Virus record (IMG/VR): IMGVR_UViG_3300030055_000003 | Length of the DNA: 64,000 bases | Direction: 5' to 3' (one strand) | Source of the DNA: a virus | Lineage: Duplodnaviria > Caudoviricetes | Shown: positions 1 through 64,000 of the stretch, in pieces | How the letters are laid out: each line of letters starts with the position of its first letter | How positions within the stretch are numbered: position 1 is the stretch's first letter | Notes under the pieces: generated by a model | The model's input: only the letters and a program-made list of their open reading frames with translations | Told to the model about the DNA's origin: nothing | Databases searched by the model: none | Position numbers and translations under genes: made by a program

Positions 1-820
1 AGTGTGGTTGACAAAGATATTTCGAATCTGTTCCAAAATTATGATATGCTTCTTTATAATAAGTTGGTGATATATTCATAAAATCCTTCATTAATTCATA
101 TTTCCAAAACAAATAATCTTTTTGATTTTCCGCATGACTGACTATAAATATAGGTTGTGTTTCTCTTTTATCAACATGACCGTCTCCCAACAAAGAGCCA
201 ATAACTAAATCTTTTTGTATATCATTTAATTGTTTATGTATTTTTCTATATTCTTGGGTTAATTTATGTTTTTCACAACACCATTTCTCTATAACTCTTT
301 TACTGCACTTCGCTTCTTTAGCCATCTCTTCATGATTTAATCCTTCTGTCATATATTTTTGATAACACCAATCATAATCTTGATATATAGCTTTAAAATA
401 AATACTATTAATTGAATTAACATTAAAATTATATTCAAATTTAATATTTTCTATCTTTTCAACTTTGTCTAAGAATTTTCTATAAACACCTAATTGTTTA
501 CAAATATCCTCTTTCCCAAAACATTTATCTGGATTTTCTTTTATATATTTAATAAGTAATTCTAAATTATATTCATTTTGATTTAATTTATTTTTCCAAA
601 CTATTTTATTCTCGTTGGTTTTATTTCTGCTAACCTCAGTTCTTTCTTCTGAAGGACATGCAATAGCTCCTTTTTTAAAATGTGAATATTGTTTATTTTT
701 TACTATATAATTATTATATTCTGGAAACATAACATCTATATCACTTGTTTTTCTATACTCTACTATTATCATTTTACTTCCAAAGTTATTTAATCTTTCT
801 TCCCCAACTCTATCTGCCAC
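1..820 (-). CDS. LAGLIDADG-type homing endonuclease-like protein (runs off window edge; absent from ORF track)
   Basis: Hand translation from GTG at 820 (SD GAGGTGA) is open to base 1: MADRVGEERLNNFGSKMIIVEY...DLVIGSLLGDGHVDKRETQPIFIVSHAENQKDYLFWKY. GSLLGDG and H..Q.DYL.WK fit LAGLIDADG_2. Confidence 0.75.
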   Translation of the reverse strand, partial: MADRVGEERLNNFGSKMIIVEYRKTSDIDVMFPEYNNYIVKNKQYSHFKKGAIACPSEERTEVSRNKTNENKIVWKNKLNQNEYNLELLIKYIKENPDKCFGKEDICKQLGVYRKFLDKVEKIENIKFEYNFNVNSINSIYFKAIYQDYDWCYQKYMTEGLNHEEMAKEAKCSKRVIEKWCCEKHKLTQEYRKIHKQLNDIQKDLVIGSLLGDGHVDKRETQPIFIVSHAENQKDYLFWKYELMKDFMNISPTYYKEAYHNFGTDSKYLCQPH

Positions 821-846
821 ATATTTCACCTCTTTTACTTTTATAA

Positions 847-2472
847 TTAATTTATTATTTCAAAGTCAATAATTTCAATCTGACCTGTGTTGTTGTATGT
901 GTCCATAGTACACTTTCCAATTATATTTGCTTTTAATGACTGATTTAATAATTGTTCCTTTAGTACATTTGTTGGGAATTTTTTATTAAATTTAATTCCA
1001 TTTACAAAAAACACTATTCTAGTTCTTTTAATGTCATTTGCAACTATATTTAATTCTACATTTTCAAAAGCTATCAAAGGAGCATCTATCTTATTCCCAA
1101 ATTCATTTTCTAATAATGCTAATTCATTTACTATGTATTCATCTATTTCTGATTCATCTAATATAAAATCTACTAGATACTCCTTGCTGTCTACAATTTC
1201 TTTATCTTTATATAAATCATTTAAATAGTCTTTTAATTTGTTTAAATTATCTTTTTTTAATTGATAACCACCAGCCTGAGCATGTCCCTCTGAAAAAATA
1301 ACTAATTCACTATTAAGTATATCTAACCTTGTATTCTTAGAAATATTATCTATTCCTCTAAAGCTTCCTCCAATAATATCTTTTTTATCTTCTACACTTC
1401 TATATAATAATGTTGGAAGTTTATATTTATCTTCTATTTTTTGTGCTACTAATCCAGTATGTGATTGATTTAATGCTTTGCCTACATCTAATATAATACA
1501 CTTATCACCTTCAGCAATATTAATTTTAGGTTCTATTTTTTTCAAAGCTGATTTAACTGCATTGTCTTGTCTTGTCTTTACGTTTTTACACATCTTAGCT
1601 ATTTCTAAACAAAATTCATAATCATCTGATACAAAAGCTTGGTACATTTTCATTTTCTCTTCTTGTGTTCCACTTCTGATTGTTCCATTTAATTTAGGAG
1701 CTATTACCCATCCAATTTTATCTATATTATATTTACCTTCCAAGTCATATTCATTTACTTCCATTAATGCTTTAATAAATAAGTTGTTTATTTCTTTAAC
1801 ACCTTCATATACAAAATATCTAGTCTCTAACTCATGTAAATCCATCATATCAGCAACATTACCCAATGCAACTAAATCTTTATATTTGCTTGATTTATCT
1901 TCAAATAAATAATCATCTAAAGCTTTTATAAATTTATAAACTACACCAGCTCCAGCTAGATTTTTATTTGTTACACTTTTAGATAATTGATTATTTATTA
2001 CTACTGCATCTTTACTATAACCATCGTCACAATCATGATGATCTATAATAAGTACATCAATTCCTTTATCTTTTAATTCTTTATGTTGTATAAAATCATT
2101 ACTCGATGAATCTGTTAATACTACTAGATTTGTAACATCTTCAATAATAATATCTTCTGATAAACCATGTTGTTTATTTGTATGTATTTTTAATTCTATA
2201 TTTGCATTAGGAAATGATTCTTTTATTCTGTTATAAAATATAGAAAAACTTGTCATCCCATCAACATCACAATCCCCTATTGTTACTATTTTACTATTGT
2301 TTTCTAAGTGTTTTAATAATAATTCAATTCCTTCTTGCATATTATCATAGTTATTATAATCTTCTATAACCGACTTATCTAAATTAAATAAATCTTTTGT
2401 TATATTCCTATTCTCTAACACTGTTTCTACTGGAGAAAATGTGTAGTTATTTCCTATTAATTTATATTTCAT
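847..2472 (-). CDS. recJ: RecJ-like DHH-family ssDNA exonuclease (SPbeta YorK-like)
   Basis: Motifs DCDVDG, TDSS, IIDHH, LGNVAD and C-terminal GHAQAGG. Confidence 0.92.
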   Translation of the reverse strand: MKYKLIGNNYTFSPVETVLENRNITKDLFNLDKSVIEDYNNYDNMQEGIELLLKHLENNSKIVTIGDCDVDGMTSFSIFYNRIKESFPNANIELKIHTNKQHGLSEDIIIEDVTNLVVLTDSSSNDFIQHKELKDKGIDVLIIDHHDCDDGYSKDAVVINNQLSKSVTNKNLAGAGVVYKFIKALDDYLFEDKSSKYKDLVALGNVADMMDLHELETRYFVYEGVKEINNLFIKALMEVNEYDLEGKYNIDKIGWVIAPKLNGTIRSGTQEEKMKMYQAFVSDDYEFCLEIAKMCKNVKTRQDNAVKSALKKIEPKINIAEGDKCIILDVGKALNQSHTGLVAQKIEDKYKLPTLLYRSVEDKKDIIGGSFRGIDNISKNTRLDILNSELVIFSEGHAQAGGYQLKKDNLNKLKDYLNDLYKDKEIVDSKEYLVDFILDESEIDEYIVNELALLENEFGNKIDAPLIAFENVELNIVANDIKRTRIVFFVNGIKFNKKFPTNVLKEQLLNQSLKANIIGKCTMDTYNNTGQIEIIDFEIIN

Positions 2473-2476
2473 TTAA

Positions 2477-3517
2477 TCATCCCTCATATTTAAATTTACA
2501 ATTAGTATATAATTGCATAAATATCTCTTTGCCTTTATCGGTAACACTTTCTTTTCCTTGTAATAAGTCTAAATCATCATATATATAGTAAACATTACAT
2601 AACCCTTTTTTAAATTTCTTACATTCTACAAAAATATCATCTAAGATAACATCTTTGTCAAAGGCTAGTATTATATCTTTTCCTAGTTTAAGTAATTTTG
2701 TTAACTGTACTGGACTAATAACCTTTTTGCTTACTGCTACACAGTTATTAATATCCATATCATTACATTGCATAACTGACTTTTCTGCTTCGAATATGAA
2801 CACTTCATTAGATGATATAATATCAAAATAGTTTTCATATAAACCATATAAATAGAATTCTCCGACATACGGGTAATAGTAAAAATATTTTGGTATTCCT
2901 TTAATTTTATAATTACTATCCATCGTTCTTCCTTTGAATGTAAGTAATTCTCCATTATCATTTCTAATTGGAAAAACTACCCTATTATCTAATATGTCAT
3001 ATGAAACACCAAATTTAGTTTGTGTAGTCTTATTAATCCCATCTTGTAAAAATAAATCACATGTTTCTCTTATAAATCTCTGAGTGAAAGTTTCGTCCAA
3101 TATTAATTCATCATAATCGTCAAGTTTATTTATTTTATTTAAACTTCTTTTAAATTGTCTTAAAAAGCTATAACTAGAACTCTTTTCACTCTTTTTAATA
3201 TTGTTACTATATTTCAATCCACATTGTTTACATACAAACTGAATGGCTTCTGATAGACTATATTCATTTATGAATTGTATAAGAGTAAACACATCTTTAT
3301 ATTCGTATTTATCAAACTCACCTTTTCTTGAATATACTTCTGTTTTTAAATTATCATTTAATTTAATACTTATAGAAGTAAAGTTATCACCATCAGGCAA
3401 AGCACAAGTAATACGTTTTGAACTTTTTTTTATATGATGACAACCTATATTTTCTAATATATTTTCTATATATTGTGGATTCTCTTTTAGATATATCTTA
3501 AGTTCGTCCTTATCCAT
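2477..3517 (-). CDS. Phage DNA primase (YorJ-like)
   Basis: RVVFPIRN..G....KGR, IFEAEKSVM and TOPRIM LAFDKD; lies between dnaB and recJ. Confidence 0.85.
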   Translation of the reverse strand: MDKDELKIYLKENPQYIENILENIGCHHIKKSSKRITCALPDGDNFTSISIKLNDNLKTEVYSRKGEFDKYEYKDVFTLIQFINEYSLSEAIQFVCKQCGLKYSNNIKKSEKSSSYSFLRQFKRSLNKINKLDDYDELILDETFTQRFIRETCDLFLQDGINKTTQTKFGVSYDILDNRVVFPIRNDNGELLTFKGRTMDSNYKIKGIPKYFYYYPYVGEFYLYGLYENYFDIISSNEVFIFEAEKSVMQCNDMDINNCVAVSKKVISPVQLTKLLKLGKDIILAFDKDVILDDIFVECKKFKKGLCNVYYIYDDLDLLQGKESVTDKGKEIFMQLYTNCKFKYEG

Positions 3518-3532
3518 ATGCCTTACCTCCTT

Positions 3533-4930
3533 TTAATATGGTGAGTTTCCACCTTCTATATTAGAAAAGTTCTTAGCTTGAGTGATGATTGCTTTATCTC
3601 CCTCAAAAACAAAATTTAAATATTCTCCATCCTCCATTTGACCACCATTTCTATTATAATCAATTACTAATTTACAATTACCACTATCAATACCATCATT
3701 AAGCATTTCTTCTTTTGTCTTATGTATCCAATATGCTATAGTTGAAGCATATCTATTTATTTTATCGCTATCTGCTAATCTTTGTTCTTTTGGACTCATT
3801 TGACCACCTGCTATTATAGGTATATCTAATGCTCCACCTACCTTATTTTTTAAGAAATTAGTCATATCTCCTAATATATTATGTTCTTTATTGTCTCCAC
3901 CACCAGTATCATCTACTTTTATATAATCATAAATTAACAATCCTAAGTTCATAGATTGTTTTAGTTGTTTCGCTGTCATATAAATTTTATCTTTAGTCCA
4001 ACCAACATCATATTTGTGAACTAATGGCTTATTTTTTAACCATTCTTTAGCTTCTTCTACTGCCTTTTCTTCTTGTAATGAGTAATTACCATTCTTAACC
4101 TTTTTTATATCGACTCCAGACTTTAATGCTAAAAATCTTATCATCCATCTTTCATCACTCATTTCAGTATCAAATATAGCTACAGGAACTCCGTTTTCAA
4201 CCTTATGTATGGCTTCATTAAGAAAGAACATTGATTTACCACTTTTGGCTCTACCACCTATTACAACTAATTCTCCATTTTCATAAGTAAAATATTCATT
4301 TAGTCCTTTATATTTACTAGGTATACCTGCAAATCCTGAATCTGTTCTCCTACTTTTTATTAATTCCCACAATTCATCTGCCTTATCTCCTATCATTTGA
4401 ACATTAGTATCTACAATATAATCATCTGCAAATTTAGTTATATCAGTTTGAACTTTATAATTAATACTGTTTATATCTTCATTACTTGATAATACTCCAT
4501 TAGCCATTTCTCTTAGTTTTATGTATGTATCTCTTTTGAATGCATTAGATATTATATTATTAGCAATAAATTCATATCCTTCAATTTCAGACCTAGCTAC
4601 TAGCCTTAAATCATCTAACCATCCACATATATCTTTTGAAATATCATCAAATTCATTAATTATATTTTTAAAACCTTTATTACTCTCAACTTCAGTCATT
4701 ATTAAAAAGTTATCTATTTCTGTAATACCTTTTTCCATTAAGTTATTAACTATATGATAAATACATGCTAATTCTCTATTATAAAACTGATTCGGTTTCA
4801 GATATTCCGTTTTATAAATAAACTCTGGATGTACTAATATAGTTCCTATTACTCCTGTTTCTGAAATATCATCTTTAGGTAACTCTATATTATGTAATTT
4901 TTCGAACTTTTTAATGTCATTAGCTTTCAT
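3533..4930 (-). CDS. dnaB: DnaB-like replicative helicase (YorI-like)
   Basis: Walker A GGRAKSGKS, FDTEMS, IYDYIK, LADSDKI, YNRNG. Confidence 0.92.
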   Translation of the reverse strand: MKANDIKKFEKLHNIELPKDDISETGVIGTILVHPEFIYKTEYLKPNQFYNRELACIYHIVNNLMEKGITEIDNFLIMTEVESNKGFKNIINEFDDISKDICGWLDDLRLVARSEIEGYEFIANNIISNAFKRDTYIKLREMANGVLSSNEDINSINYKVQTDITKFADDYIVDTNVQMIGDKADELWELIKSRRTDSGFAGIPSKYKGLNEYFTYENGELVVIGGRAKSGKSMFFLNEAIHKVENGVPVAIFDTEMSDERWMIRFLALKSGVDIKKVKNGNYSLQEEKAVEEAKEWLKNKPLVHKYDVGWTKDKIYMTAKQLKQSMNLGLLIYDYIKVDDTGGGDNKEHNILGDMTNFLKNKVGGALDIPIIAGGQMSPKEQRLADSDKINRYASTIAYWIHKTKEEMLNDGIDSGNCKLVIDYNRNGGQMEDGEYLNFVFEGDKAIITQAKNFSNIEGGNSPY

Positions 4931-4941
4931 GATTTCACCAC

Positions 4942-5388
4942 CTATAATATGTCTGTTATTTTTTTATTTGTAGGAGTATAGGTAAATACAATACTATCAT
5001 CACTAGTGTTTAATTTGTTTGTATTAATGGTTTTATTGTATTCATCTCTAATAGTAATTTTTTTAAATTCATTCTTTAACTTATAGTCATTGGAATAATT
5101 AATTAATCCAAAAGGATTGTTTATAGGTTTATTATTTTTATGTATAAATTCTAATATAAATAAAATATAGTTTGTTGGATTATTATTTTCATGAATTAAT
5201 TGTTTAATAACTTTTCTTAGAATTTGTAAAGTACAAGATGGCATATTATTTAAATAATATTCTTCTATTTGTTGTTTTAATTCCTTCTCATGGTAACAAT
5301 CTTTATGAAAATATGAATTACCAATTTTAACCGCTTCTTCTTTTTTCACCTCACCTCCATGAGTACAATAAGAGTATTTGCATTTCAT
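4942..5388 (-). CDS. Replication-module protein with Cys/His N-terminus (YorH-like position)
   Basis: CKYSYC...FHKDCY; position upstream of helicase. Confidence 0.5.
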   Translation of the reverse strand: MKCKYSYCTHGGEVKKEEAVKIGNSYFHKDCYHEKELKQQIEEYYLNNMPSCTLQILRKVIKQLIHENNNPTNYILFILEFIHKNNKPINNPFGLINYSNDYKLKNEFKKITIRDEYNKTINTNKLNTSDDSIVFTYTPTNKKITDIL

Positions 5389-5446
5389 TTACATTCACCT
5401 ACCTTTAAAATTAGCCCATATCCAAACAGACATGGGCTGTGTTTTA

Positions 5447-6457
5447 TTATACTAATTCTTCAAATGCTGATATTACTTTTTCTGCAATTGTTTTATCTGT
5501 AATATCATTAGGGTTTGGACTATCATTTAAATCTTTTAAAGTTTGGATAACTTCTGCTCTCTTCCCATTATCAGACAACTCTTTACACTTAAGTAAAATA
5601 TCAGCCTTTAATTCATCTAAAGATAATTTGTTTTGTTGTTTCTTAGCTTTTTTTTCATTTTCTTGAACTATCTTTTTAACTTCTTCTTCTTGGTTTAATG
5701 CAATTTTTGTTTTAGCTTCTTCTTTAGCTTTTTCTAATTCATTTCGTTTAGATTTTACATCTCCACCAGTAGACCATTTATAAATTATATCTCCATCTTT
5801 TTCAGTTAATACATCATTTCTATTTTCAAAACAGTGTGTATTATCTTTTACTGATGTAAAAAAGTGAGTATCTTGCTCTACTGTTACAGCTACAGTAAAT
5901 AAGAATTCTAAATCATCTCTTTGTTGATAACCAATACCAACTTTTCTAGGTACTTGCTTTCCGTTTTGTTCTTCAAGTACATATTTATCTTTTCCTCTTA
6001 CTGTTGCTACAATGAATGCTTCTGAATCTAATATCTTATCTACAAATTTTTCATGTCTTGGTGTTAGCTTAGACCAGTTAGTATATGAATTTCCACTCAT
6101 TTTACTATGTATTTCTAACATCCCACCTTTTCCAGCCCATTCATTACTTATTTGGTCAATTACAATTACTTTATATCCAGCATCAATTGCTTCGTCAATC
6201 GCATCAACATAACTTTCAGGGGTAAAAGGTGCTTTTAGTTGCATTAAATCATAATCGAATTCGTCTGCATAATATTTATCTCTTGATCCTTCTGTCCCTA
6301 TGTAAGCAATTCTTTCTACATTACCAGTATCTTTACTTAATGCCTCGGTTAAACCTTTAGCAACTCTTAATGCTCCAAAACTTTTTCCACCACCAGAAGG
6401 TGCTATTGTTAAAACCTTTGCCCATATATTTTCTCTAACTGCTTTTTGAAATCCCAT
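5447..6457 (-). CDS. AAA-family ATPase (Sak4/YorG-like)
   Basis: Walker A APSGGGKS, Walker B VIVIDQIS. Confidence 0.8.
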   Translation of the reverse strand: MGFQKAVRENIWAKVLTIAPSGGGKSFGALRVAKGLTEALSKDTGNVERIAYIGTEGSRDKYYADEFDYDLMQLKAPFTPESYVDAIDEAIDAGYKVIVIDQISNEWAGKGGMLEIHSKMSGNSYTNWSKLTPRHEKFVDKILDSEAFIVATVRGKDKYVLEEQNGKQVPRKVGIGYQQRDDLEFLFTVAVTVEQDTHFFTSVKDNTHCFENRNDVLTEKDGDIIYKWSTGGDVKSKRNELEKAKEEAKTKIALNQEEEVKKIVQENEKKAKKQQNKLSLDELKADILLKCKELSDNGKRAEVIQTLKDLNDSPNPNDITDKTIAEKVISAFEELV

Positions 6458-6559
6458 ATTGATAATCTCCTTCTTATTTTAAATTATTTATTATTTTTTT
6501 ATCTATTAGCCCTAAAATCAAGGGCTTCATCTTTTGTATATAGTTTGTTATTTAATTTA

Positions 6560-7462
6560 TTAAAATGGCAAATCTTCGTCTGTAACTCCACCATTAGTAT
6601 CTTTAGACTTTGAGTCATCTTTTTTGATAATCACTTTATTTTCTACTAAATCTAATGCTTCTCTAATTTCATCTCTTGTATATTTACTCTTTTCATTTTT
6701 CTCAGTATCAATATCTATAACTGATAACACTAACTCTCTTTCTTTAATCTTTTTATAAGTTTTAGTATTATTTCCTCCGATAGTTTTTCCTTTTAATGTT
6801 TTTCTTTCCTTAGTTGGCTCACCACTTTCTACTTCTCCTTCTTCGTAAATAGGTCTGTTATCTACTTTGATAGTAGCATGTAGTAAATCTCCTACTTTTG
6901 CGTTTTCTTCTATGTATTCTTTTACTACATCATCTTCTAAAGATAATTCTAATTCAATCATTTCTCCTTTATATGTAGTTACACCAACTTTCACTAAACC
7001 ATTACTTGCCTTTTCTGTAATTATTATTGCTTGATTTAATTCATTAACTTCTTCAAAACCTTCCGCATTAAAGTCAATTACATCGCTTTTCTTATACATT
7101 TGGCTTACAATCCATGTTAATTTCTTATGATATGTATCAATATCAGCTCTTATATTTAAATATACACTATCACCATCTTTAAAGTTTCCCTTAACAAAAT
7201 CAATTGCTTCTTGTTCATTTAATTCAGTTACTTCATCATCTTGATTAGCTTTTAACTTAACATTAAGTTTTGAATTACTCCAATCTCCTACTTGTACATA
7301 ATTAGTGTTGGTTGTACTACTTTGTAATCCAAATGAAAGATTTCTTTTTACTGAATTAGTGAAAGGTTCTTTGTTGTTTAGTCCCCAAATTTTTCCTTCT
7401 AATCTTAAATATCCTTTAGTTTGTTCCATAATATTTCTCTCCTTCTGACGTTGGCTCGTCAC
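6560..7462 (-). CDS. Putative single-stranded DNA-binding protein (YorF-like)
   Basis: Beta-rich body, acidic tail ending DEDLPF, replication-block context. Confidence 0.55.
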   Translation of the reverse strand: MTSQRQKERNIMEQTKGYLRLEGKIWGLNNKEPFTNSVKRNLSFGLQSSTTNTNYVQVGDWSNSKLNVKLKANQDDEVTELNEQEAIDFVKGNFKDGDSVYLNIRADIDTYHKKLTWIVSQMYKKSDVIDFNAEGFEEVNELNQAIIITEKASNGLVKVGVTTYKGEMIELELSLEDDVVKEYIEENAKVGDLLHATIKVDNRPIYEEGEVESGEPTKERKTLKGKTIGGNNTKTYKKIKERELVLSVIDIDTEKNEKSKYTRDEIREALDLVENKVIIKKDDSKSKDTNGGVTDEDLPF

Positions 7463-7546
7463 CCTAATAATTTGTTTAATATTAATTTATTTATAATACG
7501 CATTTTAGTCTTACAAAACTAATCATTAATGCAATTTTATACTATA

Positions 7547-7843
7547 TTATCTAATTAAATTTTGAAAATTATCATCTGTTACTAAATAGTATTCAGAAGT
7601 ATAAATAATTCCAGATCCTCTAGTTATACTTACTCTTAAATGATGTTCGTCATTTATATCAGCAACTTTTATTTTACAATTTTTAGGCTTATGTATTCCT
7701 TCCATAGTGCCTATAAATTCTCTTTTAGTAGAGTCATCATTATTTAATATGTATTCTTTAAATTCTTCCCAAGTTAAATCTGTTACTTTATACATAATAC
7801 TTTGAAAGTCTTCCTTGTTAATATTACTTTGAATTATATACAT
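7547..7843 (-). CDS. Hypothetical protein
   Basis: ORF with SD, co-oriented. Confidence 0.6.
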   Translation of the reverse strand: MYIIQSNINKEDFQSIMYKVTDLTWEEFKEYILNNDDSTKREFIGTMEGIHKPKNCKIKVADINDEHHLRVSITRGSGIIYTSEYYLVTDDNFQNLIR

Positions 7844-7919
7844 CTAATCACCTTCTTAATATTATTTTTAGTTCTATTAATTTGTTGACTTACATTAAAA
7901 TTATTCATTTATTGGCTTT

Positions 7920-9225
7920 TTGTGAACATTATATGAACACAATTCCAATTTATAAGTCCATAAGTTATAACTCTTTAACAAGTCATACTAACTCTTATTG
8001 GATGTAAATGTACACCCTCTATTTCATCTACTTTAAAAGCTTCTGAAAATACCTTTTTAATTATATTATAAGCTCCATTAACATCTGAATTAATTAGTTT
8101 GTTTGTATTAGATTTAAATAAACCTCTTACTACACGTCTGCTTTTATTATATGTATCTTTACCTATTACTTCATTATCTAAAAAACTACAACCACTCGTA
8201 TAACTTTCGTTATTAGTTATTACTTTAATTCCTATATTAGAACACTTATATGTAATCATTTTTATTAATTTATCATATGGAATTGATATAAAATTCTGAT
8301 TAGCTGATTTGAATAAACCACTTTCCTGTTTCCAAGTTTTATTCAAACCAATTACTATGATCGTAATATTTAATCCTTCCGCATAAGTAACTATAGATTT
8401 ACTAGCATTATGTAAATAATAATTTATTTTATTATCTCTATCTTGTTGTAATTTATCTAACTTATTGCTCCAGTCCTTTTTATGTCGTTTCTTTAAATCC
8501 GACTGTAATTTAGCTTTCTTCTTATTGTAATATTGATTTATAGATTTGATAACTTTACCATTTATAATGATAGGTTGTACACCTACATTATTAACGCATG
8601 TAGCTAGGTTATCTACTCCTAAATCAATCCCTAATATTCTGTTATTGAATTCTTTAGGCTCTTGAACTTCAATCTCATAAACTATTTCTAATATGTAAGT
8701 TGAACCTTTTGGAATAATTCTAGTTTGTAATAGTTTATTTTTAACATTGGTTTTAAATAAGTTATTCAGTCCTTTTAGTGGTATAAAAGCAAAGTATAAA
8801 TATCCATCATATAAATGGGTTTGCATATTAGTCATTATAAAAATATGTCTACCATTTTTCTTTTTATATCTAGGTAATTTTGGTTTTCCAAGATATTTGT
8901 TTGGATGTTTCCAATAATCTTTTACACTTACTAAGAATGACTTCCAATCTTTACAAAGCAATCTCAATGTCATTTGTGCTGAATTTGAACCTATATCTTT
9001 GAAAGCCTCAGTCTTATTAAGTTCCTTTGACAACTCCACATATTGTAATATTGGACTACCTCTTACAAATAATTGTCTTTGAGTATAATTCGCTAGATTG
9101 TAAATGTTCTTAGCTTTAAAACAATACTCATCAAACAATTTCCATGCTTTGTGGTTTTTATCTATTATATGTCTTTCGACTCTTTGAGTTTTAATGTTAT
9201 CACCTCCTTTCAATCTTGTGTCATT
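7920..9225 (-). mobile_element. Lone-tnpB (IS1341-like) element; ends not resolved
   Basis: tnpB without tnpA; about 55 nt of 3' non-coding sequence ending near TTCAC is the candidate right end / omegaRNA region. Confidence 0.45.
7975..9213 (-). CDS. tnpB: IS200/IS605-family RNA-guided endonuclease TnpB
   Basis: RuvC-I LGIDLGVDNLA, IVIGLNKTWKQE, NESYTS, RuvC-III INSDVNGAYNI. Confidence 0.9.
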   Translation of the reverse strand: MKGGDNIKTQRVERHIIDKNHKAWKLFDEYCFKAKNIYNLANYTQRQLFVRGSPILQYVELSKELNKTEAFKDIGSNSAQMTLRLLCKDWKSFLVSVKDYWKHPNKYLGKPKLPRYKKKNGRHIFIMTNMQTHLYDGYLYFAFIPLKGLNNLFKTNVKNKLLQTRIIPKGSTYILEIVYEIEVQEPKEFNNRILGIDLGVDNLATCVNNVGVQPIIINGKVIKSINQYYNKKKAKLQSDLKKRHKKDWSNKLDKLQQDRDNKINYYLHNASKSIVTYAEGLNITIIVIGLNKTWKQESGLFKSANQNFISIPYDKLIKMITYKCSNIGIKVITNNESYTSGCSFLDNEVIGKDTYNKSRRVVRGLFKSNTNKLINSDVNGAYNIIKKVFSEAFKVDEIEGVHLHPIRVSMTC

Positions 9226-9234
9226 TTTCTTTAA

Positions 9235-9546
9235 TTACTCTACTTTTACTTCAACCCAATCTTCGGCTAATGTATCAGCTTGACTAGCATTCCAAGGAAT
9301 AACTGTATTTCCTGCTGTCTTTAATAATAAGAAATTTTCAAGTTTATATGTAGTTTTACCTACTCCTACTTCAACAATTCCTTGTAATTCAGAAACATCA
9401 TATAACTCTTCTGTAAAATTCTCATCAGCTTTCATTTTTAATGTTGAGAAATAGAAACTAAATACATGCATTCCTTTTCCATTCCAACCTTCTCTAGCTA
9501 TTGGTTTACCTTGTTTAGTTAATTCTACTGCTTTTCCAAAATTCAT
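9235..9546 (-). CDS. tad2: DUF2829 protein, Tad2-like anti-Thoeris/CBASS signal sponge
   Basis: MNFGKAVE...AREGWNGKGM...PWNASQADTLAEDW, the DUF2829 signature. Confidence 0.75.
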   Translation of the reverse strand: MNFGKAVELTKQGKPIAREGWNGKGMHVFSFYFSTLKMKADENFTEELYDVSELQGIVEVGVGKTTYKLENFLLLKTAGNTVIPWNASQADTLAEDWVEVKVE

Positions 9547-9598
9547 AATTTATTTCTCCTTTTCTTCTATTAATTTATTTAAGCATTCTTAATTTGTT

Positions 9599-9745
9599 AA
9601 TATGCTTTAAAGAATAGCTGAATTTACCGTTTCAGCACATTCTCCGATTTAAGCAATTGGTACTAACTTAAAAATCTTGGGTATCAACCTTTGAGAGTTC
9701 TTCTTTCCCTATTGAGTAGTCATTAGCTACTCTTTAAAACATATT
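9599..9745 (-). ncRNA. Candidate structured RNA / leader 1
   Basis: 21-bp closing stem (9599-9619 with 9725-9745); both mismatches are G-U pairs on the minus strand; internal hairpins; downstream of a sigma-A promoter. Confidence 0.5.
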
Positions 9746-9823
9746 ATCCTGTTTATATTAATTTATTTCACTTAATCTTTTATGTATGTTGTGGTAAAGG
9801 TGTTATTCTCTACCACAACTGTT

Positions 9824-9852
9824 ATTTTACTCTCTTATTTATTACTTGTCAA
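9824..9852 (-). promoter_or_regulatory. Sigma-A promoter
   Basis: TTGACA-17-TAAAAT. Confidence 0.7.
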
Positions 9853-9870
9853 CTACTTCTATTAATTTAT

Positions 9871-10263
9871 TTAATTGTCTAATTCATCTATCATCTTTTG
9901 AATTTCTTCTGCTGACTTACCTTTTAAATCCTCATTCTTTTTTAAGTCTAAAGCTTCTAATAATTTTTGCTTTTGTTCTTTTTTAGCTTTAGCATCTTCT
10001 CTTGATTTGGATTCAGCTTGTTTTATTTTAACTATATGTTTTACAATTTCAATTTTCATATCTAATTCTTCATCTTTTTGTGTTTTAGTATCTAATAAGC
10101 TTTCTTCCTCCACTTGTTTTAGTTGTGAATTCAATCCTTTAAAAATTGTATCTAAATCTTTAACTGATAATGACCATAACTCTTCTACTGGTTGTTGTCC
10201 TCTAAAATCAAACCTAAATTTATTCCTACTAGCTACCTCAAAAACATTCTTTTCTGTGTTCAT
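9871..10263 (-). CDS. Conserved large-phage hypothetical protein, coiled-coil C-terminus
   Basis: FEVASRNKFRF..RG...VEELW pattern; partner of the 683-aa gene. Confidence 0.6.
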   Translation of the reverse strand: MNTEKNVFEVASRNKFRFDFRGQQPVEELWSLSVKDLDTIFKGLNSQLKQVEEESLLDTKTQKDEELDMKIEIVKHIVKIKQAESKSREDAKAKKEQKQKLLEALDLKKNEDLKGKSAEEIQKMIDELDN

Positions 10264-10298
10264 AATTAATCATTCTCCTTCTTATTTATTAATTTATT

Positions 10299-12350
10299 TT
10301 AAAATTTAATTTTTAGTATACGTTCTGTTTGTCCTATTGCTTTAACTACCAATTCATTTCTTTTAGTAGAACTAAATCCTAATCCTGATAGTTGGTCATC
10401 AACTTCTTTTACTGCCATCTTACTACCCAATGCTTCAAATACTCTTTTTTGTTTCATTAAGTCTTCTTTTAAGAACTCGTTATAGAATCCATTTGGCTTC
10501 TCTGAATTAACACAATCTTTCAACATAAAGAAGTAATGTCTATGACCAATTCCTTGTTGTTCATCCCAGTAATTAGGTGAATACATAACAACTCCTGTTG
10601 GTATAAATTGATTTGTTTTTAAATTCCATACTTCTTTTGAAGAAACACTTGATGGTAATAACTCTTTAATAGTAAAACCTGTTTCTCTATTAAAATTGAC
10701 TTCTGCAACCATTACATTTTCTTTATTTTTTAATTCTCTATTATAATCAAAAGAGTATATTTGTCCATCAAATTCTATTTCTGCTTTAAATCCTGTTCTT
10801 CCTCCTCTATTAGCATAGTTATGAACAAAGAATTTATATGTCCCTTCTTTCATCTTATTTTTATCAGTCCATGTTATATTTTCAACTGCTGGAATTCCAT
10901 GTTTTGGACTTTGAATATCTATATCTAATTCTCCAGTAGTATTCCTATTACAACTATTACTAAAATAAATTTCATTTCCATTTGGTTCATAACAATGAGC
11001 ATCTAAATCATTTCCATCATATTCTTCATCATTCCATTGAATAGAAAATCTTAATATACCATCTACATTACCACCTGCTGATTTAACTCTATCTTTCATA
11101 GAACTGTCTGTTATATTACCTGAATAAGCCCAACTAAAAGGATTGTTCCATTTAAACATTGTCTTAGCATCTTTATTCTCTGGTGCTATCAATGAAACCA
11201 TATTGCTAGAATGTTTATTCTCAAGATAAACTTCAAGTTCCTTTGTTGTAGGTAATACATTCTTTACAAAATCTTCTATTGCAATTTCTTCAACCTTTGA
11301 GAATTTCTTAGGATTAATAGGAATTGAACTTGACATTTCATCAAATATATTTGTATTTTGTATTCTCTTAGCTGAGTCCTTGTTTGAGAATAATATATTA
11401 TTTACAGAAATATCATCTAAAGTTCCATGTCTTCTTGGTAAAGAATCTAAGTAGCCTAAATCTTCTATTGTTTTCTTAGCATCTTCTAACATTTTTTTAG
11501 TAAAAATAGCCTTTGGACGTTTGTAGTTTTCAGGAGCAATTATCGCTTCATATTTTCTTACTGCCGTATCTAAATCCATTCCTTCACTTATATTTATAAG
11601 TAATGTTCCTATTGAATGGTTTTTAATTCTTCCAATTGAACCACCAACTTTTACTGATTGTTCCCAAGCATAAGTTTCTTTCTCTTCTTGTGTTTGTAAT
11701 TCATCATAAGCTTTCTTGTATTTAAGGAATTCATTTAAAACGCCTTTCCATTCTTCACCTTTGTATAATGTATTAGATGATATTAATTCTAATACTGTTA
11801 AAAGTGATTCTTCTGAAATTTCATCTAATGACCTTTTAAATACATTTCTTGTATCTCTATAAGTTCCTTTTAAATCACCTTCTGATCTACTACTTCTATC
11901 AACAAATTTATCTGGTAATTCTAAGTAGAAATGTTCATATTTATTTATTGAACCGTCTTCTAATAATTCTCTATTACTATCAGTACCAATATTCTTAAAT
12001 TTGCTAATATAAATATCTGTAATGGCTTTTGATTTAACATATTCAGATAATGCATTTGCCACTGGTTGGAAGGTTGTACTATTTGCATCAAAATCCCATA
12101 TTGTAGTTAGTTCATTATTTTTAATAATAACTGCATTTCCAATACTCTTAATGAATTGTCTACAACAACTACAATCATATTCTCTTCTTTGTCTGTAAAG
12201 TTCATTTGTACCTTCTGGAAAACTGTCTAAGTAAATATTCCATAATTCATCTTTATCTACGTTCACCTCAAATAAGCAATCTGCATCCTTTGTGATTTGT
12301 TTAAAGTTTTCTTGTAACACCTTTTTAAAATTTTTAAATTCCATTTTCAT
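10299..12350 (-). CDS. Conserved large-phage protein with C-terminal YfaP/DUF2135-like domain
   Basis: N-terminal YDCSCCRQF; C-terminal LRFSIQWN...DLDAHC.EP.G..IYF...GELDID...VENITW. Confidence 0.5.
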
Positions 12351-12409
12351 TCACTCCTTTATTTTATATGTATATTTTATTTTCCCTTTAATTTATTGAG
12401 CATTTATTT

Positions 12410-12511
12410 AATATGCTTTGCTGAGTAGGTTAACTGTTACATTAACACTACTTTTGAAAGGAGTTTTCTATGAAACTTTTGAGTAGTTTATTCTACTCAG
12501 CAAAACATATT
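12410..12511 (-). ncRNA. Candidate structured RNA / leader 2
   Basis: 19-bp closing stem (12410-12428 with 12493-12511), one G-U; same AATATGTTTT...AAAGCATATT ends as element 1. Confidence 0.5.
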
Positions 12512-12538
12512 CTATTAATTTATTCTTACCACTCTTTA

Positions 12539-12567
12539 ACTATATCACATACAATTTCATTTGTAAA
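12539..12567 (-). promoter_or_regulatory. Sigma-A promoter
   Basis: TTTACA-17-TATAGT with TG extension. Confidence 0.6.
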
Positions 12568-12755
12568 GTGTTTATTTCTATTAATTTGTTAAGTCTTGCT
12601 AAAACATACTTTTTATTGGCTTTTTCGACTTCTACATCCTAGTGTTTAAGCCATTCTTAAAATCTGTTAATTTGATAATTCTTAGTATTTTTATTAATTT
12701 ATTAACAATTATATTTTATGTAAGTGGTAAGTTTGTTATTCCTTACCACTTCTTC

Positions 12756-12785
12756 ATCTTATCATATTTACTAATTACTTGTCAA
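12756..12785 (-). promoter_or_regulatory. Sigma-A promoter
   Basis: TTGACA-18-TAAGAT with TGn extension. Confidence 0.6.
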
Positions 12786-12863
12786 TATAATTTTATTAAT
12801 TTATTGATAATTAAATGTTATACAGGCTACATATATTAAACATAGCCCCCATTTTATAATATA

Positions 12864-13166
12864 TTATTTATCTTCAACTTTTCTTAATTCTTTATCTAAT
12901 TGTAATTTAACTAAGTTAATTAACCATAATGTATTCCTATTATCTCCTCTATTTATATATCTTTGGTCTACTTCATCATTGATAATAATATTATAATATT
13001 TAATAAACTCTTCATGCAACCATAATTTTAATTCAAATTTACTACTGTGGTCATAACAAGAACTTTCAGTTATTGCACAATACAATTTATCAAGATAATT
13101 CGTATTGCTACTGTGTCTACAAAAACTATCTAATAAATCTAATCTCTTTTCATCGTTCATATTCAT
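12864..13166 (-). CDS. Hypothetical protein
   Basis: Co-oriented ORF, tightly packed. Confidence 0.55.
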   Translation of the reverse strand: MNMNDEKRLDLLDSFCRHSSNTNYLDKLYCAITESSCYDHSSKFELKLWLHEEFIKYYNIIINDEVDQRYINRGDNRNTLWLINLVKLQLDKELRKVEDK

Positions 13167-13167
13167 A

Positions 13168-13602
13168 CTATATTGTTTCCTTTACTTGAATATTTGTTTT
13201 CATGATTTTTCTAAGTTCATCTATAAATTGCTTAATGCTACAATTCCTATAGAATGTATCTATTTCTCTATTAATCGTATTAATATTAAATTTATATTCA
13301 ATATTTCTTTTATTTAAACAATATAAAAGATTAAACATTGTTTGATATAGTGTTTCATGTGCGTTTTTAATATTTTCTATTGGCTCTTCGGTAAATGAAT
13401 CCCAATCAGTTGTAAATTGAGCATCTACAGATATCTCATAATTACCATTAAAATTGATTATATAACCTATAGAAACTATACTATTACATATTCCAATAAC
13501 TAGCTGACCAGTTGGACTATCTGATATAACTATGACATTATCTTCACCATCAAACCATTCTTTATAAATTTCATTATAACTTTTCATTAAACAACACTCC
13601 AA
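13168..13602 (-). CDS. Hypothetical protein
   Basis: Co-oriented ORF, tightly packed. Confidence 0.55.
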   Translation of the reverse strand: MECCLMKSYNEIYKEWFDGEDNVIVISDSPTGQLVIGICNSIVSIGYIINFNGNYEISVDAQFTTDWDSFTEEPIENIKNAHETLYQTMFNLLYCLNKRNIEYKFNINTINREIDTFYRNCSIKQFIDELRKIMKTNIQVKETI

Positions 13603-14411
13603 TCTTCTAATATCTCTGCATAATCATTTTTACCATCTTTAAACAAAGTTATTCTATCGCTAAATTCATTATTGTGTTGCCAGTTAACTTTTATTATATG
13701 TTTATATTCTGAATCATACTTATCTGTTATGATACTATTGATTCGATTAATAATACTCCAACCAAAATGTTCACAACCATCTGTATAAAAATAATAGCCT
13801 TTCTTTATATCACCAGTTCTTTTATTAAATCTAATTAACATTAGTTTATTTGTATTGTAGTCTGGATTTCTTAGGATATCTTGAATTTTATCTTTGTTTT
13901 CTTTAAATAATTCAACATCTTTATCTTTAACTCTATAAATATATTCTTGATATACTATATTTATATCTTCATTATTTACTTTTATATTATTTAAAGCATC
14001 TAATAATTGCCTACACTTATCTTCATTTTGGTTATCTAAGCAATATAGTATTTTATCAATATACTCCATTTGTTTGTTATCTAAGGGATTTATTCTATCA
14101 GCTATAGTTTTTCTTTTATTTAACAAACTAGATGCACTTACCATATGATCTTTATCACTTCTACCAAAATGATTAAAAACGAATCTTTCTTTTGCATCCC
14201 AAATTTGTTCATATTCAGCATGTTTCATTCCATCTGTTCCAATAAAGAATTTTTCCTCTAATCCAAAAAATTCACATAACTTTTTTAAATTATCTTTAGT
14301 TGGATTACTAACTTCTGAATCATATGATGACAACGTTGATGATGGTATTTTAGTAAAATACGATAAATCTTTAATTGATATATCAAACACATTTCTAACT
14401 GTTCTTAACAC
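13587..14411 (-). CDS. XRE-family HTH protein with long unknown C-terminal region
   Basis: LRTVR...ISIKDLS...IPSSTLSSYDSEVSNPTKDNLKKLCEFFGL. Confidence 0.75.
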   Translation of the reverse strand: MLRTVRNVFDISIKDLSYFTKIPSSTLSSYDSEVSNPTKDNLKKLCEFFGLEEKFFIGTDGMKHAEYEQIWDAKERFVFNHFGRSDKDHMVSASSLLNKRKTIADRINPLDNKQMEYIDKILYCLDNQNEDKCRQLLDALNNIKVNNEDINIVYQEYIYRVKDKDVELFKENKDKIQDILRNPDYNTNKLMLIRFNKRTGDIKKGYYFYTDGCEHFGWSIINRINSIITDKYDSEYKHIIKVNWQHNNEFSDRITLFKDGKNDYAEILEDWSVV

Positions 14412-14423
14412 ACTATTACCTCC

Positions 14424-14897
14424 TTAACAAAACTTTGCAGTAGATATATTGTCATTAAGTGCTTCTAGCCTATTTTTTAATTCTCGTCTACCTATTTCAT
14501 TCAATGATAACTCAAGTTTTGCAATAGGCTTTTCTGATTCATATATTTGTTCTTCATCTAAATCATCAATATATGAAGCAAAATCCTCAGATATAATTTC
14601 AAACATATCTTGCCCAGTTATTTCAATTTTATCTCCATCATAATTTTCTACTTCAATACTATAACTATGTTCCGATAACTCTTGTTCTATCCACTCTATA
14701 AAACTATATTCAGATACTCTATTATAGTTTTCACCTAGTATATTTTTTACTTCTTCTAAATTCTCATCTAGTGCTAAAAATTGAAAATTATCTGTATCTG
14801 CCTTTTTAATTAAATTTCTTTCTAAGCACTCATTTAATTCTGGTGGAATCCCATTTACTTCAAAAGTCCAGTCTGATAAATCTAAATACTTAAACAT
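14424..14897 (-). CDS. Acidic hypothetical protein
   Basis: ORF with SD GGAGGT. Confidence 0.6.
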   Translation of the reverse strand: MFKYLDLSDWTFEVNGIPPELNECLERNLIKKADTDNFQFLALDENLEEVKNILGENYNRVSEYSFIEWIEQELSEHSYSIEVENYDGDKIEITGQDMFEIISEDFASYIDDLDEEQIYESEKPIAKLELSLNEIGRRELKNRLEALNDNISTAKFC

Positions 14898-14953
14898 TTT
14901 ATTACCTCCTTAATGATTATTATTTTACCATATATTTACATACAAATACTATA

Positions 14954-15106
14954 CTAAATAACTATTATTTTAAATTCTCTGCCACACTTAGGACAGTATT
15001 CTTCACTATCTGTTTCAATTGGCTCTCCTGTAAAATCTTCAACTTCCGTGTGACAATATGGACATTCATACTGTGTATCCCCTTCTTCTATATATACTTC
15101 TCTCAT
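14954..15106 (-). CDS. 50-aa zinc-ribbon protein (absent from ORF track)
   Basis: MREVYIEEGDTQYECPYCHTEVEDFTGEPIETDSEEYCPKCGREFKIIVI; SD upstream. Confidence 0.7.
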   Translation of the reverse strand: MREVYIEEGDTQYECPYCHTEVEDFTGEPIETDSEEYCPKCGREFKIIVI

Positions 15107-15209
15107 ACAAATTCCCTTTCCTTTCAAACTAATTTTATATTACTATTATACCATTAATTTGAAATTATATACACATTATTTAAATATATTTATATTAATT
15201 TATTTATAT

Positions 15210-15629
15210 TTAATAATAACATTCACTACAATATAATATATAACCATTATCATCTTTACTAGGTAATTCATCATATCTTAAATCAAATTCTTCCATAAAT
15301 TCTTTTTTGCAACTGGGACAATGACATTTTATATATGCATTGTTTACATCAAAAGTAAGGTATCCAATATCTTTAGATAATATACTATACATCTTACAAT
15401 ATTTCATAAATTCATTAATATCATCAAATCCAATAAACTTACTATCATATAGCCCTTTATTAGTAATAAATAAGAATGGATTTTTAATATCTTGTATAGT
15501 TGGTTTTAATATTACTTTCACATATTCTTTATCTTTTAAATAATAATCTGCATCAGAACAGGCTATATATTGTTTTAAATTAGGTTCTGTTCTTAGTATT
15601 ATATTTTTAGTTTTCTTTATTAATTTCAT
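15210..15629 (-). CDS. Hypothetical protein with C-terminal CxxC pairs; near-duplicate at 54134-54556
   Basis: CHCPSC...YCSECYY; DNA-level similarity to the second copy. Confidence 0.7.
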   Translation of the reverse strand: MKLIKKTKNIILRTEPNLKQYIACSDADYYLKDKEYVKVILKPTIQDIKNPFLFITNKGLYDSKFIGFDDINEFMKYCKMYSILSKDIGYLTFDVNNAYIKCHCPSCKKEFMEEFDLRYDELPSKDDNGYILYCSECYY

Positions 15630-15690
15630 TACTTCACTTCCTTTATATATTTTTAGACTTTATTGTTTTGTTATTTTATTTATATATGTA

Positions 15691-17157
15691 TTAACAAGCC
15701 TGTACTAATTCTTGATTATGTAATCCGTTTAATTTGTTTTTAATATCATATTTTATGTATTCTTCAGGGGTTAAATCTTTTATGTATTTAAATGTATATC
15801 CTTTATATGTTTTACATTTTCCTTTACAATTTCTTGAAATCATACTACTATTGAATTTTACCCCAAATAATGCTTCACCTTTATCAACTAAATCACTAGC
15901 AGATTTAAATACCATTCCATTTGTTAAACATATTGTTTCCTTACTATTTCCATCTCCTTTGTATGTACATAATCCTCTTTCTGTTCCTCTTGTTAAATAA
16001 CTTCTAATGGTTCTTGGAGACATTTTTATATTTTTTGCTATATCATTTACATTATGTATTCCTGATTCCCACATTGTCCAAGCCATCTTAACAAAATTTA
16101 ATAAAGCAAATTCTTCAATTTTGTTCCAATCTATATTATTTAAATCAAACAATTTATTTAATTTATTATTATTAACTATATTCTGTCTTATGTAGTTAAA
16201 TCTGTTTTCTATATTAAGATAATCACAATCAATTCTTATAACTTCAATTCCTTGTTTTTCAGCTAATTTATCCTTTTCATCATCTATAAATTGACTTTTT
16301 TCCTTGGTTTGTCCACTCATAGAATTATCATGATTGTGAAATCCACCGTCCATCTCTAATATATATTTCTTATTGTTTAATTCGAAATAAAAATCATATG
16401 ACTTAGGTTTAATCCATTCTGGAGAGTATTCTGATACAAAATCTATATTCAATTGTTCCAATAAATTGAAGGCAAACTTATTTGGATATTTCACACTATT
16501 CCCACATGAGCATCCTATAGAGTGATATTTATAAATGTTAGCTATAATTACTTTAGTACTTTTAACTCTACCACAAACAGGACATATTGGATAAATCTTT
16601 TTACTGCTTGATTTAGTATATTTCTTAGCCTCATCATATCCACCTTGAAAGTAAGGTATCATCCAAGGTGCAGTTGTAGGTATGTCTTTTATACCTTCTA
16701 CTACTATTTGATTTTCACAACATGCACAATTTTGTCCTTTTAATAAATTACTTTCTAATATCCATCCTTCATATCCATCTTTATTACAATGATATTTGTA
16801 ATATTTTTTATTTCCATATGTATTACATCTTTTTCTATATTCTCTATCTATAATTATTAAATCCCTTCTTTCACTTTTAAATGTTGTATCTATATTTACT
16901 TTAAAATCTGATGTGTATATACCTAGCAATTTTCCCAAGTGACATTTTATAAATGCAGAAGTTGTTATTTTAAAAGGTGGATTATTCAAATATTTAATAA
17001 ATATATATGGCATTTTGTACGATATAATTTTAACTTCAAAATTTATATTATCGTAAACTCCTTTTACATTATAATCTATACTCTTTTTCCAATTTATGTA
17101 ACCTTTATTATTTTCTTTTTCATACCCAGGTAAATCGTCTAAAAACATTTTTCTCAT
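15691..17157 (-). CDS. Free-standing Vsr/EDxHD-like (DUF559-type) endonuclease with zinc ribbons and NUMOD1-like tail
   Basis: CxxC repeats, YDFYF...ILEMDGGFH, IRIDC, ICLTNGMVFKSA. Confidence 0.65.
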   Translation of the reverse strand: MRKMFLDDLPGYEKENNKGYINWKKSIDYNVKGVYDNINFEVKIISYKMPYIFIKYLNNPPFKITTSAFIKCHLGKLLGIYTSDFKVNIDTTFKSERRDLIIIDREYRKRCNTYGNKKYYKYHCNKDGYEGWILESNLLKGQNCACCENQIVVEGIKDIPTTAPWMIPYFQGGYDEAKKYTKSSSKKIYPICPVCGRVKSTKVIIANIYKYHSIGCSCGNSVKYPNKFAFNLLEQLNIDFVSEYSPEWIKPKSYDFYFELNNKKYILEMDGGFHNHDNSMSGQTKEKSQFIDDEKDKLAEKQGIEVIRIDCDYLNIENRFNYIRQNIVNNNKLNKLFDLNNIDWNKIEEFALLNFVKMAWTMWESGIHNVNDIAKNIKMSPRTIRSYLTRGTERGLCTYKGDGNSKETICLTNGMVFKSASDLVDKGEALFGVKFNSSMISRNCKGKCKTYKGYTFKYIKDLTPEEYIKYDIKNKLNGLHNQELVQAC

Positions 17158-17228
17158 TTACATTCACTCTCTTTCGTTCTATTAATTTGTTGCTAATCTA
17201 TATTAATTTTAATTATTTCCAAATTTAA

Positions 17229-17246
17229 GAGAAGCCGAAACTCCCC
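17229..17246 (-). terminator. Probable intrinsic terminator
   Basis: GGGGAGU-UUCG-GCUUCUC followed by UUAAAUUU. Confidence 0.55.
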
Positions 17247-17255
17247 ATGGTCATA

Positions 17256-17681
17256 TTAAGCATTCATATTAAAGAACGCATACATTAAACACTCATATTC
17301 ATAGTTCTCACTATTAATTTTATTGTCTCTTATATAATCTACTACCACTTCATTACCTTCTTTAAAGAATCTGTCATATATTTCTCTGCCTTGTCCTACT
17401 AACCAACTTGCAAAATCTAAATATACCGCATCTTTTGACTCTTGAATAAATCCACCATTTACTTTAAATAGTTCTTTAAATTCTTTACTACCAATGTACT
17501 CATTAACTATACAATTAAATTCTTGTAATAACATTTCAATATCATCAATTGAATAATTTTTCTTTAAGATAGTATGTAGATTATCAAATTGCTTTTGTGA
17601 ATTAAAATTAATACCTTTCTTTGATTCCTCTAATACCTTCCATAATTCTTTTCTAAAACATTTATCTAATATCATAATCAT
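17256..17681 (-). CDS. DUF4240-like protein
   Basis: YLDFASWLVGQGREIY motif. Confidence 0.55.
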   Translation of the reverse strand: MIMILDKCFRKELWKVLEESKKGINFNSQKQFDNLHTILKKNYSIDDIEMLLQEFNCIVNEYIGSKEFKELFKVNGGFIQESKDAVYLDFASWLVGQGREIYDRFFKEGNEVVVDYIRDNKINSENYEYECLMYAFFNMNA

Positions 17682-17708
17682 TCTCCTTTTTGTTATATTA
17701 GTTTATTT

Positions 17709-19052
17709 TTACAATTCAAACATATCCATTCCCATAATAAATCTTTGTATTTTTTCAGTTTCTATACTCATAGGTGTCAAGATATTGTTAATTTCATCTT
17801 GTGTGAAATCACCATCACATAAAACAACTCTACCTGTACAACCTAAATTACGTCTTGTAAATTTATCATCAAATTTCCTTATTTTTATTTCAGCTCCACT
17901 ATAAGTTAATGTAGCATTTGCATAACTAAAATTACTAGCATCTATTGTTGATTTATCAAATTGACATCTACATGAAATATCCTCAAATATTTCTTTTACA
18001 TTATCTTTTTTGGTTACTATTAAGATGACATTATTATAATTCAATTTTAAATCGTATTCTAATGCCTTTTTTACTACAAAATCCTTTAATTTATTTTCTA
18101 CAAATGATTTTAAATCCACTTCTCCTTTATTAATTGTCATTATTTTTTCTAATTCATTAAAGCAATTAAATTTACGTTCTATTTTCATAGTATTAGTTTC
18201 TTTAATTACTATTAGACTAAAACTTCTATTGACTTCTCTTTGAGTAGTTACTTTAAATTCTTCAGAATCAAATAAATCTTTAATATTTTGTAAATTTTCT
18301 TTTATTACATCATTATATTCTTTTACCTTGTTATTTCTATCTTTTTGTTCTTTTATTATTGCACTTTTAAAATCAATAGCATTACTAAAATCAGCACTTT
18401 CTTCATATAAATTTAATTTCCTTCTTAATCCTCTAACTGGTTTTTCTTCTTTAAACATATCTTTATATTCATTACAAATATCAAACCATTTGTTAAATTC
18501 TACATCTCCAAGTCTTTCTTTTGTATCTTTTATTTGTTCTTTTGTCAATATTCCACACTCTTCTAATTTTTTCAAACCTATTACATGATAACTAATATCT
18601 TTTCTACAATTGAACAAATTCATTATAGGATATTTGATGGTAAATACAGACACATATTTCTTAGCCTTAATATCTAATTGAGGTAATCCATCATCAAACA
18701 AAACCAAGTCAATAATTTCATCTTCATCAAATCTTTCATCCTTATCATATGCACTTATCGTTTCTCCTGTATTAAATTCAATAAATAACTTCTTTCTGGA
18801 GAAATTATAATACTTAATTGATTCTCTTATATCATCGTCTAAAGCAAATATTTCTTCAAAATGATCTTTTAAGATTCTTAATTGTCCCATATTACTATTT
18901 ATGTATAAGACTGTTTTTGGTTTATCATGTAATACTTTATTAGCTAATAGGAAAGTTTTACTACCTCTTCGGCTTATATTAGCCATTATTATTTTTGAGT
19001 CATCTGCTACAATGTCAGTTTGCCATTCATTTAATATCATTTTCTTTTCCAT
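17709..19052 (-). CDS. Protein with degenerate terminase-large-subunit ATPase-like domain(s)
   Basis: LNEWQ...ISRRGSKT...IEFNTG...LVLFDD...GILTKEQI; see findings. Confidence 0.5.
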   Translation of the reverse strand: MEKKMILNEWQTDIVADDSKIIMANISRRGSKTFLLANKVLHDKPKTVLYINSNMGQLRILKDHFEEIFALDDDIRESIKYYNFSRKKLFIEFNTGETISAYDKDERFDEDEIIDLVLFDDGLPQLDIKAKKYVSVFTIKYPIMNLFNCRKDISYHVIGLKKLEECGILTKEQIKDTKERLGDVEFNKWFDICNEYKDMFKEEKPVRGLRRKLNLYEESADFSNAIDFKSAIIKEQKDRNNKVKEYNDVIKENLQNIKDLFDSEEFKVTTQREVNRSFSLIVIKETNTMKIERKFNCFNELEKIMTINKGEVDLKSFVENKLKDFVVKKALEYDLKLNYNNVILIVTKKDNVKEIFEDISCRCQFDKSTIDASNFSYANATLTYSGAEIKIRKFDDKFTRRNLGCTGRVVLCDGDFTQDEINNILTPMSIETEKIQRFIMGMDMFEL

Positions 19053-19072
19053 TTTATCTCTCCTTTAATTTT

Positions 19073-19387
19073 TTAATCATAGTAATTTTCATATGATATA
19101 TCTTTATAATATTTGCTAATAGTGTCTCTAGATGTCTTCATATCTCCTACACATATTATGCTTCTTATTCCATCAATATCTGCTACTTCTCCGAGAATAT
19201 AATCTTGAGTAATTTCAATATCGTTATCTTCCTCATAATGCTCAATTGACATATACTCACTTAAATCTAGGTTTAATGCTTTTCCAAAACAATCTATATG
19301 TTCTCGTTCCTCATACAATTTATTATTCATTATAAGAAAAGCAGTTATTCTTTGTTCTTCCCAATCATAATCTTTTGGCTGATTCAT
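19073..19387 (-). CDS. Hypothetical protein
   Basis: Co-oriented ORF with SD. Confidence 0.55.
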   Translation of the reverse strand: MNQPKDYDWEEQRITAFLIMNNKLYEEREHIDCFGKALNLDLSEYMSIEHYEEDNDIEITQDYILGEVADIDGIRSIICVGDMKTSRDTISKYYKDISYENYYD

Positions 19388-19489
19388 AAATATAACCTTC
19401 TTTACAACTTATTTATCATTAATTTATTTTACATACTAATAAAAAGACACTAAAAATTAATCTAATTCCCTTATAATTAATATATAATT

Positions 19490-19849
19490 TTACATTCCCT
19501 TTAGAGTTATGATTTGATTATCTAATATCTTATCACCAGTAGTTTTATCTACTACAGTTAAATAGAATGTAGTCAAAGTATTAATATTAAGATTTTTAAT
19601 AGTAAAACTAGAATCTGTTTTCTTGACTATTGATATATTATTTTTACTCAACAGGGTTTGTCCAACTGAATCTAATTTATATTCAATAACTAAATCATTT
19701 TGAACAATACCGTTAACATATCTAAACGCTGAAATTTGACTACCTTCTTTTACTCTATAAACATATCCATTACTTGTTTGAATTTTGTCCAATATACTGC
19801 TAAAAGCGTCAACTACATTATGATTGACTTTAGCTAATTTTGTATTCAT
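19490..19849 (-). CDS. Hypothetical beta-rich protein
   Basis: ORF with SD AAGGAG. Confidence 0.55.
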   Translation of the reverse strand: MNTKLAKVNHNVVDAFSSILDKIQTSNGYVYRVKEGSQISAFRYVNGIVQNDLVIEYKLDSVGQTLLSKNNISIVKKTDSSFTIKNLNINTLTTFYLTVVDKTTGDKILDNQIITLKGM

Positions 19850-19877
19850 ATCTTATTACTCCTTCATTATTTATTTC

Positions 19878-20765
19878 TTATAATCTAATTCCTAATTTAC
19901 TTAATGTCCAAAACACGGTGTTAATTTTAGAGCAATCAATATCATTTAACTTTCTTTTGAATCTGATATTATTCCCCCTTTGAGTTACTTCAATTTCTAA
20001 ATTACTTAACTCAACACATAATTCTTTTATTAACTCTATATATTCTGGAGTTTGATTATCACACATAAATATTTTATATAACTTTTCTTTATTTTGAACT
20101 ATTCCTATACTATTTGTAATTGCTTCTCTGATATCTTCTTTGTTTATTTCAATAATATCAGTAAAATCTTTTGCATAAAAATAATCTAATATTCCAATTC
20201 TCGAAGCTGGATTAGGTATTATTAACTTGCAATTTTCATATTTAGAAACCTCATTTATAAGTTGATCTGCAATTTCATCTAGTTTATTTGAAGATATATT
20301 TATACTCTTAACTATTTTAATTCCCACATCTTTAGTTTCTTCAAAAAGCATTGCGTATTTTTCATCATTGCTATCATATCCCATATCAAAAAGCATATAA
20401 TTATTTGTTGCTTTATTTAATTCATTTAATCTTTTTCTTTCATCTCTTTGTATTTCTCTATCAATTTTATCCATACATCCACTTGTTCTGCCTGCCATGC
20501 TTAAAAATTCTGGTGTTGCTTTTTCATATTCTAATCCGTCATTTATACTTTTTAAAAACATATCTGAATTTTCTTTAGTAACTAAAAACTGAACTAGTAA
20601 TGATGTACAATCTGAACAAATATGATGTATTTTATCACCTAAATCTATTGTATCTTCCGATGGTTTTTCTTTTCCACAACAACTACATTTGGTATTAGTT
20701 GGAGTCAAATCCCCACTAAATCTTAATACATTAACCTTTAATTCTTCTCTATTTTTCCAAGCCAT
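19878..20765 (-). CDS. Zinc-finger N-terminus plus degenerate terminase nuclease-like C-terminus
   Basis: Likely ATG at 20765 (SD GGAGG); CSCC...CSDC; ELSNLEIEVTQRGNNIRFKR. Confidence 0.45.
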   Translation of the reverse strand: MAWKNREELKVNVLRFSGDLTPTNTKCSCCGKEKPSEDTIDLGDKIHHICSDCTSLLVQFLVTKENSDMFLKSINDGLEYEKATPEFLSMAGRTSGCMDKIDREIQRDERKRLNELNKATNNYMLFDMGYDSNDEKYAMLFEETKDVGIKIVKSINISSNKLDEIADQLINEVSKYENCKLIIPNPASRIGILDYFYAKDFTDIIEINKEDIREAITNSIGIVQNKEKLYKIFMCDNQTPEYIELIKELCVELSNLEIEVTQRGNNIRFKRKLNDIDCSKINTVFWTLSKLGIRL

Positions 20766-20766
20766 T

Positions 20767-21042
20767 TTACATTCCTCCTTCATTATTTTGTTCCATTTCA
20801 ATAAAAACACTGCCTTTCCAATCTATAGGTTTGAAATCATTATGTAGTTCTACAATTTTTCTTAATATTACATTAGTCGTGATATACTGTATTTCATTTT
20901 CTTCAATAGATTCAATCGCTTCCTTAACAATAGTCTTCCATTCATCAAAGGAATATTCCTTTTCTGATTGAAGTCCATCTCTTTGAATATCTTTTCTAGC
21001 TTCTTGACCTGTTATTCTAAAATCCAAACTATAATTATACAT
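20767..21042 (-). CDS. Hypothetical protein
   Basis: Co-oriented ORF with SD. Confidence 0.55.
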   Translation of the reverse strand: MYNYSLDFRITGQEARKDIQRDGLQSEKEYSFDEWKTIVKEAIESIEENEIQYITTNVILRKIVELHNDFKPIDWKGSVFIEMEQNNEGGM

Positions 21043-21074
21043 TTGTCTTCTCTCTCCTTTTTATTAATTTATTT

Positions 21075-21848
21075 TTATACTTTCAAATTATCATAGTAGT
21101 TTTTAATTTTTCCCATTTCTTCATTTTCTAATCTTTCTAGTTCTTTTAATTCTGAGTCCAAATTATTCATCTTTTCTTTATGTTCTTTATCAGTTTTATC
21201 ATTTAATTCTTTTAAATCTTGATTTATCCATTTAATAAAATTTTTAAAGTATTCTTCATATTTAGATACAATATCTTTAAAATTATCTAACTTGATAAAT
21301 AAAGGTTCTTTATAAAAATCTATATTTGTTCCCATAGGTTTTAAAAATTCTTCAATTTCATCCTGTGAAAAACCATCATCATAAATGATAACGTGTCCTC
21401 TATTAGCTTTTTGGCTTAACTCCCACTTATGTATATCAATAATAAACTGACCTCCAATAATCCTACCATAATCGTTTAAAGCAATCACTTTAGCATAATA
21501 TCTAACTTTTCTAGCCAAATCCTCAGTCACTTCTTTAATGTTATCTTCTTTAGTAAATACTTTAATTCTATATATTTTCATTATTTTATTCACCTCACAT
21601 GAGTATTTTATAATTAGTTTTCTATCATCTTCAGAAATATCATTCCATAAGGTTTTTATTTCTCTCATTAGTTGTGAATGTACTTTTGGTTCATCATCTG
21701 TAATAAAACCAAGTTCTCTTAATTTTAAAAGTAATTCATTTGTTTTATGTTCTGAAAATAATTGTGCATAAGATTCTGATACTGCACTACTAATAATTAA
21801 CATTCTCCATTCTTCACCTAAATCAATGTATCTATATTCATTTACCAT
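21075..21848 (-). CDS. Hypothetical protein sharing a domain with the 17709-19052 product
   Basis: VFTKEDNIKEVTEDL / GHVIIYDDGFSQDEIEEFLKPM. Confidence 0.6.
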   Translation of the reverse strand: MVNEYRYIDLGEEWRMLIISSAVSESYAQLFSEHKTNELLLKLRELGFITDDEPKVHSQLMREIKTLWNDISEDDRKLIIKYSCEVNKIMKIYRIKVFTKEDNIKEVTEDLARKVRYYAKVIALNDYGRIIGGQFIIDIHKWELSQKANRGHVIIYDDGFSQDEIEEFLKPMGTNIDFYKEPLFIKLDNFKDIVSKYEEYFKNFIKWINQDLKELNDKTDKEHKEKMNNLDSELKELERLENEEMGKIKNYYDNLKV

Positions 21849-21860
21849 TATTATTCTCCT

Positions 21861-22211
21861 TTATAATTTTAATTTATTAACACTTTCTAACTTATTTAGT
21901 TCTTCAATTTTTTCATCCAAAAGTGAATTTATTGACTCTTCATACTTTTGTCGTTCTTCTTGATTTATGTATTTTTTCTCTTTTAATAAGCCATAACAAG
22001 TTTCTATTTCTTTGTCTCTTAATTTAAATAATTCATTTTGTATAATTAATGACTTATATTCATGTACAGGCATTTCACCATTATAATTAGAAAAACTATC
22101 TACATCTATTTCTAACTTTTTTAATTTCTCATCTAATTCTTTTTCGCTATATCCTGAATAATCTTCGTAAAAATGAAGTTTGGCTCTTAATCCTCTTTGC
22201 ATTTTAATCAA
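21861..22211 (-). CDS. Hypothetical protein, paralog of 54722-54916
   Basis: RGLRAKLHFYEDYSGYSEKELDEKL. Confidence 0.65.
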   Translation of the reverse strand: MIKMQRGLRAKLHFYEDYSGYSEKELDEKLKKLEIDVDSFSNYNGEMPVHEYKSLIIQNELFKLRDKEIETCYGLLKEKKYINQEERQKYEESINSLLDEKIEELNKLESVNKLKL

Positions 22212-22255
22212 TCCCTTTCTTAATTTATTAATTTATTTAACTTTGGTATATCATT

Positions 22256-22284
22256 AGTTTACTACCATAATTTATATATGTCAA
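22256..22284 (-). promoter_or_regulatory. Sigma-A promoter
   Basis: TTGACA-17-TAAACT. Confidence 0.65.
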
Positions 22285-22291
22285 TACTTAA

Positions 22292-22708
22292 TTATATTAA
22301 TTTGTTTTTAATATCAATCCACACATTATATAGCCAATAGTCATTACCATAATCAATTTTTACTAATTTACCCTTCAGCAATCCAAAATTATTTTCTTTT
22401 ATATCATTAAATATTGGATGCCTAAATTCTATAAAACTTAAATCAAATTCATCTAAATCGTATACTGGCTGAACTCTTTTCATTACTACCATTAAACCTA
22501 GCAAATCATGAAATATTATGGGGCATAGATATTCTTTATATTGTTTGTATTTATACCAATTATGTATCTCATTCATATTTGCTAAATAACCTTTTATATC
22601 CAATGGTATTTTTATAGCTATATTTTTAAATACAAAAACTCTTCTCATAGTTCCTTTTAATATCCACATTGTTTCTCCTTCTATTACTATTAATTTATTA
22701 ACTTCCAA
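22292..22708 (-). CDS. Minimal protein-kinase-like protein
   Basis: IAIKIP, NEI, VVMKRV, DIKENNFG, VKIDYG. Confidence 0.65.
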   Translation of the reverse strand: MEVNKLIVIEGETMWILKGTMRRVFVFKNIAIKIPLDIKGYLANMNEIHNWYKYKQYKEYLCPIIFHDLLGLMVVMKRVQPVYDLDEFDLSFIEFRHPIFNDIKENNFGLLKGKLVKIDYGNDYWLYNVWIDIKNKLI

Positions 22709-22731
22709 TAAAAGACATCATTTAAAGGCTC

Positions 22732-22962
22732 TTAATAATCATCTACTTGCCAAGTTATTGTTTCAAATAATACTTTACCTACACCTTTATTAGTCAAACT
22801 AACTACACTTGTATCATTTTCATATAATTTACATTTAGTATTCCTATATGGGAATCTCGTATCATTATCTAGTTCTCTCTTATAACATGTATAACAACTA
22901 GATAATCCATATTCATCATCACTATCGTTACTGCAATGTCCACATAATAAACAGTTATGCAT
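22732..22962 (-). CDS. Small Cys-rich hypothetical protein
   Basis: CLLCGHC...CYTC...C; SD GGAGGT. Confidence 0.55.
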   Translation of the reverse strand: MHNCLLCGHCSNDSDDEYGLSSCYTCYKRELDNDTRFPYRNTKCKLYENDTSVVSLTNKGVGKVLFETITWQVDDY

Positions 22963-22973
22963 AAGACTACCTC

Positions 22974-23174
22974 CTATTTCAATCCTAATAATTTACTTGT
23001 AGCAGAAATATCACCTTTAGTTTCAAAGTAAGTATATGTTGCACTTGTTTTTATTGGTTCTCCTAACATACAAGCTATTTCAACTATTGCTGGTCTTTCT
23101 GATTTATTTGATAATTTAATTCTTGTATACTCTTCTTTATCTTTTTTAAATAATCTTAATTCCATTTTATTCAC
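22974..23174 (-). CDS. Hypothetical protein
   Basis: ORF with SD. Confidence 0.55.
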   Translation of the reverse strand: MNKMELRLFKKDKEEYTRIKLSNKSERPAIVEIACMLGEPIKTSATYTYFETKGDISATSKLLGLK

Positions 23175-23282
23175 TCCTTTTCTATTTTTATTTACTTTTA
23201 ATTTATTAAATCTTGATAAAATACATTTTTTATGTGCTTTTATAAGGGCTAGAACTATGTAATAGCCCCATTGTTGTTTTTA

Positions 23283-23537
23283 TTACTTTCGTTTCATTCT
23301 ATAATCATTTCCTATACTTACTTCACTTTCTCCTAGACTTAGGTAATATTTGGGAATCTTATTATATTCCTCAACTACTTTTTCATAACCTAATTTATTT
23401 AATAGTTCACATAAAAGTATATCTGCTTCACTGTGTTTTCTAAAGTTTACTTCAGGTTCTAATTTTTTAATTTTATCCACATAGATCTCTTCAAGTTTCA
23501 TTTTTAATTCCTCCTTTTTTCTTTTATTCAGTCTCAA
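23283..23537 (-). CDS. Hypothetical protein (true start probably MKLEE near 23501)
   Basis: SD AGGAGG precedes the internal ATG. Confidence 0.5.
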   Translation of the reverse strand: MRLNKRKKEELKMKLEEIYVDKIKKLEPEVNFRKHSEADILLCELLNKLGYEKVVEEYNKIPKYYLSLGESEVSIGNDYRMKRK

Positions 23538-24798
23538 CTATTTTACTTAATTCATCTAAAAATTCTGTCAATGTATCTTCTATGTATGTAAAAGTTCCAT
23601 TAATTGAATATGTATTAGTTTCTTCTTTGATTTCATTTTCTAAGCTTTCGTCATTTAATACATTATTTCTGCCTGCATATTCTGTAGTAGTTTGCTTTAC
23701 ATTTAATATACAATTATCTTTATCAATGTTTAAATTATATATTACTTCAAATTCATAGGTAGTTCCTACACCTCCAAAATGATAAGCATTATGATTTATT
23801 AAGACCTCATACTTTTTATAAATTTCAGCTCCAGTATAATGATTTATTTCGGCTAAATCACACATTCTATTATATTCATCAGTTTCTTCTGTTGTCGGTT
23901 CTCTATCATTATATTCTGATATATTCCAATATTCATATTTATAACTATCCGACATATCTGTAACATGGTCAAATTTTCTTTTATAGCTATCAAATAACCT
24001 TTCAATATCTTTATTATCATAATATCTTTCATCTTCAAGATATCCAATTTTACCTTCAATATGTTCAATATGTTTATTTATCATCTCTGCTAAAATATCT
24101 ATATCTTTCTCACTATTATAATTTGCAGAGTAACCAATATTTTTATTAAACATAGTGTCTTTTAAAATACTACTTAGAGATACATAGCACCCATAATCAT
24201 GACTAATTATTAAATATGATTTTATTTTAGGTTTGCTAGGTTGTGAAATTTCTAAATTCCCAATGCATCTAATTGGATTAAATGTAAAATCATTTTCTAT
24301 TACATCAAACCCTTTCTCTCTTAATAGTTTAGGTAATGTAAAATATAGTCCAAATTCTTCTTTTATATATTCATCATATGTATGATTTAGTAAATATTTA
24401 AATTGTTTAAATCTAGTATCACCTGTATTTTGACACCATAAATCACAATAGAAATCTACTACTTGTCCATCTGTTTTATTTGTTAATTCTAGAACTTGAA
24501 GTATTGTTCCTAAATCAGGATCATAAAGTAAGTTTCTAATTTTCACATTCCATTTGTCATTAGAACAATAGTAATATTCCTCAGCATCATAATAGTTACC
24601 ATCTGTATCTTGTGGTGTAAATTTATCTATTTTTAATCCTAATGATAAAATCATTTCAACTTCTCTTGAATCAATATCATATTCTGTAGTTGTTCTAGCT
24701 TCTACCTTTTCAGCTTCTTGTTTAATTTGCTTTTCTTCTATAATAGAATTTTCTTTTAATGATTCTGTAGTTCTTTGTAACATTTCTTTTAAATCCAT
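23524..24798 (-). CDS. Large acidic hypothetical protein
   Basis: 424-aa ORF with SD. Confidence 0.65.
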   Translation of the reverse strand: MDLKEMLQRTTESLKENSIIEEKQIKQEAEKVEARTTTEYDIDSREVEMILSLGLKIDKFTPQDTDGNYYDAEEYYYCSNDKWNVKIRNLLYDPDLGTILQVLELTNKTDGQVVDFYCDLWCQNTGDTRFKQFKYLLNHTYDEYIKEEFGLYFTLPKLLREKGFDVIENDFTFNPIRCIGNLEISQPSKPKIKSYLIISHDYGCYVSLSSILKDTMFNKNIGYSANYNSEKDIDILAEMINKHIEHIEGKIGYLEDERYYDNKDIERLFDSYKRKFDHVTDMSDSYKYEYWNISEYNDREPTTEETDEYNRMCDLAEINHYTGAEIYKKYEVLINHNAYHFGGVGTTYEFEVIYNLNIDKDNCILNVKQTTTEYAGRNNVLNDESLENEIKEETNTYSINGTFTYIEDTLTEFLDELSKIVETE

Positions 24799-24849
24799 AA
24801 TAATTCATTCTCCTTTAATTGTTTATATTTTATCTATATACTAAATTTA

Positions 24850-25146
24850 TTATTTCTTTCTATTTGAATAGCAATTTCTATCTTTGAATAAACAATATTT
24901 ATTTCTATAAAGATAGCTACATCTAGTTGGTATTTGATTACATTTTACAAATCCATATCTTAATGCAATAAAGAAATTAACTATAGGATTTCTTATATAT
25001 GTATACCATAGATTACTAACTGACGGGCATTCTTTCTCACATTTATAACAATAATCAAAATTGTTTTTATGTTTACAAAATACATGGTTAAATTTTTGAT
25101 TCATATGTATCATTCCTTTCCATTTTATATAATTTATTAAAAGCAC
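24850..25146 (-). CDS. Cys-rich hypothetical protein
   Basis: Co-oriented ORF. Confidence 0.45.
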   Translation of the reverse strand: MLLINYIKWKGMIHMNQKFNHVFCKHKNNFDYCYKCEKECPSVSNLWYTYIRNPIVNFFIALRYGFVKCNQIPTRCSYLYRNKYCLFKDRNCYSNRKK

Positions 25147-25208
25147 TTAAAACTAATAGTTTAACTGCTTGTACAAGTCTGTAAAGCTAGTAATAGAGCC
25201 ATTTTAAA

Positions 25209-25430
25209 TTATAACTTTCCCATTTGATTAAGTTTTTCTTTAGTTTTAATTTTATTTTCTTCATAAATGGTAATTATATCTTCAAATCCAATTTCATTTT
25301 TATAACTGTTAATATATTGGTCAGCAACTTCTTCTGTTATCTTACTCATCATAAATAACCCTAATATTGTAGTTGTAATTCCTTGTTTTATTCCATTATA
25401 GTAACTTTCTTTTACTAAATCATTATACAT
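25209..25430 (-). CDS. Hypothetical protein
   Basis: ORF with SD. Confidence 0.55.
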   Translation of the reverse strand: MYNDLVKESYYNGIKQGITTTILGLFMMSKITEEVADQYINSYKNEIGFEDIITIYEENKIKTKEKLNQMGKL

Positions 25431-25443
25431 AATCTGTTACTCC

Positions 25444-25698
25444 TTATATTTCATACTTAGTTATAATTTGTTTAGGTTGTGGAACTACTACTTGTCCTTT
25501 AATAATCATATAATATGAACCATCAACACTCCAAGGCATTTCTGTAGTTGTGTTATCTAAATATGTAGCACCTTCAGTCCAATCACTATTTAACCATGAT
25601 TCCAATTCCTGTTTATTATAATATGTGATTTTTGTTTCTCCATCATCGTTACAATATAATACCATATACTCTTTATTCATCTTAATTTTCCTCCTCAA
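25444..25698 (-). CDS. Hypothetical protein
   Basis: Co-oriented ORF. Confidence 0.55.
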   Translation of the reverse strand: MRRKIKMNKEYMVLYCNDDGETKITYYNKQELESWLNSDWTEGATYLDNTTTEMPWSVDGSYYMIIKGQVVVPQPKQIITKYEI

Positions 25699-25945
25699 CT
25701 TCTTCTATAACTCTAATATCTTCATTTTTTATTTTAATTTCACTAGGTTTAATCCCCATCTTAAATGCTAGACCTTCAATCAAATCTTTTCTATCTACAT
25801 CAGTAACAAAAGGCTCTCCATTTTTAATTGCAGTTAATGCTTCTTCTGTTAAATCATCTTCCTCTAGTTCTAATACTGCATCTATTACATAATCTAATCT
25901 ATATTTAATCTTCATTGCTATACCTCCTATTTGTGTACTGTTCAT
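25682..25945 (-). CDS. Hypothetical protein
   Basis: Co-oriented ORF, internal SD GGAGGT. Confidence 0.55.
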   Translation of the reverse strand: MNSTQIGGIAMKIKYRLDYVIDAVLELEEDDLTEEALTAIKNGEPFVTDVDRKDLIEGLAFKMGIKPSEIKIKNEDIRVIEEVEEEN

Positions 25946-26184
25946 TCAAAGTTATATTCATCATCATTATTATTTGATTCTATAATATTCCCAATCTCTT
26001 CATCGAATTTTAACGTATATATCCCATCTATTAATACACTTTTATCTGATATTTTCTTTATAGTATCACAGGTAATCCATGCATATCCTGTATACTCCCA
26101 TCCGTTTTGACTGATTTCTATTCTATATCTTTTCATAATTATATTCCTCCTTTGTTTTATATTCTTCAGCTCTTGATATGTCAT
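25942..26184 (-). CDS. Hypothetical protein
   Basis: Co-oriented ORF, internal SD. Confidence 0.5.
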   Translation of the reverse strand: MTYQELKNIKQRRNIIMKRYRIEISQNGWEYTGYAWITCDTIKKISDKSVLIDGIYTLKFDEEIGNIIESNNNDDEYNFE

Positions 26185-26359
26185 AATCTTTATATAAAGA
26201 ACTTTCTTTTACTTTTCCACAAATACAACATTTATATTGAATTGTATAATCAATATGTCCATTATGTATAAATTGTGATTTTTGTAATTTACATTTTGAT
26301 TTAGAAGGTATTTTTCTTTCACCACCTTCTACTTTATGCCAACAATGAAATAAATGCAT
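26123..26359 (-). CDS. Small Cys/His protein
   Basis: HCWH...YKCCICGKVK. Confidence 0.5.
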   Translation of the reverse strand: MHLFHCWHKVEGGERKIPSKSKCKLQKSQFIHNGHIDYTIQYKCCICGKVKESSLYKDYDISRAEEYKTKEEYNYEKI

Positions 26360-26388
26360 TCTTATTCACATCCTTTAATCACTCAAAT

Positions 26389-26628
26389 TTATATTATCTC
26401 ACTAAGACTATTATCTACTTTATTTAATTGTTCTCTAATATTGTTAACTGTAATTTCTAATCCACTTAATAAATATTTTACATCTCTTATATCAATATTA
26501 TCTTCTGCTAAATCAAGAATTTCTTTAAATTCATTTATTTCTTCATCCAACTTATTTATTAATCTCATATTCTCAACTCCCTTTAAAATATTCCTTTCAT
26601 TTGAACTTAATATAATCTTCAAATACAA
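26389..26628 (-). CDS. Hypothetical coiled-coil protein
   Basis: Co-oriented ORF. Confidence 0.45.
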   Translation of the reverse strand: MYLKIILSSNERNILKGVENMRLINKLDEEINEFKEILDLAEDNIDIRDVKYLLSGLEITVNNIREQLNKVDNSLSEII

Positions 26629-26724
26629 CCAAAATTTACTTGTATATTTATATTTTAAATGGGTTATAATATAAATATCTTCTTAGTCATGAAGTTGCAT
26701 TTAATAAATGTTACTGATTGATGT

Positions 26725-26760
26725 AAAAGGAATGAGAAGTAATGACCCTCATTTACTTTT
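26725..26760. terminator. Possible bidirectional terminator
   Basis: AAAAGGAATGAG...CTCATTTACTTTT inverted repeat. Confidence 0.4.
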
Positions 26761-26800
26761 ACAAACTAGAGTATCTTATTAATTTAAGGTACTCTTTTTA

Positions 26801-27007
26801 TTAAAGTATTGCTCTTCCATGTTCATCAGCTTTAGCCATTTTCTTTAAACATCTTTTACAAGTTACCTCAGTATCTTCTCCTATATATATTACATCACTA
26901 CAATCCATTCTTTGATTACACACACTATATACATCTATATCACCCATAACCTTTGCTTTAAACCCTACATGAGTAATTTTACCTCTTTTAATTAAATATA
27001 CCTTCAT
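26801..27007 (-). CDS. Small putative metal-binding protein
   Basis: H...SVCNQ...VTCKRC. Confidence 0.55.
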   Translation of the reverse strand: MKVYLIKRGKITHVGFKAKVMGDIDVYSVCNQRMDCSDVIYIGEDTEVTCKRCLKKMAKADEHGRAIL

Positions 27008-27074
27008 AATTTCGATTCTCCTTTATTCTTCTATTAATTTATTTAACTTACCTTAAAATCAAGATCTTATGTGC

Positions 27075-27470
27075 TTATTGTTCTATAATTATCCAATCAT
27101 CTAATATTTCTTCTGAAGATATTGACTCACATTCTTCAAATCCGAATCCTTCAACTACCAATAATAACTTCCTATTTTCTTTCTTATACCTATTATGTGT
27201 ACAAACACTTTCTATTTCTTTATTCTCATCCAATGACTTAAAAGCTTCTGTTGTATTCACTGTCTTTTGAATTGGAATAAACTTCGCCATTAAAATACTT
27301 TCACATAGCCATTCTTGACTTTTATCACTCCATTCAAAAAAACCATTAGGTAACTTCTTTATTGTCCTTTTATCATAATGTCCACAATCATATAACACCT
27401 TAAATTCTGTATATGATGGCATTTTTCTAGCTTCAATTATATTTAACTTCTCATTCATTCTATTTTTCAC
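27075..27470 (-). CDS. Hypothetical protein
   Basis: ORF with SD. Confidence 0.55.
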   Translation of the reverse strand: MKNRMNEKLNIIEARKMPSYTEFKVLYDCGHYDKRTIKKLPNGFFEWSDKSQEWLCESILMAKFIPIQKTVNTTEAFKSLDENKEIESVCTHNRYKKENRKLLLVVEGFGFEECESISSEEILDDWIIIEQ

Positions 27471-27511
27471 TCCTTAACATTGTGTAAAATTTCCATTTTA
27501 TTCCCAATATT

Positions 27512-28009
27512 CTACAATAAATACGTTACTGCTTTTAAGATTTGTTTTAAATTTGCTATTTCACCTTTTAACTTTTCTTCTATTCCTTTAAACTCTGCTA
27601 ATTGTATATTTGAATCCTTAATTCCTTTTCTATAATTATCTATTATTTCTCTTAAACTCTCTTCCGTCTTAGCTTGTTCCATTGATTGATATTCTAATTC
27701 TGATATGTATGATTTTTGTTTATCTACTTTTTCTTCAAGTGATACTCTAAAATTCCCCAATGATTTATTAGCAGACTTATAGTTTTCATTTTCTTCTAAT
27801 AAATTTTTGTATCCTTTTTTCATTTCTATATATTTATCATTTAATTCATAGAAATATTTATCTTTAAATTCTATTGCTTGATTCAATTGTTTATTTTCAG
27901 ATAGTAGTTTGAAAAAAACTTTATTATATATGTCTTCAAACTTTTCGCCTTTTAATCCTTGTATTCCTTCCTTTTTAGCTAATTCTAATAATTTTTCTTG
28001 ATAATTCAT
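27512..28009 (-). CDS. Coiled-coil hypothetical protein
   Basis: Heptad-rich ORF with SD. Confidence 0.6.
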   Translation of the reverse strand: MNYQEKLLELAKKEGIQGLKGEKFEDIYNKVFFKLLSENKQLNQAIEFKDKYFYELNDKYIEMKKGYKNLLEENENYKSANKSLGNFRVSLEEKVDKQKSYISELEYQSMEQAKTEESLREIIDNYRKGIKDSNIQLAEFKGIEEKLKGEIANLKQILKAVTYLL

Positions 28010-28039
28010 TTCTAACTCTCCTTTATTATATTAATTTAT

Positions 28040-28324
28040 TTATATTTTATCTAATGCTAAATCCCATTTATTATTGATGCAATTACTAAAACCATTTAAA
28101 ATATGTATGTATCTCTCGATAGTTCCTAATTTCTCTAAATACAGTGCCATGTCTGTAAAACCATTCTGATGCATCTCTAAATCAATATTTACGCCCCATT
28201 CTTCTTGATACACAACAGCCATCTTCTCATATACTTTTGAAATGTCTAAATTATTCTCCTTGCAAAATTCTTCAACTTTTTTAATTAGATATTCTGCTTT
28301 CATATTATTATCATTTCCTTTCAT
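28040..28324 (-). CDS. Hypothetical protein
   Basis: Co-oriented ORF. Confidence 0.55.
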   Translation of the reverse strand: MKGNDNNMKAEYLIKKVEEFCKENNLDISKVYEKMAVVYQEEWGVNIDLEMHQNGFTDMALYLEKLGTIERYIHILNGFSNCINNKWDLALDKI

Positions 28325-28352
28325 TTTTATCTTAATTTATTAACTTAAGATT

Positions 28353-28381
28353 ATCTTACTACTTGTACTAATTATTGTCAA
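28353..28381 (-). promoter_or_regulatory. Sigma-A promoter
   Basis: TTGACA-17-TAAGAT. Confidence 0.65.
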
Positions 28382-28405
28382 TAGTTTATTTGTGTTAATT
28401 TGTTA

Positions 28406-28624
28406 TTATATATAATAAACCATTTCCATCTCATTAATTGTATTTTCTAGTTCTTGTAAAGATATATAACATTCAAGTCCTCCTGATACTGTAATAGAAT
28501 CATTTTCATATACTATAGGACTTAAAAACACAGTATTTAAAGGATTTATATATCTAACTTTATATCTTTTATTATCATAAGTTATATTGTAATTTTCATA
28601 TTTATGCATTTTATAATCCTCCAC
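28406..28624 (-). CDS. Hypothetical protein
   Basis: Co-oriented ORF with SD. Confidence 0.5.
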   Translation of the reverse strand: MEDYKMHKYENYNITYDNKRYKVRYINPLNTVFLSPIVYENDSITVSGGLECYISLQELENTINEMEMVYYI

Positions 28625-28634
28625 TCCTATAAAA

Positions 28635-29051
28635 TTATTGTAAATAGTTCACATCCTCTATATATTTACTACCTATTAAACTTTCATTCAACTTAGGATT
28701 TAGTGCATTACATACATCATATAATGCTTTTAAATAATCACTTCTATCATTGAAATATATAGCATTATTTGCGATGGCAAAGGCTTTGTTGTTATTATTA
28801 ATCAATATAGTTTTTAAATTATTTCCAACATCTGTTTTAATATCAAAATATTCTTGCATAAAATCATCACTAAAAAAGAATCTGCCACTAGAATTTTCTA
28901 AAATAAACCCATGTTTTTCTGACGTCATTATTTTAAATAATTCTCCCAATTCAAATCCACTATATTTATAACATTGCTCATCTTGTGTTAATACAATTGA
29001 TTTATATTCTTTTGTTAACATAACATCATGTCCAATTTCAAAATGTTTCAT
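28635..29051 (-). CDS. Hypothetical protein
   Basis: ORF with SD. Confidence 0.55.
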   Translation of the reverse strand: MKHFEIGHDVMLTKEYKSIVLTQDEQCYKYSGFELGELFKIMTSEKHGFILENSSGRFFFSDDFMQEYFDIKTDVGNNLKTILINNNNKAFAIANNAIYFNDRSDYLKALYDVCNALNPKLNESLIGSKYIEDVNYLQ

Positions 29052-29108
29052 TTATTCATTCCTCCATTCTTTTAAAATTAAATTTTTATTAATAATACTA
29101 TGACTCAT

Positions 29109-29360
29109 TCACATATAATTGTTATCTATAACTTCATTATTTATTAGTAAGTCTCTAAATTCTTTATTTGAATGTATTTGTGAATTTATATACATCTTAT
29201 CTTCAAATTCTATAACTCCACAATCTGGATAGAAATTTGTGAAAAACATTAATATTTCTTTATCATTAGTAATAAAAATATGATAATTCTCATATTCAAG
29301 ATACTTTATTTGTTTATTATTTAACTGATTAAAATTTTCTAATATTACTAGTTCTTTCAT
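29109..29360 (-). CDS. Hypothetical protein
   Basis: ORF with SD GGGAGG. Confidence 0.55.
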   Translation of the reverse strand: MKELVILENFNQLNNKQIKYLEYENYHIFITNDKEILMFFTNFYPDCGVIEFEDKMYINSQIHSNKEFRDLLINNEVIDNNYM

Positions 29361-29419
29361 TTTTATTTTCCTCCCAATTTTATTGTTATTTTATGTTAAA
29401 TCTAAATATTTATATAGAC

Positions 29420-29656
29420 TTAATTTCTAGATAAATACTTTTTTATCATTTCTTCATTGCGTTCAATTATTTCAAAATGACTTCTTCTATATGCTTTATA
29501 AGATTCTCCTGTATCGTCAGTTAGATAATATAAAAACAAATCCATACTTTGAATATTATTATATATTTTCCCAACCGTTAAATTATCATCTGAATATTTA
29601 TAAGTACATTTCACTGCTGTTATATAAGTACTCATTACATACCTCCTATTTATCAC
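29420..29656 (-). CDS. Hypothetical protein (SH3-like LTVGKIY pattern)
   Basis: Co-oriented ORF. Confidence 0.5.
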   Translation of the reverse strand: MINRRYVMSTYITAVKCTYKYSDDNLTVGKIYNNIQSMDLFLYYLTDDTGESYKAYRRSHFEIIERNEEMIKKYLSRN

Positions 29657-30392
29657 TTGTAAAATATCTGATTAAATCGTCTTTAAATTCTCGCATTGCT
29701 TTTTCTGCTACTTCTTCAGATATAAAATAAGTTTCACTTATATATTTATAATCCCTAGTTTCATCAATAATTAATTCTTTACTGTCATAATTATAAGCTA
29801 TGCTGTATTTTAAAGAGTTATTGTTCCAATCAATTTCTCTTTCATTATTTTCAAAAGCAAACTTCTCTAAATTCCTATGTAGCAACTGTTCGAAAGCAAT
29901 TCTTTTAGCTTTGTCTTTGGTTTTATAATAATTTAAATTTTCAATACGTTGTTTGTTAAATTCGTCATCCTCATAACCTTGATAATACACTTTTCCATCT
30001 AAATGTATATACCAATATATTTCATTTTCTTTAGGAGTCCACCATTCTTTTTTATTATCTTCTTTCTCAATTTGTTTTTGTACATTTTCTATCTTTTCTT
30101 TAAATTCTTTTTTAATTTGCTCCAATTCATTTAATAATTGTTCTTTCTTTGACATATTATTACTCCCTTTTTCTAATATTTTAATATATTCTATAGCTTC
30201 TCTTGATAAGAAAGTTCCTCCCAGTTCTTTTGGGTAATCAATACCTATACAATTATCATCATTTTTTATTAGTTTGCCTTTAATAAATTTGCGTTTAAAC
30301 CTTGGTTCAGTCTTCATTATAACTTTTGTTCCTAAAGATATTTCCTGAACTAAACCATTTATAATGTCTTTTGCATAATATATATTTTTCAA
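29646..30392 (-). CDS. Conserved phage hypothetical protein
   Basis: WWTPKENEIYWYI...NYYKTK..A...YF.SEE.AEKA pattern. Confidence 0.6.
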   Translation of the reverse strand: MKNIYYAKDIINGLVQEISLGTKVIMKTEPRFKRKFIKGKLIKNDDNCIGIDYPKELGGTFLSREAIEYIKILEKGSNNMSKKEQLLNELEQIKKEFKEKIENVQKQIEKEDNKKEWWTPKENEIYWYIHLDGKVYYQGYEDDEFNKQRIENLNYYKTKDKAKRIAFEQLLHRNLEKFAFENNEREIDWNNNSLKYSIAYNYDSKELIIDETRDYKYISETYFISEEVAEKAMREFKDDLIRYFTSDK

Positions 30393-30430
30393 TTTTATCC
30401 CTCCTTAATTTTCCAAATAAAAGTAATATT

Positions 30431-30913
30431 TTACTGTATTAAATTTTGAAAGTCATTCCAATCAAACAAAAAATTTTCCTTTATATATCCACCATAATTA
30501 ATTAAGTCAGTTTTAAAATCTTGATGATTTTTTAAATATTCTTCAAGTCTATCAATTTCTCTATCTATTTGATTTGATGTTCCAGTTGCAGTAGGATAAA
30601 CACGGTCTTTACTTATGCAATACCAAAACTTACCTATAGAAGTATTAATTAAAAATATCCAACCATCTATCCACAAAGTTCCTATAACATCACTTGAAGA
30701 TTCAAATGTTTTATATTCTTTTGCTTTATTTAATATCTCATTACTGTTTAGTTTTATTCTATTTCTAAAAAATTCATTATATTTTCGTTCCATACATTTC
30801 TTTACCAAATCTATTTTTTTATCTTTGTAATTAAAACCGTACGTTCCTAATACCTTTTTTAATTCATTATTTTTATAACTTTTAATTTCGTTGTAATAAT
30901 CTAATATTTCCAT
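30431..30913 (-). CDS. Hypothetical protein
   Basis: ORF with SD. Confidence 0.55.
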   Translation of the reverse strand: MEILDYYNEIKSYKNNELKKVLGTYGFNYKDKKIDLVKKCMERKYNEFFRNRIKLNSNEILNKAKEYKTFESSSDVIGTLWIDGWIFLINTSIGKFWYCISKDRVYPTATGTSNQIDREIDRLEEYLKNHQDFKTDLINYGGYIKENFLFDWNDFQNLIQ

Positions 30914-30963
30914 ATCTATTTTCTAACCTCCAGTTTAATTTATTTCACCTTAAAAGAAGTAAT

Positions 30964-31167
30964 TTAAAGTCTTATCCATATCCCATCATTAAAATACCTT
31001 TCAACTTCTTTTGTGTCATATTCTACTTCATATTCCTCGTTTTCATATGTATATTTTATAATACTTTCTTCTTCGTTGATTTCTACAATATAATCTCCAA
31101 TGTATTCTCCAAAATCTATGGCTTGTTGTTGAAGTTCATCATTTAATTTAAATTCAATTATTTCCAT
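30964..31167 (-). CDS. Small acidic hypothetical protein
   Basis: ORF with SD GGAGGT. Confidence 0.55.
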   Translation of the reverse strand: MEIIEFKLNDELQQQAIDFGEYIGDYIVEINEEESIIKYTYENEEYEVEYDTKEVERYFNDGIWIRL

Positions 31168-31371
31168 TAATCATACCTCCTTAATATCTTATATACCCTA
31201 TTACACACCAGTTTGAACATTTCTAACTTTATAATCATAACAATCTTTACCTATGTATTCATATATATTAATGTCCATTTCTTGTGATTGTAGGAATAAT
31301 TTAAATTGCTCTGACATTTTTGATTTGTTTATAATTATCCACTTCCTTATATTAATTTATTTATAACCATA

Positions 31372-31400
31372 ATATTACTCTTATTATTTTATATTGTCAA
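31372..31400 (-). promoter_or_regulatory. Sigma-A promoter
   Basis: TTGACA-17-TAATAT. Confidence 0.65.
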
Positions 31401-31419
31401 TTAATTTCTGTTAATTTGT

Positions 31420-31662
31420 TTATAGACTTATGCTAACACTATTACAAACTCTTTTATCTTCATCGTCAGTAAATTCAACAAAACTAGATATATATTTATC
31501 CCATATCTGTCCTTCTATTTCAATTCCTAAATCAAACTTTGTAGCCTTGCTAATTGTTCCTATTGGTATATTATCTTTAATAATTGGTTTATTTATATAA
31601 CTTTCTGCTTCAATTTTATAATCATATATTACTGTTTTAATTGTCATAAAGAAATCCTCCAC
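31420..31662 (-). CDS. Hypothetical protein
   Basis: Co-oriented ORF. Confidence 0.5.
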   Translation of the reverse strand: MEDFFMTIKTVIYDYKIEAESYINKPIIKDNIPIGTISKATKFDLGIEIEGQIWDKYISSFVEFTDDEDKRVCNSVSISL

Positions 31663-31681
31663 TTACTCTAAATTCTTCATT

Positions 31682-32041
31682 TTAATATAACTCAACTCGT
31701 ATTTTTATACCTATTGTATATAAATTGTTATAGATTAATTTATATTTCTGATCTTCTAAAGTTCCTTCAATTTCAATTCTATATTTTTGTTTTTCTGTAA
31801 TCATATCATCTTTATCTTTTTTGTATTCTGGATAAATATGATATTGTATCTGTCCTATTATAAATCCCTTTGGTAATACAATTTCTTCATCAAAACAATT
31901 TAATGATGTTAATTTTATATCATCCCATCCTTCTAATACAAACTCTGCTGATTCAAATTTATTAGTAAAATCTTCTTTTAATTTATCTAATATTTCTTCT
32001 ATTTTTGTAAACCTTGTTGAATTTGTCGCTGTTATTTTCAT
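31682..32041 (-). CDS. Hypothetical protein
   Basis: ORF with SD. Confidence 0.55.
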   Translation of the reverse strand: MKITATNSTRFTKIEEILDKLKEDFTNKFESAEFVLEGWDDIKLTSLNCFDEEIVLPKGFIIGQIQYHIYPEYKKDKDDMITEKQKYRIEIEGTLEDQKYKLIYNNLYTIGIKIRVELY

Positions 32042-32043
32042 AA

Positions 32044-32247
32044 TTATTCCTCCTCATCTTCATTTAAATATAGTAAACAATCTGTGCTAATTTTTAAAGT
32101 TCCACACTTTGGACACGCTAATATCTCAACCTTTTCATCATATGTATCATCATCTCTGTTTTTCTTTTGAATTGTAGCTACTAGATTTATTTTTACAAAC
32201 TTATTATCAAAATCCCATGATTCATATTTACAAGCTTCACATTTCAT
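32044..32247 (-). CDS. Small zinc-ribbon protein
   Basis: MKCEAC...ACPKCGTL. Confidence 0.6.
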   Translation of the reverse strand: MKCEACKYESWDFDNKFVKINLVATIQKKNRDDDTYDEKVEILACPKCGTLKISTDCLLYLNEDEEE

Positions 32248-32261
32248 TATTATAACCTCTC

Positions 32262-32552
32262 TTATTTTAAATATTTTTCTAATTCATCACCAAGAAATTG
32301 AAAATCTTGTAAATCTCCACTCATTTCTGGTTTAGCAAATTTTACATCACTTTTCTCACTGGCTTTCTTATAGAATTTTTCAGCTATCATTTTCTTTAAT
32401 TGTTCAGTTTCTTCACTATCAGAATTGACTATTTCTTTAAATATATCTTTTCTTGTTAATTCTTCACATGAACATAATGCCGTCCACATTGACTCATTAG
32501 TGAATATTAATTGTTCTATAAAATCATCTGTTTCTTTTTTAGTAAATTTCAT
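32262..32552 (-). CDS. Hypothetical protein
   Basis: ORF with SD. Confidence 0.55.
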   Translation of the reverse strand: MKFTKKETDDFIEQLIFTNESMWTALCSCEELTRKDIFKEIVNSDSEETEQLKKMIAEKFYKKASEKSDVKFAKPEMSGDLQDFQFLGDELEKYLK

Positions 32553-32637
32553 AATTTTTATGCCTCCTAAAGTCCCTATTTAAGCCGTTCTTAAAACCTA
32601 ATATTACCATAAAATGGCTCTTTTAAAGCCTTTACAT

Positions 32638-32883
32638 CTATTCTTTCTTTGGAAATTCTATTAATTTTCCTTCTTTTTTAACTCCATTCATTTCATCTAT
32701 ATCTTCTTCTTCCATTCTTGTGTTCATTTGATCTTCTGCTTGCTGACTTATATGATTATCAATTAACCATATATTTATTTCTTCATGAATTTCAAAGCCA
32801 ATTGATATATCATCAGTATTAACCATTTTCTCCATTAATTTTTCATATTCCCTATATTGCACTTCAGTATATAATTTTTTCAT
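32638..32883 (-). CDS. Acidic hypothetical protein
   Basis: ORF with SD. Confidence 0.55.
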   Translation of the reverse strand: MKKLYTEVQYREYEKLMEKMVNTDDISIGFEIHEEINIWLIDNHISQQAEDQMNTRMEEEDIDEMNGVKKEGKLIEFPKKE

Positions 32884-32895
32884 ATTTAAATCCTC

Positions 32896-33378
32896 CTATA
32901 ATAACTCTTTAATAAACATATTATAATCACAACTATTAATTTCTAAACCTAATTTACTTATATATTCATATAATTCTTTTTCTTTCTCACTAAATATATT
33001 CTTTAATGCTGGAACATAATTAGCTTTTTCTAGGGCAAAATATAATTGTTGGCTATCTAATTCTGCAAAAATATAATATTGTATATTATATAATTTTGAT
33101 AATCTTCTAAGTTCTTTAACTTCGTATTTTGACAACGCAGTAACATCAATTACTTCATTCTTCTTATTAATAATAACGCAATGTCTAACTAAATAGTGGT
33201 CTTGCCCTCCAGTATAACAATAACCAATTTTATATTCTCCCTTATGGTAATCTTCTAATAATAGATTTGCCAATATGTTTATACAATTATTATAACAATG
33301 ACCTTTTTCAATTAAGTCTTTGGATTCTAAATACAACTCATATGTTTTATTTATATTTAATTTTAAATTTTTTATCAT
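32896..33378 (-). CDS. Putative transglutaminase/papain-like Cys-His-Asp protein
   Basis: GHCYNN...VRHCVI...VIDVT. Confidence 0.4.
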   Translation of the reverse strand: MIKNLKLNINKTYELYLESKDLIEKGHCYNNCINILANLLLEDYHKGEYKIGYCYTGGQDHYLVRHCVIINKKNEVIDVTALSKYEVKELRRLSKLYNIQYYIFAELDSQQLYFALEKANYVPALKNIFSEKEKELYEYISKLGLEINSCDYNMFIKELL

Positions 33379-33410
33379 TAGCTTTTCCCTTTCATTATAA
33401 ACTTATTGCT

Positions 33411-33638
33411 TTATTGACTTATATTTTTTATTAATTCTTTTATATTTATTTCAGATTCATAAATACTTTCTAATAAATTTAATGTCTTCTTTAATTGAAT
33501 ATCATCTAAAGTATTTAATAACAATACATTTTTATCTATTATAATATTTTGATTCTTTATATTAAAATTATGTTCATTTGTTTTGCAAATATAACCATCT
33601 AATAATTTTATATATTCCTGTATTTTTGTTTTACACAA
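33411..33638 (-). CDS. Hypothetical protein
   Basis: Co-oriented ORF. Confidence 0.45.
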   Translation of the reverse strand: MCKTKIQEYIKLLDGYICKTNEHNFNIKNQNIIIDKNVLLLNTLDDIQLKKTLNLLESIYESEINIKELIKNISQ

Positions 33639-33658
33639 TTTAAAATCACCTCTCTCAT

Positions 33659-33796
33659 TTATTGATATATTCCCTCAAAATAATCTTCTGTAATATCATT
33701 ATCTTGTTCATCATATATTAATTCACATTCTTCACATTCAAAGAAATCCAAATCTTCCATTTGCTTTAACTCATTGCCACATCTTTTACAATCCAT
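33659..33796 (-). CDS. 45-aa zinc-ribbon protein (absent from ORF track)
   Basis: MDCKRCGNELKQMEDLDFFECEECELIY...; SD GAGGTGA. Confidence 0.65.
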   Translation of the reverse strand: MDCKRCGNELKQMEDLDFFECEECELIYDEQDNDITEDYFEGIYQ

Positions 33797-33852
33797 TTTA
33801 CTCACCTCGCTTCAATTAAAAGATATTTTAACACTTTATTTTCAAATCTATT

Positions 33853-34260
33853 TTATAGCAACCATTTTCCTGTATTTAAATCAATGAATTTCGATAGTTT
33901 TATATCTGAATGAAATTCATCACCATATTCACCTGCTGAAGTCCGAGCATTTAATTTAAAGGGTATATTATATAATCTTCCACTTTTTGTTTTAGAAATA
34001 AGATTATTTTCAATAAAGTACAATAGAATCTTTTTATGTGTTCTGATATCATCACAATTAAGATAAAAACAAGTAACTCCTATTTCTTCATCTGTATGTT
34101 TTGATTCACCAACAATATTCTTTTTTATGGTATCCTCACATATTTTAGCTACAAATTCTTTATCTTTAAAGAAATACATCCATTTTCCAGATTTATTAGA
34201 ATCAAACTTATAAAATTCATCAACATAATGAATCCATCCACAACGTTTTATTATTTCCAT
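33853..34260 (-). CDS. Hypothetical protein, possible DUF1917/eIF4E-like fold
   Basis: SGKWMYFF...YNIPFK...T..GEYG. Confidence 0.35.
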   Translation of the reverse strand: MEIIKRCGWIHYVDEFYKFDSNKSGKWMYFFKDKEFVAKICEDTIKKNIVGESKHTDEEIGVTCFYLNCDDIRTHKKILLYFIENNLISKTKSGRLYNIPFKLNARTSAGEYGDEFHSDIKLSKFIDLNTGKWLL

Positions 34261-34344
34261 AATTGTATCTCCTTTTATGTTTTTATTTTTAATAAAAGAT
34301 AGAATTTATGTTAATAACAATTTTTTCCCTTCATGTTTTATCAT

Positions 34345-34611
34345 TTACAATTTCCCTTTCCAATATATAATACTTTTAAAATTAAAATATTCTTTGACTT
34401 CATATGGTTCTGTCAATACTCCATGTATTTCATTATCTTGAAAATAAAATGAATACTTCTTATCTAATATTTGAACCTTAATTGTTTGACCTTTTTTATC
34501 ACATTCTATAATTTTACCTTTTACACTAAAATATTCATCAAGTTCAAATAATTCTCTATTTGTTTCATTGATAAATTCTTCTATTTTCTTAACTATTTCT
34601 TTTTCTTCCAT
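34345..34611 (-). CDS. Hypothetical protein
   Basis: Co-oriented ORF. Confidence 0.55.
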   Translation of the reverse strand: MEEKEIVKKIEEFINETNRELFELDEYFSVKGKIIECDKKGQTIKVQILDKKYSFYFQDNEIHGVLTEPYEVKEYFNFKSIIYWKGKL

Positions 34612-34612
34612 T

Positions 34613-34810
34613 TTATAATTCCTCCCCTATTTTATAATTTAATTCTTCTTCCATATCTTTAACAATTCCAATTCGACAACATTCAAATATCTTATAAATT
34701 TTATCTTTAGAATCCTTTATAAATTCGTTACATTCTTCCATATCTTCAAACCATTCATAAGTAGTATATCCTTTCACATGTATATAAGTTAATAATATGT
34801 TTCTATCCAT
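34613..34810 (-). CDS. Hypothetical protein
   Basis: Co-oriented ORF. Confidence 0.5.
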   Translation of the reverse strand: MDRNILLTYIHVKGYTTYEWFEDMEECNEFIKDSKDKIYKIFECCRIGIVKDMEEELNYKIGEEL

Positions 34811-35091
34811 TATACTTCCTCCTCATATGCCCATATATTTAATACTTGATTACTGTATGGTAATTTTATACCTTTACTTTCAAAAAAATCTCTAATAAAT
34901 TTTTCACATTCTTTATTAGGATTAGGTAACATGTATTGTGAATCTATAAATTCATCTACTATTTGAAGTTTATAGCTTTTTACAATATTATTAACTTGAC
35001 CATCTCTGATTATTCTTAAACAAGTTCCTTTATCTTTTAATGTTGAATTTATTTCTTCTAATATTTCAGTTGTTATTAAATCTTTTTGCAT
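34810..35091 (-). CDS. Hypothetical protein
   Basis: ORF with SD. Confidence 0.55.
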   Translation of the reverse strand: MQKDLITTEILEEINSTLKDKGTCLRIIRDGQVNNIVKSYKLQIVDEFIDSQYMLPNPNKECEKFIRDFFESKGIKLPYSNQVLNIWAYEEEV

Positions 35092-35134
35092 TTCAATTCC
35101 TCCTAAATTTTGTTAAAATATAGTTTTTAAGGTC

Positions 35135-35542
35135 TTATTCACACTCTTTACCTTGCAATGCTCTTTCCAATATTTCTTTTAAATTAAATATATCTTCATA
35201 TGTCAAATTATTCTTAAAATATTTTTTATCTCTTGATGCTTTATTAAACAAGGTAAATAAATTTTCTTCAACTTCTATTATATTATACCAAGTTTTTAAT
35301 TCGTCAGTTACAACATAATATTTAGATTCCAAATGTTTTAGAAGTTCATTGTTATCTAACCTAATACTTCCTTTAGCGGTTCTTTTTATGATCTTTCTAT
35401 TCCTAACAGTATAACTATCACCCCAAGAGTTCCATTCAATTTCAACTAAAGTATCACCTTCTTTTAGATTGTTCCATATTACTTCTCTTTCTTCTTTACT
35501 TATTATTGGCAATTTTAAATCTTTCATTTGATTCCACTCCAT
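35135..35542 (-). CDS. Hypothetical protein
   Basis: Co-oriented ORF. Confidence 0.55.
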   Translation of the reverse strand: MEWNQMKDLKLPIISKEEREVIWNNLKEGDTLVEIEWNSWGDSYTVRNRKIIKRTAKGSIRLDNNELLKHLESKYYVVTDELKTWYNIIEVEENLFTLFNKASRDKKYFKNNLTYEDIFNLKEILERALQGKECE

Positions 35543-35712
35543 TTCATTATTAATATTATATCCAATTTATATGTATCTGTCATTCCTTATTAGCTTATCT
35601 TTAGTATAAATCTTCCAACCTAATAAGTCAATAGTCTTTCTATTAATTTATTTAAATAATATAAAAAGTTTCTAACAAATTTAATCTCTGCTAGAAACTT
35701 CTATGTTGTTAT

Positions 35713-35916
35713 TTAATTAAATCCTCCTAATATCCATTGAATTATTTTTATTGGTAACCAAAGTAACCACATTATTAGCCATACCCAAATAGGTATACAC
35801 AATGGAAAGAATCCATCTGAAAAATCTACCCATGTCCAATGAAAATCTCTTATATCTTTAGGTTTTATAAACCAAAAACCTATAAACATATAAATTCCAA
35901 AAGCTATGTACATCAT
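35713..35916 (-). CDS. Small membrane protein
   Basis: Two hydrophobic Trp-rich segments; SD GGAGGT. Confidence 0.6.
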   Translation of the reverse strand: MMYIAFGIYMFIGFWFIKPKDIRDFHWTWVDFSDGFFPLCIPIWVWLIMWLLWLPIKIIQWILGGFN

Positions 35917-35962
35917 ACAACCTCCTTTCTTCTGTTAATTTATTTACCTTCAAATTAGAATT

Positions 35963-36304
35963 TTAACAGAATACTTTTTCTAATTCAATTCTCTTAAATC
36001 TACATTCAATAAATTCATCTCCTACTTTTAAATTCACACTTATAGGATATTCAGGATATTTTACATCTACACCTAACACATATCCTATTTTACCTTTCAT
36101 ATTTTTTAAATCTTCTATTTCTATCTTGACCATTGCTTTGTCACCAATTAATAAATCGCCTAATAATTCTTTTTCGGCTAAAGTAGGTTCACAAAATTCT
36201 TGATAGAATATTCCTGTCATTTCATCTTCATTTATATCTTGTTTGACTTGTTCTTTTACTATTTTAGTAGCCCTTTTGGCTAAATCCCATAGATCTTTAC
36301 TCAT
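35963..36304 (-). CDS. Hypothetical protein
   Basis: ORF with SD. Confidence 0.55.
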   Translation of the reverse strand: MSKDLWDLAKRATKIVKEQVKQDINEDEMTGIFYQEFCEPTLAEKELLGDLLIGDKAMVKIEIEDLKNMKGKIGYVLGVDVKYPEYPISVNLKVGDEFIECRFKRIELEKVFC

Positions 36305-36320
36305 TACAATTTATCCTCCT

Positions 36321-36527
36321 TTAATAATCTATTTCATTGCCATCTTTATCTAAGCATCTTTCAGCACCATATGAAAATTGATAATATACTCCACATTCAC
36401 ACTCTAGTTCTTCTTCACAAGTCATAGGATTCAATAAAGACAATCCTTCCCAATGAATCTGTTTCATTTCTTTGCCACACTTTGGACAATTCATAATCTC
36501 ACTTCCTTTCAACTTCCAATGAAACAT
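36321..36527 (-). CDS. Small zinc-ribbon protein
   Basis: MNCPKCGK...LECECG. Confidence 0.55.
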   Translation of the reverse strand: MFHWKLKGSEIMNCPKCGKEMKQIHWEGLSLLNPMTCEEELECECGVYYQFSYGAERCLDKDGNEIDY

Positions 36528-36543
36528 TTATTTTATTTGCTTT

Positions 36544-37011
36544 TTAATTTGAACACTCTATCATATTTTTAATAACTGTTACTGTGTTTTTCAAAGCTTT
36601 ATTTAATATTTCCTCATTAATTTCAACATCTCTTACATCACCACTTCTAGACATTCCAGCACATACACAATCTGTTATCATTTCTAATACATCAAGTAAA
36701 TTTACATCTTCAGGACAATTAGATAATAGATGATGTCTTTCTTTGGCTATATGTAGTTGATACCATTCGTTATTAACAAAATCAGTTCCTTCATTCATTG
36801 TTGATAAAAGGTTATTATAAAATAGTTCTTCATCAGTTTTCTTCGTAATATCATGAGAGAAACCTATATCCATTATCATATAAGCTAACTCTTTCATGAC
36901 ATTTTTAACATCTCGCCTATGCATATCATTTGCTTGTTGAAATTCCTCAAAACTTACATCTTTTTTAGCCGTTCTTGTGTCTCCATTTGGATTTTTATAA
37001 ATTTTTACCAT
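36544..37011 (-). CDS. HD-domain phosphohydrolase-like protein (DUF5662-like)
   Basis: H...V...HD.TK...H...ERHH...D.LEMITD. Confidence 0.6.
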   Translation of the reverse strand: MVKIYKNPNGDTRTAKKDVSFEEFQQANDMHRRDVKNVMKELAYMIMDIGFSHDITKKTDEELFYNNLLSTMNEGTDFVNNEWYQLHIAKERHHLLSNCPEDVNLLDVLEMITDCVCAGMSRSGDVRDVEINEEILNKALKNTVTVIKNMIECSN

Positions 37012-37059
37012 ATACTCTCCTCCTTATATTTACCATAAAATAACATATCTATCGTGTTT

Positions 37060-37359
37060 TTAATCCCATTTAAATTTTTTACAACTTATTTTACTAGGTA
37101 TAAAAGAAACATCGCTTTCTATTGGCTTTAATATATCAATAGGCAACTCTTTTGTATAATTACAACCCCTAAGTTTGCAATCTTTACATATAGTAACTCT
37201 AAATTCATCAGCTCTTTCGTCATAGGATTTAGAGTTATATTCTTTAATCATATATTTATATAACAATTTTGACATTGTTTCTTTGTCTTTTTGTAAATAT
37301 TCATATTTAGTTTTTATTGTTCTTAATTCTTCTATTTCTTTAATTAATTCATCAATCAT
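37060..37359 (-). CDS. Hypothetical protein
   Basis: ORF with SD. Confidence 0.55.
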   Translation of the reverse strand: MIDELIKEIEELRTIKTKYEYLQKDKETMSKLLYKYMIKEYNSKSYDERADEFRVTICKDCKLRGCNYTKELPIDILKPIESDVSFIPSKISCKKFKWD

Positions 37360-37605
37360 TTTCCTATCTCCTTTTTATAATTTATTAATATTCCATTCAA
37401 ATCCATATTTTATTGCCTTTTTATTTATTAAAAGTCTCTTTATATAATTTATCTATTTTCTTTTCTAAAGAATTACTAGCTTCTGAGCCATCAGATTCAC
37501 CACACATCATATCACTTAACCATAATATTTCTGAATCAGATAATTCTAATACTTTAATTTTATTTTTTAATTCATTATACATATTAATATCCTCCCATCT
37601 TTTAA

Positions 37606-37908
37606 TTAAACATTTAAAACCGTTGGAAATCCTAAATATTGTACACTGTCCACATCTTCTTGTTCCTCATATGTTTTAATAGTTTCTTCAATGCTATTAT
37701 GATTTATTTCTTCAATGTCATCATCGCCATCAGTATAATTAATTAGTATTAATGGTTTGCTTTTATTATCTATAATTTCTGGCAAACTACCATAATGTTT
37801 TCCTTGACCAATAAAATTACTATTTATGAAACTCTTAATTACCTCATAATTTTCACCTCTTATATCAAAAAATTGTTCTCCATCTAAATCTAAAAACATT
37901 CTCTTCAT
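37606..37908 (-). CDS. Hypothetical protein
   Basis: ORF with SD. Confidence 0.55.
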   Translation of the reverse strand: MKRMFLDLDGEQFFDIRGENYEVIKSFINSNFIGQGKHYGSLPEIIDNKSKPLILINYTDGDDDIEEINHNSIEETIKTYEEQEDVDSVQYLGFPTVLNV

Positions 37909-38019
37909 CTTAATCTCTCCTTTATATTTTCTATTAATTTATTCTATTAAAATCAACCATTTACGGTAATTTCCTAGAACTGATTTTTATTTTTAATTCT
38001 AGGAAGTTATCTGTTTTTA

Positions 38020-38430
38020 TTATTTTAAAAATTCTGCAATTTCATCTAGTTCTAATTCAGTTTTCTTTTCATCAGATAATAACTTATCTAATTTAGACTC
38101 CATAACTTTAAGTTTTATTTCTTCATCTTTTCTAGAAAGAATATCTAATTTGGTTCTGACATCTACTATCCATTCGCCCACCTTGTATCCACTTATTTTA
38201 TAATCATCTAACATGCCTAAATCTTTAGCTGATAACATATAACAGTTTAATCTAACCATAAGTGGAATCAGTTGTTCTTTTTGCAAAGTATTAAGATTGA
38301 GTCTAACACCATCTAATTCTATAGAACAATTTGTTATAGGTATAAATCTGTTAACACCTTCTAATTTATTTTTCTTTTCTGCAATTTGTTTCTTTAACTC
38401 CATTATCTTTTTATCATTTATATTACTCAT
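38020..38430 (-). CDS. Conserved phage hypothetical protein
   Basis: PITNCSIELDG..LNL...KLDKLLSDEKK; coupled to upstream gene. Confidence 0.6.
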   Translation of the reverse strand: MSNINDKKIMELKKQIAEKKNKLEGVNRFIPITNCSIELDGVRLNLNTLQKEQLIPLMVRLNCYMLSAKDLGMLDDYKISGYKVGEWIVDVRTKLDILSRKDEEIKLKVMESKLDKLLSDEKKTELELDEIAEFLK

Positions 38431-38433
38431 TAT

Positions 38434-39537
38434 TTATCTCTCCCTTTCATATAGCTTTCCATTTTGTAAGTATTTATTTTTATACATTGGTTGGAATTCG
38501 TCATATATTTCTTTTAGTGTTGTATTCTTTATAAATCCGTTTTTATAAGTATCTGATTTATTATAAATATTATAATCATCAGTATCGTATTCACCTTGTT
38601 CATCTCTTCTTTTATCTAATTCCATTCTATTGTTTTCGCCACTATAAAAATAAAACCACCTTCTTTTATCTGCATCTTCTTTAAATTCTTTAAAAGTATA
38701 TTTAAATAATTTATCTTTACTTTCATCATAAGGGGAGTATTCAGTTTTTCTTTCTAGTCTATCAAATAAATCAGCATAGTTTTCAACACATTCTGAAGAT
38801 ACTATATCTATAAATTTATCTCCTAATGATTTTAATATTAATGTTTCTAAATAAGGCTCATCTCTGTAATTCAAAGACTCCTTCACAAAGAAATGATGTT
38901 TACCTTTATTTACATCTTTATAGATATAATCATAGTCATAACCATATCTGCTATTGTTTCTATATACTTTTTCTGAATCTCTTGACCATTTATCAAATCT
39001 TCCCATGTAAATCCATTCGTTCATTGATTTATCTTTATATGTAGCACCTATTATTAAGTCTTTTGCTTTAAATTTTTTATTCTCAAATAATACATCATTA
39101 AACTTTTGAATTTCTTGATAATCTGGAGATGATGTAGGAATTAATATTAAATCTTTTCCGTCCCATCCATATACAAATTCCCCTTCAAGCCCTTTTCCTT
39201 TTATTGCACTAGTATTTTCTAATATATATAATAGGTTTTCTATAGTTATCTCAAATTCAAAATCACGACTATCATAGATTCTTACATATGCTTGTCTATG
39301 ATCCCAACCATTTGAGTAATCCCCTACTTTCTTGTTTAAAACAAAACCTTCAGTTGGAACATTATCATATATTATGTTGTCTATTTCATCATCCCTCCAA
39401 CTATTCCATGAAGTTTCTTTTCTTAAAACTCCTTTATTGTCAAAATAAATAACATAAGCTAATTTCTTTGTATATGTATCTTCTCTATTTCGAAATCCTA
39501 CATTTATTTGTTTTGGTATAAAAATATTACTTTTCAT
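38434..39537 (-). CDS. Conserved phage hypothetical protein
   Basis: KLAYVIY.D.KG.LRKE.SW..WRD...N.PTEGFVLNKK. Confidence 0.65.
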   Translation of the reverse strand: MKSNIFIPKQINVGFRNREDTYTKKLAYVIYFDNKGVLRKETSWNSWRDDEIDNIIYDNVPTEGFVLNKKVGDYSNGWDHRQAYVRIYDSRDFEFEITIENLLYILENTSAIKGKGLEGEFVYGWDGKDLILIPTSSPDYQEIQKFNDVLFENKKFKAKDLIIGATYKDKSMNEWIYMGRFDKWSRDSEKVYRNNSRYGYDYDYIYKDVNKGKHHFFVKESLNYRDEPYLETLILKSLGDKFIDIVSSECVENYADLFDRLERKTEYSPYDESKDKLFKYTFKEFKEDADKRRWFYFYSGENNRMELDKRRDEQGEYDTDDYNIYNKSDTYKNGFIKNTTLKEIYDEFQPMYKNKYLQNGKLYERER

Positions 39538-39591
39538 TTACTCATTTCCTTTCTTCTATTAATTTATTTAACACTTGTTAAAATTAACTAT

Positions 39592-40050
39592 TTATCTGCT
39601 TTGATATCTTTCAAATAATTCAACCATAGACATATGATTATATCTAGCTAAATCAACTGCTACTGCACATATATTACTTTCCGTAGAAACACCTAAACAA
39701 TAACATAAATAATCTAATAAGTGGTCATATTCCATATCATCAATCTCTTCATCATCTTCATATAATGGTTGCCTTAATGAACTAAAACATTCTAAAGCTT
39801 TGCCATTAATTATCTTTTGAGTATTTAGACTTCCCATATTACTGCCTTCAGCATATCTCCAACAACTATCAAGCCAATCATTTTCTGAATATTTATCATC
39901 ACATAATATATCAAATTCGTCTCTAGTTATACAATAAACTCTTATTTCTTCAGTTTCTTTCCAATCATACCCTTTCCAAGTTAATTTAGGGTTTATATTT
40001 AATCTTTTGAATTCTTTCTTTGGATTTCCCCATATTAATATTTCTATCAT
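39592..40050 (-). CDS. Hypothetical protein
   Basis: Co-oriented ORF. Confidence 0.55.
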   Translation of the reverse strand: MIEILIWGNPKKEFKRLNINPKLTWKGYDWKETEEIRVYCITRDEFDILCDDKYSENDWLDSCWRYAEGSNMGSLNTQKIINGKALECFSSLRQPLYEDDEEIDDMEYDHLLDYLCYCLGVSTESNICAVAVDLARYNHMSMVELFERYQSR

Positions 40051-40340
40051 TTATTACTCTCCTCTAACATTTCATTGATTTGATTTATTTGTTCTTCTAA
40101 ATCTTTTCTAATTGTTATAAAGTCTGTTTCTTCAATAACTTTACCTTTTTCATCCAATACAACATCATAAATAATTTTTAACTTCAGCTCTCTATATGTA
40201 AACTCTTTATTTTCACAGTTCCAAATTTTATTCTTAAAATCTTCATACCAAAATATTAAAACTTCTTTTATACTTCTAAACTCTAAATCCACACCTGAAC
40301 CTACATTCATTTTTATAACTTCTTTTAACATTTTAATCAT
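40047..40340 (-). CDS. Hypothetical protein
   Basis: Co-oriented ORF. Confidence 0.5.
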   Translation of the reverse strand: MIKMLKEVIKMNVGSGVDLEFRSIKEVLIFWYEDFKNKIWNCENKEFTYRELKLKIIYDVVLDEKGKVIEETDFITIRKDLEEQINQINEMLEESNK

Positions 40341-40452
40341 TCTCCTTCATACTTATATATTATTATCTTAATTTATTATTTATGCTTTTCTGTAAAATGA
40401 ACTATTAAGAATAAAGCTATTGACACACCTACAGAAAACATTATTGCTTGCA

Positions 40453-40656
40453 TTATTCTTGTTCTTCTAAAATCCATTTATCTTGCATATACAAAAATAC
40501 TGGACATGGTCTATAAGTTCCATTAAGTTCTATCATCAAATCTCCATATACGCCTTTGAAGAGTTTGAATTTATCATCACCAACTCTTTTAAATTTTCTA
40601 TCCTTATTTGAAAGTTTATTTAAAAATGCTATTACTTGAAACATCGTACATTCCAT
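40453..40656 (-). CDS. Hypothetical protein
   Basis: ORF with SD. Confidence 0.5.
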   Translation of the reverse strand: MECTMFQVIAFLNKLSNKDRKFKRVGDDKFKLFKGVYGDLMIELNGTYRPCPVFLYMQDKWILEEQE

Positions 40657-40661
40657 TTATT

Positions 40662-41216
40662 TTAATCCTCCTTTATAAATCCATCTAATAATGTGTAATT
40701 CAAGAAATTTTTATCTCTAAAATAAATATACATTTCATCATTATTTTTAAAATTCAAATCTCCTTTAAACCCTTTAAACTCACTCATTTCATATGTTAAC
40801 CTTTTAATAATATTAGATATACTATCCCCTCGTCTAATCATTCTAAATATTCTTATATACCAAGGCGTTTTTATATATAATGTTTTAATTTGAACATCTA
40901 TATTTTTTTCTTTTAAACTTTTTACTCCTGTAGGGAATAATAAATAAAAGTCTTTATTTTTTAAATCTTCTTCTATAGTATAATACCTATCTATTTTATC
41001 TTTATTTGGAACGGGTTGTCTTGCAATTGCTATAGCCCATTCCTCATTAGCTTGTTCTTCAGAAACAAATAAATGTGTATTTTCTCCTTTAAATCTTGGT
41101 TTACGTGTAGTTCTGCTGATTACTTTTTTCATATTGAAATCTTGGCATATTTTATCAGTGATATAATCTTTACCTGCTCCAGACTTTCCTACTGGTACAT
41201 ATAATATGTTACTCAT
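40662..41216 (-). CDS. Guanylate-kinase-like protein
   Basis: VGKSGAGKD and SRTTRKPR..GE...H.FV. Confidence 0.8.
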   Translation of the reverse strand: MSNILYVPVGKSGAGKDYITDKICQDFNMKKVISRTTRKPRFKGENTHLFVSEEQANEEWAIAIARQPVPNKDKIDRYYTIEEDLKNKDFYLLFPTGVKSLKEKNIDVQIKTLYIKTPWYIRIFRMIRRGDSISNIIKRLTYEMSEFKGFKGDLNFKNNDEMYIYFRDKNFLNYTLLDGFIKED

Positions 41217-41578
41217 TATATTTCACCTCCAAAAACTGAAATATAAATTCCTTTTATTTTGTCTTTTTCTTTATAATGGATTCTGCCACATCTGTTGCTT
41301 TTACTATTATGTATTTCTGTAATTGTATTTGTTCTATTATCTTTGACTATTTTGAGGTAGCCATAATAACAAATATCTCTATCTTCATTAATACTATCAG
41401 TACTTGAACTATAAAACCCTCTGTTTAATTTGTACTGGATTTCAAAATCTGTAAGGTTATGACTTTTATTAGTAGTCTCTCTGTACTTATTAATTACATC
41501 TTTTTTAACTTTCAGCCAAGGAAAACCATTCTCAGTTAATTTACTTTTTAATTGTGATTTTTTAAATAATTTAAACAT
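41216..41578 (-). CDS. Hypothetical protein
   Basis: Co-oriented ORF. Confidence 0.55.
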   Translation of the reverse strand: MFKLFKKSQLKSKLTENGFPWLKVKKDVINKYRETTNKSHNLTDFEIQYKLNRGFYSSSTDSINEDRDICYYGYLKIVKDNRTNTITEIHNSKSNRCGRIHYKEKDKIKGIYISVFGGEI

Positions 41579-41613
41579 TTCTTTAACCTCTTTCTTCTAT
41601 TAATTTATTTGAA

Positions 41614-42117
41614 TTACTTTCCATACATATTTCCATAACCCTTACACCATGTTCTTGTATAATCATCTTTAATTATTTTTCCATCTCGTATTAACAAATA
41701 TCTACTCATACTTCCTTTATTATCTTCTTGATAATACCCAGGATTACTCTCAGTTTCTTTTTCTTCTTCATAATTAATATCTTCCCAATAATTTTCTTCC
41801 TCATATTGAAAATCAATTCGACCTTCAGCATTTGGAAAATATTTAAGTAAAAACTTTATCCATTCATAAGCTGGATTTCCATAATTCTTTAATTCTGTTC
41901 CAAAAAATATGTATACTGAACCATTTCCTCCACCATTAGCTATAGTGTCATGACATACCCATTTTCTTTCTAGTGTATCATTATCTGAATCTTTTAAAGT
42001 TGCATCTGATTCAAAATATTCTTTTGCTTGTTCTAATTTACTTTGTATTTCTCCTAAATTGTCACATCCTATACTATCAACATTTAACCATCCTCTTACT
42101 TGTGTATACATTCCCAT
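41614..42117 (-). CDS. Hypothetical protein
   Basis: MGMYTQVRG start; SD. Confidence 0.6.
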   Translation of the reverse strand: MGMYTQVRGWLNVDSIGCDNLGEIQSKLEQAKEYFESDATLKDSDNDTLERKWVCHDTIANGGGNGSVYIFFGTELKNYGNPAYEWIKFLLKYFPNAEGRIDFQYEEENYWEDINYEEEKETESNPGYYQEDNKGSMSRYLLIRDGKIIKDDYTRTWCKGYGNMYGK

Positions 42118-42269
42118 TTTTCATTTCTCCTTTTCTCATTAATCTATCATTTTTGTAATTTGTTCAATTTTAAACTCTCTCATACTTCCATATACTCACT
42201 CATACTCTTGTTTTCAAGTCTAACTTTTAATTAAAATCAGTATTTAAAAATGAAAATGATTATCAATTG

Positions 42270-42884
42270 TTAATTCTCTTCTAAGTACCACTTTGCTTCT
42301 TCCAAAACAGTTCTAAATTCAGATTCTGTTAATTTCCAAGGTAAAACTGCCAGTATGTTTCTTAATGGTAAATACTTTCCTTCTAACAACAACTTATAAT
42401 CCTTGTTAATACATTCTTCTCTACATGGCAAGACATCCTTACATAAGCAATTTACTATTTCATGATCAATTCTACACAACTTTCCTGACTTAATTATGTT
42501 CATAAAGTTTACAGGTGTTCCTACTTTAATAAATCTTTGATTTGTATTTACTCCTACAGAATCATTTTTAGCACCATTAAAGATAAATTTAATATTTCCA
42601 TTCACTTTTTTAATTGATTTAATTTCCCATAGTGGACTATCACTCTTATATTCTTCTCCATCTTCAATATTATTAATTACTTCTTGTAACTTATACTCTT
42701 TCACTTGCTTGTCCTCCTTAATTCTTTCAAATCTACCCTTGTTATACCAACAGTTACCTTTATTATCTTTTACGTTATATTCTGTTTCATCTTCTTCTAA
42801 AACTTCATACATACTTTGTTTTGTTAAATTTTCAAAACATCCATTGTTGTTTACGCACATAACTTTGAACAAATTATCACTCAT
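42270..42884 (-). CDS. Hypothetical protein
   Basis: Co-oriented ORF. Confidence 0.55.
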   Translation of the reverse strand: MSDNLFKVMCVNNNGCFENLTKQSMYEVLEEDETEYNVKDNKGNCWYNKGRFERIKEDKQVKEYKLQEVINNIEDGEEYKSDSPLWEIKSIKKVNGNIKFIFNGAKNDSVGVNTNQRFIKVGTPVNFMNIIKSGKLCRIDHEIVNCLCKDVLPCREECINKDYKLLLEGKYLPLRNILAVLPWKLTESEFRTVLEEAKWYLEEN

Positions 42885-43076
42885 ATTCTTTTTAACTCCT
42901 TTACTATTCTAAACTTTTCGTTTAATTTGTTATAGACTCTATTTATAGCTTCCTGTCTTATGTATGGTTGTCTTTTATCTTCTGGAATTTCACTTAAACA
43001 TCTTTTCATAAATATTACCTCCTTAATCATATCTTACAACTTTTCTTATTGCTTGTCTATATTTATATTAATTTAT

Positions 43077-43322
43077 TTATATTAAATCTTTATCTAAACC
43101 ATACTTTAATATTATTTTATTAATATCTAGTCCATTAGACAAATCAGTATGAATTATATTTAAAGCCATAGCATAAGAATTTGAGGTTCTAGTATTTATA
43201 TCCTTGCATAATTTTTGTAAATATATTTCACTAATATTAAATTCTTGCGATAGGCTTTTTATGATATTATCATATGTAATTAATTGTGATTTTGCTTGAG
43301 ATTGCAAATCTATTAAACTCAT
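43077..43322 (-). CDS. Hypothetical protein
   Basis: Coupled to upstream gene. Confidence 0.5.
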   Translation of the reverse strand: MSLIDLQSQAKSQLITYDNIIKSLSQEFNISEIYLQKLCKDINTRTSNSYAMALNIIHTDLSNGLDINKIILKYGLDKDLI

Positions 43323-44035
43323 AATTCTCCATTCTCCTTTAACAAAATTTCTAAATCATTTATAACTTCTTCTAGTTCTTTATTGTCTTCATTCTGCTTC
43401 AACCTGCGTTCACAAACTAATTTAATTCTATTTATTCTAGACTTAGGCAAATAATCACTAGGATTTTCAATTTTATCTTTTATAAAAAATAATTCATTAC
43501 TTGCTTCTATTCTTCTTGATTCCATTTCCTTATAAGATTTTTCTAGCTTAACAATTCTTTTCTTTAATTTATTTATGTATTTTTCATCACAAGTATTATA
43601 AAACTTTGTTACTTCTCTACTTAATGATCTTATCATAGAATTCTTTAGAATATCCATTTCTACTTTTAGTTCTCGTTTCTTTGGTTTCTTTAATAATGTT
43701 AAACATATATTATCTCTACATTCATAACTACCATATACACCTATTTCTTTGGGGATTTCATCTTTAATTTGCTCATATAATTCTTTAGGCATAACATAGT
43801 AGTTATAGTGACCTACAAAATTATGACCATGTTCGCTATGAAAATCTGACTTACTTATCTTAATCTCGTAGCATCTAAAAATATCTTTTGTGTCCATCGT
43901 CATATAATCTACTCTACCTTTGCCATACCATCCTAGAGTCACTTCAAAACAACCAAAGATTGCTCTAATAGAGGTTTCTTTATATATGGTTTGTTCAATT
44001 TTCTCAGTTAATTCTGTTTTAGCTATTTTAATCAC
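43319..44035 (-). CDS. PD-(D/E)xK nuclease-like protein (MmcB-like)
   Basis: EVT...GRVDYM...CYEIKISKSDF. Confidence 0.65.
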   Translation of the reverse strand: MIKIAKTELTEKIEQTIYKETSIRAIFGCFEVTLGWYGKGRVDYMTMDTKDIFRCYEIKISKSDFHSEHGHNFVGHYNYYVMPKELYEQIKDEIPKEIGVYGSYECRDNICLTLLKKPKKRELKVEMDILKNSMIRSLSREVTKFYNTCDEKYINKLKKRIVKLEKSYKEMESRRIEASNELFFIKDKIENPSDYLPKSRINRIKLVCERRLKQNEDNKELEEVINDLEILLKENGEL

Positions 44036-44040
44036 CTTCC

Positions 44041-44238
44041 TTATATTTCTTTACCTTCAAATTCATATAATTTTTTAGCACAATGAGTTTTAAAATTATC
44101 TACAGTATTCACAGTCCAATAACAATCTAAACTTTTATCTTCCCAAACCATAACTCTTACGCCTTTTGCATAACACCTACTATTCCATGATAAATCTACT
44201 TCTTCAATTATTTCCACAATATAATATTTTGGTATCAT
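44041..44238 (-). CDS. Hypothetical protein
   Basis: ORF with SD. Confidence 0.5.
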   Translation of the reverse strand: MIPKYYIVEIIEEVDLSWNSRCYAKGVRVMVWEDKSLDCYWTVNTVDNFKTHCAKKLYEFEGKEI

Positions 44239-44310
44239 ATTTTTTCTCCTTTCTAATTGATAATAATTCCCATTAAAACACGTCTTTTAACAAAATTTTA
44301 CATTTAATCA

Positions 44311-45417
44311 TTAGCCTAAACTTACCTTAATTTTATTTATTACATCTTTAACAATAGGAATTACTTTATTTACTCTATCTCCTGTATTATAATCCATATC
44401 AAATTCATGTTCATCTCTACACATCCACGTTCTATCAATTATAGCTTCTTTATACTTATTCAATAATAGTTCTATATTACAGTTTTTAAACTCTTCTCTT
44501 TCCTCCTTTGATAGAATACTTAAAAAGTCTTCTGCTATTTCATTTTCTTTATACTTTAACTTTTCATCAATTATATCATCCATAATATAAACTATAGAAT
44601 CTAAAGTAACAACTTCACCACTTTCTAAAATCAAATTATTATCTTTTATTTTTGATATTTTAGCCTTATAATACTCATATTGCTTATTATTAACTAATGT
44701 TGTTATATCTAAAATATCTCCTATAATATAAATGGACTCTACTCTATTCTTATCCAATGTATTATTATCAGCATAACATTCATAGATTTTATTATATTTT
44801 ATTTCAAATCTATTCTTCCAGTTTTCATTTTCTACATTATGCTTATCTAATGAATATTGAACAAAACTAGATACACATTTAAATAGTTCCTCAATAGCTT
44901 TTCTATCTACATATGGAGTTCTAATTCCAGCACTATTTAGATCGCCTTGACAATTAAAAGTAGTTCCACAATAAACTATATATCTTTCATCTTTTCCTTC
45001 TGAATCTACACTCTTGTTTATCTCATAGAAATCATCACAAGCGAATCCTTCAGTTGTTTGTACTTTTGAATATCTAATATCTCCACTTTGATATTCATGT
45101 TTTTGACCATCTATTCTAGTGTCATCATTTAATTGATAATCAAGAATCCATTTTAAATCCAATATCATAGGAAAATCATGAGTACATCTACTACCTACTA
45201 ATTTCCATTTTATAATTTCATTGTCGTTATCATCCCAATCTACTACTATCTTCTTAAATACTTTTACTGTATAGTAATAATACATAATTCCTTTTTCACT
45301 TGTTAAGTTTATATAGTCATCAAACCCTTGTATTGATGGATTTGAAAATTCTAAAATCATAAAATCGCTTTCCCATCTGAACCTATTCTTTATTCTTTTA
45401 AATTTAAAACCTTTCAT
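44311..45417 (-). CDS. Large hypothetical protein
   Basis: 368-aa ORF with SD. Confidence 0.65.
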   Translation of the reverse strand: MKGFKFKRIKNRFRWESDFMILEFSNPSIQGFDDYINLTSEKGIMYYYYTVKVFKKIVVDWDDNDNEIIKWKLVGSRCTHDFPMILDLKWILDYQLNDDTRIDGQKHEYQSGDIRYSKVQTTEGFACDDFYEINKSVDSEGKDERYIVYCGTTFNCQGDLNSAGIRTPYVDRKAIEELFKCVSSFVQYSLDKHNVENENWKNRFEIKYNKIYECYADNNTLDKNRVESIYIIGDILDITTLVNNKQYEYYKAKISKIKDNNLILESGEVVTLDSIVYIMDDIIDEKLKYKENEIAEDFLSILSKEEREEFKNCNIELLLNKYKEAIIDRTWMCRDEHEFDMDYNTGDRVNKVIPIVKDVINKIKVSLG

Positions 45418-45422
45418 AGTTT

Positions 45423-45905
45423 CTATGCCTCCATTAATTTATTTATATTTACATATATTTCTTTATTCTTGTCTAAATTATAATCTGTTTCTACTATTTC
45501 ATAATCATCTAATACTTTTGATTTTTTAATTTTATTATATATTATATCTTCTTCATCTAAAAACATATTTTGATACTTTTCATATCCTAATTTATCTACT
45601 GATAATTTATGTATAAACGACATATTTAACATATTTTTATCGTTATCTATAAATGGATTTTCAAAATTAAATTCATTTTCAAATTTCCATGTAGATTTTC
45701 CTCCTTTAAATATTTTTATTTTTGCTATTACATTAAAACTACATGGTGTAAGATATTCATATTTTGTTGGATTTACCCATGCATTGCTTCTTATACGACA
45801 ACTCGTAACTGTTAAAAGATAGCCTTCTATAGAAGATTGTTCTTCTTTTAATGGAATAAATATTCTCTCTACAGATCCGTTATATTTTAATTCTATCACT
45901 TTCAT
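45423..45905 (-). CDS. Hypothetical protein
   Basis: ORF with SD. Confidence 0.55.
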   Translation of the reverse strand: MKVIELKYNGSVERIFIPLKEEQSSIEGYLLTVTSCRIRSNAWVNPTKYEYLTPCSFNVIAKIKIFKGGKSTWKFENEFNFENPFIDNDKNMLNMSFIHKLSVDKLGYEKYQNMFLDEEDIIYNKIKKSKVLDDYEIVETDYNLDKNKEIYVNINKLMEA

Positions 45906-45943
45906 TTTTAATTCCTCCTAAATATTACCATAAAATATCACTT

Positions 45944-46270
45944 CTATTCAATTTTATTTCTTCTTCCATATTTCTTAGCATCTCTTAAATAATTATAATC
46001 ATCTTTTACTCTACATTCTTTACAAGCATCCCATAAAAGACTTTCTTGCGTATAATCGGTATATCCTAAATATTCACATGTATAAACTATATCACGACAT
46101 GAATTTCTTGGAGTTGTCCAACATTCTTCATTGCAATTATTGGCATGTTCACAATTTGTTTTGTTTCTTTTTATAGTTGTTATGTATTTTCTCCAAGGAC
46201 ATTTTGCTTTTGGGTTATAACAATAACAAGTATCTTTAGGAATCCATTTCTTCATTGCTCTCTTTTTCAT
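45944..46270 (-). CDS. Cys-rich hypothetical protein
   Basis: IPKDTCYCY...CPWR...WDACKEC. Confidence 0.55.
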   Translation of the reverse strand: MKKRAMKKWIPKDTCYCYNPKAKCPWRKYITTIKRNKTNCEHANNCNEECWTTPRNSCRDIVYTCEYLGYTDYTQESLLWDACKECRVKDDYNYLRDAKKYGRRNKIE

Positions 46271-46316
46271 ATTATCACTTCCTTATGTATTTCTATTAAT
46301 TTGTTTGTCTAAACTA

Positions 46317-46345
46317 ATATTATCATAAACTACCAATCAATGCAA
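46317..46345 (-). promoter_or_regulatory. Sigma-A promoter flanked by two motif-A copies
   Basis: TTGCAT-17-TAATAT; motif A at 46291 and 46352. Confidence 0.55.
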
Positions 46346-46390
46346 TAGTAATTCTATTAATTTATTTAAATATTTTAAAAAGCAATAAAA

Positions 46391-46420
46391 GAGAACTATA
46401 AAAATTCAATTATAGTTCTC
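46391..46420 (-). terminator. Intrinsic terminator
   Basis: GAGAACTATAA...TTATAGTTCTC perfect 11-bp stem followed by UUUUAUU. Confidence 0.75.
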
Positions 46421-46429
46421 ACAACTCTG

Positions 46430-47866
46430 TTATTTAGTATTTTCTATAGCATAATTAATTCTATTTAACAAATTGCTTATGGTAACATGCTCCATAAACT
46501 GATACTTTTCATTCCTAACCTCATTATTAACGTAGTAGTCTTTTGCATTCTCTATTAAAGTATTTATATAATGTCTTGAAGTTCCAGTACAACATATAAC
46601 TACATCATAACTCACTAATTTTGAAATAATCTTTAGTGGACTTTCTGAATAGGTATCAAATCCACTAACTTTTAAATTATATTTCTTTAACTCACTTATA
46701 TATAATTTTTGATTAAATGAATTAATAATCAATACTTTTTGATTATTAAAATTTTCATAATTGATGTATTCTTTTTTTATATTCCCTGTTCTAATCACTT
46801 TAAGCTTATTATCTTTTCTTAAATTCATTTCATAAAGATGGCTAATCAACTCTTCTTTACTTTCAATATAAGGATATATATTTGTAATTACATATTCATT
46901 ATTTTCATCATTAAATTCAGCTACGCAAAAGACTTCTTCTAAATCTTCTATATAATACTTACTAGCATTTACATTATCAAAAGTATTCCCATTATAGTCT
47001 ATATAAATGTATTTATCATCGTTATTCTTTAACATACCCATAGATTCTTTTATTTTAACTAGAACATGTCTAGGATTATCTGATTTTATACTTAGTTTAT
47101 TTTCTTTTGTAGTATCGACTACAATTTCTTTTACTTTTTCAGTAGGTTCATATATTTCTAATTTTTTTCTTAAATTTTGATTTTCCACACTTAAGCTATA
47201 CTTATCATTTTCCAATGATTCTATTTGTTGCTTATACAAATTACTATATCCATCAAGTTTATTGATTCTTAAACTGTCTACATCCTTAATTAACGTTGAA
47301 ATAATTTCAGTTTTACCACCTAATTGAGTCCTTAAGTCTCTGTTTGAAACTGATAATAATTCTAATTTTTCACTAAGTTTTCTAAGCATGTTTTGTTGCC
47401 CTATCTGTCGCTTGTATTTATAATATTCTTTTGATAAATCTTTATGAACTTTTTGTAATATATAATATTGTAATTTAATATCATCATATTTTTCTTTTAA
47501 GTTCACAAGGTTAGTCTTGTTTATATTTATATCATCATTTAACTTCTTATTAGTATTAGCATATGATAAAATTTTCTTTTCTAATTTTTTAGATTTTGTA
47601 ATAGCTAATGTTTTTTCAACTTTTAATACTTTCATTTGATTTTTAAGTATCTTTAGTTGTTCAGCATGTTTATTAATCTGAATTTTGTCATTGTTGCTAT
47701 CCTCCTTATTATCAACTTCAATAATCTCATTATTTTTAGTCAATTCCTTAGATTTTTCCTCAAATTGTTTCTTTAATAACTCTCTCTTTTCTTCCATGAG
47801 TTTTTTATTTTTATCTACTATATCTGGTGGTTTTCCAAAGTTTTTTATTATTATTCCATAGCCCAT
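46430..47866 (-). CDS. Long coiled-coil protein with C-terminal DUF2325-like domain
   Basis: Heptads across residues ~15-240; KVLII...YDVVICCTGTSRH. Confidence 0.55.
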   Translation of the reverse strand: MGYGIIIKNFGKPPDIVDKNKKLMEEKRELLKKQFEEKSKELTKNNEIIEVDNKEDSNNDKIQINKHAEQLKILKNQMKVLKVEKTLAITKSKKLEKKILSYANTNKKLNDDININKTNLVNLKEKYDDIKLQYYILQKVHKDLSKEYYKYKRQIGQQNMLRKLSEKLELLSVSNRDLRTQLGGKTEIISTLIKDVDSLRINKLDGYSNLYKQQIESLENDKYSLSVENQNLRKKLEIYEPTEKVKEIVVDTTKENKLSIKSDNPRHVLVKIKESMGMLKNNDDKYIYIDYNGNTFDNVNASKYYIEDLEEVFCVAEFNDENNEYVITNIYPYIESKEELISHLYEMNLRKDNKLKVIRTGNIKKEYINYENFNNQKVLIINSFNQKLYISELKKYNLKVSGFDTYSESPLKIISKLVSYDVVICCTGTSRHYINTLIENAKDYYVNNEVRNEKYQFMEHVTISNLLNRINYAIENTK

Positions 47867-47968
47867 TAATGTACACCTCCTTAATCTATATTATAGACTA
47901 AGATAGTATTAATATTCACTATATACCATTTTTCAATCTAATATATCATACAAAAATAAGGAAAGCAT

Positions 47969-49261
47969 TTAACCCTCCTTACGTAATTCTGTTCCATCAA
48001 TGATTAAATTAACTTTTCTACAATCTAACTTATCTTCATTTCTATATTTTATATCATAATAATCATTTATATCCAATACAAAATTAGACAAATGCCATAT
48101 TCTAGTTACTCCATCTTTGTTAATTCTAGTAATTATAAATCCACTTATATTGATTAACCATTGATATTTTGACACTTTTGAAATATCTTCTTTATCTATA
48201 ATCACTTTTACTTCGCTATTATTTCTTTTAATGGATATATATGCAATATCACCACATTCAATAATTAAATTTTTATGAACCTTTGTATGTTTTGTTTCTT
48301 CATTATTAAGCAAATTTAGTTCTTTTTTAACCTTTTTCCTTCTGTCGTATTCAATCTCAACTGCACCTAACCAATTAAAAAATATATGCATTATTTTATA
48401 TATATTAGCTTTACATATTATTTCTTTTGGATACCATATTTTAAATTTTTCTTCTATGGTTACAAAATCTATATCATATTTCCCATTATATAATTCATAT
48501 AAATAATCCATTCTTGCAGAACTCTCTAAATCATATAGTGCTATTCTCTTTATATTTATAACCTTACACGCCTTGTAAATTCTAGAATTAAGTGTATCAT
48601 AATTAACAATTTCATGGTTTTTGCCTTTTATTATATGAAAAATGTTTTTGTTAAAATCAATATATTTCTTTTTATGGATTTCCTTTGCTAAATCCATCCA
48701 TTTTAAGAAATCAGAATCCACACTAATATGCAGAATTATTTCTTCTTCTTCATTAAATATAATCACTTCTTTATTTTTAAAATCTATATCTTTCCACTTT
48801 ATTTGCCTAGCATATATCATCTTCTGACCAGTAATACCGTATCTAGCTAATATTAAAGGTAAAACATTGTCTATGCCATTTGCTTCAAAAATTTTTCTAC
48901 ACAAATTAAAAAAATTATACTTAGAAATATACCAAGAATTATCTACTTTGTTTTTTCGTTTTAATTTAAATTCTTTGAGTTCTTTATGATAACTTTTAGA
49001 ATACCATTTTAAATAAAATTTAATAAAAGAATTAAATGTATATAATATACTGTCACTTAAGTCTGTGACTTTTTCATTACATTTTTTAATTTCATCTTCT
49101 CCAAAATCATATAAGTCTTTATTAGATTCATTTTCAATGTCAGCTATATAATTCATATACAAGTTCCAATTTGTAATTTCAGTAGATTTAGAGTAATTAG
49201 AACCTTTAAAAAATAAATATTTATTTACTTGAAATTGACTAGGTATAGGCATAAATTCCAA
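47969..49261 (-). CDS. MrpR/tyrosine-recombinase-like protein fused to a degenerate HNH-like domain
   Basis: E....KDLYDF...EI, LARYG, IKWKDIDF; C-terminal IIDKED...KYQW...WHLSNFVL...DKLDCRKVNL. Confidence 0.6.
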   Translation of the reverse strand: MEFMPIPSQFQVNKYLFFKGSNYSKSTEITNWNLYMNYIADIENESNKDLYDFGEDEIKKCNEKVTDLSDSILYTFNSFIKFYLKWYSKSYHKELKEFKLKRKNKVDNSWYISKYNFFNLCRKIFEANGIDNVLPLILARYGITGQKMIYARQIKWKDIDFKNKEVIIFNEEEEIILHISVDSDFLKWMDLAKEIHKKKYIDFNKNIFHIIKGKNHEIVNYDTLNSRIYKACKVINIKRIALYDLESSARMDYLYELYNGKYDIDFVTIEEKFKIWYPKEIICKANIYKIMHIFFNWLGAVEIEYDRRKKVKKELNLLNNEETKHTKVHKNLIIECGDIAYISIKRNNSEVKVIIDKEDISKVSKYQWLINISGFIITRINKDGVTRIWHLSNFVLDINDYYDIKYRNEDKLDCRKVNLIIDGTELRKEG

Positions 49262-49622
49262 TTAAATCACCTCCAATGGTTATATTATTGCCAAAAAACA
49301 TTAACAATATAACCATTTTTGATAAAATTTTTATCCTTTATTAAAATAAATTAAAGTAATTTTTAAGTATCAAATATTTATTAAACTTAATGTATATTTA
49401 TTTTTATATTACACATAATACTATTGTAATGAAATAACAAAAACATGGTTATATTTATAGCTATTGTTATTGCTATTTCATACATAAAATTAAGCCTGTT
49501 GGATATTTATTTTCTAAGCAATTATATTTTATCCTACAGGCTGTTTTATATTTAATATTTTATGTTTATTAATTGAAAATCAATTTAAAATGCAAATTTT
49601 ATTTGGTTTTTAGCAAAAGTTA

Positions 49623-49647
49623 AAAGGCTATAACTTAGTCATAGCCT
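49623..49647 (-). terminator. Probable terminator
   Basis: AAGGCTAT...ATAGCCTT stem followed by U residues. Confidence 0.55.
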
Positions 49648-49664
49648 TATTCTTGTTTTTTTTA

Positions 49665-50921
49665 CTATTCTTGAAAAGATAAAGCAAACCTAGCTTCTTT
49701 ATCAACTATCCCAATTTTTTGTTCAAGTCTTACTATGTATGATTTAAAGTCTATTTCCTTATTGTCATCTAATTTAAATGATTTGATTACATTTTGTAAG
49801 GTGTCTTTTTGTTCTTGTGTTAGTTCATCTATTATTAAAGTTATTCTTAAACTGATTTCAAATGATTTACATAATTCTTTTTCAAATTTTCTGTCAACTT
49901 CTCTTTCTTTAATATTAGGATATATATTTTCCATCCATACTTTTATTTTTCTTCTTAAGTTTTCATTTTCATTTACATACTCAATTATCTTATCTGTCCA
50001 ATTATTAATAGTATCTCTCCTTATGTTATTATCAGTAACAATACTAAAATTAGATGCAAACCTCATTAATTGAGGGATTATATGACCATTAAAATATTCA
50101 AATTTTTCTTTACTTTTTAATTTCCCTTCTCCATAGCATTCATACTCTATTAAATTTACTTTAAAAGGAGAATTGTTGTTTTTATTATAGATTATCATTA
50201 TTGCATCTGGTATAGTTTCGATTCCAATAACTCTATCTTTGTTTGAATTTTTAATTGATGTAGTTTTAAACTTTCTATTATCTGAAATCAAAATACTATC
50301 TTCCTCTTGGAAATGGGTAAATAAATTGTAAAAATTATCACTAACTAACCCTTCTAATCCCATAACTTTATCAGTTTCATTTTTGAATTTAATAGTTTGA
50401 AAAGTTCCCATTATATCTAGTTTTTCATTGTTTTCTTCACAAATTTCTTCAGTATCAATACTATTATTAGAATCTTCCTCCTTTTGTTGAATTTCTTTTT
50501 TATATTCATCAAATATGAAAACATTATTAATTTTGTTTTCATTGAATGTATTGTTTAATAAATCTACAGTAGTTTCGTTTTTAATAGTTTTAGACATTTG
50601 TAATATTTTTGCTCCCCAGTATTTCCCTTCGTATTGTTTGACTATATTTATGGCAAAAGGTTGACAATATTCCAAATTAATAATATTAAAGCATTGAACA
50701 TATTTATCTGCATCTTCCCAAGGTTTGTAATCGGTAGGTGCGTCAAGAATTCCTCTAGCACCACAAACTGTAACTTTATCCACTTTAACTACAATATATA
50801 TAATATCTCCTTTTTCTGCTATTCTTTGTGCAAAACCTGCTACTTTTTCATTAATACATAAATAATAATTATCTATCATTTTAGAACAATTTAAAACTCT
50901 AGCACTTACCATAATAATCAC
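49665..50921 (-). CDS. Putative EVE/PUA-like domain plus PD-(D/E)xK-like nuclease
   Basis: N-terminal N...C...VAG...GDIIY...CGARG...PW.D; C-terminal IPDAIMI...LIEYE. Confidence 0.45.
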   Translation of the reverse strand: MIIMVSARVLNCSKMIDNYYLCINEKVAGFAQRIAEKGDIIYIVVKVDKVTVCGARGILDAPTDYKPWEDADKYVQCFNIINLEYCQPFAINIVKQYEGKYWGAKILQMSKTIKNETTVDLLNNTFNENKINNVFIFDEYKKEIQQKEEDSNNSIDTEEICEENNEKLDIMGTFQTIKFKNETDKVMGLEGLVSDNFYNLFTHFQEEDSILISDNRKFKTTSIKNSNKDRVIGIETIPDAIMIIYNKNNNSPFKVNLIEYECYGEGKLKSKEKFEYFNGHIIPQLMRFASNFSIVTDNNIRRDTINNWTDKIIEYVNENENLRRKIKVWMENIYPNIKEREVDRKFEKELCKSFEISLRITLIIDELTQEQKDTLQNVIKSFKLDDNKEIDFKSYIVRLEQKIGIVDKEARFALSFQE

Positions 50922-51011
50922 TCTTTTCCTTATTTATGTATTAATACTATCAGATTTTACCTATAAAATAAATATAAATTATATTTGATATGTTTATTTA
51001 TGTATTTTAAT

Positions 51012-51740
51012 TTATTTTTTATATGTAAATAGCTTTTCAGTTCTGATATTCTTACCATCACCAGCTACTTTATTACTATCAATGTTTACTATAATTTCTT
51101 TCTGCCATATACATTCAAATTCTTCAGGCATATTATATTCACTTATTAAAACTGTATTATGTACGCTCATATCTTTTACCCATTTATAAAATTCTTCATA
51201 TGGAAACTTTTCTGTTTTATATTTTGTAGTGTCTCTATATGGTATGTCACAATAGATGATGTAGTTATTAATTTTATCCAATGGTAAATCTAAAAAGCTT
51301 GTACATTTGAAATCAATACCTTCTAAGTTAGGAGCTTGTTTTTTTAGATTTTTAATTGCACCTGCTGACCATTTACCACTATTATCATCTTTACTATCTC
51401 TAGCGTATCCACCAAAATACTTAGCACTAAAACTAGCACAGAATCCAACTAAACCCACAAACCATTTTTCATATTTATCCTTATTATTTTTGACTTCTAT
51501 GTACTTATCTTCTAATATTCTTTCGGGCAATAAACCACTAAATTCTTGTGCATATTTTAATAGTTCAATTAATTCCTCATGTATATCACAACCTATACGT
51601 TTCTTACATTGTATTTTATCAATCATATTTGCCCCACCTACGAATGGTTCTAAATATCCCTTAGTATTTTGGGTTATGTATGATTGTATAATTGGTGCTA
51701 ATTCTTTGCTTAATTTATTTTTACTTCCTACATATCTCAT
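51012..51740 (-). CDS. D12-class N6-adenine DNA methyltransferase (Dam-like)
   Basis: RYVGSK, EPFVGGANM, YCDIPY, LISEY. Confidence 0.85.
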   Translation of the reverse strand: MRYVGSKNKLSKELAPIIQSYITQNTKGYLEPFVGGANMIDKIQCKKRIGCDIHEELIELLKYAQEFSGLLPERILEDKYIEVKNNKDKYEKWFVGLVGFCASFSAKYFGGYARDSKDDNSGKWSAGAIKNLKKQAPNLEGIDFKCTSFLDLPLDKINNYIIYCDIPYRDTTKYKTEKFPYEEFYKWVKDMSVHNTVLISEYNMPEEFECIWQKEIIVNIDSNKVAGDGKNIRTEKLFTYKK

Positions 51741-51743
51741 TTA

Positions 51744-52499
51744 TTATATTCCTTCTTTCTTTATTATTTCTATTAATTTATTTCTATAGCTATTATGTAT
51801 AAATAATTTTTCTGTATCTTGTTTTCTGCTATTCTTATCTAATGTAGTAGTTAAAGTCTTTTCATAGATGCATTTAAAATCGTCTGGGGCATTATATTCA
51901 CTGACCAATACTATATTAGTTTCACTCCATTCTCTAACCTTGTCCCAAAATAATTCATAATCAAAATCTTTGCTAGAACCATATTTTGTTGTTCCTTGAT
52001 ATGGAGGATCACAATATATTAGATTGCTTGTTGGATTTAATTCTGTATAATCTGAATGTATAAATTTAGTATCTAATAATCTATCTCTTTGTTTTAATAT
52101 ATTTCTTATAGCTTCATCATAATAATCTCTAATAGTTCCTATTTTAGTATTTACTTTTCCTGCATATCCTCCAAACCATTTAGAATTATATGTAGCACAG
52201 AATCCAGCTATAGCAACTAATGATTGTCCATATTCATCTTTATTATTTTTAATGTTATTATACATTTCTCTACTCATTTCTGAAGGTGGATTCCAACCAT
52301 CTATTAAATCATTCCATAAAGCCATTAGATATTTATTATTATCATAACCTATTTTATTTTTGCATTGAATATGTTCCATCATATTAGCACCACCAACAAA
52401 AGGTTCTATGTACGCATCAACATTATTCTCTTTTATTAATTTATTTATTATTGGAGATATATCTTTTGACAATCTCGCTTTGCTACCCATATATTTCAT
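51744..52499 (-). CDS. D12-class N6-adenine DNA methyltransferase (Dam-like)
   Basis: KYMGSK, EPFVGGANM, YCDPPY, LVSEY. Confidence 0.88.
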   Translation of the reverse strand: MKYMGSKARLSKDISPIINKLIKENNVDAYIEPFVGGANMMEHIQCKNKIGYDNNKYLMALWNDLIDGWNPPSEMSREMYNNIKNNKDEYGQSLVAIAGFCATYNSKWFGGYAGKVNTKIGTIRDYYDEAIRNILKQRDRLLDTKFIHSDYTELNPTSNLIYCDPPYQGTTKYGSSKDFDYELFWDKVREWSETNIVLVSEYNAPDDFKCIYEKTLTTTLDKNSRKQDTEKLFIHNSYRNKLIEIIKKEGI

Positions 52500-52609
52500 T
52501 TATATTATTCGCTCCTTTTATATTTATTTTAATTTATTATCACTTGATAAAATAGCCATTTTATGTAAATATTTGAGAGCTACAGACTAGCTATAGCCTC
52601 ATTATATCA

Positions 52610-53224
52610 TTATCCAACTTGTTCTGTAAATTTAATATCTGAAATTTTTATTTTTCCAGTAATTAACCTATCCCATTGTTCAATATACGCCTTGACAAAA
52701 TCATTTGGGGTATTTATACCATTAGGATACTTATCTTCTTCTATGGAAAATCCTCTTTCTACTGATCCTCCGTCAGTCTGTTTAAGTAAACTTAATAAAT
52801 ACTTAGATATTTCTGAATTAGAATTTAATTCAATTTTCCATTCTAAAAATGATAAAGGAATAACATATAACATTTCATTATTTATAATTATAAAATCTAT
52901 ACCTCTATTCTTATCAAATGTATTTGCTTTATTAACCATATTTACAATGGTTTTTAACATTTTTATCACATTAAATTCATTGTTGATACATTCCTTAATT
53001 AACCACTGAGAATATTTTGTATGAAATCTTACATATTCAACCATTCCTTTTTTCATATTTTGAATATTATACCTTTTACATAAATCTTGAGATTTTCTTT
53101 TTTCATTCAACATATTAATATTGAATTCAGATAATAAAGCTTCTTGTATAAAATCCTTAGACATTTTAAAATTATCACTTATCATAGGACTATTTATCCA
53201 ATATTCGCTCATAATTAAGCACAT
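52610..53224 (-). CDS. Hypothetical protein
   Basis: 204-aa co-oriented ORF. Confidence 0.55.
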   Translation of the reverse strand: MCLIMSEYWINSPMISDNFKMSKDFIQEALLSEFNINMLNEKRKSQDLCKRYNIQNMKKGMVEYVRFHTKYSQWLIKECINNEFNVIKMLKTIVNMVNKANTFDKNRGIDFIIINNEMLYVIPLSFLEWKIELNSNSEISKYLLSLLKQTDGGSVERGFSIEEDKYPNGINTPNDFVKAYIEQWDRLITGKIKISDIKFTEQVG

Positions 53225-53300
53225 CCTTTCAAATTAATCAATGTTATTATATCCGCATATTTGAAAGAATATACATATTTCCAATTTTTCTTATTTTTAA

Positions 53301-54080
53301 TTAATTTATTTTAATATATTCTTTCTTTTTAAAGTCTATTGGTTTAAATAAATCTATGTCCTCTATAATATCTATAATTGTTCTTTTTTCACATCTATTT
53401 AACTTTGTATATCCTTGTAAGAATCCTTTAACTTTCCATAACCATTCATTATTCTCCAGTAAAGAATTATAAGTATCCTTTTTATAATTCTTTTTAAATT
53501 CTTCTGCCTGTATCAAAGTCAAGAATACATATTTTACTGGAATAGCTTTTTTATATTCTCTTGTATAGATTTGTTTACACTCAATTCTATCAATTGTATT
53601 TAAAAAAATATCATTCCAACGTTCAGAATATATCCAAACTTGAAGTCTACTAACTAAAACTTGATTATCAGATTTTTCACATTCTCTCTTTTGAATTTCC
53701 ACATACTTGAATTGCAATTCATCAAATAAACAAATATATTCATCATCTTCTTTATTGAAAGAATAATAGTAATTACCTTCATTATTCTTATAAACTTTTT
53801 TAGTTTCACTGTCTTCAATCTGCTTTTCCAAATAAATTGTTATTATAGGTCTATAACTTCTTCCTTTATCATCAGTTTTTCTAGCCTTAGCTTTTTTTAA
53901 CATTACTTTTTCATTATTGATAGAAACTCTTGTTCCTCCTACTTTGACCGATATAAATTCATCTATGTAACCTAAAAGGTTATTATTATTATCAATTATG
54001 CAATAATAATCATTAGATAATATTTCATAATCTTGTATTAATATGTAGTCCATTTTTACGCATCTCCTTATTAATATCAC
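53301..54080 (-). CDS. Hypothetical protein
   Basis: Co-oriented ORF; SD before MDYIL. Confidence 0.55.
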   Translation of the reverse strand: MILIRRCVKMDYILIQDYEILSNDYYCIIDNNNNLLGYIDEFISVKVGGTRVSINNEKVMLKKAKARKTDDKGRSYRPIITIYLEKQIEDSETKKVYKNNEGNYYYSFNKEDDEYICLFDELQFKYVEIQKRECEKSDNQVLVSRLQVWIYSERWNDIFLNTIDRIECKQIYTREYKKAIPVKYVFLTLIQAEEFKKNYKKDTYNSLLENNEWLWKVKGFLQGYTKLNRCEKRTIIDIIEDIDLFKPIDFKKKEYIKIN

Positions 54081-54133
54081 AATTTTAGATTAAATTATAA
54101 TTTATTTTTATATTCACTTAACATTTTACTTAC

Positions 54134-54556
54134 TTATATATAACATTCGGTACAATATAACATATAACCATTCTCAGTTTTAGTTGGTAACTCATCTTTG
54201 TATCTTAAATCAAAATCTTCATAAAATTCTTTCTTACAACTAGGACAATAACATTTTATAGATGTTGTATTTATATTAAATGTTACATAACCAATATCTT
54301 GAGCTTTAATATTGTACACATTACAATATTTCATAAATTCATTAATATCATCAAATCCAATAAATTTACTATCATATAATCCTTTATTGGTAATAAATAA
54401 GAATGGATTTTTAATATCTTATATAGTTGGTTTTAATATTACTTTCACATATTCTTTATTTTTTAAATAATAATCTGTATCAAAACAGGCTATATATTGT
54501 TTAAAATTAGGTTCTGTTCTTAGTATTATATTTTTAGTTTTCTTTGTTAATTTCAT
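54134..54556 (-). pseudogene. Nonsense-interrupted copy of the 15210-15629 gene
   Basis: ATG at 54556 (MKLTKKTKNIILRTEPNF...); CAA-to-TAA at 54419-54421; frame continues to CTECYI. Confidence 0.8.
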
Positions 54557-54721
54557 CAGTTCCTCCTTTAATAATTACGAATATCTTTAAATTTAACCGA
54601 TATATTCACTCCATATTCTTTTAACCTTTTAATTTTCTTTTGACATTTAATGTACTTCTTAACCTTTTTATAAAATCTTATTGGATTTAATATCATTCAA
54701 TCACCGCTTACTTCTATTAAT

Positions 54722-54916
54722 TTATTTAGTTCTTAATTTAAATAACTCATTTTGTATAATTAATGATTTAAATTCATATATAGGCATGTCATCATTATAG
54801 TTAGAAAAACTATTTATATCTATCCCTAAAGCTACTAACTTTTCATCCAACTCCTTTTCACTATATCCTGAATAATCTTCATAAAAATTACATTTAGATC
54901 TTAATCCTCTTTTCAT
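54722..54916 (-). CDS. Short paralog of 21861-22211
   Basis: RGLRSKCNFYEDYSGYSEKELDEKL...KSLIIQNELFKLR. Confidence 0.65.
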   Translation of the reverse strand: MKRGLRSKCNFYEDYSGYSEKELDEKLVALGIDINSFSNYNDDMPIYEFKSLIIQNELFKLRTK

Positions 54917-54917
54917 A

Positions 54918-55325
54918 TTATTCGCCTTCTCTCAAATAATCAAACCTTTTTAAATATATATATTTCTTTTTAAAGTCATTAGGTAGCTTACTCCATTGTT
55001 CATCTGAATATATTTCATGTTGTCTTCCTTTAACTCTATGACCTACAAAATATCCATATCCTCCACATTTAGGGCAATACTCATCATCTTCATTGTCTAT
55101 ACTAGATGACTCTTGATAGCCACAACTATCACAATAAGCTATTTCTTCTATATTTTCTTTAGTAATATCTATGATTATTTTCTTGCCTTTATAATACCAA
55201 GTTGGCTTTCTACCCTTTAATTTAGTTACCATTTCAAACAATATTCTTTCTACAACAGCAGTATCTTTAGAACTATGAATATAATTTTGAAAATTTTTAA
55301 TTTCTGATAAGTTTACTGTTTCCAT
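54918..55325 (-). CDS. Hypothetical zinc-finger protein
   Basis: YCDSCG...YCPKCGG. Confidence 0.6.
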   Translation of the reverse strand: METVNLSEIKNFQNYIHSSKDTAVVERILFEMVTKLKGRKPTWYYKGKKIIIDITKENIEEIAYCDSCGYQESSSIDNEDDEYCPKCGGYGYFVGHRVKGRQHEIYSDEQWSKLPNDFKKKYIYLKRFDYLREGE

Positions 55326-55386
55326 CTTTGTACCTCATACTTTCTATTAGTTTATTTCCTTTTAAAATTCACCATTTATTGGAATG

Positions 55387-55578
55387 TTATTTAGACTTTA
55401 ATTTATCTTCTATTTCTTTCAAAGTATATCCATCACATATGTACTCCATATCCTTATCAAAGCATGTCCAAAATGAACTACCACTATCAAATCCAAATGC
55501 TTTATCAAGTATACAATTATATTTATTTTCAATACTTTTCTTTGTTAAACTCATAATTATCTCCTTCCTACATTCCAT
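55387..55578 (-). CDS. Hypothetical protein
   Basis: Co-oriented ORF. Confidence 0.5.
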   Translation of the reverse strand: MECRKEIIMSLTKKSIENKYNCILDKAFGFDSGSSFWTCFDKDMEYICDGYTLKEIEDKLKSK

Positions 55579-55835
55579 AGTAAATTATTTTTCTTATATA
55601 TCGTTTCTAATAATATTTTTTGATACCATTTTAATTTAATACCTAAATAATCTTCGGCAAAATCTACTTGACTCTTGTATTTATTCTTAAACTTTATAAA
55701 TTCTTCTTTCCATATTTTATCTGTAATTTCTTCACAAATACTTCTATATTTTTCTTTAGAATAGTAATATGTACTTGAAATAATGTTATCTAACTCTTTA
55801 GAGAAATTCCATAATTCAAGCCTTTCTTCATTCAT
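55557..55835 (-). CDS. Small protein ending in a terminase N-terminal-like motif
   Basis: DFAEDYLGIKLKWYQKILL...LLWNVGRR. Confidence 0.55.
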   Translation of the reverse strand: MNEERLELWNFSKELDNIISSTYYYSKEKYRSICEEITDKIWKEEFIKFKNKYKSQVDFAEDYLGIKLKWYQKILLETIYKKNNLLWNVGRR

Positions 55836-55837
55836 AT

Positions 55838-56212
55838 CTATCTCACTCCTTCAATCTTCTTGATTTTATTCATTAATGATTCCTGCTTATATATTTCAAC
55901 CTCTAATCGTAAATTGTAATTCGCTTTAAGAATACTATCATATTCTTTTCTTAACCCCTTATAAGCCTTATCAAATCCATTTTTGATCTCATCTATGTAT
56001 TCTAAGTCATTAATCTTAATTGACTTAACTATAGGGTTTATTTCCTGTTTGTTTGCTTGATTCTTTAACATTACATTAGTAAAAGTCAGTTTCTTTATAC
56101 TCTTATCTTTCTCCTTAATCTTATCTTGAATCAGTAAACATAAGTTTTCTGAGTGCATATTGATTCCTAGTACATTTGCTATTCTTTGTAATTCATTTGT
56201 CATTTTAATCAT
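55838..56212 (-). CDS. Coiled-coil hypothetical protein
   Basis: Co-oriented ORF. Confidence 0.55.
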   Translation of the reverse strand: MIKMTNELQRIANVLGINMHSENLCLLIQDKIKEKDKSIKKLTFTNVMLKNQANKQEINPIVKSIKINDLEYIDEIKNGFDKAYKGLRKEYDSILKANYNLRLEVEIYKQESLMNKIKKIEGVR

Positions 56213-56397
56213 CCTTCTTTCATTTATTATTATCTTAATTTGTTTCCTTTGAATATTTAGCTTTCAAATCATAAACCCTATTGCATATTGTTTTTTCATT
56301 AATCATTTCATTATATGCACATTTATAACAGCTATTAAATTTACATTCTTTGTCAATAATTCTATCAGCTTCTAATATTAATTCTTTAATCATATAT

Positions 56398-56820
56398 TTA
56401 TTCCTCCTCTAAGAACTTATTACATACAAAATTATTATAATCTTTTATTTGTGTATATAATCCTATTAAATCTTCCATAACTTTATCCTTGACATAACAT
56501 CCAGCAAAAGTATCTAATTGAAATTGCCCTATTATTTCATCTGTAGCCTTTGGACATGATTTTAATAATCTTTCTTTAGCCAATTCATCAGCTTGATTCT
56601 TATTTAAAAATGGTTTTATTCTTTTTTCTATTACTTTAGATATAAATTTTCTTTTATCTTTAAAGTAATTAATTGTTTCTAATTTTAATTCATTTTGTTC
56701 ATATTTTGTATTTAGTAAATCACACAATTCTTCTGTTATTTGTTCTCCATAATAATATTTGTCTTTATATTCAATCCAACTGCCTATAGTTAATCCAAAT
56801 CTTATTTTACTTTTATTCAT
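56398..56820 (-). CDS. Hypothetical protein
   Basis: ORF with SD. Confidence 0.55.
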   Translation of the reverse strand: MNKSKIRFGLTIGSWIEYKDKYYYGEQITEELCDLLNTKYEQNELKLETINYFKDKRKFISKVIEKRIKPFLNKNQADELAKERLLKSCPKATDEIIGQFQLDTFAGCYVKDKVMEDLIGLYTQIKDYNNFVCNKFLEEE

Positions 56821-57021
56821 TTTATATTCCTCCTCACTCTTCTTAAAATCTCAATTTATTTAGTTATATTTCTATTAATTTATTGACTACCATACTATTT
56901 TTAATTCTTCTTGGATTTCTTGGTCAATGTTATTTATAGTAATATATACTTTAAATAAGCCACTTAACACAATCAATCCAAATGTAAACATTATTAATTT
57001 TAACATACTTTTATCCTCCTC

Positions 57022-57687
57022 TTAATGATTAGTTACACTCTTTTTTCTATCAATGAATTCTATATACTGTTCTTTTTCATTGATTATATATCTTTTATAA
57101 GCTGACTTCCTATTCTCAATTACATTATTTTTATTCTTTTCTGAAGTATATCTTAATTTAATATTACTACCTTTAAATTTAGGGACTCTTTCAGATGCTT
57201 CATATATTTTACTTTCATCTGAATTAAATTCATTCAAATCATCACTTGCTTTTTTACTATAAACAATATTGTTAACTATATTTTCTACTTCTTCTAAAAT
57301 ATCCCCAGTCATTTCTAATTGCCTTTTATGATATCCGTTTTCAAAATTCAATTTTTCCAAACTATTTGCTTGTCCATTAATGTTTGATTCTTTTATAGAA
57401 AATCCTCCTAATTGTTTAATTAATAATTCCATAGTTTTTAACTCATTCTTTGTTGTTCTCCTTGCTTTTCTTAATTTGTTTAATGCTTTGCAAAACTTCC
57501 ATCCAGTATACAAACTAAACTTTTCTAACCCTTCAATCTTATGTAATAAATCCTGTTGAACATCATTAAATACTTTATCTTTTATCCTAAGTTTATTATA
57601 ATATTCTTTAGCTTCTGTAATTTGTTTATTAATTTCATTGGCATAATCTACTGCAATACACATTTTCATCTTTCCTTTCACTATCAT
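57022..57687 (-). CDS. Helical hypothetical protein, first gene after a promoter
   Basis: QQDLLHKIE...LRKARR..KNEL. Confidence 0.6.
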   Translation of the reverse strand: MIVKGKMKMCIAVDYANEINKQITEAKEYYNKLRIKDKVFNDVQQDLLHKIEGLEKFSLYTGWKFCKALNKLRKARRTTKNELKTMELLIKQLGGFSIKESNINGQANSLEKLNFENGYHKRQLEMTGDILEEVENIVNNIVYSKKASDDLNEFNSDESKIYEASERVPKFKGSNIKLRYTSEKNKNNVIENRKSAYKRYIINEKEQYIEFIDRKKSVTNH

Positions 57688-57710
57688 TCTATTAATTTGT
57701 TTATATTAAC

Positions 57711-57739
57711 AGTATAGTCTTGCCACATCTAAATGTCAA
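57711..57739 (-). promoter_or_regulatory. Sigma-A promoter
   Basis: TTGACA-17-TATACT. Confidence 0.7.
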
Positions 57740-57768
57740 TAGATTTCATGTTATTTTATATTAATTTA

Positions 57769-59364
57769 TTAAATATGTATTGATCTATTATCATATTGAA
57801 AATGCAATCCCTTGTATTCCTGTCCTGTATTGCAAGCATGAGTTATTCCTTTTCTATAAAGTTTTATTCCAAATTCTTTTTCACTATTTGTATAACATTC
57901 ATTTATTGATGTAAATTCTTTATTATACTCTATATTTATAATTGATTTTTTACTAGAATCTCTTATAAATTTCTTATATTCTATTAATCCCTCATCTTCC
58001 GCTTGTTTTAAATAATCTCCTATTACTGTATTATCTAAATTAAGTAGTCTACCTATTTCAGAAGCATTATGTATTCCATTATTCCATAATTCAATTGCAT
58101 TAATTACATTTTTATCATGAATTTCTACTGCTGATATATAATTGCATAGATTATATTCTCTTGCCCTTTTTAAGTACCTCTTAACAGTTTTAAAATCTAT
58201 ATCCATTATTTTAGCAATCTCCATATGTCCTACTCCTTGATTATAATATTCACAAGCTTTAACTAAATACGAACTTAAAGATTCTTGTTCACATAAATTC
58301 CAATTAATTTTAGATATATCAAATAGTTTATTAATTTTTTCATTGTTTAATATATTATTTTTTATGTATTCAAATTTACTATACCTACAGTCAATTACTA
58401 TGTAATTTTCTTCTTTTATATTATTACTTAAAGCTAGTTTTTCTTTTAATTTATCATTTTCAGACTCTTCGTAATAACTTCTTCTAGAAAAACTACATTC
58501 TTCATAATGCTGAAGTCCATTTGTTTCTATCACAATGTTATTATGTTCTATATAAAAATCATATTCTTTGTTACCACATAAAGACTCTATTTCTGATAAT
58601 ACATTTTTAGACCAATCAAAATGTTTATGTCTTTTTATTTGTAAATTTAATTGTTTAAGTAGATTATATGTAAATTTTTCACCATAACTAAATCCGTCAG
58701 AACAAACTTGACAACAAATATCTTTTTCTCGATATAATGTAGATATTGCCATATTATCTCTTGGAACTTTACAAATCGGACAATGTAATAATCCTTTGTC
58801 TTGGCTTCCAAATGTTCTTGATTCTGCATCTTTAGTATTTTTAAAAAACTTAACCATCCACGGGTCTGTATCAGCGATTGTATTAATTCCTAAAACTGGT
58901 ACTTTATTAGAGCAACATCCACAACCTTGTTTCTTTTTCAAATTTCCCTCATTTATTCTTCCATTTTCCCAACCACATTCTAAGCATTCAAATATATATT
59001 CTTTTGTATTATCATTTTTATTTCTTGATTGTTCTTTAATCTTTATTTTTCCAGTAGATACTTCGATAATATCTCCTACATTGTAATAATGTTTACGTGT
59101 ATTTATTCCTAATAATTCACCTAATTGGCAATTCTGAAAATTACCTGTCCATATGTAAAATATATCTTTATTTAAATATTTTAAACCTAATATAGTTAGA
59201 CTATTTTCTCTTTTTACTTCTACAATTTCAACCCAACCTTCTTTATCATAATAAATAAATTTAACTTTATGACTTTTACATTCAAACCAATTTATTAAAC
59301 TATTGTTATTCTTTTTTCTAGGTAAATTTTCTAAAAATACTTTTCTAATTTTATTTTCTTTCAT
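57769..59364 (-). CDS. Free-standing Vsr/EDxHD-like endonuclease with zinc ribbons, HTH and NUMOD1-like tail; paralog of 15691-17157
   Basis: RKVFLENLP...INW, CxxC repeats, YDFYI...IETNGLQHY, IVIDC. Confidence 0.65.
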   Translation of the reverse strand: MKENKIRKVFLENLPRKKNNNSLINWFECKSHKVKFIYYDKEGWVEIVEVKRENSLTILGLKYLNKDIFYIWTGNFQNCQLGELLGINTRKHYYNVGDIIEVSTGKIKIKEQSRNKNDNTKEYIFECLECGWENGRINEGNLKKKQGCGCCSNKVPVLGINTIADTDPWMVKFFKNTKDAESRTFGSQDKGLLHCPICKVPRDNMAISTLYREKDICCQVCSDGFSYGEKFTYNLLKQLNLQIKRHKHFDWSKNVLSEIESLCGNKEYDFYIEHNNIVIETNGLQHYEECSFSRRSYYEESENDKLKEKLALSNNIKEENYIVIDCRYSKFEYIKNNILNNEKINKLFDISKINWNLCEQESLSSYLVKACEYYNQGVGHMEIAKIMDIDFKTVKRYLKRAREYNLCNYISAVEIHDKNVINAIELWNNGIHNASEIGRLLNLDNTVIGDYLKQAEDEGLIEYKKFIRDSSKKSIINIEYNKEFTSINECYTNSEKEFGIKLYRKGITHACNTGQEYKGLHFQYDNRSIHI

Positions 59365-59404
59365 TAACTATTCTCCTCTATTAATTTATTTTTAATATTA
59401 CAAA

Positions 59405-59439
59405 GAACACAAACCAAGATTACTCCTAGTTTGTGTCTT
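59405..59439 (-). terminator. Terminator closing the MazF-peptide operon
   Basis: AGACACAAACUAGG-AGUAAU-CUUGGUUUGUGUUCU then UUGU; G-U pairs on the minus strand. Confidence 0.6.
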
Positions 59440-59469
59440 GTTGTTATGTATTTGTTTTAGTTACAATTC

Positions 59470-59574
59470 CTAGCCTCTACCAGAGCTAATTGCGTAACAA
59501 CTTATTTGACTAGCCATTGTAGCGATTGCTATTACTGCCATTAAAACAAATACTTTTACTTTTGATTTATTCAT
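59470..59574 (-). CDS. 34-aa secreted signalling-peptide precursor, AimP/Phr-like (absent from ORF track)
   Basis: SD AAGGAGGTGA; MNKSKVKVFVLMAVIAIATMASQISCYAISSGRG* with basic N-region, hydrophobic core and short polar tail. Confidence 0.75.
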   Translation of the reverse strand: MNKSKVKVFVLMAVIAIATMASQISCYAISSGRG

Positions 59575-59668
59575 TTGTACTTCACCTCCTTCATATGCAT
59601 CTTTTCAACACAAAATATATTTATGCTGAAGTATGCATATGAATAGAAGGATAACATTTAGTTATTTA

Positions 59669-60325
59669 TTAGCATGTACCATATTTTACTTTTATTTGTT
59701 GTTGCAATAACAATATTTTCTCACACAATATAATATTTATATTGTTTACCTCCTTTATTAATTCTTGAAAAGCCTCATCATATTGTGATGAATTGTTATG
59801 TATTAGCATGTCCTCTGCAACCACAAGGACATTACTAAAATTTTTTTCTAATAAACTTAAATTTAGTTTAGCAATAAGCTTTTCTAAATAACCTTCAACA
59901 TTATATGGATCACATCTTTTATAAGTTTCATAACAAAATTTATAAATTTTTATTAATTCTTCATTTGATAATTCTTTTTTATAGCAATGAACATAATTAT
60001 TTAAAGCTTTTGCATAGTCTTGTTTATGTCTTTGTGTGGTTAAATAATTAGGATAGTTCTCTAATTTTTCTTTAAGTTCTTTTGAATATAATCTAGCCGA
60101 GGTTATACTACCATTTAAATTTTGTTCAATACATTTTATTTCAGCATTTGTTAAATCACTTAATAATAATCTTATTTCATCTATATCTTTTAATGAATCT
60201 ATTTCTTGAAACCTCATTTTTTTTAGCATATTCCTAGCTTTTTCCACTCCATTTATCTCATTATCCCATTTATGATATACATCACTTTCTATCCTATCTG
60301 TTACGCTTCTTCTCTTATTTATCAT
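59669..60325 (-). CDS. Predicted all-helical (TPR-like) protein; candidate peptide receptor or antitoxin
   Basis: Amphipathic helices such as DYAKALNNYVHCY; lies between MazF and the peptide gene. Confidence 0.45.
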   Translation of the reverse strand: MINKRRSVTDRIESDVYHKWDNEINGVEKARNMLKKMRFQEIDSLKDIDEIRLLLSDLTNAEIKCIEQNLNGSITSARLYSKELKEKLENYPNYLTTQRHKQDYAKALNNYVHCYKKELSNEELIKIYKFCYETYKRCDPYNVEGYLEKLIAKLNLSLLEKNFSNVLVVAEDMLIHNNSSQYDEAFQELIKEVNNINIILCEKILLLQQQIKVKYGTC

Positions 60326-60350
60326 TTTCTCATCCCCATTCCACCATAAG

Positions 60351-61154
60351 TTATATTGCTATCACTTCTTTTTCTTTCTCACATTGCATATAAAATTCCC
60401 TGTAATTTAGATTATTATCTTCACAATATATTTGTAATTCATATAATAAATCACTTCTTTCTTTTCGCAGAAGGTCGATTAAACTTTCTGTTTTGGTTTC
60501 TATAATTAATTCTTCACAATTCTTAATAGCATTTAATCGTTTGTTTATTTTATTTTGCATATATCTAGGCAGTTTTTCAAGTGGAGTCTTTTCTTGTAAT
60601 TCATTCATTGAAATATCTTTTGCTATTTTAATTTTCTTTTTTGTTATATCATCAAGTACTCCAACTCTGCTTTTAATTCTTCTTTTATCTAAAGTTCTTA
60701 CTTGCTCTAGCATAACTATTGAATCTTTAGGTAATCCAAATTGACCTGCTGAAATCTCGACATGCGTTGGAAGTTTACTTTTAGTTTGTTGGCTTGTAAC
60801 AAATGCTACTATAACAGTAGGAGAATACTTATTTCCAATTTCGTTCTGTATACAAATAGCGAATCTGTCATTATTTTGTTCGCTCCATCGCCCCCCATCT
60901 AAATTGACATATAATACCTCACCCCATTCAATATCCTTTAAATCTATATTATTATTTATTTTATTATCAGCAATATTTCTATTGCTATGTACATTGTTAA
61001 CTTCTATTTTTACTTGTTTAATTTGTTTATTAATATCTAGGTCTTTAACTTCTATCTTTGCTTCAATTAACTTATTATCATTCTTTAATTCCTCTTTATC
61101 CATTTCCAACTTAATCATCATTAGTTGTTCTCTTAACTCTAACATTACAACCAC
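60351..61154 (-). CDS. mazF: PemK/MazF-family endoribonuclease with N- and C-terminal extensions
   Basis: WGEVLYVNL...SEQ...R...IQNEIGNKYSPTVIVA.VT...KLPTHVEI...DSIVMLEQVRTLDK.R; likely ATG at 61145. Confidence 0.9.
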   Translation of the reverse strand: MVVMLELREQLMMIKLEMDKEELKNDNKLIEAKIEVKDLDINKQIKQVKIEVNNVHSNRNIADNKINNNIDLKDIEWGEVLYVNLDGGRWSEQNNDRFAICIQNEIGNKYSPTVIVAFVTSQQTKSKLPTHVEISAGQFGLPKDSIVMLEQVRTLDKRRIKSRVGVLDDITKKKIKIAKDISMNELQEKTPLEKLPRYMQNKINKRLNAIKNCEELIIETKTESLIDLLRKERSDLLYELQIYCEDNNLNYREFYMQCEKEKEVIAI

Positions 61155-61226
61155 CTTCCTCTAATTATTAAATCCCTTTAAAATTACTTTTTTATTATAT
61201 TAATTTGTTCCTGTTTCTATACTCTT

Positions 61227-61434
61227 ATGTTACATCTTATTTCCAAACTTGTCAATACTTTTTTTAAAATATTTATTTATTTCTTTTAATTTATTGACTT
61301 GTTCCTTATGAATATTATCCTACCACCATGTGGTAACTCTGTCAATACTTTTTTAAATTTATTTTTGTTCTTTTATTAATTTGTTTGTATCTCTTCTATG
61401 ACCTAATAATATACCCTACGGAATATAATGTCAA
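61227..61434 (-). promoter_or_regulatory. Three tandem sigma-A promoters
   Basis: TTGACA at 61250, 61340 and 61429, each 17 nt from TAACAT, TAGGAT or TATTAT and preceded by AAAAGT(A/G). Confidence 0.75.
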
Positions 61435-61525
61435 CACTTTTATCAAAATAATTTGTAGTTCTGTTAATTTATTTTAAACACTCCTTAAACATAGCAAATA
61501 AGCCAAATAAATAAACAAAAAGAAA

Positions 61526-61548
61526 AGGTTGGATGCTTGCTCCAACCT
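61526..61548 (-). terminator. Intrinsic terminator after the MrpR-like gene
   Basis: AGGTTGGA-GCAAGCA-TCCAACCT followed by TTTCTTTTTG. Confidence 0.8.
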
Positions 61549-62656
61549 AGCTCTCTATCTTTTCTGAATCAATACTTACTTCTAATTCAGATGATAATTC
61601 AATTTCTATCTCTTTATTTTCAACTTTAGAAATATTTTTATTAGTTCTCTTTTTTGTTTTTATATCTAATCCTGATATTAATTGAAAATCTCTTCGGACT
61701 CTTGAGTTTTTATTTACTGTAAACGTATTGTCATATATTTCATTTACATCATCTATATCAATATTTGTAACCATATCATTTTGTTTATATTTTTCAAATA
61801 ATAAATCAAATCTTCTATTCATATTTAAATTAGGTACACTTATTCTATTAATTCCATTACTTTTTGAAAGATTTCCTAGTTTATTATATACATCTTCGGC
61901 ACTCATATGTTGCCAATCAACTCTTTCAGTTGTTTTAATAATAAATCCTATATCTAAATAATTAATGTCTTCCATTTCTGTTTCTTTTTTATTAACTCTT
62001 TTCAAACTTGCTTTTGATTGTTTTCTTGGTTTAGTAAAACAATTTTTAGCTGAATCTATAAATCTTATAAATGAATTATCAATCGGCAATTCCAACAAAC
62101 CTTTTTCTTCTGAATAAACATTTAAAATTTTCTTTTCTCTATCTACATCTTCCCATTTTATAGTTCCCACATTATCTATAGGAACTCCATATCTTAACAA
62201 TGTCAACATTGCCCTGTCTACATCTGTACAATCTAATCCATATATAAATTCATTAAATTCTTGAAGTGTCTTGTACTGTTGTTTCTTAGCTTCATCACTA
62301 ACATCAAATAAACCAGTTGTATCAATTGAATCACATGGATTCCCTACATAGTTATAACCTTTTTTATATGCCCAACCTATATAATTTGATATTGTAGTAA
62401 ATAACATACTTTTTGTTGTCATTGAAGTTGTTGCAGTAGTTTTTATTGCTTGAATTATCTCTTGTTTAGTCCAATTATACAATTCTTTCTCTTTGTTTAA
62501 TTCTAAGAAATTGACTCTAGTATTTAACAAAATCCAGTAAGTTCTTTTTGTAGTATCTGAATATCTATCTTCGACTTCTTCTAACCAATCAGCTTTTCTT
62601 TTTAGATATTCATTTAAACCATCATATTTTACATCTTCATCTAAGAATTCATACAT
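61547..62656 (-). CDS. MrpR/YopR-like phage repressor (catalytically degenerate tyrosine-recombinase fold)
   Basis: E....KELYNW...EI, LLRYGV, IKWEDVD; no intact HxxR; follows a YopQ-like gene. Confidence 0.65.
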   Translation of the reverse strand: MYEFLDEDVKYDGLNEYLKRKADWLEEVEDRYSDTTKRTYWILLNTRVNFLELNKEKELYNWTKQEIIQAIKTTATTSMTTKSMLFTTISNYIGWAYKKGYNYVGNPCDSIDTTGLFDVSDEAKKQQYKTLQEFNEFIYGLDCTDVDRAMLTLLRYGVPIDNVGTIKWEDVDREKKILNVYSEEKGLLELPIDNSFIRFIDSAKNCFTKPRKQSKASLKRVNKKETEMEDINYLDIGFIIKTTERVDWQHMSAEDVYNKLGNLSKSNGINRISVPNLNMNRRFDLLFEKYKQNDMVTNIDIDDVNEIYDNTFTVNKNSRVRRDFQLISGLDIKTKKRTNKNISKVENKEIEIELSSELEVSIDSEKIES

Positions 62657-62657
62657 T

Positions 62658-63998
62658 CTACATTACCTCCTTAGCTATCTTTTCAAAATATTCATATATG
62701 TGTTTTACATTACAATCTTTTATATCTAATTTAAATTTTTTATTTAAATCTTCATTAATTTTTATTAGCTTATCAGCCACATCTCCAGCTAATAATCTTG
62801 AATTTTCATTGTTTTTTAATACGTTCGCTATTGCAAGATAACCAACAAACATATTAGGTTTTAATAAAAAGTTATGTTCTTTCATTACTTCTATATCGTC
62901 ACCAAAGTATTGAGACGATAAATATTCAATTAACATATCTATAATATTAGATATTTTTCTTGCTTCTCTTTCAGATGTTACGTCATTATCTATTTTTTCA
63001 ATATCCATAAACTCTACACTATCATTAAGAACACTTAGATAAGTTAATGATTTTTTTACTTTACATTCGCTAATAATATTTGCAACCTTATTTTTTAATG
63101 TTTTTGAATTAGTAGTTACATATTGTATAAATCTATTTTCTGGTGTATCTTTTAAAGTTTTTGCATAGGTTTTATCTGTTGAATTTTGTTCAAAAGTATC
63201 GGAAGTATATTGTTTTGCTTCACTTGGACTCATTAAAAAGAAAAATACACCTAATCCTTCATCTTCAACTTCTGTGTCTTCAAAATAAGCGTCCGCTAAA
63301 GCAGTAGATCTATGATTTCCATCATTTATTATCATTGGAGTATAATTAATTGAATTACTATCAAAATTTGGAGTAACTTCTAGTCTTCCAAACTTCTTCT
63401 TATACTCAGGAATAAATTTAACTTGTGGTTCTTTATTAGGCATATCTAAAACAGTAAAAGTTATAGCTGTTGGTTTTATATTGTGTTTTTTAAATCTTTG
63501 AATTAAAGAATTAATTCCATCTTTATTTACATTGATTTTTTCAATCTCTTCACCATTTGGAAGTTTTACAATTTTTCTAGCTCTTTGAATCCCTTCAAAA
63601 TTTCCCAACTTATTATTTTCTTTTATTTGCGCAAGTTGTTTAGCTTTGATGAAAAACCAATAAGCATTATTTCCAACCTTTTGACAATCTTCAAATACAA
63701 TTGTTTTTAATTCTTCTTGCTTTTCAGCTTCTTGATATACCTCATAATTCGTTAATACTGTACCTGTAAAATAATCTGTTGGATTTATATTAACTCCTAA
63801 ATTCTTTTCATTAGCTTTTGCAAAATTAAAAATTGATTTTGATAAAGCTATTAATACATTTTCATTTTTTATTTCATGTACTGTTAGCCCTTTATTGAAT
63901 AGTAATGCTGGAATATCTAAATTTAATCCTTTAGCACTAAATTCTTTATTGATATCTTGTTGTAATCTCATATTCGCTATTTCATTTTGAATAACCAA
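62658..63998 (-). CDS. DndB/ParB-like (DGQHR-type) protein, YopQ-like (start may lie outside window)
   Basis: IINDGNHRSTAL; AITF; context upstream of the MrpR-like gene. Confidence 0.6.
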   Translation of the reverse strand: MVIQNEIANMRLQQDINKEFSAKGLNLDIPALLFNKGLTVHEIKNENVLIALSKSIFNFAKANEKNLGVNINPTDYFTGTVLTNYEVYQEAEKQEELKTIVFEDCQKVGNNAYWFFIKAKQLAQIKENNKLGNFEGIQRARKIVKLPNGEEIEKINVNKDGINSLIQRFKKHNIKPTAITFTVLDMPNKEPQVKFIPEYKKKFGRLEVTPNFDSNSINYTPMIINDGNHRSTALADAYFEDTEVEDEGLGVFFFLMSPSEAKQYTSDTFEQNSTDKTYAKTLKDTPENRFIQYVTTNSKTLKNKVANIISECKVKKSLTYLSVLNDSVEFMDIEKIDNDVTSEREARKISNIIDMLIEYLSSQYFGDDIEVMKEHNFLLKPNMFVGYLAIANVLKNNENSRLLAGDVADKLIKINEDLNKKFKLDIKDCNVKHIYEYFEKIAKEVM

Positions 63999-64000
63999 TG

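Follow-up and report, generated by a model that had tools for sequence, protein, structure and literature searches.

A short open reading frame (ORF) at positions 59,470 to 59,574 of a 64,000-nucleotide stretch of phage DNA (hereafter, the window) raises the question of whether it encodes a secreted signalling peptide and, if so, which protein senses this peptide and what the signal controls. The initial annotation, made from the sequence alone, had read it as an arbitrium-like pre-peptide. To our knowledge, nearly all that is known of peptide communication between phages comes from AimR-type and Rap-type receptors of Bacillus-group phages. The window belongs to an IMG/VR virus record of 140,944 bases with 25% GC and an estimated completeness of 57%; the sizeable genes of the window are all on the minus strand, and the 24 datasets listed as carrying the stretch are all peat metagenomes (possibly including the source sample), with no RNA dataset among those listed.

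The pre-peptide gene and its counterparts in related phages

The features at and around the ORF are as follows.
59470-59574, minus strand: pre-peptide gene of 34 codons and a stop codon (start codon ATG, 59572-59574; stop codon, 59470-59472)
59491-59574, minus strand: predicted signal part, codons 1-28
59473-59490, minus strand: predicted released tail, ISSGRG
59582-59592, minus strand: Shine-Dalgarno (SD) site GAAGGAGGTGA, 7 nt ahead of the peptide ATG
59585-59650, minus strand: hairpin in the leader RNA; GAAGGAGG, most of the SD site, is paired within its 3' arm
59400-59441, minus strand: terminator-like hairpin closing the peptide cistron (14 pairs at 59406-59437, GUAA tetraloop, -19.6 kcal/mol)
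59669-60325, minus strand: TPR-like protein of 218 amino acids (aa), candidate cytoplasmic receptor, ten helices by AlphaFold2; 94 nt upstream of the peptide gene
57769-59364, minus strand: homing-endonuclease-like gene, 531 aa (phrog_4538, phrog_9084, phrog_559; HTH_28), outside the module

The ORF is the sole occupant of the 304-nt gap between the 218-aa gene and the homing-endonuclease-like gene. It was found exactly where the initial annotation had placed it, with 34 codons and on the minus strand, which had been left unstated. The strong SD site claimed for it is present, and the claimed basic start, the hydrophobic core and the final CYA-ISSGRG-stop can all be seen in its translation, which has three lysines among the first seven residues (MNKSKVK). 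A six-frame scan of the whole 140.9-kb record gave 1739 start-to-stop candidates of 22 to 60 codons. Our export filter required that the first 10 residues include two or more K/R and be free of D/E, that an uncharged hydrophobic stretch reach 14 residues or more, that position -1 be A and position -3 small or aliphatic, and that 4 to 8 residues remain as the tail. Two candidates passed this filter, and the ORF at 59470-59574 is the only one of them with an SD site.

We compared the window with 13 further metagenomic phage loci that contain a relative of the 218-aa gene (14 loci in all). Locus searches with the 218-aa protein or its alignment had returned none and then two viral contigs, the same two among metagenome contigs and none among genome contigs, and a megablast search of 57000-62000 against curated phages gave no match. 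In each of the 14 loci, the 218-aa gene is followed on the same strand by a small ORF of 28 to 38 codons, with a GGAGGTGA or AGAGGTGA-type ribosome site located 7 to 10 nt before the ATG (14/14), and all 14 products have a K/R-rich start and a hydrophobic run of 15 to 27 residues. Homologs without a conserved SD site and hydrophobic core had been named as what would speak against the pre-peptide reading; all 13 related loci keep both. This linkage in the relatives is not independent evidence, since all the loci are from related phages with a conserved gene order. Elsewhere in this genome, one more DNA match, a weak one (L002; 56 nt, 79%), was discarded as a chance AT-rich match, because there is no related ORF there.

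An AxA site followed by 4 to 7 residues and the stop was found in 10 of the 14 loci, including the window, the tail having six residues in six loci, seven in three loci and four in L022. The cleavage sites were placed by a rule-based check of the n-, h- and c-regions and the AxA motif, which is a rule of thumb. The sequences around the predicted cut (slash) are the following.
Window: CYA/ISSGRG
L004: VFA/TGSSRG
L024: ASA/IGSSRG
L012: AMA/GTMGRG
L013: VLA/GPPTHG
L015: ALA/SGSPRS
L010 and L016: AFA/TTGSGRG
L011: AFA/SSGSGRG
L022: AFA/TINP
Second precursor type (shorter, with an MKK start and ...ALP... in the core): L003, HIL-ISSGRG; L014, HIL-TTNPWG; L020, TIL-SSGGGWG

Four of the 14 precursors have no clear AxA beside the tail (L014, L020, L021 and, in part, L003, whose best site leaves a tail of 10), and that of L021 ends in a different, 17-residue tail; processing is therefore not uniform.

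Allelic tails, which the initial annotation had proposed to look for in related phages, are present; they are conserved by amino acid and differ between receptor clades in the manner of pherotypes. The tail TTGSGRG is common to L010 and L016 with six of its seven codons different, including an AGT/TCA switch for Ser and an AGA/CGT switch for Arg. The tail ISSGRG is likewise common to the window and L003 with 4 of 18 bases different, including TCT versus AGT. The receptors of the latter two loci are 70% identical and their leaders share 79% DNA identity, while the signal parts share 53% DNA identity and belong to two different types, unrelated as proteins, in front of an identical tail. This switch of signal type with a constant tail suggests recombination inside the tiny gene. 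The two types seen in the family, one K-rich and ending in AxA and the other the short MKK...ALP..HIL type, are exemplified by window positions 59491-59574 and L003 positions 1732-1809, respectively. Judged from these codon and amino-acid comparisons, selection is acting on the tail. A tree of the 218-aa proteins contains one well-supported clade with xxxxRG tails, with GPPTHG as the one exception, and another clade with the tails TTNPWG, SGGGWG, SGSPRS, TINP and the long tail of L021. Hence the tail follows the receptor clade even where the signal part has been swapped, which is the pattern expected if the signal must fit the receptor.

The gene is flanked by two RNA hairpins. The leader hairpin folds at -32.8 kcal/mol (z -6.6), a stability equalled by 0 of 200 shuffles, RNAalifold on 11 loci gave 20 consensus leader pairs, 16 of them with compensatory double changes, and several G-U pairs are possible on the coding strand only. 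A hairpin of 13 to 20 bp (-16 to -24 kcal/mol), mostly GNRA-capped, follows the peptide stop in 14 of the 14 loci. With a leader masking the SD site and a hairpin closing the unit, the peptide cistron appears as a discrete, gated unit, and according to the folding model little of it should be translated from the operon transcript as long as the leader is neither opened nor removed. A search for a promoter inside the leader hairpin loop gave weak matches only.

The gene that comes after the peptide unit in the window is the homing-endonuclease insertion, which is missing at the corresponding place in several relatives; in L010 and L011, the next gene encodes a membrane protein of 39 aa. In the window, the homing-endonuclease-like gene and a 221-aa gene (57022-59364, minus strand) separate the peptide unit from a small membrane-protein gene, which follows directly in L010 and L011, and other genes occupy this slot in L003, L014 and L024. 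Such varied contents point to an insertion hot spot. Conserved single-pass membrane proteins of 33 to 39 aa, forming one family and ending in ...(E)ELKII(K/W), are encoded downstream of the module in all relatives (for example, window 56887-57006, minus strand; L004 6622-6738; L003 4141-4242; L010 1382-1501). Elsewhere in the phage genome, an IS605 OrfB/TnpB-type gene (OrfB_IS605 plus a Cas12f1-like TNB domain) is located at 7975-9213 on the minus strand.

Two readings would deny the ORF a secreted product. It is very short and is flanked by two strong conserved hairpins, as would suit a non-functional chance ORF or a regulatory leader ORF serving these hairpins; this reading is nevertheless extremely unlikely, as 14 diverged loci have retained the frame, start, SD site and stop, the amino acids of the tail are kept through many synonymous changes, and chance seldom produces such a signal-peptide anatomy (2 of 1739 candidates). 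The product might instead stay uncleaved in the membrane, as a small signal-anchor protein with its six-residue tail outside, and act in superinfection exclusion, in holin modulation or like a type I toxin. A hydrophobic run of 15 to 27 residues is enough to span the membrane, small single-pass proteins such as the adjoining 39-aa '...EELKIIK' family are common in this phage group, and 4 of the 14 homologs have no clear AxA. However, a conserved tail behind a swapped signal part is just the reverse of the pattern expected for a membrane anchor: it is the hydrophobic part that is least conserved and is exchanged between close relatives, while the short hydrophilic tail is under purifying selection. 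An AxA located 4 to 7 residues before the stop in 10 of 14 loci would also be pointless in an uncleaved protein, and long signal peptides are normal in Gram-positive bacteria. We thus regard the membrane anchor as improbable.

The ORF at 59470-59574 is, on this comparative evidence, almost certainly a real coding gene, and its product is quite likely a secreted and processed short peptide; the exact mature form ISSGRG, its export and its role in signalling we infer from the design of the precursor. Three other assignments were discarded. A lipoprotein reading is contradicted by the Cys, which occurs in some homologs only, with no lipobox conserved; an AgrD-like cyclic peptide would use the Cys five residues before SSGRG, which is not conserved, and there is no AgrB among the neighbouring genes scanned; and a Pfam DUF1146 match to the peptide (E 0.087) is below the cut-off.

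The TPR-like protein and the MazF-encoding operon

The distance between the 218-aa gene and the peptide gene varies from 39 to 140 nt across the loci, always on the same strand. The AlphaFold2 model of the 218-aa protein, computed with a five-sequence alignment, has a pLDDT of 90.3 and a pTM of 0.84, and its ten helices are arranged in pairs, corresponding in the model to about five TPR-like repeats with no HTH. An exhaustive structural comparison of this model returned TPR proteins throughout, with Z scores of 10 to 13.7. The best score, 13.7, was to kinesin-light-chain-type repeats, and the peptide receptors RapI (11.7), PlcR (11.2), NprR (10.1) and the phi105 Rap with peptide (9.8) match no better than unrelated TPR proteins do; these values are in a range that may reflect no more than a common arrangement, and they show the fold and not kinship with RRNPP receptors. 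Foldseek against the PDB, AFDB clusters and BFVD gave generic TPR or designed-repeat matches only (E >= 0.005), and Atlas features also point to TPR, with scores below 0.9. At the sequence level, Pfam returned no family at E <= 0.01 and no TPR HMM match, and together with profile searches of PDB sequences, which gave no match either, this revealed no similarity to AimR, Rap, PlcR or NprR. The protein has four close relatives with 44 to 70% identity, and a profile search of 1.8 billion representatives found 42 family members at E <= 0.001, the full-length ones having about 196 to 229 aa and none exceeding 229 aa.

By analogy with known systems, we lean slightly towards the view that the peptide is sensed by the adjacent TPR protein, as an RRNPP/arbitrium-like signal with a new, compact receptor. 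As the 218-aa protein is without a DNA-binding domain, its output would have to be protein-protein, as with Rap proteins.

The genes upstream of the candidate receptor are as follows.
60351-61154, minus strand: extended MazF/PemK (EndoA-type) gene, core at about residues 76-183; 25 nt separate its end from the TPR gene
61227-61434, minus strand: three near-consensus sigma-70-type promoter matches (10-11 of 12 hexamer positions each), ahead of the MazF-like gene
61547-62656, minus strand: MrpR/SroF-like recombinase-fold protein (PF22822 at the cut-off; phrog_5830, integrase)
62658-63998, minus strand: DndB-like protein, 446 aa, immediately 5' of the MrpR-like gene (PF14072 with E 2.5e-6, short of the cut-off)

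The MazF-like protein matches PF02452 with an E-value of 1.3e-24, and its core shows about 50% identity (E about 1e-25 to Bacillus and Staphylococcus MazF structures), with the SEQ...R...QN...T(S/A)Q core aligned. In each of the nine loci where the MazF-like gene is complete, it precedes the TPR gene by 9 to 31 nt, and the C-terminal end of the MazF-like protein is found upstream of the TPR gene in three more loci, on truncated contigs. Of the proteins searched in curated phages, the MazF core is the only one that matches other phages. About 30 full-length relatives share the extensions, with a short helix at the N-terminus, a linker that is disordered and, at the C-terminus, a confidently predicted helical hairpin with KTPLEKLP. 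No fusion of MazF with a TPR protein turned up among MazF-like proteins of 146 to 468 aa or in a profile search. The C-terminal 90 residues (60351-60620) form this hairpin with a pLDDT of about 90, and contain KTPLEKLP and an invariant Cys; the motif is absent in ordinary MazF. In the predicted structures, the hairpin could be where the TPR protein docks, or it could inhibit the MazF-like protein itself. A complex prediction with two MazF-like chains and the TPR protein scored 0.00 and, being without controls, weighs neither for nor against binding. No match to a MazE-family antitoxin (PF04014) was found in the 141-kb record (57% complete), in which the TPR protein is the only co-transcribed neighbour of the MazF-like gene. 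We consider MazF as the output of the proposed signalling module to be possible, though doubtful.

The three promoter matches have the form TTGACA-17-(-10) and a spacing of about 90 bp, and are located between the MrpR-like and MazF-like genes; they are consensus matches only. In relatives, the MrpR-like gene carries PF22822 (MrpR_N_CB) and PF22823 (MrpR_C_cat), and the DndB-like/MrpR-like gene order recurs. MrpR (YopR/SroF) is the master repressor of SPbeta (PMC10516654). Because tblastn of the MrpR-like and DndB-like proteins against SPbeta-type and curated phages gave no match, the likeness of these genes to SPbeta-type repressors is at the profile level only.

Distribution of the MazF recognition site

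UACAU is the cut site of B. subtilis MazF, and the transcripts of SPbeta and phi3T are rich in it (bioRxiv 10.1101/2023.04.27.537455); MazF is reported to degrade most phage mRNAs while sparing the operon that holds sroF (bioRxiv 10.1101/2025.11.27.690993). The arbitrium system of phi3T acts via the host MazF, which is inhibited by AimX and YosL, and high AimP leads to active MazF and thereby to lysogeny (PMC10769878). In view of the published cut site and the sparing of the sroF operon, we counted UACAU on the coding strand in window positions 61155-63998 versus 54000-59469, together with L004, L014, L015, L016, L020 and L021. These seven loci contain 10 sites in 17.5 kb on the repressor side versus 74 in 23.9 kb downstream of the peptide gene, so that the site is about 5-fold rarer on the repressor side. 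The ratio of 0.18 is the lowest among 30 5-mers of the same composition, the next being 0.57 (binomial p = 2.5e-9). A single UACAU is present in the 2.85 kb of the window that hold the DndB-like and MrpR-like genes, and the 3-kb segment over the repressor genes is the UACAU-poorest of the whole record (1 versus a mean of 6.6, sd 3.0). This skew would be a prediction of the phi3T model, given an EndoA specificity of the phage MazF, which we assume from its roughly 50% identity to EndoA-type MazF. It could also result from codon or amino-acid bias of the repressor genes.

UACAU also occurs between the peptide stop and the foot of the terminator in 8 of the 14 loci, where about 0.1 per locus is expected, namely in the window (59446-59450, minus strand), L010, L011, L012, L014, L016, L020 and L024. 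It is found within 60 nt before the peptide start in 5 of the 14 loci; four of these have it at -24 to -26, where it belongs to the hairpin's 3' arm. Counts around the peptide gene are not independent because the loci are related. These sites could enable a trimming of the peptide mRNA by MazF as feedback.

Comparison with known systems and a candidate mechanism

The module resembles arbitrium in several respects. It has a phage-borne, Sec-type pre-peptide gene whose last six residues are the presumed signal, a receptor-type gene immediately 5' of it in the same orientation, and a strong hairpin 3' of the peptide gene. Its tails carry Arg-Gly near the C-terminus behind a variable, Gly/Ser-rich front. 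It lies, in this IMG/VR virus record, beside a gene of the MrpR/SroF type, i.e., the lysogeny-repressor type of SPbeta phages, and a MazF RNase and a UACAU skew are involved. On the other hand, the candidate receptor here has 218 aa rather than the about 380 aa of AimR, which combines an HTH with TPRs; it has no HTH and represents a separate family of about 42 representatives, so that this is no member of the AimR-AimP system. The tail motif is ...RG, whereas that of AimP is ...RGA, 74% of clade-2 AimP ending in RGA and most AimP being xxxRGA (PMC13220667). Moreover, MazF is phage-encoded inside the operon here but host-encoded in phi3T, and the module is downstream of the repressor genes, not upstream. 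No MazE-like or AimX-like gene, as a candidate for an aimX-type effector, was recognised after the terminator hairpin. The term arbitrium-like, used in the initial annotation, thus holds for the design of the locus, but not for an AimR homolog or an HTH, of which there is none, nor for the tail motif.

In its lack of a DNA-binding domain, the candidate TPR receptor is comparable to those of the Rap-Phr systems (phi105 Rap, PDB 8rte; RapI of ICEBs1, PDB 4i1a), which act on a partner protein, and there too a small secreted propeptide gene lies immediately downstream and the mature signal is a C-terminal penta- or hexapeptide. However, Rap proteins have about 350 to 380 aa and an N-terminal three-helix bundle that carries the output, as compared with about five TPR-like repeats here, and there is neither sequence similarity nor a fold score better than that of unrelated TPR proteins. 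The RRNPP_detector signature consists of five criteria, namely a propeptide of 10 to 100 aa, its secretion by the Sec translocon (SignalP), a receptor of 250 to 500 aa, TPR HMMs in the receptor and directly neighbouring genes (distance -50 to 191), and the known RRNPP receptors have 285 to 473 aa (PMC10075063). The propeptide of 34 aa, with a Sec-type design by the rule-based check, on the same strand and 94 nt from the TPR gene, agrees with this signature in size and position, but the candidate receptor, with 218 aa (<250), is too short for it and gives no TPR HMM match, its predicted fold nonetheless being a TPR-like solenoid; accordingly, RRNPP_detector at its default settings would miss the module. 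Like MazEF (EndoA/EndoAI, PDB 4mdx/4me7), the operon has an EndoA-type MazF core and a co-transcribed downstream gene that could neutralise the toxin. It differs from MazEF in that there is no MazE/AbrB-fold antitoxin, the toxin has N- and C-terminal extensions, and the adjoining genes encode a TPR protein and then a secreted peptide. A limited literature search found no description of a MazF-TPR-peptide module.

Putting these observations together, we propose the following scheme. Signal peptidase I would cut the Sec-type pre-peptide after CYA, freeing ISSGRG outside a presumably Gram-positive host (low GC, peat). By analogy with RRNPP and arbitrium systems, the peptide would accumulate with the number of infected or lysogenic cells, be imported and then be bound by the adjacent 218-aa TPR-only protein. 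The likeliest partner of the latter would be the co-transcribed, antitoxin-less phage MazF RNase, by direct contact, so that the peptide level would set MazF activity. MazF would spare the UACAU-poor repressor genes and cut the UACAU-rich phage mRNAs, shifting the phage towards lysogeny, and the leader hairpin that masks the ribosome site would provide an extra gate on translation of the peptide. We infer the cleavage site, export, uptake and peptide-TPR binding from the known systems, and more weakly the control of MazF by the TPR protein through direct contact and the resulting choice between lysis and lysogeny. As a whole, a peptide-gated toxin switch, in which the TPR protein is a new type of antitoxin or regulator, the hexapeptide sets its grip on MazF and the RNase decides on lysogeny, is a tentative proposal that is rather less probable than not to be correct in full.

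Alternatively, the peptide may be secreted but sensed by a host receptor, by a membrane sensor or by the MazF-like protein itself, with the TPR protein serving as an inhibitor or adaptor of MazF. The export design of the peptide would be accounted for equally, the match to the TPR fold is generic, there is no canonical MazE in the record, and the C-terminal helical hairpin of the MazF-like protein is unexplained and may be a docking or ligand site; in E. coli, the EDF pentapeptide is reported to act directly on MazF. We consider this alternative unlikely, since the identity of the tail follows the TPR clade even where the signal part has been swapped (window versus L003), and a TPR gene directly upstream of a secreted propeptide gene is the defining RRNPP layout (PMC10075063).

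With sensing by the TPR protein as the preferred reading, the locus would represent a module with arbitrium-type logic and a compact, HTH-less receptor family that is missed by length and TPR-HMM filters, in uncultured low-GC peat phages, and it places a phage-encoded MazF inside a signalling operon that adjoins SroF/MrpR-type repressor genes poor in the MazF site. The peptide, the receptor and the RNase are small and easily synthesised, making in vitro work possible without the host. If the proposed wiring is true, this would be the first signal peptide to control a toxin by way of a TPR adaptor, and the link between arbitrium and MazF in phi3T would be an instance of an older and more general design. 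If the peptide-gated switch in particular is true, communication from phage to phage would act directly on an RNase without a DNA-binding receptor.

Follow-up and report, generated by a model that had tools for sequence, protein, structure and literature searches.

The window analysed here is a 64,000-nucleotide stretch of an IMG/VR virus record (140,944 bp; CheckV completeness 57%). Its GC content is ~24%, and every gene in it lies on the minus strand; together with the size of the record and the presence of identical copies of the protein described below on contigs of up to 283 kb, this points to a large phage with a low-GC host. The gene of interest encodes 218 amino acids (aa; 59669..60325, -). 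It opens with an ATG placed 25 nt past the stop of a gene for a PemK/MazF-domain protein (60351..61154, -; hereafter mazF), and 94 nt separate its end from a 34-aa open reading frame (ORF) on the same strand (59470..59574, -). Because long open frames are rare at ~24% GC and full-length homologues at 25–70% identity share the start, we regard the 218-aa ORF, which a first-pass annotation of this DNA had picked out, as a real gene and not a chance frame.

The three genes look like one operon, since terminator-like hairpins flank them and three promoter-like sites lie between the upstream hairpin and mazF. One hairpin, with a 14-bp stem and a T-run, stands just after the 34-aa ORF and would close the operon (59406..59437, -); the other follows an MrpR-like gene and splits a repressor gene pair from mazF (61526..61548, -). 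The three sigma-70-like promoters upstream of mazF (61227..61434, -) come from a consensus scan, score 10–11/12 each, and are pattern matches only. The repressor pair itself is of the SPbeta type, consisting of an MrpR/YopR-like gene of 369 aa (61547..62656, -; Pfam MrpR_N_CB; BLASTP to SPbeta YopR, E 7e-4; similarity to MrpR weak) and a YopQ-like gene of 446 aa (62658..63998, -; Pfam DndB; BLASTP to SPbeta YopQ, E 1e-8, full length). It precedes mazF wherever the contig extends far enough. On the far side of the operon the surroundings vary. The window carries there a gene for a 531-aa homing-endonuclease-like protein with HTH motifs (57769..59364, -; PHROG 4538/9084), as do the related loci L002, L016 and L018, and other genes replace it in L001, L011, L013, L014 and L020, so that this appears to be a variable insertion point. 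A few genes further downstream, several phages share an ORF of ~38–39 aa with a hydrophobic N-terminal half and a C-terminal EELKI(I/V) (window 56887..57006, -; L020:4795-4914; L017:4811-4927), which probably encodes a small membrane protein.

The 218-aa protein belongs to a small and divergent family. Four close relatives were found among 5.8 billion clusters, and an exhaustive phmmer search of 1.84 billion representatives yielded 25 family members at E≤1e-3; these ~25 representatives come only from metagenomic or viral contigs. A search without length limits gave no fused long form (e.g. with an HTH), as the true matches are all 169–229 aa long, the full-length ones about 200–229 aa; two long matches considered as fused forms (P0028 and P0029) were ruled out as low-complexity or unrelated proteins. 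The protein has no match in Pfam, PHROGs, NCBIfam or PADLOC. At E≤1, Pfam returned neither an HTH family nor a TPR family, the repeats being visible only in the predicted structure. No match was obtained by megablast of 7 kb against GenBank phages and PLSDB plasmids, by tblastn of the 218-aa protein against GenBank phages, or by tblastn of the MrpR-like protein against phages, and a scan of GTDB genome contigs with a family alignment returned no relative of the 218-aa protein. A search for related loci with the same alignment found two viral contigs.

The first-pass annotation had read the protein as a stack of amphipathic helices and had presumed a TPR fold; the AF2 model, built from a five-sequence alignment, indeed consists of ten helices predicted with high confidence (mean pLDDT 90.3, pTM 0.84). 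When this model was compared by VIA-align with 48,161 PDB representatives, the top matches were TPR proteins (Z 10–13.7), the best being a kinesin-light-chain-like TPR (4y6w; Z 13.7, 198 aa aligned). Peptide receptors were among them, namely RapI (4i1a, TPR domain residues 171–374; Z 11.7, 194 aa), NprR (4gpk; Z 10.1–11.5), PlcR (2qfc, residues 104–286 aligned to model residues 1–196; Z 11.2) and the Rap proteins of phi3T (8rsv; Z 11.2) and phi105 (8rte; Z 9.8); Z values below about 13 are, however, common among helical repeats, and these RRNPP matches are not set apart from kinesin-light-chain, LGN and NASP TPRs. No AimR chain was among the best 50 matches of either VIA-align list, which does not exclude that family. 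Dozens of TPR chains align at Z 10–12 and span residues 1–218, so that no spare N-terminal domain is left, and the earlier remark that no HTH is visible holds as far as these tools reach. Foldseek found nothing at E≤0.001 in either PDB or BFVD; its weak matches (E about 1e-2) are all TPR, designed or other helical-repeat proteins. We therefore consider the fold class established at the level of the predicted model as a TPR-like solenoid of five repeats that leaves no space for a further domain; neither a non-solenoid fold nor a match to an unrelated family was encountered. The comparison with AimR, Rap, PlcR and NprR that the annotation had proposed succeeded in part: RapI, NprR, PlcR and phage Rap were matched in structure by VIA-align, but sequence similarity was lacking, as was any Foldseek match at the threshold above. 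In particular, a profile of the 25-member family, searched against all PDB chain sequences (E≤10), retrieved no Rap, NprR, PlcR, PrgX, Rgg or AimR, and hhalign against SPbeta AimR gave a probability of 0.2%. In RRNPP receptors the concave TPR groove takes up the mature peptide, whose backbone is contacted by conserved Asn; near-invariant Asn residues in odd-numbered helices of the model (N155, and N109/N110 in closer relatives) are candidates for such a role.

Two independent sets of homologues, one of the TPR protein and one of the extended MazF, served to gather related loci, and 12 of these carry a TPR homologue. In 12/12 the order is extended mazF, TPR gene, and then an ORF of 28–38 aa with a strong Shine-Dalgarno sequence, and this holds down to 26% identity between the TPR proteins. 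The earlier placement of the gene in a receptor slot, directly upstream of a signal-peptide-like ORF, thus holds at all 12 loci. In the window, the 34-aa ORF has a near-perfect Shine-Dalgarno sequence and encodes a putative pre-peptide with a Lys-rich N-terminus, a hydrophobic run, the residues C-Y-A and a C-terminal hexapeptide, ISSGRG; it has no family in Pfam, PHROGs, NCBIfam or PADLOC. Its counterparts follow the same plan, with 2–5 Lys/Arg among residues 1–10, a hydrophobic stretch of 15–22 residues (by heuristic scoring), and A-x-A-like small residues at -3/-1 in 8/11 loci, beyond which lie exactly six residues. Across 11 loci the C-terminal motif can be written x-G-x-x-R-G; the tails of all 12 are ISSGRG (window and L001), IGSGRG, AGSGRG (two loci), TGSGRG, TGSSRG, TGSPRG, TGGPRG, GPGVRG, GTMGRG and TTNPWG. 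Judged by sequence, this layout is that of an arbitrium- or Phr-type pre-peptide. At one locus (L019:3881-4600) a run of N, that is, a masked stretch or assembly gap, breaks the TPR homologue in the ENA contig, and the downstream peptide ORF, ending AGSGRG, is intact.

The first gene of the operon encodes a MazF of 267 aa in which the MazF/PemK domain (residues 78–176; Pfam PF02452, E 1.3e-24; PHROG 1936) is extended at both ends. The C-terminal tail is modelled by AF2 as a confident helical hairpin (H194–216 and H220–243; pLDDT about 90), with a conserved linker before it and a disordered C-terminus after it; residues about 206–267 are encoded by 60351..60539 (-). The N-extension (residues 1–75) comes out as disordered in the prediction (residues 16–65 with pLDDT below 50), varies greatly in length among relatives, contains repeated Lys/Ile/Gln-rich words, and diverges independently of both core and tail. 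At the other end, the C-termini of extended MazFs (window 60351..60368, -) keep a hydrophobic x-(I/V)-A-(I/L/M) ending that is modelled as disordered; a free end of this sort is a typical type of TPR ligand and, as pure speculation, might compete with the hexapeptide.

MazE-type antitoxins combine an AbrB or RHH DNA-binding domain with a C-terminal toxin-binding segment and are usually encoded upstream of the toxin. The 218-aa protein has an all-TPR fold, is encoded downstream of the toxin and matches neither MazE nor RHH, and a search of the 141-kb record (57% complete) for a MazE-type (AbrB or RHH) antitoxin found none. Extended MazF can also occur on its own: in one lineage (L017:3001-4795, P0056 type, on a 222-kb contig) an extended MazF with a different tail ending is accompanied by neither a TPR gene nor a peptide gene, so that not all extended MazFs can depend on the TPR protein as an obligate antitoxin. 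The 250-aa gene that follows mazF at this locus was considered as a possible TPR homologue and proved to be unrelated to the family. In the literature we found no description of a TPR partner for MazF.

We then asked which parts of the operon diverge together, using Mantel tests on pairwise identity matrices from 11 related loci; the p-values given here ignore shared ancestry. The TPR protein co-varied strongly with the C-terminal tail of MazF (residues 206–267; r 0.82, p 0.0002), but with neither the nuclease core (r 0.07, not significant) nor the N-extension (r 0.05, not significant), and MazF core and tail were themselves uncorrelated (r -0.18). A second co-variation was found with the six C-terminal residues of the small ORF (r 0.62, p 0.0009) and with the four variable residues of the hexapeptide (r 0.54, p 0.0015), but not with the leader of the same ORF (r -0.04, not significant). 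The codons of the hexapeptide are separated from the TPR gene by the leader, so the hexapeptide correlation cannot be put down to linkage alone. Clades of the TPR protein likewise match peptide types, with xGSGRG in one, ISSGRG in another and TG(S/G)PRG in a third. Co-folding of the full-length MazF alignment with the TPR alignment scored 0.00, below the mark; this run had no controls and counts neither way.

A natural exchange between two loci bears on the same question. Compared with L018, the DNA of the window is 85–97% identical over the mazF core, falls to 45–70% identity from about 60560 to about 59600, that is, over the MazF tail and the TPR gene, and returns to 77–95% from the peptide gene onward. 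The upstream breakpoint lies not between genes but inside mazF, near 60560, at the core-to-tail boundary. The peptide gene stands outside the swapped cassette, and its predicted mature product differs by only one residue. As the swap leaves the peptide gene with the backbone, the specificity between receptor and peptide may be loose, and the primary specific partner of the TPR protein would be the MazF tail. The first-pass annotation had named MazF as the obvious partner; co-variation and joint exchange with the MazF tail now lend that partnership indirect support.

We reasoned from these observations that the 218-aa protein is, somewhat more probably than otherwise, a minimal, HTH-less TPR sensor or adaptor in an operon of tailed mazF, TPR gene and pre-peptide gene, with the tail of MazF as its protein partner. 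A good part of the same evidence would also suit another arrangement, in which the protein is a plain constitutive partner or antitoxin of MazF (type II-like, in reversed order) that binds the tail and neutralises or stabilises the toxin, while the small ORF encodes an unrelated secreted or membrane peptide. The 25-nt gap that couples mazF to the TPR gene, the strong co-variation and joint exchange of the TPR protein with the tail, the position of the peptide gene outside the cassette swapped between the window and L018, and the lack of a MazE-like gene in the record all speak for such a pair. We nevertheless judge this arrangement unlikely, because a peptide ORF with a conserved C-terminal motif accompanies the pair at 12/12 loci, because the TPR protein diverges in step with the final six residues of that ORF and not with its leader, a pattern for which linkage is insufficient, and because the L017 lineage keeps an extended MazF with no TPR gene at all.

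Rap-type receptors are known to act on diverse protein targets, and in all long contigs the YopQ/MrpR-like pair is the immediate upstream neighbour of the module. Both facts would be compatible with a receptor for the hexapeptide that has a different phage or host protein as its target, for example this repressor pair; the linkage to the MazF tail would then reflect only adjacency and recombination hotspots. What makes this very improbable in our view is the exchange described above: a breakpoint inside mazF, at the core-to-tail boundary, combined with independent evolution of core and tail, can hardly be accounted for unless tail and TPR gene have to move together. A structural or chaperone-like role outside signalling, for a helical-repeat protein that stands beside a small membrane protein or type I-toxin-like peptide, is similarly improbable, since strict three-gene synteny over deep divergence, two segment-specific co-variations and a small-ORF layout that fits a cleaved leader and not a membrane toxin with a charged tail all tell against it, even though the fold is a generic one, RRNPP receptors are not distinguished by their Z scores and no functional family is matched.

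Under the sensor/adaptor reading, the operon could work as follows. The small ORF would be exported by Sec, and cleavage of the signal-peptidase type would leave the C-terminal hexapeptide ISSGRG, as the architecture of the leader suggests. By analogy with arbitrium and Rap-Phr, the peptide would build up with the number of infections and then be re-imported. Inside the cell, the TPR protein would bind the helical hairpin at the C-terminus of the phage's MazF, a contact to which the co-variation and the exchange as a single cassette point, and the hexapeptide, lodged in the TPR groove, would alter this contact and thereby tune the RNase activity of MazF. The output would thus be by protein-protein contact, like that of Rap, and not transcriptional, like that of AimR. 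There is precedent in SPbeta-like phages for a peptide signal that acts through MazF, as in phi3T high peptide leads to active MazF and lysogeny (PMC10769878). Our guess as to the sign follows the phi3T AimX-MazF axis: the free TPR protein would restrain MazF, and the peptide would release it, so that lysogeny is favoured. In its boldest form, which we put forward tentatively and hold to be possible but doubtful, this amounts to a quorum-gated toxin switch, in which the mini-TPR protein is a direct, peptide-releasable inhibitor of MazF seated on the C-terminal hairpin, and the hexapeptide turns phage density into RNase activity and decides between lysis and lysogeny without a transcription factor; large clostridial phages of the SPbeta-like kind would then have a post-translational equivalent of arbitrium.

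If the sensor/adaptor reading is right, peptide communication among phages would be confined neither to AimR-type transcription factors nor to Bacillus, and a secreted hexapeptide would be linked straight to a toxin by a receptor whose short length and divergence put it beyond current detectors. It would also provide a compact three-gene model for a density signal that acts post-translationally on an RNase, and would suggest that the arbitrium-MazF link of phi3T is a recurrent design and not a peculiarity. The swappable cassette of MazF tail and TPR gene offers a natural set of specificity variants, and even on the more modest reading, that of a TPR partner for the MazF tail, the protein would be a new kind of MazF partner.

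How, then, does the operon stand relative to known systems? The RRNPP signature comprises adjacent genes for a receptor and a small propeptide, a Sec signal, a receptor of 250–500 aa and matches to TPR HMMs (PMC10075063). Here the TPR gene neighbours a small peptide ORF in 12/12 loci, and receptor and peptide have co-diversified, as judged by the correlation with the last six residues over 11 loci. The length of the protein (218 aa; about 200–229 aa in the family), however, falls below that range (PMC10075063), and it is matched by no TPR family of Pfam at E≤1. RRNPP_detector, which needs both 250–500 aa and TPR HMM matches, would therefore miss it. With no sequence signal and a length below the RRNPP range, membership of RRNPP or of AimR by descent is not established.

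In its proposed working the operon is most like Rap-Phr and arbitrium. In Rap-Phr, an HTH-less cytoplasmic TPR protein is encoded directly upstream of a small peptide gene with a Sec leader (here predicted), and output is by protein-protein contact (here proposed); the structural alignments to the TPR domain of RapI (Z 11.7) and to phage Rap (Z 9.8–11.2) agree with this, in a range of Z that many helical repeats share. Rap, however, is larger (about 360–380 aa), with at least seven TPRs behind an N-terminal three-helix bundle, whereas the present protein has 218 aa, five helix pairs and no additional domain and is not similar to it in sequence. Rap targets Spo0F or ComA, whereas the target proposed here is the tail of a toxin, and the mature peptide would differ in being the extreme C-terminus, right after the leader. 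PlcR-PapR and Rgg offer a five-repeat TPR domain of similar size with the peptide gene directly downstream, but those receptors carry an N-terminal HTH and are transcription factors, whereas the 218-aa protein has no HTH and no sequence similarity to them.

MazEF shares with the operon a PemK/MazF nuclease domain beside a small partner gene, and there is precedent for short peptides that affect MazF, as EDF peptides have been reported to modulate its activity (PMC3668371). The partner here is, however, downstream and TPR-like, MazF carries a dedicated C-terminal hairpin, and a MazE-type antitoxin is lacking; moreover, EDF is reported to act on MazF directly and not via a receptor (PMC3668371), whereas a receptor is proposed here.

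Finally, arbitrium is likewise phage-encoded; its receptor gene, too, precedes that of a pre-peptide which ends in a six-residue signal (here proposed), and its clade-2 peptides, xxxRGA (e.g. SASRGA and GMPRGA), resemble the xGxxRG tails of the present family. AimR, however, is a protein of 386 aa in which an HTH is joined to nine TPRs, and it controls aimX through transcription or antitermination. The protein described here lacks a DNA-binding domain and has five helix pairs, and no aimX-like gene lies before the terminator of the three-gene operon. MazF is a downstream effector of arbitrium in phi3T (PMC10769878), whereas here MazF is phage-encoded and physically linked to its proposed sensor. 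Both systems adjoin a YopQ/MrpR-type repressor pair; aimR-aimP of SPbeta is on the opposite side of the yopMNOPQR operon, whereas the module described here lies downstream of the pair.

Follow-up and report, generated by a model that had tools for sequence, protein, structure and literature searches.

An extended MazF without a neighbouring MazE in a large peat phage, a candidate effector of an arbitrium-like peptide switch

We have identified a large peat phage that carries its own MazF-type RNase. The protein (MazF-long) has extensions at both termini, and its gene heads a unit that continues with a TPR-like protein lacking an HTH and a pre-peptide with a signal peptide, behind three promoters and two genes resembling the SroE and SroF(MrpR) repressor genes. 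We judge the chances to be roughly balanced that MazF-long is the phage-borne effector of an arbitrium-like peptide switch. In the literature, no published description of a mazF-long-TPR-peptide module was found.

The window, that is, the whole stretch of 64,000 nucleotides analysed here, derives from an IMG/VR virus record of 140,944 bp (IMGVR_UViG_3300030055_000003) with a completeness of 57% by CheckV. Genes in the window matched phage RecJ-like, DnaB-like and homing-endonuclease families, and these phage-type neighbours, together with the virus record itself, bear out the description of the RNase as phage-encoded in an earlier note made from the sequence. An identical MazF-long protein is also found on a 283,734-bp contig. 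Megablast of the locus against phage records returned no matches. The sequencing runs listed as holders comprised 24 of peat-metagenome DNA and none of RNA. The features of the locus are as follows.

62658..63998, minus strand: gene for a DGQHR/DndB-like, SroE (YopQ)-like protein, the first of two upstream repressor-type genes
61547..62656, minus strand: gene directly before the mazF-long unit, for an MrpR/SroF (YopR)-like protein whose tyrosine-recombinase fold is degenerate
61526..61548, minus strand: terminator-like hairpin that closes the repressor operon
61200..61473, minus strand: promoter region with three TTGACA-17-nt promoters, -35 boxes at 61434, 61345 and 61255
60351..61145, minus strand: mazF-long coding sequence, 264 aa plus stop, ATG start at 61145
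59669..60325, minus strand: gene for the 218-aa TPR-like partner of ten helices without an HTH, starting 25 nt after the mazF stop
59470..59574, minus strand: ORF for a 34-aa pre-peptide with a signal peptide and an Ala-X-Ala-type site just before the C-terminal ISSGRG
59406..59437, minus strand: terminator-like hairpin of 14 pairs at the end of the mazF-TPR-peptide transcription unit

The order along the unit is thus terminator, three promoters, mazF, TPR gene, peptide gene and terminator. An ORF had been placed at 60351-61154, and it is present on the minus strand; its start is more likely the ATG at 61145. A strong Shine-Dalgarno sequence, AGAGGAAGGTGG, lies 5 nt upstream of this ATG, and the GTG at 61154 falls within the ribosome-binding site. 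Because of this Shine-Dalgarno sequence and the same layout in a related locus, the product (P0002) is taken to be 264 rather than 267 aa, and translation probably begins at the ATG and not at the GTG. Within the promoter region, the word AAYAAATTAA occurs four times, interspersed among the three promoters. The earlier note did not mention the operon context, namely the SroE/SroF-like genes, the three promoters and the peptide gene.

The coding sequence comprises the following segments, with residues in 264-aa numbering.

61095..61145, minus strand: N-terminal amphipathic helix, residues 1-17, consensus L-x-x-[ILMF]-[KR]-x-x-[MLI], L8 invariant
60936..61094, minus strand: disordered Asn/Lys-rich linker, residues 18-70, of variable length with many in-frame indels among homologues
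60606..60935, minus strand: MazF/PemK endoribonuclease core, residues 71-180, with Pfam, PHROG and PDB matches and key residues R94, T117, E89, W87 and F95
60354..60605, minus strand: C-terminal extension, residues 181-264, a KTPLEKLP linker followed by a two-helix hairpin (194-216 and 220-243)

The core had been said to follow the pattern of B. subtilis NdoA/MazF, and database searches agree. Pfam PF02452 (PemK_toxin) matched with an E of 1.3e-24 (87 bits, the cut-off being 23.1; positions 3-102 of the 109 in the profile, residues 78-176 in the 267-aa reading), PHROG 1936 ('MazF-like growth inhibitor') with 5.7e-21, and the solved MazF of B. cereus, B. subtilis and S. aureus with E ~1e-25 and 44-47% identity over ~110 residues. 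Structure prediction, which the earlier note had proposed as a check, gave an AF2 core (pLDDT 75-91) with the MazF beta-barrel fold, and Foldseek aligned the model to 1ne8, 4mdx and 7bxy with E ~1e-13, TM 0.85-0.88 on the target and an rmsd of ~2 A over ~110 residues.

In B. cereus and B. subtilis MazF, the counterparts of R94, T117 and E89 are R25, T48 and E20, residues whose roles have been described (PMC7354611, PMC8634880). R94 is invariant in alignment A3, and T117 is invariant and E89 nearly invariant in alignment A1. The catalytic Arg and Thr thought to be retained are therefore present as the equivalents of Arg25 (R94) and Thr48 (T117), and the proposed change of RP to RF is likewise real, with F95 at the position of Pro26. 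A second substrate-loop change, of Gly18 to Trp (W87), had escaped the earlier reading. W87 and F95 both occur in the three closest relatives as well, and Gly is retained in most other family members. In B. subtilis MazF, the substrate-loop residues Gly18 and Pro26 make contact with the A and U of UACAU, and in another MazF activity was abolished by G18A and weakened by P26A (PMC8634880). These changes bear on specificity and activity rather than on membership of the MazF fold; activity or specificity may consequently differ from UACAU, in which case the argument from UACAU given below would be void.

The core is under selection, since dN/dS between the window and its closest relative, L003, is ~0.06, and this pair belongs to the subclade with Trp in place of Gly18; the ratio is usable for this pair only, because synonymous sites are saturated in the others. 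In a sister clade (L172, P0021 and P0023) Glu20 is replaced by Leu and other core positions are changed, with extensions and partner retained. Chromosomal MazF proteins of Clostridia share 50-60% identity with the core, and a scan of 185,579 species genomes returned almost only canonical chromosomal MazF and pointed to no host. MazF-long is predicted to be a catalytically competent MazF-family endoribonuclease, with RNase activity and a putative specificity for UACAU.

The absence of MazE noted at the outset holds in the record at hand: the 390-nt gap upstream of mazF-long contains no ORF, and PF04014 and PF01402 had no matches in the incomplete 141-kb record. Beside homologues in related loci, no MazE of the RHH or AbrB/SpoVT type was called. 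Natural MazE-MazF fusions do occur among the matches, as RHH plus PemK in P0037 and P0079. Fusions of MazF with a TPR protein were absent from ~170 MazF ORFs of the loci analysed, and the 327-aa P0080 is not one either.

The gene directly downstream encodes a protein that AF2 models with high confidence (pLDDT 93.5, pTM 0.86). VIA-align matched it to TPR domains, including those of PlcR, NprR and phi105 Rap, with Z from 13.3 to 9.8, a match that is generic because helical repeats readily reach Z 10-13, and a BFVD search likewise returned generic repeat proteins only. The protein matched no Pfam, PHROG, NCBIfam or PADLOC family and is not homologous in sequence to any of the known receptor families. 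All 218 residues are taken up by the repeat fold, with neither an HTH nor a Rap-type N-terminal effector bundle; such a receptor cannot act as an antiterminator or transcription factor. In the product of the peptide ORF after it, a basic N-terminus precedes a hydrophobic core, and ISSGRG comes directly after ...CYA; the signal peptide was judged by eye. Its positional counterparts end in GPGVRG, TGGPRG, GSIGRG, TTGSGRG, SSGGGWG and SSGNGWG, and such a counterpart is present in all nine related loci that carry the 218-aa partner family.

This arrangement is conserved. In 10 loci from 7 distinct phages, the MazF-long gene lies downstream of SroE/SroF(MrpR)-like repressor genes and three promoters, and it is followed by a TPR-like protein of 205-222 aa and then by a signal-peptide ORF ending in xxxxRG or GWG. 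The triad occurs with diverging peptides in the window, L003/L004, L006, L090, L091, L093, L172-174 and L175, and the triple-promoter layout is also found upstream of the MazF-long homologue in L172. Conversely, 23 homologues of the partner were found, and the MazF-long gene adjoins in all 10 loci whose neighbourhood was examined. Partner divergence tracks that of the C extension (Mantel test by exhaustive permutation, r 0.65, p 0.0035), and correlations with the N extension (r 0.46, p 0.044) and with the RNase core (r 0.23, p 0.16) are lower. The suggestion that the extensions might form a receptor-docking module thus gains indirect backing from a TPR-like neighbour that varies with the C extension and is followed by a gene for a secreted peptide; the correlation could stem from physical linkage of neighbouring DNA rather than from contact. 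A complex prediction with two copies of MazF-long and the TPR partner gave no answer (score 0.01, mark 0.32) and weighs neither for nor against binding.

The same observations can be read as a non-canonical toxin-antitoxin pair, which we consider unlikely, in which MazF-long would be the toxin, the downstream TPR-like protein a reverse-order antitoxin and the peptide gene an unrelated or accessory neighbour. Such a pair would stabilise a prophage or phage-plasmid or exclude other phages. The covariation of partner and C extension agrees with it, as do the short MazF forms with a C extension (L095, L102, L148 and L161), behind which lie genes for proteins of ~170-200 aa but no peptide gene, and ~200-kb C. 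botulinum plasmids in which the gene lies between ParB and one annotated as encoding a TPR protein. Between the partner family and the proteins encoded after other MazF forms (L001, L095, L102 and L005), hhalign detected no significant similarity, the best E being 0.004 at 8% probability, and Pfam searches with the proteins after the L001 and L161 MazF gave only sub-threshold TPR matches. Against a toxin-antitoxin pair, a peptide gene is found in every locus with the 218-aa partner family, within the same promoter-terminator unit, and the constant position beside MrpR-type genes suggests a lysis-lysogeny region, not an island for partition or defence. Moreover, L005 and L092 retain MazF-long, with both extensions and a canonical core, and have no partner, peptide or MazE of any kind, so the TPR protein cannot be an antidote that MazF-long always requires.

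The extensions had been put at about 70 N-terminal and 80 C-terminal residues, in good agreement with the residues 1-70 and 181-264 (84 residues) delimited here. Both are conserved in 24 full-length homologues (alignment A1), and both must be translated, since the reading frame is held across many in-frame length changes in these homologues. AF2 places the N helix at residues 3-17 with low confidence (pLDDT ~50) and no confident docking in the monomer, and pLDDT is below 50 over residues 16-65. The C hairpin is predicted at pLDDT ~90 and bears the signature ER..L..L..YC..N.LNY..YY, with a hydrophobic tail at the end. No Pfam family matched either extension, and an ESM Atlas feature search with them gave no usable match, the shape matches being generic helical hairpins. 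A profile search with the C extension recovered 103 cluster representatives, with a MazF core in 76 of the 96 checked. The domain also occurs alone or in tandem without MazF, and these 'standalone' proteins are mixed: L008 follows a broken MazF, and L007 and L009 have no MazF nearby. The C extension is therefore an independent domain of ~100 protein clusters, a point missing from the earlier note.

It had also been proposed that the extensions might inhibit the enzyme itself. The protein would then be a self-contained toxin, in effect a toxin and antitoxin in one chain, with its tethered N helix or its C hairpin lodged in the RNA groove of the MazF dimer, a place that MazE, as a separate protein, fills with its C-terminal helix. 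Stress, a protease or a protein of a rival phage might serve as the trigger that frees the enzyme. The lack of MazE, the intact relatives without any partner and the geometry expected of a cis plug, namely a short amphipathic helix tethered by ~50 disordered residues, speak for this alternative, and there are precedents in the RHH-PemK fusions and in MazE, AimX and YosL, each of which binds MazF with one short helix (PMC10769878). We nevertheless regard it as improbable, given that AF2 did not dock the helix with confidence and that a C domain found alone or in tandem without MazF fits a general interaction module better than a plug. Mimicry of MazE by the N helix was likewise a weak candidate: the M..GY.EM motif of MazE and AimX is matched at hydrophobic positions only, and the Glu is not conserved.

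The two genes upstream appear to link the unit to lysogeny control of the SPbeta type. The SroE-like protein matched Pfam DndB at 2.5e-06 and NCBIfam DGQHR at 1.2e-07, both under their cut-offs, and BLASTP aligned it with phi3T_96 at 22% identity over 382 collinear residues (E 4e-05), with DGNHR opposite DGYHR. An SroE-like protein occupies the same position in 10 of the 14 tabulated related loci. The SroF-like protein matched Pfam MrpR_N_CB at 7.3e-06 (27.0 bits at a 27-bit cut-off), a cut-off exceeded by its counterparts in L095 and L148, and phi3T_97 by BLASTP at E 0.004 over 145 aa. An MrpR_N_CB gene lies directly upstream in 12 related loci, including the short forms L095, L148 and L161, a count that leaves out L090, L091 and L093. 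A tblastn search of both proteins against 50,697 phage records returned no matches. The similarity is weak but consistent, and an SPbeta-type repression module of SroE/YopQ and SroF/MrpR appears to be present.

UACAU is over-represented on the phage coding strand, with 308 sites observed against 247 expected (z +5.6), and 21% of the phage's ORFs contain at least 4 UACAU per kb. The SroF-like gene has no UACAU in 1,110 nt, the lowest density among 33 long ORFs, and the SroE-like gene has the third-lowest; tested post hoc, this scarcity in the sro-like genes has p ~0.01-0.03. Self-avoidance of the cleavage site by the phage is ruled out by the over-representation.

A further alternative, an early host-takeover or anti-defence factor acting either as a host-shutoff RNase or as a weakened MazF look-alike that soaks up MazE or poisons MazF dimers, finds some encouragement in the three near-consensus promoters, the likeness of the core to clostridial chromosomal MazF, the substrate-loop changes (Trp at Gly18 here, Leu at Glu20 in L172), the cross-neutralisation between non-cognate MazE and MazF that is reported for UACAU-type MazF (PMC10893535) and the promotion of lysogeny by phi3T_93 through binding of MazE (PMC10769878). 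It is nevertheless very improbable: a takeover RNase of UACAU specificity would cut transcripts of the phage itself, which are enriched in the site, purifying selection on the core and its catalytic residues is strong, and the conserved TPR and peptide genes would be left unexplained. By analogy with phi3T_93, heterodimers with host MazF or titration of host MazE, both raised in the earlier note, are possible for MazF-long.

The reading that we prefer, an arbitrium-like switch, would operate as follows. The three promoters would drive a unit of mazF-long, the HTH-less TPR protein and the secreted pre-peptide behind the SroE/SroF(MrpR)-type genes. The TPR protein would hold or release MazF-long via its extensions, chiefly the C-terminal hairpin, depending on whether it has bound the imported hexapeptide. 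Active MazF-long would cut UACAU-rich phage transcripts, spare the UACAU-poor repressor mRNAs and thereby push the infection towards lysogeny, as host MazF does for phi3T. In addition, activity may be damped in cis by the tethered N-terminal helix, by the C hairpin or by the two together, which would explain why relatives lacking the TPR partner tolerate the gene; L005 and L092, with neither partner nor MazE, call for some such self-inhibition. We infer that the partner binds the extensions and senses the peptide, and likewise the direction of the switch. Work of 2024 showed that arbitrium of phi3T settles the choice between lysis and lysogeny through control of host MazF; lysogeny is promoted by this MazF, the phage transcripts being UACAU-rich and the sro operon spared (PMC10769878; 10.1101/2023.04.27.537455; 10.1101/2025.11.27.690993). 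If the switch reading is correct, this host-MazF axis would have been internalised by the phage. A more specific form, a self-contained arbitrium-MazF circuit in which the TPR receptor would clamp the C hairpin or hydrophobic tail of MazF-long and ISSGRG would compete for the groove and free the RNase to destroy UACAU-rich lytic messages, but not the SroE/SroF mRNAs, and so bring about lysogeny, is tentative and rather more likely wrong than right. If true, a peptide signal would be wired straight to an RNase with no transcription factor between.

The gene family suggests that large phages of AT-rich anaerobes took an RNase on board and added docking arms, and that its gene came to lie in one operon with those for a minimal peptide receptor and for the peptide signal, next to repressor genes of the same type. 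If this is true, the module would offer a compact three-protein system for reconstituting peptide sensing, toxin control and a lysogeny decision, the uncharacterised helical domain would mark regulated MazF toxins, and a class of communication systems would have been missed by detectors based on receptor length and HTH. If the switch reading is wrong, a clear non-canonical, antitoxin-less MazF architecture is still present.

Several known systems invite comparison. MazF-long has the fold, the sequence pattern and the Arg25/Thr48/Glu20 set in common with MazF/EndoA (NdoA) of the MazE/EndoAI pairs (4mdx, 4me7, 7bxy and 4mzm), but is 264 rather than ~116 aa long, with an extra tethered N-terminal helix and C-terminal helical hairpin; it has no upstream MazE, has Trp for Gly18 and Phe for Pro26, and is phage-borne beside repressor genes. 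Other large phages also encode MazF (PHROG 1936), with a MazF domain in 54 phage records and many IMG/VR contigs of 100-250 kb; most of these match the core only (query residues 72-181), and the long form with TPR and peptide genes is a distinct subgroup. The fused toxin-antitoxin CapRel(SJ46) is prophage-encoded and joins a toxin domain to a C-terminal helical regulatory domain without a separate antitoxin. It differs from MazF-long in toxin fold, and here a conserved separate partner gene is present.

Rap receptors act by binding a target protein. They measure ~380 aa, include an additional helical bundle at the N-terminus and have response regulators instead of an RNase as targets. Rap-Phr systems, including phi105 Rap with its peptide (8rte), resemble the present unit in having an HTH-less TPR receptor and a downstream gene for an imported peptide, with a structural match of Z 9.8; no sequence similarity between the partner and Rap was detected. 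Another parallel to the proposed switch is arbitrium (AimR-AimP-AimX; phi3T, SPbeta), with which it shares a TPR-type protein followed by a short signal-peptide gene. The last 6-7 residues of the pre-peptides (xxxxRG) resemble AimP, whose peptides include SAIRGA and GMPRGA. Also common to both are the neighbouring SroE/SroF-type genes, a link to MazF and UACAU-rich phage transcripts (PMC10769878; 10.1101/2023.04.27.537455). Unlike in arbitrium, MazF is here phage-encoded and its gene opens the unit, the gene order with respect to the sro-like genes is inverted, no AimX-like gene stood out, and the receptor, at 218 aa and without an HTH, has no detectable sequence homology to AimR.

The open reading frame reported in the earlier note at 60351-61154 on the minus strand exists, but its GTG start probably does not hold: the GTG sits within a strong ribosome-binding site, AGAGGAAGGTGG, whose end is 5 nt from the ATG at 61145, the likelier start. 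Translation from this ATG gives the 264-aa form present in the database (P0002), and the start region of a related locus is laid out alike. Residues of MazF-long are therefore numbered from the ATG. The protein matched the Pfam family PemK_toxin (E 1.3e-24, 87 bits against a cut-off of 23.1) and PHROG 1936, 'MazF-like growth inhibitor' (E 5.7e-21), and residues 73-180 were 44-47% identical to MazF of known structure from B. cereus, B. subtilis, B. anthracis and S. aureus (E ~1e-25). An AlphaFold2 model with 24 homologues as input superposed on solved MazF structures with TM scores of 0.85-0.88 on the target, bearing out the earlier reading that the core follows the B. subtilis NdoA/MazF pattern.

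R94, T117 and E89 align with Arg25, Thr48 and Glu20, which are needed for activity of the B. subtilis, B. cereus and D. audaxviator enzymes (PMC7354611, PMC8634880). The catalytic Arg and Thr are thus kept, as the earlier note had proposed, and its change of RP to RF is seen in the alignment as Phe in place of Pro26. The equivalent of Gly18 is Trp, and elsewhere Trp or Tyr occupies this position only in the three closest relatives; the Gly18 backbone touches the adenine of UACAU, and the Ala mutant is dead in MazF-Da (PMC8634880). Between the window and related locus L003, both in this subclade, core dN was 0.074 and dS 1.27, so purifying selection on the core is strong and the domain is not decaying. 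A sister clade (L172:3221-3967, P0021 and P0023) retains both arms, the partner and the peptide with a divergent core: Leu replaces Glu20, DSN replaces IQN and EQDTPIDV replaces EQxRTxDK, but Arg25 and Thr48 remain. Either this clade exchanged its core for another, or the core has altered in specificity or activity.

The extra terminal stretches described earlier are genuine arms, common to ~25 proteins of 240-286 aa in which the frame stays intact despite many in-frame length changes. In the N arm, residues 3-17 form a short amphipathic helix with an invariant L8, followed by a low-complexity linker of variable length that is disordered in the model (pLDDT <50 for residues 16-65). The C arm comprises a conserved KTPLEKLP segment, a modelled two-helix hairpin (194-216 and 220-243, pLDDT ~90) with the signature ER..L..L..YC..N.LNY..YY, and a hydrophobic tail at the end. 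Neither arm matched a Pfam family. A C-arm profile search of 1.84 billion representatives returned 103 clusters, and a MazF core preceded the C arm in 76 of the 96 checked, one protein among these carrying two C-arm copies. Clusters without MazF included truncated fragments (e.g. P0164), genuine stand-alone proteins of 70-97 aa, one two-copy form and one three-copy form. The C arm is also present, without the N arm, in a wider group of MazF proteins of ~190-230 aa, e.g. on C. botulinum plasmids of ~200 kb. The C arm is therefore an independent, uncharacterised domain, and the N arm is specific to one clade.

The multi-copy entries are L009:3001-3666 (P0123; three in tandem without MazF), P0143 (two alone) and P0161 (MazF with two). 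The three-copy gene lies in a phage, with a resolvase gene on one side and a terminase-like gene (faint Pfam match) two genes downstream on the other. In L001 (phage-like C. botulinum plasmid pNPD1_1, 15111-16203), a gene for a 188-aa MazF with C arm lies directly 3' of a ParB gene and 5' of a gene carrying a TPR-protein annotation; a peptide gene was not seen there.

In the window, mazF-long is the predicted first gene of a clean transcription unit:

61548-61526, minus strand: terminator ending the upstream operon
-35 boxes at 61434, 61345 and 61255, minus strand: three promoters (TTGACA, 17-nt spacing)
61145-60351, minus strand: mazF-long
60325-59669, minus strand: gene for the 218-aa partner, 25 nt past the mazF stop
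59574-59470, minus strand: 34-aa ORF
59437-59406, minus strand: terminator of 14 pairs

The partner was modelled from 23 homologues as ten helices (pLDDT 93.5, pTM 0.86). VIA-align placed it with TPR domains at Z 13.3-9.8, among them kinesin light chain, PlcR, NprR and phi105 Rap, the last three of them peptide receptors; TPR rows in Foldseek were weak. The modelled fold is TPR-like and leaves no space for an HTH, but the match is generic; the protein itself matched no family. The surrounding arrangement recurs as follows.

Composition of the module in the window and at related loci
Window, L003/L004, L006, L172-174: MrpR-like protein upstream; MazF with N and C arms; partner of ~205-222 aa; signal-peptide ORF
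L175: MrpR-like protein upstream; MazF with C arm (209 aa; N-arm comparison without value); distant 215-aa partner; signal-peptide ORF
L090, L091, L093: MazF with N and C arms; partner of ~205-222 aa; signal-peptide ORF
L005: MrpR-like protein upstream; MazF with N and C arms and canonical core; no small ORF, partner or peptide gene after it
L092: MazF with N and C arms and canonical core; no small ORF, partner or peptide gene after it
L095, L148, L161: MrpR-like protein upstream (MrpR_N_CB above cut-off in L095 and L148; 20.2 bits, below it, in L161); MazF with C arm only; a different neighbour of ~170-200 aa; no signal-peptide ORF seen in L095

The peptides end in ISSGRG, GPGVRG, TGGPRG, GSIGRG or TTGSGRG, each directly after an Ala-X-Ala-type site; further ends are SSGGGWG and SSGNGWG, and one peptide is longer.

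MazF-long and the partner family form a mosaic across loci. The window and L003 are 86% identical in the core, compared with 38% in the N arm, 35% in the C arm and 38% in the partner, and the L006-L091 pair ranks highest in similarity for the partner (48%) and for the C arm (61%). In Mantel tests with exhaustive permutation on a small sample (eight loci, seven for the N arm), partner distances correlated with those of the C arm (r 0.65, p 0.0035) and the N arm (r 0.46, p 0.044); for the core, r was 0.23 (p 0.16). The partner thus appears, in this small sample, to travel or co-evolve with the arms and not with the RNase core. Since the C arm adjoins the partner gene, its correlation is explicable by linkage; that of the N arm, which lies past the core, is harder to explain in this way.

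Upstream of mazF-long are genes for DGQHR/DndB-like and MrpR-like proteins, the latter scoring 27.0 bits against Pfam MrpR_N_CB, exactly the cut-off. BLASTP matches to phi3T_96 (SroE/YopQ; E 4e-05, 382 aa that span the DGxHR motif) and phi3T_97 (SroF/YopR; E 0.004, 145 aa) were weak and collinear. In L003, L004 and L005 a divergently transcribed small HTH_3/XRE gene lies upstream of this pair, with one small ORF between; phi3T also has a yopS-like gene in divergent orientation, phi3T_98, but downstream of phi3T_97. The strand-specific motif AAYAAATTAA, found genome-wide, has 68 copies in the window (9.3 expected), 67 of them on the coding (minus) strand. At least some are intergenic, for instance the four among the three mazF promoters (sites e.g. 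61200, 61286, 61376 and 61464). The motif may be an SPBRE-like operator or a junction motif; the copies among the promoters recall SPbeta, where MrpR represses the aimR promoter via SPBRE sites (PMC10516654). Their placement suggests that the mazF operon stays repressed in lysogens and is switched on at infection, a pattern that an arbitrium operon should show.

On the premise that MazF-long retains the specificity of its closest characterised relatives, UACAU sites were counted. The coding strand carries 308, where 247 are expected (z +5.6), and at least 4 per kb occur in 21% of ORFs; published shares at this density are 17.5% for SPbeta and phi3T and 3.5% for the host chromosome (10.1101/2023.04.27.537455). 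If the specificity is UACAU, which the Trp at Gly18 makes uncertain, the phage does not avoid its sites. Among 33 ORFs of at least 900 nt, the SroF-like gene ranked lowest in density, with 0 sites in 1,110 nt, and the SroE-like gene ranked third from the bottom; by chance, both would land among the lowest four with a probability of ~0.011, in a test picked after the data were seen. This parallels phi3T, where MazF reportedly degrades most phi3T mRNAs except the sroF-containing operon (10.1101/2025.11.27.690993).

The window's virus record is 140,944 bp (57% complete by CheckV) and derives from peat metagenomes; a protein identical to MazF-long is also encoded on a 283,734-bp contig. Nearly all genes share one strand, the GC content is 25%, and genes of the window match RecJ-like, DnaB-like and homing-endonuclease families of phages. 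The reported lack of MazE was upheld: the 390-nt gap upstream of mazF-long holds no plausible ORF, and the incomplete record matched neither MazE_antitoxin nor RHH_1. GCAGC and GCTGC are both wholly absent from the 141-kb record (~14 of each expected by a Markov model), as if a GCWGC-type restriction site were being avoided. The window also encodes a second integrase-like protein (PHROG 5830; 47969-49261, minus strand), a transposase-like protein (PHROG 506; 7975-9213, minus strand) and two homing-endonuclease-like paralogues of ~490-530 aa with HTH regions (PHROG 4538/9084; 57769-59364 and 15691-17157, minus strand). The first paralogue gene directly follows the mazF operon terminator and, with 9 UACAU sites, has the highest density in the neighbourhood.

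In the best-supported reading, the phage encodes in MazF-long its own version of the RNase for which phi3T relies on its host. The arms would link MazF-long with the partner as a minimal peptide receptor, in a module placed where SPbeta-like phages hold their decision circuitry; the free receptor would restrain MazF and the peptide would release it, a direction that we infer from phi3T. We consider a plain reverse-order toxin-antitoxin pair unlikely. Relatives without a partner (L005, L092) mean that the receptor cannot be the sole safeguard against MazF-long. Something else must contribute, whether the arms inhibit in cis, an RNase of high specificity is tolerated or host MazE cross-neutralises it. 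Such loci would fit a purely autoinhibited toxin, an account that we judge quite improbable. That MazF-long is an early takeover or decoy protein is more doubtful still. Phage MazF genes are already catalogued (PHROG 1936; 54 phage records); literature searches turned up no account of an armed MazF, the C domain or an operon joining MazF, TPR protein and peptide. The finding relates to both MazF toxins and arbitrium/RRNPP-type signalling systems.
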